From the IMG/VR virus record IMGVR_UViG_3300033067_000869, positions 1 to 41,402 of that record: a stretch of 41,402 nt of DNA; one strand, written 5' to 3'. The notes beneath the pieces were generated by a model, which was given only the letters and a program-made list of their open reading frames with translations, was not told where the DNA came from and ran no database searches. The position numbers were made by a program, and so were the translations under genes. Origin of the DNA: a virus (lineage: Duplodnaviria > Caudoviricetes). Below, in pieces: positions 1-41,402 of the stretch; the stretch's first letter is position 1, and each line of letters begins with the position of its first letter.

Positions 1-399
1 AAGAGTGCATTTGACATATTTAGGGAAAATGGAATCGCAGTAATAAAGTCTAATAATCGGCGTGTAGACGGTTGGTTAAGTGTAAAAGAGTGGCTAAAGA
101 TAGTTGACAGTAAGGACGAGCAAACAGGCGAATCAATAAAGACTAGCAAGCTAAAGATATTTAAAAACTGCATTAATCTTATAAGATGCTTACCTCAATT
201 ACAATTTGACAAAAACAATCCGTCCGATGTTGCGACAGAACCGCACGATATAACACATGCTCCAGATGCGTTACGTTACTTTTGCATAATGCGACAACCT
301 CCAACAATAGTTAAAAAAGAGTTTAAAGGGTCGTTTTATACAAAAGGTGAAATGGAAGATTTGGGAATTAAACAATTTGAAATAAAGAGGGTGACTTAA
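1..399 (+). CDS. terL: Terminase large subunit, C-terminal nuclease domain (5' truncated by window edge)
   Basis: Frame 1 is open from base 1 to TAA at 397-399 (not in ORF track): ...NRRVDGWLSVKEWL...KLKIFKNCINLIRCLPQLQFDKNNPSDVATEPHDITHAPDALRYF; the H-x-x-D-A-L-R-Y motif is typical of TerL RNase H-like C-termini; lies upstream of portal. Confidence 0.92.
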   Translation, partial: KSAFDIFRENGIAVIKSNNRRVDGWLSVKEWLKIVDSKDEQTGESIKTSKLKIFKNCINLIRCLPQLQFDKNNPSDVATEPHDITHAPDALRYFCIMRQPPTIVKKEFKGSFYTKGEMEDLGIKQFEIKRVT

Positions 400-644
400 T
401 GGATATAGTAATTTTAATAATGCTATGCTTAAATTTGTGTTTATCTGCTATATGTATATACTTTCACATAATCAAAAAAGAATCGAAAAATGAAGCAATT
501 AAAGAAGAAACCGAGGAAGAATATGTGTTAAGAATAAAGCCTAACTTTAAAAATCCTTTGAAAAATTATGATGCGTATTATGAAAAGCGTAAAGGCTTAT
601 TAAGTCCTGTTCGGGCAGGGAGTAAGGAGAGTGATACCAATTGA
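399..644 (+). CDS. Small single-TM phage protein
   Basis: N-terminal hydrophobic stretch, RBS AGAGGGTG, TAATG coupling to terL and overlap with portal. Confidence 0.7.
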   Translation: MDIVILIMLCLNLCLSAICIYFHIIKKESKNEAIKEETEEEYVLRIKPNFKNPLKNYDAYYEKRKGLLSPVRAGSKESDTN

Positions 645-2440
645 TTAAGCTAGACAAGGATTATTATAAAAAAGTTAGAAGCGACTACATGAGTGTTGAG
701 AAGGTAGCCGAATCAGATAAGTTTATTCAATGGTATAGGTCTGCTTGGAACGATAAGGACAGTAGAAACTTTTTTGACATGTGGGAATTGTCTTACAAGT
801 ACTGGGAAGGTAACAGCGTTAATTTACCTGAAAACGACACTAACCCTGGAAGCAATGTCAATATAGTTCATCCTAATATCGAAGGACAAGTTGCATTATT
901 GGTTGAGCAGAACATTGATGTTGAAGTATTACCAACCGAACCCGGAGATGAATTGTTTAGCGAATATGTTCAAAACATTTTAAAGTGGATAATCGAAAAA
1001 AATAAAATGGAACGAAAACTTGATTGTTTTTGGCGAAGGACTGAAATCTTTGGTACATGTGGGTTTAGGGTTATATTTAATCCTTCGTACAAAGGAAAAC
1101 TTGGCTTGCCTGAAATAGAAGTTGTCAATCCTGCTTATATTTTTGTTGACCCTAATATTACTGATATAAACAAGTTAGATGATGCAGAGTTTATAATTGA
1201 GACAGTAAAAAGAAGCATATATAATGCACGAAATAAATTTGGCGATATAGCCGATGCAATCGAGCCTGGATTTAATCCTACCAGCGTTGACGATTATATT
1301 TTCGACGAAGACGAAGCAGAAACAGACGAAACAAGCAAAGCAAATTATTTACATATGTTTGTATGGTTTAAAGAAAAAGGTAAATTGCAATTAGTCGAAA
1401 TGGCAGGGTGTGGAGTTATATTGTCGGATAGCAGGGAAAAGGGGAGCGAACGTTATTTCCCTAATGACAAATACCCTTACAAGCTTATGACATTATACAG
1501 GCGTGAAGGCACTATCTGGGGCAAAGGTGACGCAGAATTATTGATTAACTTGCAAGACTTAATCAATGACATAGATGACCAAATCCGAATTAATGCAAGG
1601 CTTAGCGGTAATCCACAAAAATTAATAAGCACATCGGCAGGAATTGACATTGAAAAGTGGACAAATGAACCTGGACTTAATATCCCTTGTCACGAAGTCG
1701 GAACAGCGTATCAACCAGTAATACCACCACCTATGGCACAATATCCGATTGAGCGTAGAAGGTATGCACTAGAATATGAAACAGCAAAGGTTACTAGATT
1801 TAGTGACCAACAAACTGGAGTTAGACAACAAGGCGTTGACACAGCAACGGAAGCATTAGCATTACAACAGGCAGGAAGTGCAGGAATAGGGCATAAGAAA
1901 CTATTGTTACAAGAGACATTATCAGAAGTGTTTGAATATATCCTTGATTGCGTGAAAGAGTATTACACCGAAGAACAAGCGTTTAGGATAACAGGGAAGA
2001 AAGCAGAATTCATGTTTTTCAAGGGTAGCAAGTTAAAGAGTACTCCTAAAATGATTCCTGCTACGGATGAATATGTAAGTAAGTTTATGCAAAAGAATCC
2101 TGCCTTAACTCCACCGACAACGATGATAGACGACACAGCCGAAGCAAAAGAATCTGAATTTGACGTAAAAGTAACGGTTGGCGCAGGATTGCCAACAAAT
2201 AAGGCTTTTGTGTATCAAGTTATCAATGAAGCGTTTGCGAAAGGTATTATTACACCACAGGAAGCAAGAAACTTATTAAGAGAATATGTGAAGTTACCAG
2301 TACCAGAAACACCGATAGAACAACAACAGCTTATGCCACAACAAGGGCAACAAGGACAACCTGTGCAGAATCCTAATATGATGGGTATGACTCAAGGAGG
2401 AAATCCAATGCAACCAAGTATGGGGGGTGCAATGGGATGA
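641..2440 (+). CDS. Portal protein (P22-like)
   Basis: 599 aa after terL; motifs NIVHPNIEGQVALL, PAYIFVDPN, IWGKGDAELLINLQDLIN, DTATEALALQQAG, FDVKVTVGAGLPTNK and a Q/M/G-rich tail typical of P22-like portals. Confidence 0.9.
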   Translation: MIKLDKDYYKKVRSDYMSVEKVAESDKFIQWYRSAWNDKDSRNFFDMWELSYKYWEGNSVNLPENDTNPGSNVNIVHPNIEGQVALLVEQNIDVEVLPTEPGDELFSEYVQNILKWIIEKNKMERKLDCFWRRTEIFGTCGFRVIFNPSYKGKLGLPEIEVVNPAYIFVDPNITDINKLDDAEFIIETVKRSIYNARNKFGDIADAIEPGFNPTSVDDYIFDEDEAETDETSKANYLHMFVWFKEKGKLQLVEMAGCGVILSDSREKGSERYFPNDKYPYKLMTLYRREGTIWGKGDAELLINLQDLINDIDDQIRINARLSGNPQKLISTSAGIDIEKWTNEPGLNIPCHEVGTAYQPVIPPPMAQYPIERRRYALEYETAKVTRFSDQQTGVRQQGVDTATEALALQQAGSAGIGHKKLLLQETLSEVFEYILDCVKEYYTEEQAFRITGKKAEFMFFKGSKLKSTPKMIPATDEYVSKFMQKNPALTPPTTMIDDTAEAKESEFDVKVTVGAGLPTNKAFVYQVINEAFAKGIITPQEARNLLREYVKLPVPETPIEQQQLMPQQGQQGQPVQNPNMMGMTQGGNPMQPSMGGAMG

Positions 2441-2700
2441 TTATTTTAAAAAGCAATGGAACCAATAAAGATACCTACATAAACCATGCTAAACAGCATA
2501 AGTGGTGGCAACCAGACGTAAGCGGAAAAACAAATACCGAAGTATTGAAAGAACTACAAAATAGGCCTATATGTCCACAATGTGAAACATTAGCAATGAG
2601 ACATAGGGATAGAAATAATATGAAGTGTCCAAAATGTGGATACGAGGGACGTATTACATGTACTCTTGATGAAATGATGACCAAAGAATTATATAAGTGA
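2437..2700 (+). CDS. Small zinc-ribbon protein
   Basis: CPQC...CPKCG pairs; ATGA coupling to portal. Confidence 0.7.
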   Translation: MIILKSNGTNKDTYINHAKQHKWWQPDVSGKTNTEVLKELQNRPICPQCETLAMRHRDRNNMKCPKCGYEGRITCTLDEMMTKELYK

Positions 2701-2709
2701 GGTGATACA

Positions 2710-3036
2710 ATGACAGTCAAAAAGCCAGTTTGTGAGTGTGGATATATCTTTACATCCAAAGATATAACACGAGGCGTAAGGCCTATAGCTGATTTAAATT
2801 TACCACATGATTTTTATGGTGGTAATGTAAAGTATTACTGTAGTTATGATTGCAAGTGTGGTAAAAAATATCTGCTATTTACTAGACCCGAAGCTAATAG
2901 CCACAAAATTAAGATAATTGCAGAGGTGAATACAGTTGATAAAGAAAACGAAACAGGGATACAAAGTGGAGAGCAAGAAAGGAAAGGATTTGAGCAAAGA
3001 CAACCTTTCCAAAGAACAGGCGGTAAAAAGACTTAA
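2710..3036 (+). CDS. Small Cys-rich (zinc-binding) hypothetical protein
   Basis: CECG and CKCG motifs; RBS GAGGTG. Confidence 0.65.
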   Translation: MTVKKPVCECGYIFTSKDITRGVRPIADLNLPHDFYGGNVKYYCSYDCKCGKKYLLFTRPEANSHKIKIIAEVNTVDKENETGIQSGEQERKGFEQRQPFQRTGGKKT

Positions 3037-3076
3037 ACAGATTGAGTATTTCAAGAACAAGAAAGGAAAATAATTT

Positions 3077-3367
3077 ATGCTTAATATTCCTAAAAAAATA
3101 AAGGTTGGTGCTATAGAGTACGATATTGAAATAGTGCCATTTCCAGACGAAAGCGATTGTCAAGTTGATGGTAAAATTTACTATCATTTGCAAAAAATAA
3201 AAATAAAAGATTATGGTTTAACGGATTATTTGCAAGAAGTTTTTTTGCATGAGCTTGTACATGCAATATTTGAACATATGCAGATTGAACAGTCTGAAGT
3301 TCCTGTTACTAAGATTTCAAAAGCTTTGCATATGATTATAAAAGATAATCCAGATATATTTAAGTAA
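3077..3367 (+). CDS. Small HExxH metallopeptidase-like phage protein
   Basis: IPKKIKVGAIEYDI...GKI...QEVFLHELVHAIF pattern. Confidence 0.75.
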   Translation: MLNIPKKIKVGAIEYDIEIVPFPDESDCQVDGKIYYHLQKIKIKDYGLTDYLQEVFLHELVHAIFEHMQIEQSEVPVTKISKALHMIIKDNPDIFK

Positions 3368-3469
3368 ACTTTCGTTGGAGTTAATCAACGTTAATTAATT
3401 ATGGTGTCTGACTACCACTAAACGCCAGTAAAATCAATCGTGTCTCACACGTAAAATGGAGGAATAGTA

Positions 3470-4261
3470 ATGAGTGAAGAAATGTTTGACAATTTTACAA
3501 TTGATGATTCAGAGGGTGTTGATATCAATGAAGAGCTAGACGAGATAATAGACGATAGCGAAGACGATACAGAAGAACCCGAAGTGAAGCAAGAAGAAAA
3601 AGAAAAGATGGTACCATTAAAAGCGCTTGAAGCAGAACGGAACAAATGGAAGAAAAAATTGGAACAACAAAAGAATATGCAACACACTAAATCTTCATCA
3701 GAAAATTTTGATGAAGATTCTTTTTTGGAAAAAGAGATTGCAAAGTACCGAGCCAAAGGTTGGGACGATGATACAGCAAAGACGTTTGCTGAAACAAATC
3801 TTGAACACAAAAAAGAATTGTTCGAATTAAAAAATATGCTTAAAGACACTGGTAAATCTGCAACAAATATCAAGCGAGAAATTGAAATTGAGAATTTATC
3901 AAAAGATTCTTTCTACCTAGGATTGGAAGATTCAGAGATAAGAGAAGAGGTTGAAACATTATCAGATAAAACAGGGTTAAGCATTAAACAGGCTTACAAT
4001 GCGTTATATGGCGAAAAGTCAAGGGCAGAAATTAAACAGGCGATAGAAAATGAAGTCGTCAATAATTCTAAAAAAAGACAATCTGCATACGTTGACTTCT
4101 CAAGTAATGGACAACCAGATGTTAAGTCAAAAGTAAATTTATCTCCCGAAGAAGCTATGATTGCTAAAATGGCGAAGATGTCACCTTCCGAATATTTGGC
4201 AATGAAGAAAATGAATTCTACAGAACAATTTAAAAAATTTAAATCTAATAAGAAAGGATGA
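3470..4261 (+). CDS. Capsid scaffolding protein
   Basis: Acidic N-terminus, VPLKALEAERNK coiled coil, C-terminal LSPEEAMIAKMAKMSPSEY; position before capsid genes. Confidence 0.8.
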   Translation: MSEEMFDNFTIDDSEGVDINEELDEIIDDSEDDTEEPEVKQEEKEKMVPLKALEAERNKWKKKLEQQKNMQHTKSSSENFDEDSFLEKEIAKYRAKGWDDDTAKTFAETNLEHKKELFELKNMLKDTGKSATNIKREIEIENLSKDSFYLGLEDSEIREEVETLSDKTGLSIKQAYNALYGEKSRAEIKQAIENEVVNNSKKRQSAYVDFSSNGQPDVKSKVNLSPEEAMIAKMAKMSPSEYLAMKKMNSTEQFKKFKSNKKG

Positions 4262-4268
4262 TTGACAA

Positions 4269-4691
4269 ATGGCTAAAATGACTTATAAAGGTTCAGTTGA
4301 TGGTTCTCATCAGAAAATAGAAAGATGGGCAGTTAATGCGTCACAAACAATAATTGATGGACAGTTTGTTATATATTCATCTGGTAAAGTTACTACTGCG
4401 GCGGCTACAGTTGCTGCAAACTCAATCCTAGGAGTGTCTATGGAAGCAATAACCACTACAAGTAGTGTTGACGCTGATGACGCTATATTGGTTGACACTA
4501 ATCCTAATTCCATTTATGAGATGGATTATACTGCTACTACTGTTGCAGTTGGTACAGCTTACGATTTAAGTAATGCTTATACTCTTAATCAAGGAGATAC
4601 TTCTCCGGGAGCAATAAGAGTTCTTGAAGTTGACACAACTAATGTTAGATGCGATGTCATTGTTGAAGATGGATACCATTTCTACGGATAA
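4269..4691 (+). CDS. Putative capsid decoration/cement protein
   Basis: 140-aa beta-rich protein (GQFVIYSSGKV, ILGVSME, VDTNPNSIYEMD) between scaffold and major capsid. Confidence 0.65.
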   Translation: MAKMTYKGSVDGSHQKIERWAVNASQTIIDGQFVIYSSGKVTTAAATVAANSILGVSMEAITTTSSVDADDAILVDTNPNSIYEMDYTATTVAVGTAYDLSNAYTLNQGDTSPGAIRVLEVDTTNVRCDVIVEDGYHFYG

Positions 4692-4723
4692 TTCAAAATT
4701 TAAAAAGTTAATTTAAGGAGGTA

Positions 4724-5635
4724 ATGTTAATGTCTACAGGCAGAATTAATAGAGGTAATTTTTCGCAACTTTTAACACCGATACATAAAAAAATATTCTT
4801 TGAAAACTACGAAGCAAAACCAACGCAGTATACAAAGATATTTAAAACGGAAAATATGAGTAAGAAAGAAGAAACATTCCCACACATGGGAGCATTTGGA
4901 ACGTGGTCAAGCAATAGTGAAGGTGGAACAATTAACGAATCAACAATGTCGCAAGGAAACACAGCTACATTTACAGCCGAAAGATATGATAAAGGTTATT
5001 CAATCACTTGGGAAGTTGTAAAAGATGACCTTTATAACGTATTAAAGGGCTATGGAAAAGGTGGTTCCGCTCAAGCATTGGGTCGTGGATTAGCCGCTAC
5101 AATCGAAACGCAATGCGCCGCTGTCCTAAACGGTGGATTTTCTAATACTGGTTATGATGCAGTTGCATTATTTGCCAATACCCATCCATTAGCAGATTCA
5201 GCGTCAACAGGCGATAACCTTACAACGGGCGCTTTGAACGATGCTAATTTAAAGCTTGGTATGATTCTTATGAGGGATCAGAGGGACGAAGCAAATATTA
5301 TAATTCAAGCAATGGCTAAGCAGTTGATTGTTCCTCCTGAACTTGAATATACTGCTAAACAAATTATAGCTTCAACTTTGATTTCTGGAGAGTTAAGCAA
5401 TACTAAGAATACTGTTCCAAATCTTGAAATTGTTGTAATGGATTATTTGACAAGTGCAACAGCTTGGTTCTTGCGTGACCCAAGTTTTGATAACTTGATG
5501 TTTATGTGGAGAGAAACTCCAATATATGACTTCCAACCTATACCAAAAACAGTCGATGTATTCTGCTATGGTTATTCTAGGTTTGATGAAGGTTATACGG
5601 ATTGGAGAGGGTTAATTGGTAGTGCAGGAACATAA
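4724..5635 (+). CDS. Major capsid protein (Mu gpT-like, HK97 fold)
   Basis: YDKGYSITWEVVKDD, GYDAVALFANTHP, LIVPPELEYTA, DYLTSATAWFL, GYTDWRGLIGSAG; true start may be ATG 4730. Confidence 0.9.
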   Translation: MLMSTGRINRGNFSQLLTPIHKKIFFENYEAKPTQYTKIFKTENMSKKEETFPHMGAFGTWSSNSEGGTINESTMSQGNTATFTAERYDKGYSITWEVVKDDLYNVLKGYGKGGSAQALGRGLAATIETQCAAVLNGGFSNTGYDAVALFANTHPLADSASTGDNLTTGALNDANLKLGMILMRDQRDEANIIIQAMAKQLIVPPELEYTAKQIIASTLISGELSNTKNTVPNLEIVVMDYLTSATAWFLRDPSFDNLMFMWRETPIYDFQPIPKTVDVFCYGYSRFDEGYTDWRGLIGSAGT

Positions 5636-5639
5636 TTAA

Positions 5640-5668
5640 AAGAGCCTTAATTAAGGCTCTTATCTTTT
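5640..5668 (+). terminator. Intrinsic terminator after major capsid gene
   Basis: AAGAGCCTTAA/TTAAGGCTCTT inverted repeat followed by ATCTTTT. Confidence 0.7.
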
Positions 5669-5689
5669 AATCGAAAGGAGAGGAATTAA

Positions 5690-7090
5690 ATGGCATTAGT
5701 AACAGGTTCTAAATCTGGGGCATTTATTGCTCCGATAGTAATGAGAGATTCAAGTGGCAACGAAAGAACTGTTATAACTACGAACGGTAATGTTATTTAT
5801 GGTTTTCAGTCTGGAAATCAATTTTATGTTGATAGTGGCGGAACTGGTGCAAGTGACTCAAATGATGGTTTAGGATGGAGTTCTGCACTTGCTACACTTG
5901 ATGCGGCAATTGCAAAATGTACCGCAAATAATGGAGATGTTATTTGGATTGCTCCGGGTCATTCAGAAACATATACGACTACAGGAACTAAACTTACAGT
6001 TGATGTAGCAGGAGTTACAATTATAGGCTTAGGTTCTGGAGCTTCAAGACCAACATTTACATTCGGTCATACAGGGGCTACGTTTGCTATATCATCGGCT
6101 AGTTGTTATATTGAGAATATAGTTCTTGCTAGTAATGTTGACCAAATAACCACATTTTGTACTATAAGTGGAGCAGATTGCACATTGGTTGATATCGAAA
6201 CAAGAGATACAACCGACAAAGAAGCTATTGACACGTTTATAACAACTGCCGCCGCTGATAGGCTTAAAGTTATTAGACATTTCCACAATGGTTATACTGG
6301 TGGAGATGCTAACGCTAGAGTTTGGAAATTAGTTGGTACTGATAATGCGTTGTTTGACAATTGTCGTTTTATGACAAAGGTTACAACCGCAGTTATAAAC
6401 TTTACAGGAACATCTTGCACAAATGTTGTTGTGAAAAATAGTGATTTCCTAGTAACATCAACAACTGATTTATCTAAAACTGTTGTTGATACTGTTGGAA
6501 GTTCAACATGGGAAGTAACAGGAAGCTTTGACTTAGGAGCAGGAGCGGGATTTTCTGGCGGTAGTGGTGCGGCACTTGCCAAAGATGATGTTAGTGCAGT
6601 TTCTACAGCAATTGCAACATTGCAAACAGTAGTCAAAGGTACTGATGGTCTTGACTATGGAGCTTCTAATTATATAGGAGTAACCGTTCCTATGAATTCT
6701 GCTACATGGAACACAGCGGCTTCACATGAAATATTGACTATAACAGGAATGGTACGAGTTAAAATTATAGCAGAATGTACAGCTACTCTTACAGATAGTG
6801 GAAATGCAGGAACAATACAACTAGGAGTTGAAGGTGCTACTAGTGCGTTTATTGCTAGCACAGATAGTGATGATATTGTTACAGGTGATTTGTGGTATGA
6901 TGCAACCCCAACACTAGGAGTTGACACAACTAGTTCTGTGGTTATTGATAAAATTATAGCAGGTGGACTTGATGTTGGATACGAAATTGGTGGCGAAGCA
7001 TTAACAGGAGGAACGTTAGTGTTTCATTGTTGGTGGACTCCACTAAATGCAACAGGTGCAGTTGTTGCAGGAGCAGGTGGAACATTATAA
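5690..7090 (+). CDS. Virion appendage protein with pectin-lyase-like beta-helix
   Basis: FYVDSGG...SDSNDGLGWSSALATLDAAIAKCTANNGDVIWIAPGHSET, a typical beta-helix N-terminal signature; G/T/A-rich. Confidence 0.7.
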   Translation: MALVTGSKSGAFIAPIVMRDSSGNERTVITTNGNVIYGFQSGNQFYVDSGGTGASDSNDGLGWSSALATLDAAIAKCTANNGDVIWIAPGHSETYTTTGTKLTVDVAGVTIIGLGSGASRPTFTFGHTGATFAISSASCYIENIVLASNVDQITTFCTISGADCTLVDIETRDTTDKEAIDTFITTAAADRLKVIRHFHNGYTGGDANARVWKLVGTDNALFDNCRFMTKVTTAVINFTGTSCTNVVVKNSDFLVTSTTDLSKTVVDTVGSSTWEVTGSFDLGAGAGFSGGSGAALAKDDVSAVSTAIATLQTVVKGTDGLDYGASNYIGVTVPMNSATWNTAASHEILTITGMVRVKIIAECTATLTDSGNAGTIQLGVEGATSAFIASTDSDDIVTGDLWYDATPTLGVDTTSSVVIDKIIAGGLDVGYEIGGEALTGGTLVFHCWWTPLNATGAVVAGAGGTL

Positions 7091-7101
7091 TCTAAGTAAA
7101 T

Positions 7102-7133
7102 GGTGGGATTAATTTCCCACCTTATTTTATTTA
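7102..7133 (+). terminator. Intrinsic terminator
   Basis: GGTGGGA-ttaatt-TCCCACC followed by TTATTTTATTT. Confidence 0.65.
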
Positions 7134-7148
7134 TAAGGAGTTGACAAA

Positions 7149-7496
7149 ATGGCTAATATAGTCGAACTAAACAAAGGTGCGGTAACAACTGCTCATAGTG
7201 CAATAGCAGTAACAACAACATCAAGTGCTATTGATACAAGAGGATATAATGCCGTTCTTGTTCATGTTGATATAACTGATTCAGGAGCGTGGACAATTAA
7301 AATTCAAGGTGCTTTAACTCCGTCTGATACTTATGTTGATTGGTATGATAGCAACGGTGTATTAATGAGTACCGGAAGTATATCCGCAGATCAAGGAATA
7401 ATTTTTGTAGGAATTCCAGATACAATAAAAGTTGTTGCTACAGAGGACACAAACGGCGCTACATTAACGGTAAAAGTTCAACCTATAGTAGTATAA
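7149..7496 (+). CDS. Small beta-sandwich structural protein
   Basis: All-beta composition, RBS AAGGAG, lies in structural module. Confidence 0.65.
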   Translation: MANIVELNKGAVTTAHSAIAVTTTSSAIDTRGYNAVLVHVDITDSGAWTIKIQGALTPSDTYVDWYDSNGVLMSTGSISADQGIIFVGIPDTIKVVATEDTNGATLTVKVQPIVV

Positions 7497-7510
7497 GGGG
7501 GTTATTCAAT

Positions 7511-8824
7511 ATGATAACTTCTCACGTAAAGTCATTGCCACTTGATTTTGTAAGGAATAAAGTAGCCGCAACGTTTTCAGTTTATAAAAAGAATTCAAGA
7601 TACAAAAGCAATAAATGTTTTAGGATTAGGCGAAGTGATGATGATACCGAAATAGATATAGGATTTAGTGGTATACATTTAGATGTTCCTAGTATTCATA
7701 ACTTTTTAAAAAGGAACATTGCAACTTCTCCACTAATGAACGTTGACACAGACTCTGATGGTGTAGTTGATGATTTTGCTTCTTATACTTCTGGTGATGT
7801 TACGGCAACATGGTCGCTTGATTCAGCACAAAAGTTTGACATTACGGCAAGCACAGGAACAGGATTGAGTTATATATACCAAGCCGAAACAATAACGGCT
7901 GGGCAAATAGTCAATATTGAAGTTGATTATAAGGTGCTAGGTAACGTTACAATCAAAGCTTATATTGACTGGTATAATGTTGGTGCTTTTATTTCAACCT
8001 CAACAATAGTCGATGGAATAGAAACTACATATACAAGATTATCGAATAGTGGTTTGACTGCTCCAACAAATACAACTGTAGGATATATTAGATTATCCGT
8101 TGAACCTAATTCGAATGGCGACACTGGATCAGCATGGTTTAAAAATCTCAACATATATAAAACTAATTTATCTGCTTTTGTAAAAACATGGTACGACCAA
8201 AGCGGAAACGGCAACGATGCTACCATGACTACAAACGCTTCTCAACCTAGAATAGTAAACGCAGGAACTCTCGAAGTAGATTCTAAAGGCAAGCCTAGAA
8301 TATATTTTGATGGCAGTAACGACATTTTAACTATTGCAAATAGTGCAAGCGTTGACATTACAGCGCAACCGTTATTTTTAAATTGTGTTTTTGCAGGAAC
8401 TGGAACTATTGGTTATATGTTTGCAAAAAACTTAGATTCATCAGCTACTTTACAATATGCAATTTTGTACAATAATGGTGGTAAAAAATGTGTCACAACT
8501 TATCTTCAAGGTACTACAATAAGACAGGAAACAGCAATAAACTCAATAGATTATAACACACAAGCTATATTCAGTTTATCTTTTGCAAATGGCGCACAAA
8601 AGGGATATGTCAATGGTGCTTCCTCTGGTAACGATGGTAATTATAATAGTACGATGACAAGTCGTGCAAATATGAACATAGGTGGAAGAAGCGGAAGCGT
8701 GGACGGTTCCACGAAAATAGAACTATATCAAGGGTATATATCTGAAATAATTATAATAAGTAATACTACAAATCGAAATAAAATCGAAAAAAAACAAAGT
8801 AAATATTATGAAATACAAATTTAA
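7511..8824 (+). CDS. Virion protein, concanavalin/LamG-like domain with inserted CBM-like domain
   Basis: CFRIRRSDDDTEIDIGF and VKTWYDQSGNGNDA..SQPRIVNAG..IYFDGSND..YQGYISEIII motifs; central DTDSDGVVDDF..GSAWFKNL segment. Confidence 0.7.
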   Translation: MITSHVKSLPLDFVRNKVAATFSVYKKNSRYKSNKCFRIRRSDDDTEIDIGFSGIHLDVPSIHNFLKRNIATSPLMNVDTDSDGVVDDFASYTSGDVTATWSLDSAQKFDITASTGTGLSYIYQAETITAGQIVNIEVDYKVLGNVTIKAYIDWYNVGAFISTSTIVDGIETTYTRLSNSGLTAPTNTTVGYIRLSVEPNSNGDTGSAWFKNLNIYKTNLSAFVKTWYDQSGNGNDATMTTNASQPRIVNAGTLEVDSKGKPRIYFDGSNDILTIANSASVDITAQPLFLNCVFAGTGTIGYMFAKNLDSSATLQYAILYNNGGKKCVTTYLQGTTIRQETAINSIDYNTQAIFSLSFANGAQKGYVNGASSGNDGNYNSTMTSRANMNIGGRSGSVDGSTKIELYQGYISEIIIISNTTNRNKIEKKQSKYYEIQI

Positions 8825-8836
8825 AGGGGTGAAACA

Positions 8837-10783
8837 ATGACTACTCCAAACGAATTACTTTCAATTTATTCAACGCAATCTCAAATTAGCAGTTTTTTTA
8901 CTGACAAGATGTTAATATATAGCGTTAAAAGTTATGGTGCTAAATGTGACAATGTCACAGATGACACAACAGCAATTAATAATACCATTATAGCTGTCAA
9001 TGCAAGTGGTGGAGGAATAGTATATTTCCCTGATAATTGCATGGTTACAGGGACAATAGCGTTATTATCTAATGTTGTACTAATTGGATATGATATAACA
9101 CTCAAGGCAGGAGCTTCAATAAGTGGAAATAGTTCAGTTATTAGCGCTTCAAGTATTGATAATGCGTATATTATTGGAATAACATTTAATGCCAATGGAT
9201 ATAGGCGATGGGGATTCTATGCAGATTCAGGATGTACCAATATATTTTTGCATGACGTTGATGCAAAATATTATACGGACAAGTATGGACAAGGTATTAA
9301 AGTTCCTGACAATAGCATTGTTGAACTAAAAAGACTTCCACGCATAAGACAAGTTATATACACTTCCTCAAGTGCTTCAACTGCAAGTGGTAGCTTGCCT
9401 GCTGCAACTTATAGAATAAGTGTGTGCGGTGTGGATGCGCTAGGAAGAGAAGCACCTTTATATTTGTATTCAAGTATGAGCGATAAAACATTGGCAAGCG
9501 CAGGAAAACTCACTATAGCATGGAACAAAGATAATTCGGCTAGAAGCTACAGGGTTTATGTTGGTGATTCTGTCTCTGCTGATTGGATGAAATTCTATAC
9601 GGTTCCTGTTACGAATGATGACCCTGCAACTTATACATACGATGTTACTGGTAACTATGCAACATTTGTAAGTACGGTAGCGGTAGCAACTGGAGCAGGA
9701 ACATTCACCGATAAAATTTACACAGATTATCAATTTAGGTTGTCGGCTTATTACACCGACGGAATGACTAACCATACTGGTAACAGCGTGATTCCTGTCA
9801 ACGTGACAATTAACGATACGTCAACCGTTGCAAACCTAACATGGGTTGCGCCTACTGGTGTTGCGCCCGATGGTTACATATTATTTGTAAGTTCACAAGA
9901 CACAGGTGGACTTCGTAATTTTGAAAAAATGATTGATGTCGGGGCAGTAACAAGCTATTCATATACAGGACAAACAGGGTTTATAATGTATCCGTTCGGG
10001 AATTCTGATGAAGTTGTTTGTGATGGCTATAGTTATCGTAACCTAGGTGGCTCAGGTAAAGCAATTTTTAATGGTCAAGTATTCGTTGGTGGTGAAAGAA
10101 CTGGAAGAGATTCAAGTGTTCAAATTGCAGGATATAGCGACGGTACAGGAACAGCAGTATATTCAGACCAATTTACAGGACTGTCACTACGATTGAAACA
10201 AATTGCAGGAACATTAGCTAGGGAATGGTGGACTCTTGGAATGTGGGGGAATGGTACCAACTTAGTTATCGGCAATACTTACCCAACTCCATTATCCATT
10301 ATGACATTAACACCAACTTATATCCTTACACCTTATCAAGCTAGAGCTTCTGCTTATGCTAATGCTAACTTCAATATTACTGCTGATGGGAATTGGAATT
10401 TACTTTCAACAGAACTAAACACAGAGGATTTTGATGTTGGTGCTAATTTTGCTTCAAGTGTGTTCACATGTCCAGTCGCAGGAATATACAGAGTTAATTT
10501 TACAGTAAGTTGTTACGGTAAATCTTCACCGGTTGTCTTAACACTAGGAGCAAGAATAAGAAAGAATATATCGTCTCCAAAGTACTGGGAAAATGGGTTA
10601 GACATAACACCTACTGCAACTAATAGACAAATATGCTTAAGTGTCGACGGATTAATACAGTGTGCAGTAAGTGACACTATACGTTTTGAAGTTAGAGCAT
10701 TTAATACAGGATCAACAGATACCGTCGCAATTGTTGGAGATGCAAATAGGTCAACAAGAGTAAGCATTGAATTGGTGGGGTGA
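8837..10783 (+). CDS. Tailspike/receptor-binding protein (pectate_lyase_3-type N-terminus, FN3-like middle, C1q-like C-terminus)
   Basis: SVKSYGAKCDNVTDDTTAINNTI..GGGIVYFP; LTIAW..SYRVY and LTWVAP..DGYILF; FASSVFTCPVAGIYRVNF. Confidence 0.75.
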   Translation: MTTPNELLSIYSTQSQISSFFTDKMLIYSVKSYGAKCDNVTDDTTAINNTIIAVNASGGGIVYFPDNCMVTGTIALLSNVVLIGYDITLKAGASISGNSSVISASSIDNAYIIGITFNANGYRRWGFYADSGCTNIFLHDVDAKYYTDKYGQGIKVPDNSIVELKRLPRIRQVIYTSSSASTASGSLPAATYRISVCGVDALGREAPLYLYSSMSDKTLASAGKLTIAWNKDNSARSYRVYVGDSVSADWMKFYTVPVTNDDPATYTYDVTGNYATFVSTVAVATGAGTFTDKIYTDYQFRLSAYYTDGMTNHTGNSVIPVNVTINDTSTVANLTWVAPTGVAPDGYILFVSSQDTGGLRNFEKMIDVGAVTSYSYTGQTGFIMYPFGNSDEVVCDGYSYRNLGGSGKAIFNGQVFVGGERTGRDSSVQIAGYSDGTGTAVYSDQFTGLSLRLKQIAGTLAREWWTLGMWGNGTNLVIGNTYPTPLSIMTLTPTYILTPYQARASAYANANFNITADGNWNLLSTELNTEDFDVGANFASSVFTCPVAGIYRVNFTVSCYGKSSPVVLTLGARIRKNISSPKYWENGLDITPTATNRQICLSVDGLIQCAVSDTIRFEVRAFNTGSTDTVAIVGDANRSTRVSIELVG

Positions 10784-10787
10784 TAAT

Positions 10788-11456
10788 ATGACACTTAGCG
10801 AAATATTAGATATGATTGACTTGCTTTACAATAATAATTTTTCAGATAACGAAAAAACAATAATACTAAATCAGCAATTGAGAATGATTTTTAGGGATTT
10901 ACAAAATGAAGAGTTTTACGAATTTACAACTATAGCTGACCAATGTTTTTATGCAATGGCTTCAGATATGAGTATTGATTTCATTGAATATGTTGGATTG
11001 ACTACTGATACAACAGTAACATCAAATTCAAGTTTTACAGAATATTCATTCGCTGAAATGTCCGATGTGTTAAGTGGTTATAAATATTTTGATGGATTAT
11101 CTGGTAATATTGGGTTATATCCAGTTCCTTCTACTACTGGTTATAATGTTAGGATAAGATATAAAGAAAGACCAGTATTACTAGATAGCACAAATCAATC
11201 TGTTACTCCAAATATTAAAGAAGATTATCATATGGCTTTAGTTTATGCGACAATATCGGAAATAGCAAGCGCAGGAAGTAACCCCGATATTGATATAGCT
11301 AATAACTATACCAACAAATTTAATGCCATTCTGCGTGAATTAAAACAAAATAGATATGAATTACTTCCAAAATATTCTGCAACTAAAAATGTTATGAAAT
11401 CATCAAGAAACAAATTAGCTTCAACAGATAAAATTGAGGTGATAGTCAATGTATAA
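10788..11456 (+). CDS. Head-tail adaptor (tail tubular protein A-like)
   Basis: MTLSEILDMI start after RBS GGGGTG; IGLYPVPS, PNIKEDYHMALVY motifs typical of podovirus adaptors. Confidence 0.75.
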   Translation: MTLSEILDMIDLLYNNNFSDNEKTIILNQQLRMIFRDLQNEEFYEFTTIADQCFYAMASDMSIDFIEYVGLTTDTTVTSNSSFTEYSFAEMSDVLSGYKYFDGLSGNIGLYPVPSTTGYNVRIRYKERPVLLDSTNQSVTPNIKEDYHMALVYATISEIASAGSNPDIDIANNYTNKFNAILRELKQNRYELLPKYSATKNVMKSSRNKLASTDKIEVIVNV

Positions 11457-12858
11457 ACCTTTACTTAAAGGTGCAAGAAGGGTTACAAAAAAATTAATAA
11501 ATCAGTTTGGTGATGGTATTAATACTTTTAATCCACCTTTAAATATTTTAGACTCTCAATCATCGGATTTAAGCAATGTTGATTCTAGCAAATATCCTGC
11601 TTTGAACGTGCGAAATGGTAAAACATCTTATGCAACAGCTTTAACTACTCCTAATGCGTTGGGACAAAGATTGAACACAAATCTTCATGTAGTTGATGGC
11701 ACAACTTGGAAGTATTGGAATGGTTCTGCTTATGTAAATGTTGCTACAAGTTTAACAAATGCAGGTGGAGCATTTGAAGAATTTGCAACAGGAACAACAA
11801 AATATACAATATTTAGCAATGGAACAGAGAGAAAAGCTTGGAATGGAACAACCGTAACAGATTTAACAAATGCTCCAACTGGAACAATAATATTTACTTC
11901 ACACAAAGGCAGAATTTATTGGGCAAGAGGTTACGATATTGTTTTTTCGGCATTGAATAGTATTAATGATTATTCAACACCAAACGATTCTGGAACGCTA
12001 GATATAACAAGAGCAAAGGGTGTTATAACTGGAATGTTCGAGTTTAATGGAAAGCTAATCGTTTTTACTGAATATGGAGCACATGAGTTATACGGAACAG
12101 GACCTACTAATTTTGAATTAATTGACATAGAGGGTGATGTTGGGTGCATATCTGACAAGTCAATTATAACATGTAACAGAATGTTATATTTTGTTGGGCT
12201 TGATGGAGTATACGAATATAACGGCGCTTCAATGAGTAAGATTTCAGAACCTTCATTAAGTAATGGTGTTACTGGTGGCGTAACTACTTTTATCAAAGGA
12301 ATTAAGACAAGCTTGAAATCAAAAGTTGTTTCTGGTGCTATTGGAGATTATTTGTATATATCAATTCCTTATGGCTCTAGTGCTTCGAATAATAATAAAA
12401 CTTTAGTATTTGATATAAAGTTACGCAAATGGTATGTAAGAGATGATTACTTTTTTGACTTTGAAACAATAGGAAGTACGTTGTATGGTGTAAACACAAG
12501 TGGAAGTTTATTTGATATGACAACTACAGCAACAAGCGATAATGGTTCGAGTATTGACTGGTATTTCATAACAAAGCCATTTACTGACTTTGTTGCAAAG
12601 GAAAGTAAAACAATAAGTGACATATGGATTATATATGATTTACCGATTGGAAGTACATTTACATTAAGTTATTCTTCAACTGTTGATGGTAACGATTTTA
12701 CAACATTGAAAACATTTACAGCTAGCGCAGACGAACAAAACACAAGAATTCAAATTCCTGTTAACGTTTTGCAGAATGTAACGTTTTATAGATTTAAGTT
12801 TTCAGGCTCTGGTCAATGTACTATATATTTCATGGAACAGTTTTATAGGGTAGGGTGA
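11449..12858 (+). CDS. Tail nozzle / DNA stabilisation protein (P22 gp10-like beta-propeller)
   Basis: FGDGIN, HKGRIYW, IVFSAL, GDVGCISDKSI, LYFVGLDGVYEYNG motifs. Confidence 0.8.
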   Translation: MYKPLLKGARRVTKKLINQFGDGINTFNPPLNILDSQSSDLSNVDSSKYPALNVRNGKTSYATALTTPNALGQRLNTNLHVVDGTTWKYWNGSAYVNVATSLTNAGGAFEEFATGTTKYTIFSNGTERKAWNGTTVTDLTNAPTGTIIFTSHKGRIYWARGYDIVFSALNSINDYSTPNDSGTLDITRAKGVITGMFEFNGKLIVFTEYGAHELYGTGPTNFELIDIEGDVGCISDKSIITCNRMLYFVGLDGVYEYNGASMSKISEPSLSNGVTGGVTTFIKGIKTSLKSKVVSGAIGDYLYISIPYGSSASNNNKTLVFDIKLRKWYVRDDYFFDFETIGSTLYGVNTSGSLFDMTTTATSDNGSSIDWYFITKPFTDFVAKESKTISDIWIIYDLPIGSTFTLSYSSTVDGNDFTTLKTFTASADEQNTRIQIPVNVLQNVTFYRFKFSGSGQCTIYFMEQFYRVG

Positions 12859-12862
12859 TTAT

Positions 12863-13354
12863 ATGGCGAATCAAGAGTTTTTGACACTGTTCGAAAAACC
12901 AGAGGATACGTTAAAATCATGGGAACGTAAGCTAAACCATATATTATCTAATTTGTTATCATCATCTTATTTAAGCATAAGTGCTACCGATGTTTCTGTT
13001 ACTGATGCAGGTAGTTATTTTGCAACAGATAATGTTGAATTTGCATTACAATACCTTGCATTGATTTCTCTTGGTGCAAGAATAAAAGTAACTACAGTAA
13101 CAGCAGGAACGGTTAATTTACTTGCTTCCGATGCAGGTGTAATTATTTGCAATCGTGGTTCGGCAATGACGGTTAACTTACCAACAGCAGTAAGCAACAG
13201 CGGTTTATCATTCTTGATAACTAATATAGGAGCAGGAACGGTTACGCTTGATCCAAATTTATTAGAAACAATAATGGGAGAATCAACATTCGATTTATAC
13301 CAATACGAAAATATTTGTATTGTTAGCGATGGGACAAATTGGTATTTAAGGTAG
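12863..13354 (+). CDS. Short tail fibre/needle-associated protein
   Basis: DAGSYFATDNVEFALQ and MTVNLPTA..TNIGAGTVTLDP..IVSDGTNWY fibre motifs. Confidence 0.65.
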   Translation: MANQEFLTLFEKPEDTLKSWERKLNHILSNLLSSSYLSISATDVSVTDAGSYFATDNVEFALQYLALISLGARIKVTTVTAGTVNLLASDAGVIICNRGSAMTVNLPTAVSNSGLSFLITNIGAGTVTLDPNLLETIMGESTFDLYQYENICIVSDGTNWYLR

Positions 13355-13361
13355 GTGACAT

Positions 13362-14114
13362 ATGAGTAATTTGAGAAAAAAGATAAATATAAACACAGCA
13401 GGAACAGAAATATTTACAAACGCTAATCCCGGGGCAATTTCTGATGGTGGCGGTAGTGTAACAGTTGATGGAAGTGTATCAGCTACTCAATCAGGAACAT
13501 GGAACATTGGAACTGTTACAGCCGTAACAGGAATAACAAACGTTGTTTCGGTTAACGATAATGGTTCTACACTTTCAATTGATGACGGCGGAAACAGCAT
13601 ATCCATAGATGATGGCGGAAACGAACTATTAACAATAGATTATGCACACAAAGAAATACATGAGGGAAATCATTATTCTGCGTGTTATATATTCGCTGGA
13701 GTAGCCAATAATGCAAGTGCAGAATTAAGAATTTTGAATGGTTCTACTAAATATTTACATTTATTAGTTTATGTTAATTGTGAACTAAAAACATATTCAT
13801 ACATATATGAAGCCACAACATATTCAGGGAATGGTACATCGCTTAGTATTTATAATAATAACCGTTCAAGTGCAAAAGTATCTACAGCTACGGTATATCA
13901 CACGCCAACGGTTAATGTTTTAGGAACTGAAATTTTATGCGAAATGATTCCAGCAGGCTCAAAAAGTACACCGCTTGGAGGTTCAAGTGCTTCAAGGTTA
14001 GAATATATATTAGATACTTCAACAGATTATCTTATAAGAGTTACCTCTAAAGGTGGCGCAGGTTCTAGCAATGACATATCAATTATATGTGAATGGTATG
14101 AGGAATCAGTTTAA
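13362..14114 (+). CDS. Tail-associated structural protein
   Basis: ISDGGGSVTVDG / SIDDGGNS repeats, then a beta-rich domain ending CEWYE. Confidence 0.6.
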   Translation: MSNLRKKININTAGTEIFTNANPGAISDGGGSVTVDGSVSATQSGTWNIGTVTAVTGITNVVSVNDNGSTLSIDDGGNSISIDDGGNELLTIDYAHKEIHEGNHYSACYIFAGVANNASAELRILNGSTKYLHLLVYVNCELKTYSYIYEATTYSGNGTSLSIYNNNRSSAKVSTATVYHTPTVNVLGTEILCEMIPAGSKSTPLGGSSASRLEYILDTSTDYLIRVTSKGGAGSSNDISIICEWYEESV

Positions 14115-14129
14115 AAAGGAGTTGAGAAC

Positions 14130-16634
14130 ATGGCAGATTCAATAAACGGATTAACGCAACTAAGAGGAACACTTGAAAGTGTTGGACATAAAGTTGGATG
14201 GAATCCAAACAATAATCAAGTTTTAGTTAATGATAAACCACTTGATGTGGCAGGCTATCAAAATATAGGCGGTCATTATTACGGAACACCAGAACAAGTG
14301 TCTAAAACATTGCAAGCATTAGGAACTCCAACGCTTAGAGGAACAGTTGAAAGTACTGGAAATACTGTAGGATGGGATCAAGCCAAAGGACAGGTTTCAA
14401 TAAATAACCAACCTTACGATACTACAGGGTGGACTAATGTTGGTGGCACTTACTATGGCAATAAAGATATGCAGTCTAAATTATTACAACAATATCCAAA
14501 CAAAACAGCACCTAAACCAACTCAAGTTGGCGGTAATAATGGACAAACTTACAATTACGCACCACAGCAATTTACACAGCCACAAGTACAAGAGAATGAA
14601 CAGCAGACTATTGCGAGACTAACAAAAGACCCAACGGTTGCAATGGTTATTAATGGCTTTAATAAAAACAAAGGTGATTTACACTTTCAGAATACTACAC
14701 AGGCAAACATTGACGCTTATTATAACCAAAAAATAAATAATGATTTGTCGTACTACTTACCAAGCTTGTCACCGCAAGAAAGAACAGCTTTGACTAATTA
14801 CATGAAGGCAGGAAATTTTAGTAACATTGGTCAAACAACTGTAAACCAACAAGGACAAGCAAGCTTCGGAACACCAGAGCAGGAACAACAAAAAGCTGAA
14901 CAAGCAAGACAAGAAGCATTTGCAAATACTAGAGACGTTAACCAAGCACAACAAGCATATAACCAAGCTAAAGGGTATATAGAACAGAACGGACAGTTAA
15001 CTCCAAATTTACAAACTCAATCACAACAACAAAACCAACAAGGACAACAACTAACAGCAAGAGGAGAGCTTGAAAAAGACCCTAATATAATGGTGGATTG
15101 GGATCCAAATAATCCTAACATGATGATTGTTAATGGAAAATATATTGACCCTGCAAGATATGGGCTTCAAAATATTAATGGTCGTTTCACAGGAACACCA
15201 GAACAAATAAAAAATTTTTCTAATGCAATGGCACAATTGACAGCAGACCCAACGAAACAAGCTACAGACACATATATTCAAGGCGTTAATGACTTGCAAA
15301 AAAGCTACACCAATGCAATGACGGACGTTTTAAAGGATAGAAAGGCATTATCACAAAACATAATTGACACATTAAAATCAACAAACTATACAAGTACAAT
15401 GCTTCCAGTTATGCAAAAGATAATTAAAGATGTTGATTCTTCAACGTTTACATATGATCCATTAACTGACCCCGAATTTCAACAAGCTTCAAAGGCTTTG
15501 GAAAGACAAGTCATGGAAGAAATGAACTCTAGGGGAATATTAAATTCTACGGTAACATTAGACCGAATAACTAAAACAGTTCAAGAAATGATACCGGAGT
15601 TTAGGAAACAGGCTTACATGATGTGGCAGGATAAAATTAATCAAAAATGGAAATCGTTTGATGCTTATGGGAAAATTGATGAAATGTCATACAGGCAATA
15701 CAAAGACAATCTTGATAAGACGATGAAGATAGCTGATTATGCTTATAACTTCACAAAGGACGATATGAATATAATCAAGGACAACTTTACTATGGCAACA
15801 GACTTAATTACAAAAAAATATTCAGCACAAATTAAACTTGCTGAAAACGATATCCAAAAAAGAAAAGATGCTATGGACAGAGTCAAGCTTACAGGATATG
15901 CCAATAATTATGATGCTTCAATATTGGGTGTTGCCCCCGGTACTCTTTCGGAAGAAGTAGCAAAAGAGAACAGACAAACAGAAAGCGAATTAAAAAAGAT
16001 AATGGCAAAAGGTATTGAAGATAGAAAAAATACTATTGAAGAAAGTAAAAAATCTTTAGCAACAATAGAAGCTAACAAACAGGCTGACATTGATAAAAAG
16101 AAAGCAGAAGAACTTGCCAAGTCAACACAAAAGGGAAATATGGCTCAAATACTAGCACCTATTAGCAGTCTTTCTGCTGATGAAAAGATGCAGTATTTAA
16201 ACAACAGTTCAGGAGCATTGAAACAACTTATTAAAGAAGAAAAAATAAACGGTGCTGATTTACAGGATGCTATTCTTGAAATCGGGAAACAAAAGCAACA
16301 AGAGATTGACAACTATTATAAGGCAGATGCTTCTTCTAGGGGATGGACAAGTATTAATAAGTCGGATGAAAGCAAGAACATACAAACTTATAAAGATGAA
16401 TACTCAAGGGTTGACAGTATGCTTGATAGTATGCAAAAAGATTCAATAGGAAAAGTTTATTCAAAAACTGATAGCGAAAAACTTTACGATGCAAATTTAA
16501 GAAACAGACCAATTGATGACTTTCATACAGTAGGTTCGGTTGAGTTTAATTTGGCATTAGATAAGATAAACAATTCAAATCTTAGCGTACAAGATAAAAT
16601 ATTATTAGCAACAAAATATGGTTTAAATAAGTGA
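14130..16634 (+). CDS. Internal virion/ejection protein with three stalk-like repeats
   Basis: Q/N-rich helical protein; FTYDPLTDPEFQQA..MNSRGILNST motif; LRG..E..G..V.W repeats; position after tail genes. Confidence 0.65.
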   Translation: MADSINGLTQLRGTLESVGHKVGWNPNNNQVLVNDKPLDVAGYQNIGGHYYGTPEQVSKTLQALGTPTLRGTVESTGNTVGWDQAKGQVSINNQPYDTTGWTNVGGTYYGNKDMQSKLLQQYPNKTAPKPTQVGGNNGQTYNYAPQQFTQPQVQENEQQTIARLTKDPTVAMVINGFNKNKGDLHFQNTTQANIDAYYNQKINNDLSYYLPSLSPQERTALTNYMKAGNFSNIGQTTVNQQGQASFGTPEQEQQKAEQARQEAFANTRDVNQAQQAYNQAKGYIEQNGQLTPNLQTQSQQQNQQGQQLTARGELEKDPNIMVDWDPNNPNMMIVNGKYIDPARYGLQNINGRFTGTPEQIKNFSNAMAQLTADPTKQATDTYIQGVNDLQKSYTNAMTDVLKDRKALSQNIIDTLKSTNYTSTMLPVMQKIIKDVDSSTFTYDPLTDPEFQQASKALERQVMEEMNSRGILNSTVTLDRITKTVQEMIPEFRKQAYMMWQDKINQKWKSFDAYGKIDEMSYRQYKDNLDKTMKIADYAYNFTKDDMNIIKDNFTMATDLITKKYSAQIKLAENDIQKRKDAMDRVKLTGYANNYDASILGVAPGTLSEEVAKENRQTESELKKIMAKGIEDRKNTIEESKKSLATIEANKQADIDKKKAEELAKSTQKGNMAQILAPISSLSADEKMQYLNNSSGALKQLIKEEKINGADLQDAILEIGKQKQQEIDNYYKADASSRGWTSINKSDESKNIQTYKDEYSRVDSMLDSMQKDSIGKVYSKTDSEKLYDANLRNRPIDDFHTVGSVEFNLALDKINNSNLSVQDKILLATKYGLNK

Positions 16635-16644
16635 GGTGTATTAG

Positions 16645-19600
16645 ATGACAGGAACAGAACGTTATTTTATTGAAAAACTTCCTTATCACCCTGACGTTAT
16701 GAAGGCTCAAGAAGAAAAGGCTAAGAAAACACAGGAAGAAGAAATTAAGAAAGCACAAGAAGCCAAAACAAGTAAACAATATATCGGGCAACCTTTAGTT
16801 GAAGAAATGACTAGAAGATATAATGCGCCCTTGATACCTAAAGAGATAGTACCTAAAGAGATAGCTAATAATATTCCTAGTGTTTCAGATTTGGTACAAG
16901 GTGCAGGAAAAGCAATTTCAACTGGAATTGATTATCTTCAAAATGAAAGCGAAAAATATTACAAGGGCAATACACCATTAACAAAAGATGAAGAAAATAT
17001 GAAACAATCTCTTGCAGAATATTCTTATCAGATACCAGAACTAGCAGACCAACTTAGGCAAGATTCAGATTATTTAGCAAGATACTATGCTATAAATAGC
17101 GACCAAGTATACGGCAAAGGAGGGATATTCGACTATTACATTGCGAAAGGCGATGAAGAATATCAGAAAAAATTACAATACGACTTTGACCAAAAAAATA
17201 TGCTTGATAAAGTTTTAACTATAGCAAAAGATGGAGCGTTAAGGTCATTAGGTGGTAACAGCCCATTTGTTCCTAGGACTGGAAACGCATGGATAGATAC
17301 TCCTGCTAGTTTGATTGGTGGGCTTGCAGGTGGTTCTGTTACTCCCGGATTAGGTGCAGGCGGTGCGTTCGGAGCTTCTGCAACCGTTGGAACAAAAGCG
17401 GTTTCAGCTGTTTCCCCTAAAATAGCACAAATAATGAAATCACCGTTACCAAATACTACTGCTACAAACATTGCAAAAAACATTGGTGCTAAAGCTGTTG
17501 AAGGTGCAGCAACAATGGCACCGTATTCTATTTCAACGCAAAGTTTATTAGACCCAAATGCTAGCGAAACTGAACAATGGCAAAACTTGGGCTTAAGTAC
17601 TTTGATGGGTGCAGGTATGGGGGCAGGGCTTGGGTTAGCAGGAACAGGATTTAGCAAAGTAAAAAACGTATTCAAGCCAAGTGAACCTGTTGTTGCGCCA
17701 AAAATAACACCCGATGATTTGTCACAATTTAAAATGCCTGAAACAAATATACCGAAACCACCGTATAAGTTAGGTATGCCCAAATCAGATACATACAGAA
17801 TAAAACCTATTAGAGAAGTATCTGACCCAATGAATCCAAACATTGAAGATATTCCAAGCAATAGACAGCAGTCATTAAATTTTGATGATAGAATGTATTA
17901 TGGTAAAATTTCAAAAAGAGATGTAAACGCATATCAATTTGACAATCCAGAAGTAAAACCTTTTTACAAAGAATATGCTTCATATTTTCTTGAAAATGAA
18001 TTTGTACCACACGCACAAAAAGAATTATATCCAAGTAAAGCTATGGAGTTACTTAAAGAAAAGTCTGGGTTAACACCGAAAAATGTTAAAGATGGTTTGG
18101 AGCGTATAATTGAAGATAATGGGAAAGAGAATGTTGCAAACGCAAAAAAAATCGAAGTATCTTTAGATTATATGTTAAGTAATGGTATACCAGAATCCAG
18201 AACTTTACCAAAAGGATTTCCTCCAGTAAAAAAATATCTTGAAATAAAATCAAAATTAGAAGGTAAGCAATATACAGAACCGAAAGAAATAGATTTAACA
18301 GATTTACCACATGAGTCAAATTTTGCAAAACCATATCAGCAAAAACCAGAAGATACATTTAATTATAATTTTAACAGAGAAAACACAAACGCACCAAACA
18401 AAAATACGCCAAATTTGATTGCAAATAACCAAGGAAATACAAAACTACCTTTAAAAGAAAACGCAACAAATTTGGTACAATCTGAATCGAAGATACCGAA
18501 TCAGAATATACCAAAATTAAACAAAGAGTTTGATTTATATTTAACAGAAACTAATGAAGTTGCTGATAGTATAAGATATACAGGTTATGATAAAACAAAA
18601 AAAATCTATGTTGGCGATTTTATAGCTCAAAGCAATAATAAATATGAAGATTTTTACAAGCAACTAGAAAATCAATTTGATTCAACATTTAAACCTAGAA
18701 ATATAAAAGAAAATAAATATGATGTTTTTGATGAAAAAGAGTTTGAAAAAAGTTTAGACACGCAAGCAGAAAAAGAATCACGCATAATAAACTCAAAATC
18801 AAACGAAAATACACCTAGCAATACAAATTCACCTTTGAAAGAAAACGCAACAAATTTAGGGCAATCTGAAACGAAAGTAACGAATTATGATTATAAAACG
18901 TTGCCAAATGAACCAAAACAAATTGAAACAATGCTTAATGATGTCAAATCAAAGATTGCCGATATGGAGTCAAAAGGACTTGACCATATTATTGACGAGA
19001 ATGGAAAGAAGTGGTTGAAAGTAGACCTTCAATTGTTCGCACAAAAAGCGGAAGAAAAATTAATGGAGGTTAGCAAGTTTAAAAGCAATACAATTGAAAA
19101 ATCTGGTTTAACTGATACTCCAGAAATGAAGGAAGTTATTGACGATGTAGACATGAACTATGAAGTTAAACCACATGAAACATCAATAAAACTAGCGGAT
19201 GAAAATTTAAAGAATGACTATGACGGAACTTATAAAAGAATACTTGAAAATGGTGCTGAAACTTCCGAGGATACTGTTGCCGCTAAAACAATAATGAACA
19301 ACTTAAAAAATGCACTTAAGGAAAACCCTACAGATATTAAGATTGCTTCAAAAATAAAAAAAATTGCTAAAGCTTTACAAGAAAAATTCACTTCAATGGG
19401 TCAAACAATAGAAGCGTTGAAACTATGGCAACCAAAAACAGCAGAAGGCGCAATTATAAAAGCTGAAAAAATAGTTCAAAAAACGGAAGAAAAAATAAAA
19501 AAACAATCTCCGCAAAAAATAAAAGATATAGATAAACAATCAAAAGAAGTAAACGATATCATAAAACAATCAGAAAAGAAAGCCATTAACGATGTTACAA

Positions 19601-22600
19601 AAGAAATAGAAGATTCGGCAGATGATATTATTAAAAAAGCAAAGAGTACTAAAAACAAATCAAACAAACAACCTGAAAGCATAAAGGAAGAGCAACCTAA
19701 CATTCTAAAAGCTAAAGACAAACAACAACCTAAAAAAGAAACAACACCAGAAGAACAATTAGCAAGACGAATTGAAAAAACTGCACGAGTAAAAGTAAAT
19801 CCCAATTATAGCAGTTTTGATCCAGAGACAAAAGCAATAAACGAAATGGTTAACGAATTGTATAATAAGTTTAGTGAAACATTACCAAAGAGTTTGCCTG
19901 TTAACCAAGCAAATAAAATTCAAGCAATTGCAAAAGCAATAAGAGAGCGCAGTATAAGCGCAGAAGTTTGGAACAAAGCAAAAGACATCGTACGTCAAAA
20001 GCTAGGAAAAGATACAGCGGCATTAAAATATATTGATGATTATTTTGGCAAGGGAACAAATCCACCATTCGCAGAATCAACACTAAATCAGGCTATTAAT
20101 CAAGGTTTGAAAAACAATAATTTCAAGATAAGTGAAATAGTTAAAAAATATTATGCCAAAGGTATTAATCAAAGAGGAGAACTTGTTGACGATATCGTTA
20201 AACATTCTGGATTAAGTGGCGATGATGCTAGAATATTGGCTGATTATATTCAGTCAAACATTAATAAAAGAATTAAAACATATTCCGAATCATATCTTGA
20301 GAGGATATTTAAAGAGAAGGCTTCTCCTAAAGCACAAAATTCATTGAATGATATTGAAGCCATTTCAAACACTGGAGGATTTTTAAACGAAAATTATAAC
20401 ACAAGAATACTTGACAAAATTAATCCTAAGATTGCAAATATCATTCGTCAATCAGGAATAAAAATGAATGAATTAGTAAGATTGGGGCTAAAAGAAACTG
20501 AATTTAACAAAGTAAAATTTATGGAAGATTTGACAAACAATCTTAATATTAAGCCAGAAGATGCGTTGCAAGTTGTTCGTGCCGCTGAAAATGTATTCAA
20601 TGAAATGGCAAAAAAATCAAGAAACACAATACTTACAAACATGTTCAAAACAAAGAAACCGACAGTAAAGAAAAATACAACAGATAAAGTTTTAGAACTA
20701 ATTAATCTTGGTGCTTATGATGATGTAGCAATAAGGGATTTGATAAAACAAAAGAACGGTATTCCGATTTTAGAGCAATCTGATATTAAGAATATAGTAG
20801 ATATAATGGATAATATTTCTGGGCTTGATAAGCGTAGTTGGGATTATCGAGCAGGAATATCAAAAGTTGAACAAATAATATCAAATAAATTATTACCAGA
20901 TGCAGGCGATAAAATCAAGTCACTAATTAGAACATCATGGTTAGGTCAGGCTTTAGGAAGAGTTAGAGACGTAAGCGGTAATACGTTAGTTGGTACGGTT
21001 GAAAGTTTAGCGAATAATCTTTTTGCAATTCCTGTTGACAAGGTATTATCACGAATACGAGGAAGTGAGAGAAATTATATATTTGACCCTATAGGTAAAG
21101 GCAAGGCAAGTTTATTCGGAAAAGTTCAAGGCATTAAAGAACTAGGGAAAGATATTAAATATGGCGTTGATACTAACCCTGTTAAAAACATAGACTATAT
21201 GCAAGGTGGTAATCCTTTCAGTAACAATAATCCTATTGGAATGGCGTTGAACAAAGCTGATAAAATAACTAAAGTATTAGTCAGTGCGCCTGATAGACCA
21301 TTTACACAAGGAGCATACGAAGCAAGAATAAAAGAACTCCAAACGATTAGAAAAACAAAAGAAATAACACCAGAGATTGACGCCGAAGCTAAAGAATGGG
21401 CAATGGAAAGATACTTCCAAGGAGAAAGCCAATTCCAAAAAAAATATGCAGGAATTAAAAACGCTATAGAAGGCGGAGAAGATTCTAACATCTTATGGAA
21501 GTTGGCGGCAAATTTTACAATGCCATTTACAAAAGTTCCTCCAAATATGGTTGACAGAGTATTTGAATACGTTGGCGGCGGTATAATAAAATCTGTTGGA
21601 CACGCATTAAAAGCAGGAGCATTAAAAAAAGGTACATTTAATCAAAGATATTTTGTTGATAGGCTTGCAAGAGGATTAACAGGTACTGGTTTGATGTGGG
21701 CGGGTTATAGTATGTATAATGCTGGTATGATTAGAGGGTCGGCAGATACAAACAAAAGAGTTGAAGCTTATAATCAAGCACAAGGTAAGCAACCATATAG
21801 TTTAAACATAGGGGGTAAATCTCACAGGATTGATTGGTTAGGTGGAGCTGCAACGGCATTGTTAACAGGGGCTGATTTAGCTAAATCAGCAAAGGATAAC
21901 AAAAATCCAATTGATTTATTAACAGACGCTTTTGCTTCTGGTGGTGATACTGTTACCAAGATGCCAATGTTTAGAAATATTCAAGCATTAATGGGTAATC
22001 GTAGCCCGATGGCAGGAATAGGCAATGCAATAATAGGAGATACAAGCGTTGCAATTCCAAGTATTGTAGGTCAAGTTAATAAAAACATTGACCCATATGT
22101 TAGAGAAACACATAACACAAGCAAGACTAGGGAGGGAATTAATAGAGCATTAATATCAAGGACACCAATTGGAAGCCAAACTCTTCCAAAAAGAATTGAT
22201 GCTTTTGGTAATCCAGTTATGCAATACGAAGGAACTAATAAAATTTTAAACGCTGTCAACTCACTATTTAATCCTGTTACTACTAAAAGCATTAAAACAA
22301 GTATAGCGCAAGACGAAATAAGTAGACTTTACGACAAAACAGGGTCAGAAGCTATATTACCAATGATACCTCCAGAATATGTTACCAATCCAATTGATGG
22401 CAAGAAGATACAATTAACTCCAGAAGAATTCGAACAATATAGTATTGCATTGGGTCAAGGTTACGAACCTCTCGTAAATGAAGTAATAAATATGCCGGAA
22501 TATAAAAATAGTACTGATGATGCTGATAGGTCGAAAAGTATTAAATCTGCACTTGAATTATTTGACTCAACCTTACAAAACGAATTTTTACAAAGCAAGG

Positions 22601-22695
22601 GTATTGATACAAAGACAAAGAAGCCCAAAACTATTCCATCCGAATTGAATACAGCTATAAAAGTTCGAAGAAATATAAAAAAACGTGGAGAATAA
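16645..22695 (+). CDS. Giant ejection / large polyvalent-type internal virion protein
   Basis: 2016 aa; Gly/Ala-rich membrane-like segments near N- and C-termini; MPFTKVPPN, LARGLTGTGL, GKQPYSLNIGG, LPKRIDAFGNP motifs; last structural gene before lysis. Confidence 0.7.
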   Translation: MTGTERYFIEKLPYHPDVMKAQEEKAKKTQEEEIKKAQEAKTSKQYIGQPLVEEMTRRYNAPLIPKEIVPKEIANNIPSVSDLVQGAGKAISTGIDYLQNESEKYYKGNTPLTKDEENMKQSLAEYSYQIPELADQLRQDSDYLARYYAINSDQVYGKGGIFDYYIAKGDEEYQKKLQYDFDQKNMLDKVLTIAKDGALRSLGGNSPFVPRTGNAWIDTPASLIGGLAGGSVTPGLGAGGAFGASATVGTKAVSAVSPKIAQIMKSPLPNTTATNIAKNIGAKAVEGAATMAPYSISTQSLLDPNASETEQWQNLGLSTLMGAGMGAGLGLAGTGFSKVKNVFKPSEPVVAPKITPDDLSQFKMPETNIPKPPYKLGMPKSDTYRIKPIREVSDPMNPNIEDIPSNRQQSLNFDDRMYYGKISKRDVNAYQFDNPEVKPFYKEYASYFLENEFVPHAQKELYPSKAMELLKEKSGLTPKNVKDGLERIIEDNGKENVANAKKIEVSLDYMLSNGIPESRTLPKGFPPVKKYLEIKSKLEGKQYTEPKEIDLTDLPHESNFAKPYQQKPEDTFNYNFNRENTNAPNKNTPNLIANNQGNTKLPLKENATNLVQSESKIPNQNIPKLNKEFDLYLTETNEVADSIRYTGYDKTKKIYVGDFIAQSNNKYEDFYKQLENQFDSTFKPRNIKENKYDVFDEKEFEKSLDTQAEKESRIINSKSNENTPSNTNSPLKENATNLGQSETKVTNYDYKTLPNEPKQIETMLNDVKSKIADMESKGLDHIIDENGKKWLKVDLQLFAQKAEEKLMEVSKFKSNTIEKSGLTDTPEMKEVIDDVDMNYEVKPHETSIKLADENLKNDYDGTYKRILENGAETSEDTVAAKTIMNNLKNALKENPTDIKIASKIKKIAKALQEKFTSMGQTIEALKLWQPKTAEGAIIKAEKIVQKTEEKIKKQSPQKIKDIDKQSKEVNDIIKQSEKKAINDVTKEIEDSADDIIKKAKSTKNKSNKQPESIKEEQPNILKAKDKQQPKKETTPEEQLARRIEKTARVKVNPNYSSFDPETKAINEMVNELYNKFSETLPKSLPVNQANKIQAIAKAIRERSISAEVWNKAKDIVRQKLGKDTAALKYIDDYFGKGTNPPFAESTLNQAINQGLKNNNFKISEIVKKYYAKGINQRGELVDDIVKHSGLSGDDARILADYIQSNINKRIKTYSESYLERIFKEKASPKAQNSLNDIEAISNTGGFLNENYNTRILDKINPKIANIIRQSGIKMNELVRLGLKETEFNKVKFMEDLTNNLNIKPEDALQVVRAAENVFNEMAKKSRNTILTNMFKTKKPTVKKNTTDKVLELINLGAYDDVAIRDLIKQKNGIPILEQSDIKNIVDIMDNISGLDKRSWDYRAGISKVEQIISNKLLPDAGDKIKSLIRTSWLGQALGRVRDVSGNTLVGTVESLANNLFAIPVDKVLSRIRGSERNYIFDPIGKGKASLFGKVQGIKELGKDIKYGVDTNPVKNIDYMQGGNPFSNNNPIGMALNKADKITKVLVSAPDRPFTQGAYEARIKELQTIRKTKEITPEIDAEAKEWAMERYFQGESQFQKKYAGIKNAIEGGEDSNILWKLAANFTMPFTKVPPNMVDRVFEYVGGGIIKSVGHALKAGALKKGTFNQRYFVDRLARGLTGTGLMWAGYSMYNAGMIRGSADTNKRVEAYNQAQGKQPYSLNIGGKSHRIDWLGGAATALLTGADLAKSAKDNKNPIDLLTDAFASGGDTVTKMPMFRNIQALMGNRSPMAGIGNAIIGDTSVAIPSIVGQVNKNIDPYVRETHNTSKTREGINRALISRTPIGSQTLPKRIDAFGNPVMQYEGTNKILNAVNSLFNPVTTKSIKTSIAQDEISRLYDKTGSEAILPMIPPEYVTNPIDGKKIQLTPEEFEQYSIALGQGYEPLVNEVINMPEYKNSTDDADRSKSIKSALELFDSTLQNEFLQSKGIDTKTKKPKTIPSELNTAIKVRRNIKKRGE

Positions 22696-22767
22696 CAGAA
22701 AAACCAAAATCCCCGATACGTCGGTTTATAGGAAATAAAATAACAAAGTTTTTTAGGTGGTGTCGAA

Positions 22768-22995
22768 ATGGAAAAAGAAATATTTGTACAAGCCCTGTCG
22801 AACGGTGTATTCGCAGGGCTTTTTGTTTGGCTTTTATTTTATGTTCTTAAAGAGAACGGAAAAAGGGAAGAACGTTACCAGAAATTATTAGAAGAATTGA
22901 GTAAAAATTATGAATGTTTAAAGGATGCTTTCTGCGTATTCAAAGATGATTTTTCATCTTACATAAAAAAGCATACCAAAAAGGAGTTGAATTGA
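22768..22995 (+). CDS. bhlA: BhlA/UviB-family holin-like peptide
   Basis: LSNGVFAGLFVWLLFYVLKENGKREERYQ family signature. Confidence 0.85.
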   Translation: MEKEIFVQALSNGVFAGLFVWLLFYVLKENGKREERYQKLLEELSKNYECLKDAFCVFKDDFSSYIKKHTKKELN

Positions 22996-22997
22996 TA

Positions 22998-23684
22998 ATG
23001 AAAATTATTAACCTAACCGACAAACTTGAATGGCTCGGGCACCTTACACCACTAGACTTGACACAAGTACAGCATATCGTGTTACATCATATTTATGCAA
23101 CAACAGCTACACCCGAGGAAATACATCAATGGCATTTAGAACAAGGAAACGACCCTGATAGTCCGATGTATCGTTGTATAGGATTTGGATACAACGAATA
23201 CATAAGAAAAGATGGCACCGTGTACATAGGTAGAGGGGACAACCAAGGGGCGCAATGCTACGGCTTGAATCAAATAACTTATGGCATAGCCTGTGAAGGC
23301 AATTATGAAGTTGAACAAACTATGCCACAAGCTCAACTTGATTCGTTGATAGCAAGGATTCAATTCAACAAGAAACGTTTTGGAAAATTTGAAAGTGTGG
23401 AGCCACATTACAGATTTTCAGAAACAAGTTGTCCAGGTAAATATTTTCCCATGGAAAAAATAAATCTAACTCAAATTATGCCAATGGTACAATTCGGAGA
23501 TACCGGGGATTCTGTTTCTTATTTGCAAAAAGAATTGAACAACAAAGGTTTCGACTGCGGAAACGTTGATGGGATATTTGGCATGAAAACACAAAGAGGA
23601 GTATTGCAATTTCAAAAAGCAAATGGATTAGTTCAAGATGGAATTGCAGGTCCGAAAACTTGGGGAAAATTATTAGGAGGTTGA
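22998..23684 (+). CDS. Endolysin: N-acetylmuramoyl-L-alanine amidase (Amidase_2) plus PG_binding_1
   Basis: IVLHH..IHQWH..GFGYNEYIRKDGTVYIGR..GIACEGNY..PH..TSCPG; C-terminal GDSVSYLQ..VDGIFG..FQKANGLVQDGIAGPKTW. Confidence 0.92.
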   Translation: MKIINLTDKLEWLGHLTPLDLTQVQHIVLHHIYATTATPEEIHQWHLEQGNDPDSPMYRCIGFGYNEYIRKDGTVYIGRGDNQGAQCYGLNQITYGIACEGNYEVEQTMPQAQLDSLIARIQFNKKRFGKFESVEPHYRFSETSCPGKYFPMEKINLTQIMPMVQFGDTGDSVSYLQKELNNKGFDCGNVDGIFGMKTQRGVLQFQKANGLVQDGIAGPKTWGKLLGG

Positions 23685-23688
23685 TTGT

Positions 23689-23874
23689 ATGGAAAATCAA
23701 ACAAGGCTTAAATCACTAGGCGCATGGGGTGCAACCGTTGCGCTTATTTTATTTGTACTGAAAACATATTTCAATGTAACGATTCCCGAAGCTGATAAAC
23801 TTTGGGAACTTATCTTATTAGCAGGAGCAGGGTGGGGGATATGGAACAATCCGACAAGTCCCAACAAGTTTTAA
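23689..23874 (+). CDS. Small two-TM holin
   Basis: QTRLKS..W..ALI..GIWNNPT signature; follows endolysin; RBS AGGAGG. Confidence 0.8.
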   Translation: MENQTRLKSLGAWGATVALILFVLKTYFNVTIPEADKLWELILLAGAGWGIWNNPTSPNKF

Positions 23875-24425
23875 CACTAACTTATCGGAATTTCCGACAA
23901 GTTGTTATTATTTTGATGTTATTTATAATTATACTTTGCCGTCAAAGTGCTTATGCAAAATTCTTTGACGGCAAAAATTTTGTCCCCTATGAAAAAGGGA
24001 ACTCCATAAGTTATGAAAATATATTAACAAACAAATCCGCTATCGAGGATGCTTTTAAGAAATTAAATTATAAATGTGAATACCTCTTGAGTCAACATGA
24101 AATTACCGGAATTAGAGGTTACACTTACAAAGGATATATAGTCATGGCAACTCATAGCGGATATGTTGAAGCTTTGCAAATTGCTTTTCATGAGATAGCC
24201 CATCAAAGATATGGGAATAGGGTAAAAGAGTATTCCAAAAAGGTATATGGAGAGCAATATAAACGATATGATAAATGGGAAAATCAGCTTGAAGAAGAGT
24301 TGGCAGAGGATTTCAAAGTATATTGTATGGAAAAATATTACTCGGAAATATGTGGATTATTTGACGTTGAAAAGAACACTACTAGGAAATACAATAGAAG
24401 TAAGGTGAGTAAGTTTTTTGATTAA
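23841..24425 (+). CDS. Secreted zincin-like metallopeptidase
   Basis: RBS GGGGG before ATG 23841; hydrophobic signal ending SAYA; HEIAH and downstream EEELAEDF. Confidence 0.6.
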   Translation: MEQSDKSQQVLTLTYRNFRQVVIILMLFIIILCRQSAYAKFFDGKNFVPYEKGNSISYENILTNKSAIEDAFKKLNYKCEYLLSQHEITGIRGYTYKGYIVMATHSGYVEALQIAFHEIAHQRYGNRVKEYSKKVYGEQYKRYDKWENQLEEELAEDFKVYCMEKYYSEICGLFDVEKNTTRKYNRSKVSKFFD

Positions 24426-24432
24426 TAGGCAT

Positions 24433-24522
24433 GAAAAAAGGCGTTTTACGATGTTTCATCAATTCGAGTTTTGCCGACACAGATTGATTGAAACAGTAAA
24501 AAGCCCCCTCATTTTTGCGAAT
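24433..24522 (-). ncRNA. Putative small RNA 1 (long hairpin plus U-tract)
   Basis: Own promoter (next feature); stem GGC.TTTTAC..TGTTTC.ATCAAT / ATTGAT.GAAACA.GTAAAA.GCC; ends in a U6 run on the minus strand. Confidence 0.55.
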
Positions 24523-24528
24523 AATTAA

Positions 24529-24557
24529 ATTTTAGCACATTATATTTTGTTTGTCAA
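24529..24557 (-). promoter_or_regulatory. SigA-type promoter for sRNA 1
   Basis: Minus strand TTGACA-17 nt-TAAAAT with extended TG. Confidence 0.75.
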
Positions 24558-24587
24558 GTGTAATGAGTTTTAACAAGAGATATAATG

Positions 24588-24652
24588 AAAAAAATAGCAA
24601 AGGTCATTGCGAACGCCGCCAAGCAAAAACGCAATAACCTTACATGATGTAT
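24588..24652 (-). ncRNA. Putative small RNA 2 (antisense-type hairpin, UUGGCG loop)
   Basis: AAGGUUAUUGCG/CGCAAUGACCUU stem, inner GC-UUGGCG-GC loop, followed by U7; own promoter. Confidence 0.55.
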
Positions 24653-24658
24653 AAATAT

Positions 24659-24687
24659 ACTTTAACAAAAAAAATAGTATATTGCAA
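24659..24687 (-). promoter_or_regulatory. SigA-type promoter for sRNA 2
   Basis: Minus strand TTGCAA-17 nt-TAAAGT. Confidence 0.55.
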
Positions 24688-24724
24688 GTAAAATATAAAA
24701 AAAGTATGAGTATTAATAGAAGGG

Positions 24725-24919
24725 GTGTTCAGTATGTATGAAATTTGCATTGAGAAAAATTGTTCGTGCGTGAGTTGTAAAGAATTTGAAACAACTTGCG
24801 TTAGTCGGAAGGAAATTATTTGTAAAAATTGTAAAGGATATAATGAGATACTATTTTGTGGGAATAAATATATATCAACTAAAAACAAACCAAGAACAGC
24901 CACAAATAACGATTCCTAA
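24725..24919 (+). CDS. Small Cys-rich hypothetical protein
   Basis: RBS AAGGGGTG; 8 Cys in about 45 aa; start may be ATG 24734. Confidence 0.55.
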   Translation: MFSMYEICIEKNCSCVSCKEFETTCVSRKEIICKNCKGYNEILFCGNKYISTKNKPRTATNNDS

Positions 24920-24930
24920 ATCACTAAAGT

Positions 24931-24960
24931 GATTAAACAAAATAAAACTTTTGTTTAATC
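24931..24960. other. Putative tyrosine-recombinase core site (dif/loxP-like)
   Basis: Perfect 12-bp inverted arms GATTAAACAAAA / TTTTGTTTAATC around asymmetric 6-bp spacer TAAAAC, 41 bp from the recombinase stop. Confidence 0.65.
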
Positions 24961-24969
24961 GTTAAATAA

Positions 24970-25001
24970 AATAAGAAAATAAGGGGCTTTTATGCCCCCT
25001 A
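24970..25001 (-). terminator. Terminator after recombinase gene
   Basis: GGGGC/GCCCC stem followed on the minus strand by TTATTTTCTTATTTT. Confidence 0.6.
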
Positions 25002-25928
25002 TTACAAGCACACTCTTCTTGAACTTGATAACGGATTTCTTAAAGTAGCATCTCTCAACTGTTCTTTGTCAACGTGTGTATATCGTTGAGTCATCTCAAT
25101 ACTTGTATGTCCTAATATTTCCTGTAATGCTCTAATATCAACACCACCATGTTTATACATCAATGTGGCGGCGGTGTGTCGTAACTTGTGCGTCGAATAT
25201 TCTTTTCCAATTCCAGATTTATTCATATTCTTTTTAACAAGATATTGCACCATTTGATTGCTGATTCTCTTCCCTCTCTCACTTAAAAAGAGTGCGTCTT
25301 TATTCCCTTTTGTGGAACGTACGTTTAAATATGATTCAATTGCTTTCAAACAAGCATCGTTAAGGTATACCGTTCTTTCTTTGTTTCCTTTGCCTAGTAT
25401 TGTAAGAGTATCGCCTTTAATCTTTCTAAGGTCTATTCCCACTAATTCAGATAATCTTAAACCACAATTCAAGAACAATGTAATTATTGCATAATCTCTT
25501 ATTTCATGCTTTCCATATACTGTAGCTAAAAGATTTTGGCTATCTTCTAGGGATAAATGTTTTGGCAATACTTTTTGAAGCTTAGGCTTCTCAAGTTCTA
25601 GACTTACATCAACATCAATTAGCTTGGCTTTCTTTGTAAGGTACTTAAAAAACGCTCTAATACTTGCAATTTTTCTACATCTTGAAGTACTGCTTAATTT
25701 CCTATCATGGGTCAAATATGCCATGTATTCGTATAAATCGCTTAAATTTATTGATTTGATTAAATCAATTGTTGCTGATGCTGATTTTAATCTTTTCATA
25801 AATTCAAAAAAGAGTCTTATGTCGTAATAATATTCTCTAATGCTGTTGGTTGATTGATTTTTAATCGTCTCCATGTAGTTTAAATAGTCATTAGCAAATT
25901 GCGGAATATCTGCGTACAATAATATCAC
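25002..25928 (-). CDS. xerC: XerC/XerD-like tyrosine recombinase
   Basis: SAM-like N-domain (RKIASIRAFFKYL), RDYAIITLFLNCGLRLSEL, GKGNKERTV, HKLRHTAAT, LQEILGH, TQRYTHV; 308 aa with no arm-binding domain. Confidence 0.9.
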   Translation of the reverse strand: MILLYADIPQFANDYLNYMETIKNQSTNSIREYYYDIRLFFEFMKRLKSASATIDLIKSINLSDLYEYMAYLTHDRKLSSTSRCRKIASIRAFFKYLTKKAKLIDVDVSLELEKPKLQKVLPKHLSLEDSQNLLATVYGKHEIRDYAIITLFLNCGLRLSELVGIDLRKIKGDTLTILGKGNKERTVYLNDACLKAIESYLNVRSTKGNKDALFLSERGKRISNQMVQYLVKKNMNKSGIGKEYSTHKLRHTAATLMYKHGGVDIRALQEILGHTSIEMTQRYTHVDKEQLRDATLRNPLSSSRRVCL

Positions 25929-25970
25929 TCCTTTTTTTGTATTATATTATGGTACTAAATAACAAGCCCC

Positions 25971-26105
25971 CTATTTGGAGGCTTCTTTCAATATTGGTAT
26001 TACAACTTGATTTACAATTTCCTCTGTTAACTCAGCTACATCGAGTGAATCAACGCCATACGGTTTTAGCTTGTCTGCTATTAGTTCAAATATTTTTTCA
26101 CGCAT
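25971..26105 (-). CDS. 44-aa hypothetical protein, paralogue copy A
   Basis: Not in track; RBS AGGAGG; MREKIFELIADKLKPYGVDSLDVAELTEEIVNQVVIPILKEASK. Confidence 0.7.
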   Translation of the reverse strand: MREKIFELIADKLKPYGVDSLDVAELTEEIVNQVVIPILKEASK

Positions 26106-26194
26106 TATTCAACCTCCTATAAGTTTAATAATCACAGCCATTGCAATCCTTGCACGTTTCTGGTGAACAAACTAAATGTTTAAATTGTCAAAAG

Positions 26195-26217
26195 AAAAAA
26201 GCCCCTATTTTGGGGCT
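26195..26217 (-). terminator. Intrinsic terminator
   Basis: AGCCCC-aaaata-GGGGCT then T6 on the minus strand. Confidence 0.65.
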
Positions 26218-26389
26218 ACTTTTGACAATCAGGACACAAATCATGCCAACCCTTAGAATCTTTTTTGCTTATCCAGCCTAGTTCTTTTTTTGCATCAACA
26301 GCATCTTGAAAAGTATCAATTGTTTCATTTGCTTCATGTCCGCAATTATCGCAAATTAATATGTAACCGTCATATTCTCTATCAATCAT
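26216..26389 (-). CDS. 57-aa zinc-binding protein
   Basis: Not in track; RBS GGAGG; MIDREYDGYILICDNCG...GW...WHDLCPDCQK. Confidence 0.75.
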   Translation of the reverse strand: MIDREYDGYILICDNCGHEANETIDTFQDAVDAKKELGWISKKDSKGWHDLCPDCQK

Positions 26390-26528
26390 TGTTTTTATCC
26401 TCCTGTGTTTTTATTATTGGCATTACAACTTGATTTACAATTTCCTCAGTCAATTCAGCCATATCAAGCGAATCAACGCCATACGGTTGAAGCTTGTCTG
26501 CTATAAGTTCAAATATTTTTTCACGCAT
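26382..26528 (-). CDS. 48-aa hypothetical protein, paralogue copy B
   Basis: Not in track; RBS GAGGAG; MREKIFELIADKLQPYGVDSLDMAELTEEIVNQVVMPIIKTQEDKNND. Confidence 0.7.
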   Translation of the reverse strand: MREKIFELIADKLQPYGVDSLDMAELTEEIVNQVVMPIIKTQEDKNND

Positions 26529-26700
26529 ATTCTGACTCCTCATCTATACTGTAATCCACCGCTTCATGTATTTTTTCGCATATTTCACTATCTAAATTTT
26601 CTGCAATGCTGTCTATAATCTCTGTCGCAATTTTTACATTCATATTTCGAAGATAATCTCTAATTTCTTGTTTGATTCCAGTAATCAGTTTACTTTGCAT
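26521..26700 (-). CDS. Small acidic hypothetical protein
   Basis: RBS GGAGGTG; overlaps start of next gene. Confidence 0.65.
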   Translation of the reverse strand: MQSKLITGIKQEIRDYLRNMNVKIATEIIDSIAENLDSEICEKIHEAVDYSIDEESEYA

Positions 26701-26838
26701 ATTATTCAACACCTCCGATTATATGATTTTGTCTTTCAGCATCTGGATAATATTGCTTCCGTAGCTATCTTTGCATATATGTTGCAGTTATGTTTTTTTG
26801 TTCCATTCGGTAACAGTTATTGTTTTTTCATACGTTTT

Positions 26839-26896
26839 CTTTGTTACCTCATATGGTTGATTGTTAACTTTGTTACCTCATACGGTTGATTGTTAA
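26839..26896. repeat. 29-bp tandem duplication (1 mismatch)
   Basis: CTTTGTTACCTCATA(T/C)GGTTGATTGTTAA x2. Confidence 0.9.
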
Positions 26897-27116
26897 AACA
26901 ATTCTCTTGATTCTCCGTCAGACCCTTTTCCCATTCAACGGCGAAGAATCTATTGTCTAGTTTCATAATGGTGCGAACGCTCCTTGACCATCTTCTATTT
27001 TCGCCTGTTTCTTCTGCTTCTTGCTCACATTCATAAATAAAAGTACGTATTTCTTCTTCTGAAAGGATTTCTCCTGCATCAATTTTTTTCAATAAATTCA
27101 TTTCAAATTCACCCAT
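26844..27116 (-). CDS. Hypothetical phage protein, C-terminus frameshifted by the duplication
   Basis: GENRRWSR..RFFAVEWEKGLTENQEN..NQPYEV; the alternative frame continues KTYEKTITVTEWNKKT to stop at 26788. Confidence 0.7.
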   Translation of the reverse strand: MGEFEMNLLKKIDAGEILSEEEIRTFIYECEQEAEETGENRRWSRSVRTIMKLDNRFFAVEWEKGLTENQENCFNNQPYEVTKLTINHMR

Positions 27117-27154
27117 ACTAAAGCCCCCTTAATTTTTAATTTACTTTTATTTTT

Positions 27155-27400
27155 TTATGAAAATAAGTATAACTTTGCAATTAAACCAATTAGAGCCACA
27201 TTCATAACCAAAAAAATCAATTTCATAATAAGAGCAGAAGTCTTAATTTTTATGAAAAATACATTTGATAAAAACACTGTTGCAAAAGGTGCGAATTTTG
27301 CAACAAGAACAGAACAAATAACAATTATCCAAAATATTGGGCTATTATATAGCGCTACAAATAAAGAATTAGTAATTATCTCATAAAGCGTATCCAACAT
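27155..27400 (-). CDS. Small membrane protein
   Basis: Strongly hydrophobic; RBS GAAGG before MLDTL. Confidence 0.6.
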   Translation of the reverse strand: MLDTLYEIITNSLFVALYNSPIFWIIVICSVLVAKFAPFATVFLSNVFFIKIKTSALIMKLIFLVMNVALIGLIAKLYLFS

Positions 27401-27402
27401 AC

Positions 27403-27627
27403 TCAACCTTCTTTCATAAAGAATTTTGCAATTGCAGCAATGCACTCCTTAGAACCACAATTGTACCCCAAACAATCAATTTCAGAATAGGGGCAAAAGT
27501 CTTGATTTTCTTCATCTTTGCACAGATTTAGTTCAAGTTTATATATAACTTTAGCCATCTTCGTAATAGCTTTATCTTGTATTTCTATTTCCTTCTCATA
27601 TTTTGCGCAATGATTACAATTTATCAT
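27403..27627 (-). CDS. Small Cys-rich hypothetical protein
   Basis: RBS AAGGGG; CNHC, CPY..C..C..C. Confidence 0.65.
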   Translation of the reverse strand: MINCNHCAKYEKEIEIQDKAITKMAKVIYKLELNLCKDEENQDFCPYSEIDCLGYNCGSKECIAAIAKFFMKEG

Positions 27628-27639
27628 TTTATATCCCCC

Positions 27640-27840
27640 TTAATTTTTAATTGAATGTACTAATCTTTCAAATGACTTAATAACTAAATACCATAACATG
27701 AACCCTGCCACAATAAACGCCAATACCGTAATGCAAAAGCATAAATATTTGTCTATGTATTGCAATAAGTACTTCGAAGCCTGTTTATAATTGTAAGCAT
27801 AGGTTGCGGTCACGATGAAGAGTATTAAGCCCTTGAACAT
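27640..27840 (-). CDS. Small two-TM membrane protein
   Basis: RBS AGGAGG; two hydrophobic segments. Confidence 0.65.
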   Translation of the reverse strand: MFKGLILFIVTATYAYNYKQASKYLLQYIDKYLCFCITVLAFIVAGFMLWYLVIKSFERLVHSIKN

Positions 27841-27842
27841 TA

Positions 27843-28025
27843 TTAAACCTCCTTCTCTTGCACGGTTTTAACGTTTGAATTTTCATATTTTTCTGCATAT
27901 TCTGATAATGCAAGTATACATATTGTTGTAACGCTCAATACCTCATTTTGTGCAATATTCTTAATCCTCTTGTGCAGTTTTAATGGAATCGACAAGCTCA
28001 TAGGTTTCTTTGCAGGTGCTTTCAT
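27843..28025 (-). CDS. Ribbon-helix-helix (CopG/Arc-like) regulator
   Basis: KPMSLSIPLKLHKRIKNIA..SVTTICILALSEY, RHH beta-alpha-alpha pattern. Confidence 0.7.
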   Translation of the reverse strand: MKAPAKKPMSLSIPLKLHKRIKNIAQNEVLSVTTICILALSEYAEKYENSNVKTVQEKEV

Positions 28026-28053
28026 TTTCATTCCCCCTTTTTTATATATAATT

Positions 28054-28106
28054 AATATCACTTGCATATATATTATCATATATATTTTTTATATGCAAGT
28101 GATATT
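28054..28106 (-). promoter_or_regulatory. Promoter embedded in a 17-bp perfect inverted repeat (operator)
   Basis: AATATCACTTGCATATA-19 nt-TATATGCAAGTGATATT; minus strand TTGCAT-17-TAATAT with TG extension. Confidence 0.7.
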
Positions 28107-28120
28107 GAAACAATATTAAA

Positions 28121-29446
28121 TTATTTTTTTAGGATTATCGTTTTGTTGCCTTCTGATTTTGTAATTTTTCTGCGGTTCAACTCTCCTGCAATTGCTCTAG
28201 CAGTTTTAGTTGATATGTAGTCGCTTTCTTTTCGGGTTGCATTTAAGCCTTTTGCCACTGCCGACATGCCCGGAGCAATATCTCCATTTGAATTTTTGAA
28301 TACATACGCTTTCCAATCCTCTATATCCTTATCGGTGTAGAGTTCTTGTTCTTGCTTAGGTTCTTGTTTTTGTTCTTTTTTTTCAGCTTCAATTTTCTGT
28401 TTTGGTTTAACTGATTCCGTGTTGTCTAATTTAGCGGTTGCAGGATATGTATTGTCGATATGCTTTAACTCTTTTTGTAACGCTCCAAGTTCGCCTTTGT
28501 CAAATATCTTTTTTGTCTTGTCTGTTAATTTTTCTGTTCCCGTTGTGGCTTCATTGTACAAAACACAAATAAGAACTTCGAAACCAATTGATATTATCAG
28601 CCAGAACCAAAATATTGTCTTGCTCAAGCCTGACATTTTGGAGTCACCTGTAAACATGTCGGACATTACTTGCAGTATAGCAAGAGTGCCTTCGGTATTC
28701 TTGTCTTGTAAACTTGAGTAGTCAATTGACCCTAATTGCTTATTCAAGCTGTCAATATCGGTATTAAGCTTTGTAATATTGCTGTCCTCTGAACCCGATT
28801 TGTCAACCGCTGTCAATGAATCCCTTGCCTTAGTTGTCGATTTTATACTGTCCCTTAGTTGATTTATTTCGTTCTGAATTCGTTCAACTTGCCCTGTATA
28901 TCCTTTGCCTACTGCGTATTTCATGTCTGGGGCTTTCTCGTTAATTTGCTGTTGGAGTTCTTTAATTCTTTGGTCGTATTCATTACGCTTTGCCGTTATG
29001 TTTGCTTTATCTTGTGCGGTATATGTTATACTACTCTTTTTTATGTCTTGCGAATTTTTGAGGGCATTTTGTTTGTTTTGGAGTTGTTCTTTGATTGAAG
29101 CTTCTCTATTTTGCATAATAACTCTTTGCTCTTGACGGATTTTATTGTCAAGAATATTTGTTGTGTTAATTGTAAATCCTTGTGAAGCAATAACAGAAAC
29201 GATTGTTGTAAATAACCACAAGCTACCGTAAAGGCTTTTTTTAGTTTTCAAAAACCGTACTAGCATTATAGCTTTTGAAAACTCAAAAACGATTGTCATT
29301 CCTGCAAACAGTATCTTGTGAATCGGGTCTGTTGCATTACTGGTCAACAACATAAATGTGAATGTACCAGATATGATAAACCCTGCTACGAACAAATATA
29401 AGCATAACTTTTTATGATTCTCCAGAAAACTTAATAATTTTTGCAA
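28121..29446 (-). CDS. Membrane-anchored coiled-coil protein
   Basis: Three N-terminal TMs, long coiled coil, fourth TM, charged linker, possible C-terminal winged-HTH. Confidence 0.7.
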   Translation of the reverse strand: MQKLLSFLENHKKLCLYLFVAGFIISGTFTFMLLTSNATDPIHKILFAGMTIVFEFSKAIMLVRFLKTKKSLYGSLWLFTTIVSVIASQGFTINTTNILDNKIRQEQRVIMQNREASIKEQLQNKQNALKNSQDIKKSSITYTAQDKANITAKRNEYDQRIKELQQQINEKAPDMKYAVGKGYTGQVERIQNEINQLRDSIKSTTKARDSLTAVDKSGSEDSNITKLNTDIDSLNKQLGSIDYSSLQDKNTEGTLAILQVMSDMFTGDSKMSGLSKTIFWFWLIISIGFEVLICVLYNEATTGTEKLTDKTKKIFDKGELGALQKELKHIDNTYPATAKLDNTESVKPKQKIEAEKKEQKQEPKQEQELYTDKDIEDWKAYVFKNSNGDIAPGMSAVAKGLNATRKESDYISTKTARAIAGELNRRKITKSEGNKTIILKK

Positions 29447-29544
29447 TTGTAATTCCCCCTTTTATTTATCTATATTTTGTAGTACAGTAAAGGGGATGTA
29501 ACTTCCCCTTTACTTAGCCCTCTTGCAAAGGGCTTATTTTTTTA

Positions 29545-30162
29545 TCATGGGAAGTACTCGGGGTATAACCGATAAACTATTTCTCGAACCATGGCATTTT
29601 TCTTTTTGAATAAAGTTGAATCGTCGCAAGCTAAATAGCCGTATTCCTTCGAATGGCTCAACCAGTTAGCAATCGCACTCATTTTCAACCTGTCGAAATA
29701 AAACATGTCGATAATAAATCCGTAAGGTTCATTCTTTAGGCATTGCAAAGCCCAACACATTTCGTTGATTTTAAATTGGTCGCTATAAATCCTTTTTTGC
29801 AATTCCTTTAGCTGAATTTCAAGGATGTCGTGTGGTTCGCATCGTTCGCCCGAGTTAGGTGTTGGCATTTTTACAATTGACTTTGATTTATTGTTTCCTA
29901 GGCTTATGTCGAATTCTTTCTGTAAGTCAACCATATTAAGTTTGTTATACTCTACTCTTGCAATGTCTTTCGGATGATTTCTCAACCGCTCTTCGGTTAG
30001 GTGAAATAATTCTTCCTTTGTGGGTCTTAACTTATTTAACTCCTGTCCATATGGTGTTAATGCTTTTGTTATCGTTTCTGAAATCAAGTCTTCCAACTGT
30101 CCATATAATAGTCTTAATCGGCTCAAAACATCTACCTCCTTTTTCTCTTGAACGGGTACCAT
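29545..30162 (-). CDS. ArpU/RinA-like late transcription regulator
   Basis: ALQCL..IIDMFYFDRLKMSAIA..STLFKKKNAMVREI sigma-region-4-like C-terminus; start uncertain. Confidence 0.6.
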   Translation of the reverse strand: MVPVQEKKEVDVLSRLRLLYGQLEDLISETITKALTPYGQELNKLRPTKEELFHLTEERLRNHPKDIARVEYNKLNMVDLQKEFDISLGNNKSKSIVKMPTPNSGERCEPHDILEIQLKELQKRIYSDQFKINEMCWALQCLKNEPYGFIIDMFYFDRLKMSAIANWLSHSKEYGYLACDDSTLFKKKNAMVREIVYRLYPEYFP

Positions 30163-30503
30163 AAAAAATTATGAATACCCGCTTTTGTAAATGCGTCCTC
30201 CGCTATATGTAAAAGGCATCCAAAAAATATGCCTAGTGCAAAGAATAGATTTATAAAATAAAAGCACCCTGCGAATATCAAGCTAAACAATAAGCTGTGC
30301 GTCTGTTTTCGGTGCTTTAGAATTTTATGTATAAACTTGGGTAAAATCTTTGAAAGCATTGTCTTTTCGTGGTCTATGTCTGGCAATAAACACCCTAGTA
30401 ACGTTCCAAAGACAAATAAAAAATACCATGTTCCAAATGGTATTTGAAAGTATTGCATTATTGCAGGTGCTATAACTGCAATAACCGTTATTGAGATTAT
30501 CAT
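30132..30503 (-). CDS. YdjM-family membrane metal-dependent hydrolase
   Basis: GCLLPDIDH, KHRKQTHSL, LHIAEDAFT..G motifs. Confidence 0.8.
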   Translation of the reverse strand: MIISITVIAVIAPAIMQYFQIPFGTWYFLFVFGTLLGCLLPDIDHEKTMLSKILPKFIHKILKHRKQTHSLLFSLIFAGCFYFINLFFALGIFFGCLLHIAEDAFTKAGIHNFLWYPFKRKRR

Positions 30504-30549
30504 ATGTCCTTTACCGTTGAAGTCAATCAGCCCCCTTTGTTTGTGTGTT

Positions 30550-30921
30550 TTAAATTATTATTAATTTTAGTTCCGGATAAACATACTCAAACATTTTCTG
30601 TTTCAACTTGAATACATCTGTTTTCATGCCTTTTACATCTTCAACTATCTTGCAATTAATTGTTGTGTCATAGTAGCTAAAATCAGCCACATAACATATT
30701 GCCCTATAACTTACACCGTTTTTTTTGAATTTTGGCTGTAGTTCAAATGTTTCTTGAAGTTTTAAATCAGTGATACTTCCACTTTGTTCGAGCAACTTCA
30801 ATTCTTTGTAGCGTTTATATTCTTTTTGCGAATCAAATTTTAACTCTCCGTCAACAACTTTTTTATTTTTGAACTTACTTTCACCTTCGCTTTTTCGGTG
30901 CATTGGCAACCATCTATTCAC
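30550..30921 (-). CDS. DUF1064 family PD-(D/E)XK nuclease
   Basis: KFKNKKVVDG..FDSQKE..LKLQETFEL..YVADFSY..VEDVKG. Confidence 0.85.
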   Translation of the reverse strand: MNRWLPMHRKSEGESKFKNKKVVDGELKFDSQKEYKRYKELKLLEQSGSITDLKLQETFELQPKFKKNGVSYRAICYVADFSYYDTTINCKIVEDVKGMKTDVFKLKQKMFEYVYPELKLIII

Positions 30922-31109
30922 TCTTTTTCCTCCGTTTCTTTTAAATTTTGGAATTCCTTGCAGTTGATATCTGCTCCCGGTGTGTCAATAGATGTACTCT
31001 GCCACCACGTTGAACCACCTTTGCCACAGTAACGAGTTCCTTGACCATTGCTTTTCAAATATTTGCAATCTTCACAAGATGCAAAATCAGCTTTCAAATA
31101 ATAGCCCAT
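30918..31109 (-). CDS. Small Cys-rich hypothetical protein
   Basis: RBS GGAGGG before MGYY; CEDCKY..YC..CKEF. Confidence 0.6.
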   Translation of the reverse strand: MGYYLKADFASCEDCKYLKSNGQGTRYCGKGGSTWWQSTSIDTPGADINCKEFQNLKETEEKE

Positions 31110-31187
31110 TTTTACCCTCCAATTTTTATAATGTGAATTTATATTACTCACATACAAACACAACAAATTTAATGCCATTCTGTCTCA

Positions 31188-31592
31188 TTAAAACGGTAAA
31201 ACAAATTCACCGTCACTTAAACCGTCAAATTCTTGATTATTTTCTTGAGATTTTTCTTGATTGCTCTCTTGAGTATCTTTCTTTGAATCAAGGAAAGATA
31301 CTTCTTCAACAACTACCTCTGTTGTATAAACTTTTTTACCCTCTTTGTTGTCGTAACTGCCTGTTTCAATTCGTCCAGATACTGCAATTTTGCTACCCTT
31401 TTTGCAATATTTGGATAACAACTCTGCTTGCTTGTCCCATATGGTGCAAATAATAAAGTCTGTACTTTTTTCGCCGTCCTTTTTGAATTTGCGGTCAACG
31501 GCAAGGTTAAATTTTGCAACCGCCTTTTGTGATTGTGTAAAGCGTAATTCAATATCTGCTGTAAGCCTTCCGATTAAGATTGTTTTGTTCAT
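31188..31592 (-). CDS. ssb: Single-stranded DNA-binding protein
   Basis: MNKTILIGRLT..LAVDR..DFI..KGSKIAVSGRIETGSY..acidic tail ending LPF. Confidence 0.95.
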   Translation of the reverse strand: MNKTILIGRLTADIELRFTQSQKAVAKFNLAVDRKFKKDGEKSTDFIICTIWDKQAELLSKYCKKGSKIAVSGRIETGSYDNKEGKKVYTTEVVVEEVSFLDSKKDTQESNQEKSQENNQEFDGLSDGEFVLPF

Positions 31593-31943
31593 CTACATTC
31601 GCCCCCTATCAGTTTTTTGAAAAAATGGTACATGGAACACGAGGTCAATTATCCTCTTAATGTGAAAAGTAAGCTTCTTTTCAACATAATCGCACATTTT
31701 CTTTAACCAAATGCGATTTTGATTTGTGATATAATAAGGGTCTTTTTCATACATAATTAACAAAGCCGTCAAGTTCGCTTGAATACTGTCATGTAATTCA
31801 TTAACAAAAGCGTCTCTTGTCGTCTTTTTAAGCGAATAATTTTGATAAGCTTCTAAAAGTTCATTATGCTCCTCAATTATTTTCTTCATCTGTTCATCGA
31901 ATGTTGTGTGGTATGGATAAATTTCAAGAAACTTTAGTGGCAT
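31593..31943 (-). CDS. MazG-like all-alpha NTP pyrophosphatase-like protein
   Basis: QMKKIIEEHNELLEA...NELHDSIQA (EExxE...ExxD). Confidence 0.55.
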   Translation of the reverse strand: MPLKFLEIYPYHTTFDEQMKKIIEEHNELLEAYQNYSLKKTTRDAFVNELHDSIQANLTALLIMYEKDPYYITNQNRIWLKKMCDYVEKKLTFHIKRIIDLVFHVPFFQKTDRGRM

Positions 31944-32018
31944 TTTTTTCCCCCCTCACTAATATTATGTTTGTGAACAATATGCGCACGAGTCATATAG
32001 CTGAAAATTTGATTACAT

Positions 32019-32345
32019 TCAGGACACCGCATCAACGCTAACCCCCTTAATTTTGTTTATTTTGAAGGTACCGTCAACTAGGTCTTGAAAGCTAAAAGTT
32101 TTCCGGTAGTTGCCGACATCAATAATCATAAAAATAGGACTTTTGTAAATGACATGTCCTTTTGTGCTGATATACTTGTAAAGCTTGCAATTCGGTTTCA
32201 TAATTGTTTCTGTCCCCTCAATGTAGTCACCGCATTGAACCCTTTTAAATACCTTATTTGCTACAGCTTGCTTTGTGTGGCTGTCTGCTAGTCGTTTTTC
32301 GTAATATTCGATTCCGTACCCTCTATTACGGGTATTGTTCTGCAT
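32019..32345 (-). CDS. Hypothetical phage protein
   Basis: RBS GGAGGAGG; 108-aa ORF in the operon. Confidence 0.65.
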   Translation of the reverse strand: MQNNTRNRGYGIEYYEKRLADSHTKQAVANKVFKRVQCGDYIEGTETIMKPNCKLYKYISTKGHVIYKSPIFMIIDVGNYRKTFSFQDLVDGTFKINKIKGVSVDAVS

Positions 32346-32881
32346 GATTTTCCCTCCTCCTCTAACAAAAGTTTTTGTTTGTAATGCTCCAACATGTTTT
32401 TCGTTGAGGTTGGAAGCTTTTGTAATTCGTTGAAATGTTGTGCTTTAACTTTGTAAGACCTCATAAAATTTGATGATATAACACTGCTTACCGTGTCAGT
32501 GTCCATCATTGACCATTCACGAAGTTGCAAAGGTGTTTTTACAACTTCCTGTATTACTTTTGGCAAGCTGTCAAACGACTCTTGAGCGTTATAATAAGAG
32601 TTACTAATTGCTTTATACACTAAGCCCCATGCCTCAATCTCTGTCAATTGTGGCGCAGTGCAAATAAGTTGAATTTTATTTTTTACATCTGCTATACTTG
32701 GTGGAAAGGTATTAGTACAAATTAAAGCTTTTACAGCTTCGAAAACAACTTCAAAAGGTTCGTTAAACATAACCATCCACAAATTAACTATGTCGTTCGC
32801 ATCCTGTGGGCTTACTTTATAAGCTTGAGGATAATTAGCCTTCAACAAACGCAAAATTGAAACTGCTTCGGATTCTACCAT
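32288..32881 (-). CDS. Replicative helicase loader/inhibitor (SPP1 G39P-like)
   Basis: ILRLLKANYP..VNLW..FPPSIADVK..EAWGLV..SNFMRSY; directly after the replisome organiser. Confidence 0.85.
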   Translation of the reverse strand: MVESEAVSILRLLKANYPQAYKVSPQDANDIVNLWMVMFNEPFEVVFEAVKALICTNTFPPSIADVKNKIQLICTAPQLTEIEAWGLVYKAISNSYYNAQESFDSLPKVIQEVVKTPLQLREWSMMDTDTVSSVISSNFMRSYKVKAQHFNELQKLPTSTKNMLEHYKQKLLLEEEGKSCRTIPVIEGTESNITKND

Positions 32882-33702
32882 ATCCCTTTTTCCCTCCCTA
32901 TCTCAGTAAATACATTGTCTTTAGTATTGTTGTTATTGGTTTTATAAGATTGTTTGAGTTCGAAAAAACCTTGATAACCATTAGCAATACTTTGATTTAC
33001 AACAGCTAATTTGTCGCTAAATTTATCAAGGTCTTTTAATAGTAAATTGAGTTGGTATGCAGTTCTAACTGGCTTTTTAATTTGTTTCCGTAAGTCTATA
33101 AAGTTTTCAATTGCAATTTTTAACTCTGAATCATCTGTGTAAGATTGTATTTGTTCAGAAAAATCAACTATGGTTTTTATATTCTTTATCTTATTCTTAT
33201 CTATATCTTTATTATCTTTATCTATATCTACTTCTATAGTGCTAACATTAGTTTTACTGTTAGATTCAATATTAGTTTTACTGTTAGTTTTACTGTTAGT
33301 TTTACATTCAACTAACAGTTTTTGTTCCTCCCTTCTTTTTGCCATATACTCCCTTTGATATTCTCTTTTTGCGTCAATTTGGTCTAATGTTTGGTGTTTG
33401 CTCCAATTTGGTATCGTAATAACATTCTGAATAATTTCAATCATGCCAAAATCTGCAAATGTTTTTAACGCAAGCCTTACAGTATTAATATTTCTGCGGA
33501 ATATTGTTGAAAACATTTCATCGGTGTATGCAATTCTTTCATTCAGCATAAAAACTCCTTTGTTATTGTTTTTTCCTGCTAAACAAAGAAGTTTAAACCA
33601 TATCACTATAACTGCATCAGCTTCGGGCATGCTTTCAATGAGTAATACTTTTTCGTCGTCAAAAATGTCTGTAACAATTTTAATCCATTTAACATCAGAC
33701 AT
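32875..33702 (-). CDS. Phage replisome organiser (Phage_rep_org_N) replication initiator
   Basis: MSDVKWIKIVTDIFDDEK..IWFKLLCLAGK..IAYTDEM..VRLALKTF..IPNWSKHQ. Confidence 0.92.
   Translation of the reverse strand: MSDVKWIKIVTDIFDDEKVLLIESMPEADAVIVIWFKLLCLAGKNNNKGVFMLNERIAYTDEMFSTIFRRNINTVRLALKTFADFGMIEIIQNVITIPNWSKHQTLDQIDAKREYQREYMAKRREEQKLLVECKTNSKTNSKTNIESNSKTNVSTIEVDIDKDNKDIDKNKIKNIKTIVDFSEQIQSYTDDSELKIAIENFIDLRKQIKKPVRTAYQLNLLLKDLDKFSDKLAVVNQSIANGYQGFFELKQSYKTNNNNTKDNVFTEIGREKGIW
33248..33305. repeat. 12-bp iterons inside the initiator gene (probable lytic origin)
   Basis: TTAGTTTTACTG at 33248, 33272, 33284, partial at 33296, degenerate at 33260; adjacent low-complexity AT-rich tract. 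Confidence 0.65.
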
Positions 33703-33713
33703 CTTAGCGCCCC

Positions 33714-33836
33714 CTATTCTACATCATCATCGTAATCTTTGTATTTACAAGCGCCTAGAAATATCAGTACAGTGCCAATTACAAGCAATATTATTGAGCC
33801 AACAAGTGCAATGCACAACGCATCTAACATAGTCAT
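33714..33836 (-). CDS. 40-aa single-TM peptide
   Basis: Not in track; RBS GGAGG; MTMLDALCIALVGSIILLVIGTVLIFLGACKYKDYDDDVE. Confidence 0.65.
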   Translation of the reverse strand: MTMLDALCIALVGSIILLVIGTVLIFLGACKYKDYDDDVE

Positions 33837-33862
33837 AACTTTTTCCTCCATTCGTTACAAAG

Positions 33863-33888
33863 AAAAAAAGCCCTATTCCTCAGGGCTT
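33863..33888 (-). terminator. Intrinsic terminator inside the early operon
   Basis: AAGCCCT/AGGGCTT stem followed by a T-run on the minus strand. Confidence 0.65.
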
Positions 33889-33981
33889 ACTTCCTTTGCT
33901 GTCTTATTGTTTCGATTTGTATGTAACATAAGCTAATAAAAAAAAGTAAGTTTAAAATTGCAAGAATTGCGATAAACATTG

Positions 33982-34791
33982 TTACCTCCTCCATTCGTAG
34001 ATTATTTTTGCATCTCTCCCAGAGTGTAAACGCCAAGTTGTACCGCTAAAACTTGGTACTAAACCTAATTCCCATAAGTCTATACAAGGTTGAAATGGGT
34101 TTATACCGGGTTCATGGTCAACATAGTTCCAACTTGGAACAGTATAAAAACTGGAAGTATAAGCCAAAACCGAATCACCAACCAAATCCCTAACCGAATA
34201 CCAAACCGAATACCAAACCGAATCCCAAACCGAATCACCAACCAAATCCCTAACCAAATCCCTAACCGAATACCAAACCGAATCCCAAACCGAATCACCA
34301 ACCGAAGCACTAACCAAATCCCTAACCGAATACCAAACCGAATACCAAACCGAATCCCAAACCGAATCACCAACCGAAGCACTAACCGAAGCACTAAACA
34401 AAGACCTAACCGAAGACCATTTTTTTAGCAAATCAATTTCAGTTTCGTTAACGGTATCGCCATGTGCGATATTAAAAGGATTTATTAATTCTTTGATTTG
34501 CAATTCTGGAACAATTGTTTTAAAATCCAGTTCCAAACACTGTTTTTTAACCGATTCTGAATCGTCAACAGTGTTAAGTTGGTCAATTGTGAGCTCCCTT
34601 GTTAGAGGGTTATACTCATATTTGTTCATTTTGTCCTCTTTTTCGCCTTTAAATCCGTAGTAGTCTGCTATGGATGTATGAGAATCCGTGTCATATTTTA
34701 GTTTGCCTGATATTATTTTTTTGCGAATCGTAGAATCAAAATACCATATTTTACCTTGTCCATTACTGATACAAGAGAAAAATTTACACAT
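33982..34791 (-). CDS. Phage protein with central (S/L)V-x-x tetrapeptide repeat
   Basis: MCKFFS..DSHTSIA..NKYEYNP..PFQPCIDLWELGLVPSF flanking the repeats; RBS AGGAGG. Confidence 0.8.
   Translation of the reverse strand: MCKFFSCISNGQGKIWYFDSTIRKKIISGKLKYDTDSHTSIADYYGFKGEKEDKMNKYEYNPLTRELTIDQLNTVDDSESVKKQCLELDFKTIVPELQIKELINPFNIAHGDTVNETEIDLLKKWSSVRSLFSASVSASVGDSVWDSVWYSVWYSVRDLVSASVGDSVWDSVWYSVRDLVRDLVGDSVWDSVWYSVWYSVRDLVGDSVLAYTSSFYTVPSWNYVDHEPGINPFQPCIDLWELGLVPSFSGTTWRLHSGRDAKIIYEWRR
34162..34413 (-). repeat. 21 x 12-nt combinatorial coding repeat
   Basis: T(C/T)GGTT alternating with AGTGCT/GGTGAT/TGGGAT/TGGTAT/AGGGAT. Confidence 0.9.
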
Positions 34792-34831
34792 TGTGGAATT
34801 ACCTCCTTTTTTATTGCTCCCCTAAATCCCG

Positions 34832-35728
34832 CTACGCTTCAACGGGTTCGCCTTCTTTTAGTTTCTCTTTTATTGCTGCAACAATTGAGTCATATTCACT
34901 CAAAAGAACTTCTTTTGATGACTTATATCCTTTAGTTTCTAAGACACTCTTCACAAGGTCATTATTGCTTTTTGCAAGTATGTACAACATTTGTGCCTGT
35001 TTGAGGTCTACTACAGTATCAAGAGGCTTGTTTGCTTCTTCAATTGCCTTTGTTATGCTTGAAAAGTTTTTAACATCAAGAATATCGGGTAAATTTCCGA
35101 GTCTAGATTTCTTTACAAGAGCTTTAACATCGTCTTTTTTATCTTTTTGAAGATTAATTACTACGTCCATTAAGCTTTCTACAATTTCAAGTGCATCATA
35201 AGTTTGACCTACTGGTTGAGTTTGTCCGTCTGCACCCTTGCCCCAAACACTCTTTGACCTTGCGACAAGAATTAAATTCATCGGAATATCTTTTAATTGA
35301 TTAAGCATTGTTCTGGCTTTTTCTCGCCTGAAAGAAAACCATTTCGTTTTTTGTAACTGATTCAGTTGGTCAATCGTCTTTCCTATTGATTTTTCATATT
35401 CCTTAGCACACAAGCCTTCCAAATCGTCCAGTAAATCCGTTATCGGGTCAATAATTAGTGTTTTTCTGTCAGGATATTCGCCGTTTAAAATTTCTTTTAA
35501 AATTGACGATGTTAGCATTACAGGACTGCTTAGCTCCTTTGTGGCTTTATCCACCTCACCAACATAAAAATCAAACTGATTAGCATAGAGCCTTGTGCTA
35601 CCCTCTAGGTCAATTGCTAGCGGTGCAGGTGCGCTTAATGCAAACCTAGATTTACCGCTCCCGGGTTCGCCCCACACCATAATTTTAATGTGAACATTAT
35701 CCAGAACAGCTTTTTTTGCAGTAGCCAT
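34832..35728 (-). CDS. Sak4-like AAA ATPase recombination protein
   Basis: IMVWGEPGSGKSRFA Walker A, IDLEGS, TLIIDPIT Walker B, MDVV; RBS GGAGG before MATAKK; ssb in same operon. Confidence 0.85.
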   Translation of the reverse strand: MATAKKAVLDNVHIKIMVWGEPGSGKSRFALSAPAPLAIDLEGSTRLYANQFDFYVGEVDKATKELSSPVMLTSSILKEILNGEYPDRKTLIIDPITDLLDDLEGLCAKEYEKSIGKTIDQLNQLQKTKWFSFRREKARTMLNQLKDIPMNLILVARSKSVWGKGADGQTQPVGQTYDALEIVESLMDVVINLQKDKKDDVKALVKKSRLGNLPDILDVKNFSSITKAIEEANKPLDTVVDLKQAQMLYILAKSNNDLVKSVLETKGYKSSKEVLLSEYDSIVAAIKEKLKEGEPVEA

Positions 35729-35778
35729 TGTGTTACCTCCTGTTATTTTATTTTTTTTTGGAAATATTTCAAAAAAAC

Positions 35779-35807
35779 TTGACAGGATTTGTATATTGCG
35801 ATACAAT
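35779..35807 (+). promoter_or_regulatory. Antisense SigA-type promoter within the early operon
   Basis: TTGACA-17 nt-TACAAT with upstream A-tract; overlapped by imperfect IR CAGGATTTGTAT..ATACAATCCTG. Confidence 0.7.
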
Positions 35808-35820
35808 CCTGCCAATACTA

Positions 35821-35946
35821 TTAATACCAAGCTACTAAATCGCTGTCACAATCAATGTAAGTGTATTTTTGCAACATGGTTAATAGACAACTTGGCGAAT
35901 TGTCCGATTCGTCAAGGTTGTCGAACATGTTTTGTTCTTCGCTCAA
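35821..35946 (-). CDS. 41-aa acidic peptide
   Basis: Not in track; RBS GGGAGG, TTG start, MSEEQNMFDNLDESDNSPSCLLTMLQKYTYIDCDSDLVAWY. Confidence 0.45.
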   Translation of the reverse strand: MSEEQNMFDNLDESDNSPSCLLTMLQKYTYIDCDSDLVAWY

Positions 35947-35951
35947 GTTTA

Positions 35952-36092
35952 TTACCTCCCTTGTTTTTCAAGTTCAATTTTTGCGGTATACTCAATATCT
36001 TCAAGCTGTTCTTTAGGCTTTTTGTACAGCTCTGTTTCTGTGATAGATATTTCAGCCTTTACGCACAACTGATATAATTCCGGTATACTCAT
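35952..36092 (-). CDS. 46-aa hypothetical protein
   Basis: Not in track; ATGA coupling to upstream gene; MSIPELYQLCVKAEISITETELYKKPKEQLEDIEYTAKIELEKQGR. Confidence 0.5.
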   Translation of the reverse strand: MSIPELYQLCVKAEISITETELYKKPKEQLEDIEYTAKIELEKQGR

Positions 36093-36280
36093 TTTTGCCA
36101 CATCCAATCTTTGTCGGCTTGTTGTTCTTGTTCTTCAAATCTCTCAACGTGCATCCTAATTATGTATACCATTTGGGGCTTTTTCATGGTTACTTCAATG
36201 TCTTTTATTCCTTTTTCTTTAAGTTTGTCCTTATATTTGTTAGCCTTCGCCTGCAAATCCAAAAATTCTTGCTTTGTCAT
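36089..36280 (-). CDS. Hypothetical protein
   Basis: RBS AGGGGAG; in early operon. Confidence 0.6.
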   Translation of the reverse strand: MTKQEFLDLQAKANKYKDKLKEKGIKDIEVTMKKPQMVYIIRMHVERFEEQEQQADKDWMWQK

Positions 36281-36375
36281 TTTTTCTTCTCCCCTTTCTT
36301 TTCAGCTTCTTTTTTCTGTGCTTCTAGTAGAAGCCTGTACAACTCAATTTCTGCATCCGTCATTTTTGCCATTTT

Positions 36376-36522
36376 TTACTCCCCCTTCTTTTTATACCAA
36401 TCTGTTTTTAAGAACTTTTCTACATCCGTTTCTTGCCTTCGTTCTTCTTGCCATTCGCCTTTTTCGTCCAAAAAATAATGCGTAGGCTTTTTTAACTCTC
36501 TCCAGTCTAATTTTTTTGCCAT
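36376..36522 (-). CDS. Hypothetical protein
   Basis: RBS GAGGAGG before MAKKLDW. Confidence 0.6.
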   Translation of the reverse strand: MAKKLDWRELKKPTHYFLDEKGEWQEERRQETDVEKFLKTDWYKKKGE

Positions 36523-36523
36523 C

Positions 36524-36760
36524 TTACTTAACCTCCTCAAGATTTGCTCTTGCTTCACATTTTCTGAATATTGACCAGAAATTTGTATAGTCTTTTTGTG
36601 GTTCACTAGTCCACAGGGCATTTGTTTTTCTCAATGCGTTTCCATTTTTGTCAAACGCCAAAAACGCAATAAACAGGCTTGTTTCCTCTGTCAAAAAGAT
36701 TGCTTCCTCGTATATGTACCGCTTGCTTTCGTGGAAATTTGTTAAAAGTTTATTACCCAT
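36524..36760 (-). CDS. Hypothetical protein
   Basis: RBS AAGGGGG; first ORF after the long leader downstream of cro. Confidence 0.65.
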   Translation of the reverse strand: MGNKLLTNFHESKRYIYEEAIFLTEETSLFIAFLAFDKNGNALRKTNALWTSEPQKDYTNFWSIFRKCEARANLEEVK

Positions 36761-36791
36761 AATTGGACCCCCTTTTTATTTTTTATATGCC

Positions 36792-36859
36792 TATAACGTG
36801 GATTTTATCGCAGTAGTGACTGCACCGCCCTCTTTCGTAGGGCAACGTACCACGTTATA
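36792..36859 (-). ncRNA. Putative three-way-junction RNA element
   Basis: Perfect 10-bp closing stem TATAACGTGG/CCACGTTATA enclosing GCCCU-AC-GAAA-G-AGGGC and GCAGU-CACU-ACUGC. Confidence 0.5.
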
Positions 36860-37087
36860 AACATAACTAAAAATAAAACGTCAGTTTGTTAGATACTCGC
36901 CTTTTAAATGCCTCTGAATTGGTTTCGTTAACCTCTCGACGCAAAAGACTTGACACGCCCCACTATACAATGAGTGCCTTTAGTGCCTTATTCAATTGTC
37001 CGTAACGATTGTGAATCCCCTAAGAAAAAATAAGATGTTACTTTACTGAATTTTTTATATTATGAAAATTTGATATGCGTTTTTAAG

Positions 37088-37430
37088 TTCACACTTCGTG
37101 GATTACTTAAGCAAAAAAATTTCTTCAAAAGTTTTGTCCAGTATTTCCATTATTTTCAATATTTCGCTTAGTGTGAATTGTCGCTTCCCTGTGATTTTTA
37201 GGCTAACACTGCAAGCATTTATTCCAAGTCTTTTCGCTAGTTCAGATTGATTAATTCCTTTAGATATAAGTAAGCCTTTAAGATTTGTATGTTTCATTTG
37301 TTTTCTCCTTTGCTTCACAAATCGTGAAGCCCATAATTTAATATTACTCCACATTTTGATAATTGTCAATAGTATTTTAATAAAAAAATAAAATATTTTC
37401 ACAAAGCGTGGGAAATACACAAATTGAGCA
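37088..37430. promoter_or_regulatory. Immunity region: early promoter and repeated operators
   Basis: Minus strand TTGACA(37369-64)-17-TAATAT(37346-41); TTCACA-NNN-CGTGR sites at 37088, 37314, 37398 and degenerate ones at 37348, 37416. Confidence 0.7.
37103..37297 (-). CDS. cro: Cro-like XRE HTH regulator
   Basis: LKGLLISKGINQSELAKRLGI..SVSLKITGKRQFTLSEI..TFEEIF; RBS AAGGAG; divergent from repressor. Confidence 0.85.
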   Translation of the reverse strand: MKHTNLKGLLISKGINQSELAKRLGINACSVSLKITGKRQFTLSEILKIMEILDKTFEEIFLLK

Positions 37431-37466
37431 AGATATAAACTATAATAAAATATGGAGGTGTTAAAA

Positions 37467-37811
37467 ATGATAGAAAAAAGAATGAAGGAATTGCGGGAAA
37501 ACAACAATCTCCAACAAAAAGAAGTTGCACAAATGCTGAATATAACTGCAACATCGTACAATAACTATGAAAGCGGTATAAGGCGCCCGCATTATGAATT
37601 GCTCGTCAAGATAGCTGAAATCTACAGCGTAACGGTTGACTACCTACTCGGAATAACTAACGTACGTCATTGTGACATAGTCAAATTTTTAAATTTTATG
37701 TCGGGGGTGTTGTATTTGCATAATATTATTTTTATAGAATTGCCTGTAATTATTGTGTACGTAGTAATTGGAAGCATAAAGTACGTTAATATAAAATATC
37801 AAAAAAAATAA
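37467..37811 (+). CDS. cI: CI-like XRE repressor
   Basis: RMKELRENNNLQQKEVAQMLNITATSYNNYESGIRRP..LVKIAEIYSVTVDYLLG; RBS GGAGGTG; no S24 peptidase domain. Confidence 0.85.
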   Translation: MIEKRMKELRENNNLQQKEVAQMLNITATSYNNYESGIRRPHYELLVKIAEIYSVTVDYLLGITNVRHCDIVKFLNFMSGVLYLHNIIFIELPVIIVYVVIGSIKYVNIKYQKK

Positions 37812-37814
37812 AAG

Positions 37815-37838
37815 AATCCCCAGAAGGGATTTTTTTTA
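37815..37838 (+). terminator. Terminator after repressor
   Basis: AATCCC-cagaa-GGGATT followed by T-run. Confidence 0.7.
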
Positions 37839-37866
37839 TTGACTTTTTTTTAGTATATGGTAAAAT
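37839..37866 (+). promoter_or_regulatory. SigA-type promoter of the ORF-less structured transcript
   Basis: TTGACT-16 nt-TAAAAT with extended TG. Confidence 0.65.
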
Positions 37867-37871
37867 GGTAG

Positions 37872-37950
37872 ACAAACGAACAAAGCCTTTGCGCTATACC
37901 CCACCAAGGTTCGCAAAAGCTCTTATAATTTTTTGTGCTTATTAATTTGT
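37872..37950 (-). ncRNA. Putative antisense copy-control RNA (RNAI-like)
   Basis: Promoter TTGATT(37986-81)-18-TATAAT(37962-57); hairpin AGCUUUUGCG..ACC-UUGGUGG-GGU..CGCAAAGGCU. Confidence 0.55.
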
Positions 37951-38220
37951 ATTAATATTATACTCACAAGTTGAGTAAAAAATCAATACTTATTTTAAAT
38001 TTTGCAAAAAAAGATTATTCGAAGCGTTCGGATAGTCTTTTTATTTTGGCTCTAGGCACTGCCAAATAAGAGTTTGACAAGATAAAAGGACAAGCAATAA
38101 CTTTTACGGTGATGGTAGATAATGACGCCCTACCCTATCCGTTGAGGTCGAGAGCCGGAAACGGGGACTCTTGTCTTTGCGTCAAGGCACAAAGGGAAAA
38201 TTAAACTTTGTTCAGGGGGG
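37872..38220 (+). ncRNA. Putative replication primer-like structured RNA (candidate ARRPOF/ColE1 RNAII analogue)
   Basis: No ORF; at least six stems, a GAAA tetraloop, a TGACGC/GCGTCA pseudoknot pairing and a terminal TCAGGGGGG. Confidence 0.55.
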
Positions 38221-38342
38221 TTCTTTCTTTTTCTTTTCTTTCTTTTTTCTCTAAGTTGACAACTTCCTCTCTTCCCTCTTTCTTTTCTTTTTCTTTCTGA
38301 GGGATAGACCTTCCAACATTTTACATAAATTATAATTAATTA

Positions 38343-38816
38343 TTATTTATTTTTAAATATATTATTCTTAATTCTTTCAAAAATGCCTTTTTTCTGCTGT
38401 GTTTTAGCTTCAATCATAATTAACCTATCATTACTACTTTTAAGCAAAATTTGGCTGTTTTCATTCAATCGAGTTAAATTTTCTACTTGTGTATATAATT
38501 TTTGTTTATCACTTTGCAGGTCGGTAATTTGTTTTTGTAACGCTTCAATCAAAGCTTGGTTGTCACTTGTACCTTTTGCACTACAAAGGTTTGCGGTTTC
38601 GGTGTCAACTATTTTTGTTTCTGGTTGACTGTCGGTTGACTGGTTGACAAGGTTAAGGGATTGTCGTAATAACTCTAAACCCTGCTCCGATATGTATTTT
38701 GTGTTATTTTTTATTTTTATGTGCGGTTTAAGTTCTGGCATAGTCTCCAGCTTTTTGTATACCGCTTGCCTAGATATAGACAACTGACGTGATACCTCTA
38801 AGATTGTATATAACAT
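38343..38816 (-). CDS. Plasmid-type HTH plus coiled-coil protein (DUF536/OrfX, pSK1 Par-like architecture)
   Basis: YTILEVSRQLSISRQAVYKKL HTH; LIEALQKQI..LTRLNENSQILL coiled coil; KKGIFERI tail; RBS AGGGGAG. Confidence 0.75.
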   Translation of the reverse strand: MLYTILEVSRQLSISRQAVYKKLETMPELKPHIKIKNNTKYISEQGLELLRQSLNLVNQSTDSQPETKIVDTETANLCSAKGTSDNQALIEALQKQITDLQSDKQKLYTQVENLTRLNENSQILLKSSNDRLIMIEAKTQQKKGIFERIKNNIFKNK

Positions 38817-38889
38817 TATTACACTCCCCTGCTCCGTAAGATGTGTTAACTTTAGCAAAATAAGTTGTCAATTGTCAACAAAAAAACGC

Positions 38890-38917
38890 AAAAAAAAAGA
38901 AGCTTGTTAGGCTTCTT
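38890..38917 (-). terminator. Terminator ending the small-gene array
   Basis: AAGAAGCC/GCTTCTT stem then T-run on the minus strand. Confidence 0.6.
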
Positions 38918-38969
38918 AATAAGTTTGGGTATTAATTTCTATTTTTTATATTATCGTTCATTTTTACAC

Positions 38970-39206
38970 CTACAAATCATAGCTTTCATACTCTTCTGTT
39001 TCAGAATTCCATTCTAATTTTGCAACGTATACTACACGTTTTTCTGTTCTTTTTAATTTTTTTGCGTAATCTATACATTCTTTTTTTGTAGTAAAATAAT
39101 TGGCATCACAGCAACCATCTACGCTTACAACATAGCCATTGTTGCCCAATTTCTTATATAATTCATCTGTTTTTTCAGTATAATTCGATATAATTTCCAT
39201 TTTCAT
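38970..39206 (-). CDS. Small acidic hypothetical protein
   Basis: RBS GAGGAGG; part of early small-gene array. Confidence 0.7.
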   Translation of the reverse strand: MKMEIISNYTEKTDELYKKLGNNGYVVSVDGCCDANYFTTKKECIDYAKKLKRTEKRVVYVAKLEWNSETEEYESYDL

Positions 39207-39245
39207 CCCTCCTCTGGGCGGTTTTGGTTAACCGCCAACCTGATT

Positions 39246-39410
39246 TTATTTGTAGCTTATTATGTAATCATCTTTTTTGAATCTTTTTATTCCTTTACTG
39301 CCTCTTTTGTCAATAACAGCAAGCGTTATATATCCCATTCCATTTTGCAAAATTTCTCCTATGGTTGTTTTAGTTCCATTTTTTAATAATTTAATTAATA
39401 TTGCTTGCAT
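39246..39410 (-). CDS. Small basic hypothetical protein
   Basis: RBS AAGGAG before MQAIL. Confidence 0.6.
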   Translation of the reverse strand: MQAILIKLLKNGTKTTIGEILQNGMGYITLAVIDKRGSKGIKRFKKDDYIISYK

Positions 39411-39493
39411 TTTTAACACTCTCCTTTTTTTATTTTGTTTATGTTTTCCATCAAGCCCCACGTAAGGGGCTTAAGCAAAGCATAAAGCTTAAT

Positions 39494-39688
39494 TTATTCT
39501 TGTTTTAATAATTTTTTTATTGCTTTTATATCTTTTTCGTTCAAAATATAGTCTTCTCCACTTCCACAAGGGAAAATTTTTTTTCCTTGCTTAAAGCGGT
39601 TTATGTCAACCACACAATCAGTAATATTATACATATCACTTTTAACTTTAAACTCTATTGTTTTTTCATAAATTAAATATTTATTCAT
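39494..39688 (-). CDS. Small hypothetical protein
   Basis: RBS AGGGGAG before MNKYL. Confidence 0.65.
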   Translation of the reverse strand: MNKYLIYEKTIEFKVKSDMYNITDCVVDINRFKQGKKIFPCGSGEDYILNEKDIKAIKKLLKQE

Positions 39689-39729
39689 TTTCGCCACTCC
39701 CCTTTTCTTTTTATTAGTCTCATCAGTTT

Positions 39730-39951
39730 TTATTCTTCGCAAAATATTTCATAATTTGCGTTGTCATCTTTTCTATATAAAAAACTTACAGCTTCCCCTT
39801 TTTCATTGTAAAATTGTCTTTCAAGTATGCCCTGCGTCGAGCTCCACACTAAATCGTGACTTTGTACAGTTCCTTCCAAATCGCACATGTATCTTTCGTT
39901 TAATTCTGCAAATTCTTCCTTCGATAAAATTTCTTGACATATTAAAGCCAT
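39730..39951 (-). CDS. Small acidic hypothetical protein
   Basis: RBS GGAGGT before MALIC. Confidence 0.7.
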   Translation of the reverse strand: MALICQEILSKEEFAELNERYMCDLEGTVQSHDLVWSSTQGILERQFYNEKGEAVSFLYRKDDNANYEIFCEE

Positions 39952-39955
39952 TTTA

Positions 39956-40324
39956 ATTACCTCCACAGCTTGCACCCCTTTTGTGTGCCACAGCTTATTT
40001 TATTTGTCCTTAATGCTGTTTTCTTTTGTATTGCGTTAAATAATTTCAATTTCGTAGTTTTCAAACACAGATAAAGAGTAAGAAATTCCTCTTGTATCTG
40101 TTATTTCAACTCCAGGTGCTCGAGGGTTTACATGCTTTTGTATACTTTCTATTTTTGTACGTCCGTGCAATCCGCCACATTCGAAAGGATTGTAATTTTT
40201 TATTGCGATTATATCCCCTGCTTTTATTGTAGTGCCTTTTAATTGTGCACTATCCAATTTTATCCAATTAGTCATGTTATTACCTCCACGCTTGACGCCT
40301 TTTTGCGTCCACAGCTTATTTTAT
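39956..40324 (-). repeat. Duplicated intergenic hairpin-RBS element (39956-40003 and 40279-40324)
   Basis: Identical CCACAGCTTATTTTAT and ATTACCTCCAC flanks around differing hairpins. Confidence 0.8.
40036..40275 (-). CDS. Small hypothetical protein
   Basis: RBS GGAGGT. Confidence 0.7.
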   Translation of the reverse strand: MTNWIKLDSAQLKGTTIKAGDIIAIKNYNPFECGGLHGRTKIESIQKHVNPRAPGVEITDTRGISYSLSVFENYEIEII

Positions 40325-40503
40325 ACTATTTCAACTCCAAGTATTTCAGCGGCTTTGTATGCTACGCTTTCAAAGTCTTCGCCTGCATTTTCCCACTCTT
40401 CCTCTAAGTCTGCATAATAACAAAGCTCTCCAAGTATTTCTAAGTCCCATGTGTCTTTTCCTTCTTGAATTCTTGCAAGCTCTTTAACTCTTTTCATATC
40501 CAT
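40321..40503 (-). CDS. Small very acidic hypothetical protein
   Basis: RBS AAGGGG; WDLEILGELCYYADLEEEWENAGEDFESVAYKAAEILGVEI. Confidence 0.75.
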   Translation of the reverse strand: MDMKRVKELARIQEGKDTWDLEILGELCYYADLEEEWENAGEDFESVAYKAAEILGVEIV

Positions 40504-40560
40504 TTTTTTATCCCCTTTTCTTTTTTTTATTTTGCTTGTTTGCGTTTACCTCATATATTA

Positions 40561-40589
40561 ACTATATCAAATCTATATATATTATACAA
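40561..40589 (-). promoter_or_regulatory. SigA-type promoter of the small-gene array
   Basis: Minus strand TTGTAT-17-TATAGT with TG extension. Confidence 0.55.
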
Positions 40590-40622
40590 GTATCAAATAA
40601 ACTCATTTTAGCCGAAAAACGA

Positions 40623-40765
40623 ACGTGCACGTTAACTAGATATATATTATCTTTAAATATCTATTATTTTCTCACGTTTTCGATAATATCTATTAAATTT
40701 ATATAAAATCTAGATTTGTGTAAAACTACGTGCACGTTAGATAAGCTACGTGCACGTAAGATAAC
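40623..40765. repeat. Three ACGTGCACGT palindromes, two in a 20-bp tandem repeat
   Basis: 40623-32, 40728-37, 40748-57; CTACGTGCACGT(T/A)AGATAA x2. Confidence 0.85.
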
Positions 40766-40923
40766 TTGCACAAACAGACTTTTATTATATACGCAAAAAT
40801 AACGCAAAATATTGGCATTTAATACGCAAGTGGAGGGATATATGCTAGTAGTATGCAATAATTGTAAAAACATCTATATAAAGTAGATGTTATTTTTATG
40901 TAATAGGGGATAGGGGGCTAAAA

Positions 40924-41322
40924 ATGGGTAGACAAAAAGTATTTACAGATACAGACGATTTAATGTACTTTTTTGAGGAGTATTTGCGAGAATGTGAAAA
41001 TGATGGAAAATATGCTAATTTAGCAGGCTTTGCGCGTAAATGTTATTGCGATAAGTCTACTTTGCTAAAATACAAAGAAGAAACTCATCCTTATTTCAAT
41101 GCAATGAAATTGATATATACTTTTTTAGAAGATGATACTATAAACAATAAAATGTCTGATAATTTTAAAAAGTTTTACATGACTAATACTTTTCGCAGTG
41201 ACTATCAAGACAAAGTTGTTACTGATACTACTGCAACTAACACAAACATCAACACAAACATCGACGCAGAGCAAGAGAGAGCCGAATTAATCGCATCCAT
41301 AAAACGCAAACTTAATCTATAG
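40924..41322 (+). CDS. terS: Terminase small subunit (GP3 packaging-type)
   Basis: MGRQKVF..FEEYLREC..NLAGFARKCYCDKSTLLKY..FYMTNTF..YQDK; would precede terL if the genome is circular. Confidence 0.75.
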   Translation: MGRQKVFTDTDDLMYFFEEYLRECENDGKYANLAGFARKCYCDKSTLLKYKEETHPYFNAMKLIYTFLEDDTINNKMSDNFKKFYMTNTFRSDYQDKVVTDTTATNTNINTNIDAEQERAELIASIKRKLNL

Positions 41323-41402
41323 CAGTAAAAATGGGGGGGTGATATTATATTACCTCTCATTTTTATACGCCAAAAATCGAACGGTATAAATGGTAAATAT
41401 GT

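Follow-up and report, generated by a model that had tools for sequence, protein, structure and literature searches.

Does the largest gene-free stretch of this phage genome act as an origin of the Rep-less, RNA-primed kind that would keep the phage as a plasmid? The question was raised by an earlier note on the DNA analysed here (41,402 nt, hereafter the window), which is the whole of the IMG/VR record IMGVR_UViG_3300033067_000869. The window is linear and 96% complete; its 5′ end lies inside the large terminase gene (terL), and the host flank is absent. The matches of the portal, capsid and head-closure proteins fit a podophage, as had been claimed, and the host is probably a clostridium because the named best matches of the recombinase are clostridial chromosomal XerC/XerD proteins. 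The gene-free stretch spans 37812–38342 (531 nt, where about 500 bp had been estimated), and the next largest gaps of the window are 242, 225, and 214 nt. It is bordered by the cI side of the immunity switch and by a plasmid-type gene, and the lytic initiator is, as the note stated, encoded apart from it. The setting is as follows.

32288..33702, minus strand: lytic initiator (Phage_rep_org_N match) and G39P-type loader gene
37103-37811: cI/cro-like genes, the cI identified by its HTH_3 match
37810..37836, both directions: bidirectional terminator after the cI-like gene, insulating the element
38343..38816, minus strand: 157-aa HTH/coiled-coil gene of plasmid type, reading towards the element from a promoter at 38878..38849

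At 33982–34791, an ORF contains the internal repeat DSVWDSVWYSVWYSVRDLV, at which the assemblies break.

The small frames of the 531-nt gap match no family and gave no PHROG match, so that this candidate origin region comes without an encoded Rep. On the plus strand past the internal terminator described below, the longest stop-free frame has 44 codons and no family match, and no rep gene was found there; on the minus strand a Lys/Glu-rich frame of 39 codons runs over the pyrimidine tract. No DnaA-box-like site was found near the element. The 5′ half of the gap contains the following predicted parts.

37839..37866, plus strand: sense sigma-A-type promoter TTGACT-16-TAAAAT, TG-extended, 10/12 matches, predicted start near 37873
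37873..37950, plus strand: leader overlapped by the antisense RNA, with the target hairpin at 37882-37923
37878..37950, minus strand: predicted antisense RNA of about 70-75 nt, with a 12-bp stem, a loop with UUGG and a U-rich end
37920..37938, plus strand: predicted antiterminator strand, which would base-pair with the internal terminator's 5′ arm
37957..37986, minus strand: antisense promoter TTGATT-18-TATAAT, 10/12 matches
38008..38048, plus strand: internal intrinsic terminator (attenuator) with a 16-bp stem, −15.6 kcal/mol on the plus strand and −7.2 on the minus strand

Matches to both promoters that had been proposed were thus present, with the antisense one convergent on the sense one. 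Promoter-like matches numbered 22 in 3.3 kb against 13.4 ± 3.6 in shuffled sequences, so a single match is weak evidence. A 50-nt stretch resembling the antisense promoter region lies upstream of a minus-strand gene of a Bacillus plasmid. The hairpin of the putative antisense RNA, which had also been claimed, is more stable on the minus strand (−18.2 kcal/mol) than on the plus strand (−10.2 kcal/mol), and the whole 81-nt antisense RNA folds with a z of −1.77. Its loop carries UUGG, which we take to be a U-turn motif. At the sequence level, the antisense RNA overlaps the 5′ end of the long RNA. A type I toxin-antitoxin pair was considered and rejected, as downstream of the predicted start there is no small ORF that begins with ATG and has a ribosome site.

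The internal terminator at 38008–38048 had been missed in the earlier note. It lies 57 nt past the antisense start, its z is −3.56, and none of 200 shuffles was as good; a U-run is present on the minus strand too. The description of the transcript as heavily base-paired applies over its full length (z −2.69; 2 of 100 shuffles as good) and not to the 3′ portion, with z values between −0.1 and −0.8.

The position of the terminator behind the leader suggested a switch. When the folding of nascent prefixes was followed, 37920–37938 paired with the 5′ arm of the terminator until the 3′ arm emerged. With the 5′ arm alone made, 71% of it was predicted to be leader-paired, as compared with 5% when the antisense-covered part was blocked (p about 0.04–0.1). 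Shuffled leaders gave 30% pairing of this arm, with 6 of 100 as high as the real leader, and the tests of the antiterminator duplex were borderline (86 of 2000 and 29 of 300 shuffles as good). At equilibrium the terminator wins, forming with or without the antisense RNA (P 0.95). In two plasmid loci compared below (L028 and L037), the corresponding pairing was no better than in shuffles. Antisense-driven kinetic attenuation is described for pT181 and pIP501 (PMC5703833), and the folding models are suggestive of a switch that behaves in this way. A strong terminator follows a predicted antiterminator, which binding of the antisense RNA would hide, and the control therefore looks like attenuation of the pT181/pIP501 type and not like the folding control of ColE1.

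The 3′ half of the gap contains three further parts.

38045..38220, plus strand: candidate pre-primer RNA, a GC-rich (0.46 vs 0.34), G-skewed non-coding block
38215..38220, plus strand: G6 tract (TCAGGGGGG, as in ColE1)
38222..38298, plus strand: perfect homopyrimidine mirror repeat, an H-DNA/triplex motif

The block gave no Rfam or PHROG match, and between the terminator and the G6 it folds like its shuffles (z −0.16 in one run), a score that is non-discriminating at this length, since 178-nt windows of the plasmid blocks described below range from −2.1 to +1.4. The G6 tract lay where the earlier note had placed it, and the pyrimidine run reported behind it was borne out, with 71 pyrimidines in the 78 nt that follow; this tract is the most extreme on either strand. 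The note had missed that the tract is a mirror repeat, the only one of at least 14 nt in the window. Its arms (38222–38243 and 38277–38298) are 22 nt long with 17 T and 5 C each, and they are separated by a 33-nt spacer. When the 78 nt were shuffled 3000 times with dinucleotides preserved, the longest mirror had 20 nt, so that 22 was never reached. Read as direct repeats, the arms are identical at 20 of 22 positions, so that a duplication plus one slip could explain the mirror. A homopurine/homopyrimidine mirror repeat is what defines an H-DNA motif, and the triplex itself is putative. H-DNA stalls DNA and RNA polymerases, and pyrimidine-rich RNA gives weaker RNA–DNA hybrids, as described in a review (PMC11667243). 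The mirror repeat was absent from the 11 plasmid records scanned, and no role of H-DNA at a plasmid origin was found in the literature searched. The segment 38167–38240 contains AAACTTTGTTCAGGG, which resembles the pT181 countertranscript loop (E = 8) and is probably a chance match.

The gene that converges on the element led to small plasmids of Clostridium. The HTH protein matched 17 plasmid records, all of Clostridium, and 268 cluster representatives. Its relatives adjoin annotated Rep genes in L003, L071, and L074, probable Rep frames in L002, L008, L015, L019, L020, and L021, and ParM in L072 and L073, while most loci of the Acidaminobacter/Fusibacter type are chromosome-like in context; this sorting leaves out L022, L024, L035, L075, and L076. 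In a 5.3-kb record of C. septicum (L001), the HTH gene occurs without Rep, beside a long non-coding block. Viral relatives of both the HTH and the portal protein were not found, and the metagenome scan gave at least one distant locus among the matches listed. The related phage G406 is without the HTH gene, and its immunity region was not recognised. In L014 the HTH gene is followed downstream (4544–4601) by a mirror repeat of mixed base composition, 17 nt or longer, which may be an assembly artefact.

The non-coding blocks of these plasmids fall into three types: A, with the EGFOA RNA (RF02955), in L001 and L028–L032; B in L033, L036–L040 (L037 being pNF1, as named in its paper), L014, and L027; and C in L034. 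Type A was found in 37 Clostridium plasmid records, the second type in 15 and the third in 4, and the HTH family is present in 6 of 15 loci with such a block. In all 10 plasmid loci measured, a sense promoter (8–10 of 12 matches) is followed by a facing antisense promoter and then by a terminator, the antisense overlap being 140–212 nt and the terminator lying 50–139 nt past the antisense start with −14.7 to −20.5 kcal/mol. The corresponding values in the window are a 78-nt overlap, a terminator 57 nt later, and −15.6 kcal/mol. The block behind the terminator, measured in 7 loci, is 380–470 nt long with a GC of 0.41–0.44 and a z of −2.2 to −4.8 against shuffles.

All frames of at least 110 aa from five complete plasmids were checked for Rep, and none of these 21 ORF pieces matched a Rep family. 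In L028 and L029 the coding content is limited to enzymes of restriction-modification and a single protein of at most 130 aa, and the longest frames of L033 have 142 and 169 aa; these three are the strong Rep-less cases, because Pfam missed the probable Reps of L020 and L021. As no Rep was found, we infer from sequence that the plasmid blocks are origins. Of 13 loci scanned, 5 contained EGFOA with a score exceeding the Rfam cut-off (L028:2329–2444, L029:4013–4128, L030:2372–2490, L031:945–1063, and L032:9763–9881), and the type A block ends in CAAG7-AGCGAGCCGTAT, close to the TCAG6-CGGAGCCTAT of ColE1. Because EGFOA lies inside an attenuator-gated block with this ColE1-like end and no annotated Rep, its position suggests a role in replication. 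EGFOA is described in the supplement of PMC5737381, and a preprint (bioRxiv 10.64898/2026.07.01.735769) places it in large gene-free regions; in the available text of the latter neither “plasmid” nor “replication” is used (0 occurrences). In the literature covered, mostly outside subscription journals, EGFOA was not found connected with replication, and the PMC5737381 supplement may mention plasmids.

Type B contains a structured RNA of about 400–450 nt that is not listed in Rfam, behind the same kind of leader (L033:3030–3640 among others); across 8 sequences, 20 of its 72 predicted pairs show compensatory changes. Type C (L034:19710–20440) belongs to C. perfringens plasmids of 34–40 kb (4 records) and ends in GGGAGGGAGGG. 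In L036 a type A-like leader is joined to a type B RNA (as compared with L001/L030), and therefore the parts are modular. A small gene for an RNase H1 N-terminal domain of the hybrid-binding type often follows directly after the RNA blocks (L001:285–512, L031, L032, L037, L014, and L027). Such a gene would suit an RNA–DNA hybrid origin, and it was not seen in the window. The RepH motif of pCB102 was in none of the loci.

The phage element shares with the plasmid blocks the order of parts, the enrichment in GC and G, and the frequent link to the HTH family. It differs in that no homology is detectable, in its RNA block, which at about 175 nt is roughly half their length and folds no better than shuffles, and in its mirror repeat, which they lack; moreover, the role of the plasmid blocks is itself one that we infer. 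Profiles of the plasmid leader and of types A and B did not match the element; for type C, the comparison is limited to the plasmid blastn, in which the window gave no match to it. EGFOA had no match in the element at E ≤ 10, nothing in Rfam was better than E = 1, and the window lacks the GAG/GCG-AAGGG motif that the plasmids carry downstream. The layout of promoter, antisense promoter, terminator, and GC-rich block is present in the phage element, and of the 86 gene-free gaps scanned for it, 3 were positive, those being in the window, L036, and L038. The same three were recovered when the gap filter was removed, that is, 2 of the 14 block loci and none in ~383 kb of other AT-rich loci, with thresholds that had been set after the cases were seen and that find just these 2 of 14 positives.

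Relatives of the element itself were not found in PLSDB, INPHARED, the IMG/VR patterns or the Clostridia genomes searched. The blastn against plasmids and phages gave short AT-rich matches only, and neither of the two that were opened was the element. The three IMG/VR patterns had 0, 0, and 28 matches, with the tract or the block in none of the 28; the type A end motif had 0 matches in IMG/VR, and a search of phages for type A was likewise negative. Among 399 Clostridia genomes, which were searched twice, and 11 of one order, low-complexity matches and one chance match within a gene were obtained. As judged from these comparisons, the element is an analogue by design and a singleton in the searches made.

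A further lead to the lifestyle of the phage was the recombinase gene.

25002..25928, minus strand: XerC-type tyrosine recombinase, candidate dimer resolvase

Xer recombinases resolve plasmid dimers. The protein is 55–63% identical to clostridial chromosomal XerC. Its best 120 matches have 55–62% identity; those with a name are XerC/XerD proteins from the chromosomes of Clostridia such as Acetivibrio and Petroclostridium, and typical phage integrases were not among these 120. The recombinase fits plasmid dimer resolution by its predicted family. In one viral contig (L045:9962–13545) such an XerC lies beside genes for an HTH_36 protein and a ParA-type ATPase. Ten viral XerC loci were found and the ORFs were read in six; two or more of the loci appear to be proviral or to come from filamentous phages, so the recombinase is compatible with integration too. 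In sequencing run X1, possibly the source sample, one 34,209-nt contig spans xerC unbroken. In run X2 a loose end of 123 nt was seen at low depth in one contig, close to xerC at 24660, and it may be an attachment junction or a chance match. A search for dif-like motifs gave 4 weak sites, one of them at 25940 just upstream of xerC, and was not convincing. No ParA, ParB or ParM was found among the frames scanned (22 by Pfam and 31 by PHROGs, a part of the ORFs). Upstream of xerC, a short minus-strand gene-like stretch is present in two near-identical copies (25980–26110 and 26410–26530).

Taken together, the idea of a Rep-less plasmid origin is partly supported, and indirectly so, because the layout matches that of the Rep-less Clostridium plasmids, the HTH family is tied to plasmid replicons, and the recombinase is of XerC type. 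By analogy, the element would be a Rep-less, attenuator-gated, RNA-primed prophage origin that keeps the phage as a plasmid, a reading to which we give about even confidence. Against it stand the missing homology to the plasmid blocks, to ColE1 and to Rfam families, the shortness of the block, the absence of relatives from the databases searched, the equilibrium advantage of the terminator, the borderline antiterminator, the lack of partition genes among the frames scanned, the possible origin of the mirror arms by duplication, the X2 loose end near xerC, and the weaker hybrids made by pyrimidine-rich RNA. The RNA would start near 37873. Without the antisense RNA, 37920–37938 would pair with the 5′ arm of the terminator and allow read-through; with it, the terminator would form and the RNA would stop near 38045, and copy number is predicted to be set by this antisense-driven attenuation. 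The read-through RNA may then stay hybridised at the G6, where a triplex of the mirror repeat (H-DNA, or U-rich RNA clamping the purine template) may stall the polymerase and hold the strands open. RNase H and Pol I, followed by the PriA primosome, would start a theta fork, XerC would resolve dimers, and the HTH protein would serve as an accessory maintenance factor. The steps from the hybrid at the G6 onward are drawn solely from analogy with ColE1 and pAM-beta-1. A bolder form of the proposal, which we put forward only tentatively and consider doubtful, is that of a minimal clostridial phage-plasmid origin, in which an attenuator-gated RNA of ~350–430 nt, locked by a G-run and a pyrimidine triplex clamp, would replace the long folded RNA of the ColE1 kind, within a wider class in Clostridia that would give EGFOA a function.

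The same parts may be read in other ways. A transcription-activated (R-loop/triplex) auxiliary origin or fork-control site, serving the phage's own cycle and not plasmid maintenance, is unlikely in our estimate. Such a site would go well with a phage that has its own initiator and loader, with the lack of partition genes among the frames scanned, with the polymerase-stalling property of H-DNA (PMC11667243), and with the absence of the mirror repeat from the 11 plasmid records; an antisense RNA and an attenuator are the logic of copy-number control (PMC5703833), however, and the element has the plasmid-type HTH gene as its neighbour and lies to the cI side of the switch. It is likewise improbable that the locus encodes an antisense-gated regulatory RNA, acting in immunity, exclusion or incompatibility, or just a small RNA of 175 nt whose end is at 38048, while the block behind it forms the 3′ region and stop of the HTH transcript. 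The dominance of the terminator at equilibrium, the U-run on the minus strand, and the missing folding signal of the 3′ block point that way, but the terminator hairpin has twice the stability on the plus strand that it has on the minus strand, the lack of a small ORF with a ribosome site speaks against a type I toxin, and the GC enrichment, the G6, and the mirror repeat would be left unexplained.

We also assign a low probability to a captured remnant of a plasmid replicon (an attenuated leader with the HTH gene) that has lost its rep gene or its long RNA, in a prophage that integrates through XerC. In favour of a remnant are the HTH family often flanking Rep genes, the shortness of the block, the weak pT181 look-alike at 38167–38240, the 39-codon frame over the tract, and the X2 loose end; against it are the intact state of both promoters, both hairpins, and the perfect mirror repeat, the small frames without PHROG match, and an XerC unlike typical phage integrases (best 120 matches). 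That AT-rich promoter matches, a terminator, and low-complexity DNA came together by chance would be favoured by the commonness of promoter-like matches (13.4 expected by chance) and by the single known occurrence, but is very improbable given the terminator (0 of 200 shuffles), the mirror (0 of 3000), and a layout absent from ~383 kb of control loci.

The reading as an RNA-primed plasmid origin bears on how Rep-less Gram-positive plasmids replicate, for example the much-used pCB102 replicon and pKH9. The loci indicate a common design in Clostridia, an antisense-gated attenuator followed by an RNA ending at a G-run, of which the phage element would be a compact version with a triplex motif, and they place EGFOA, an RNA without a function, within an attenuator-gated plasmid block. 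A 1-kb fragment could yield new compatible vectors for industrial Clostridia.

No such origin in a clostridial phage was found in the literature, mostly outside subscription journals (PMC5894183 and PMC12990946 were also used). The replication of pCB102 from Clostridium butyricum is of unknown mechanism, with RepH doubtful, and “may be RNA based” (PMC4383383, PMC3566075); the element would resemble it in this suspected RNA basis, which in pCB102 goes with a sensitivity to read-in transcription. Replication of the Fusobacterium plasmid pKH9 does not require rep and depends on a region of 1 kb that is free of genes and contains ARRPOF (PMC5737381). Rep being unneeded and a structured RNA would be the shared features, and Rfam gave no ARRPOF match in the element. 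In the PriCT_1 family, Pol I extends a transcribed primer (PMC5703833). The likeness to ColE1 (RNA II/RNA I; NC_001371), on which the earlier note had built its case, is only partial. ColE1 does carry TCAGGGGGG, its G6 lying at 1175 of NC_001371, and both systems have no Rep gene, an overlapping antisense RNA (predicted in the phage), and TCAG6 at the end of the long RNA; two overlapping antisense RNAs are described for ColE1 (PMC12663086). In contrast, a terminator scan of the ColE1 primer region found none whereas the element has one inside, CGGAGCCTAT follows the G6 of ColE1 where the pyrimidine mirror repeat follows that of the phage, the element comes from a Gram-positive phage, and neither an RNAI match in Rfam nor a blastn match to the ColE1 origin region was obtained. 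With pT181 and pIP501/pAM-beta-1 (Inc18), the element shares a countertranscript (here predicted) over the leader and a terminator downstream, but their terminator gates a rep mRNA and that of the phage a non-coding block. The element is ColE1-like at its 3′ end and pT181/Inc18-like at its 5′ end, and a member of neither group.
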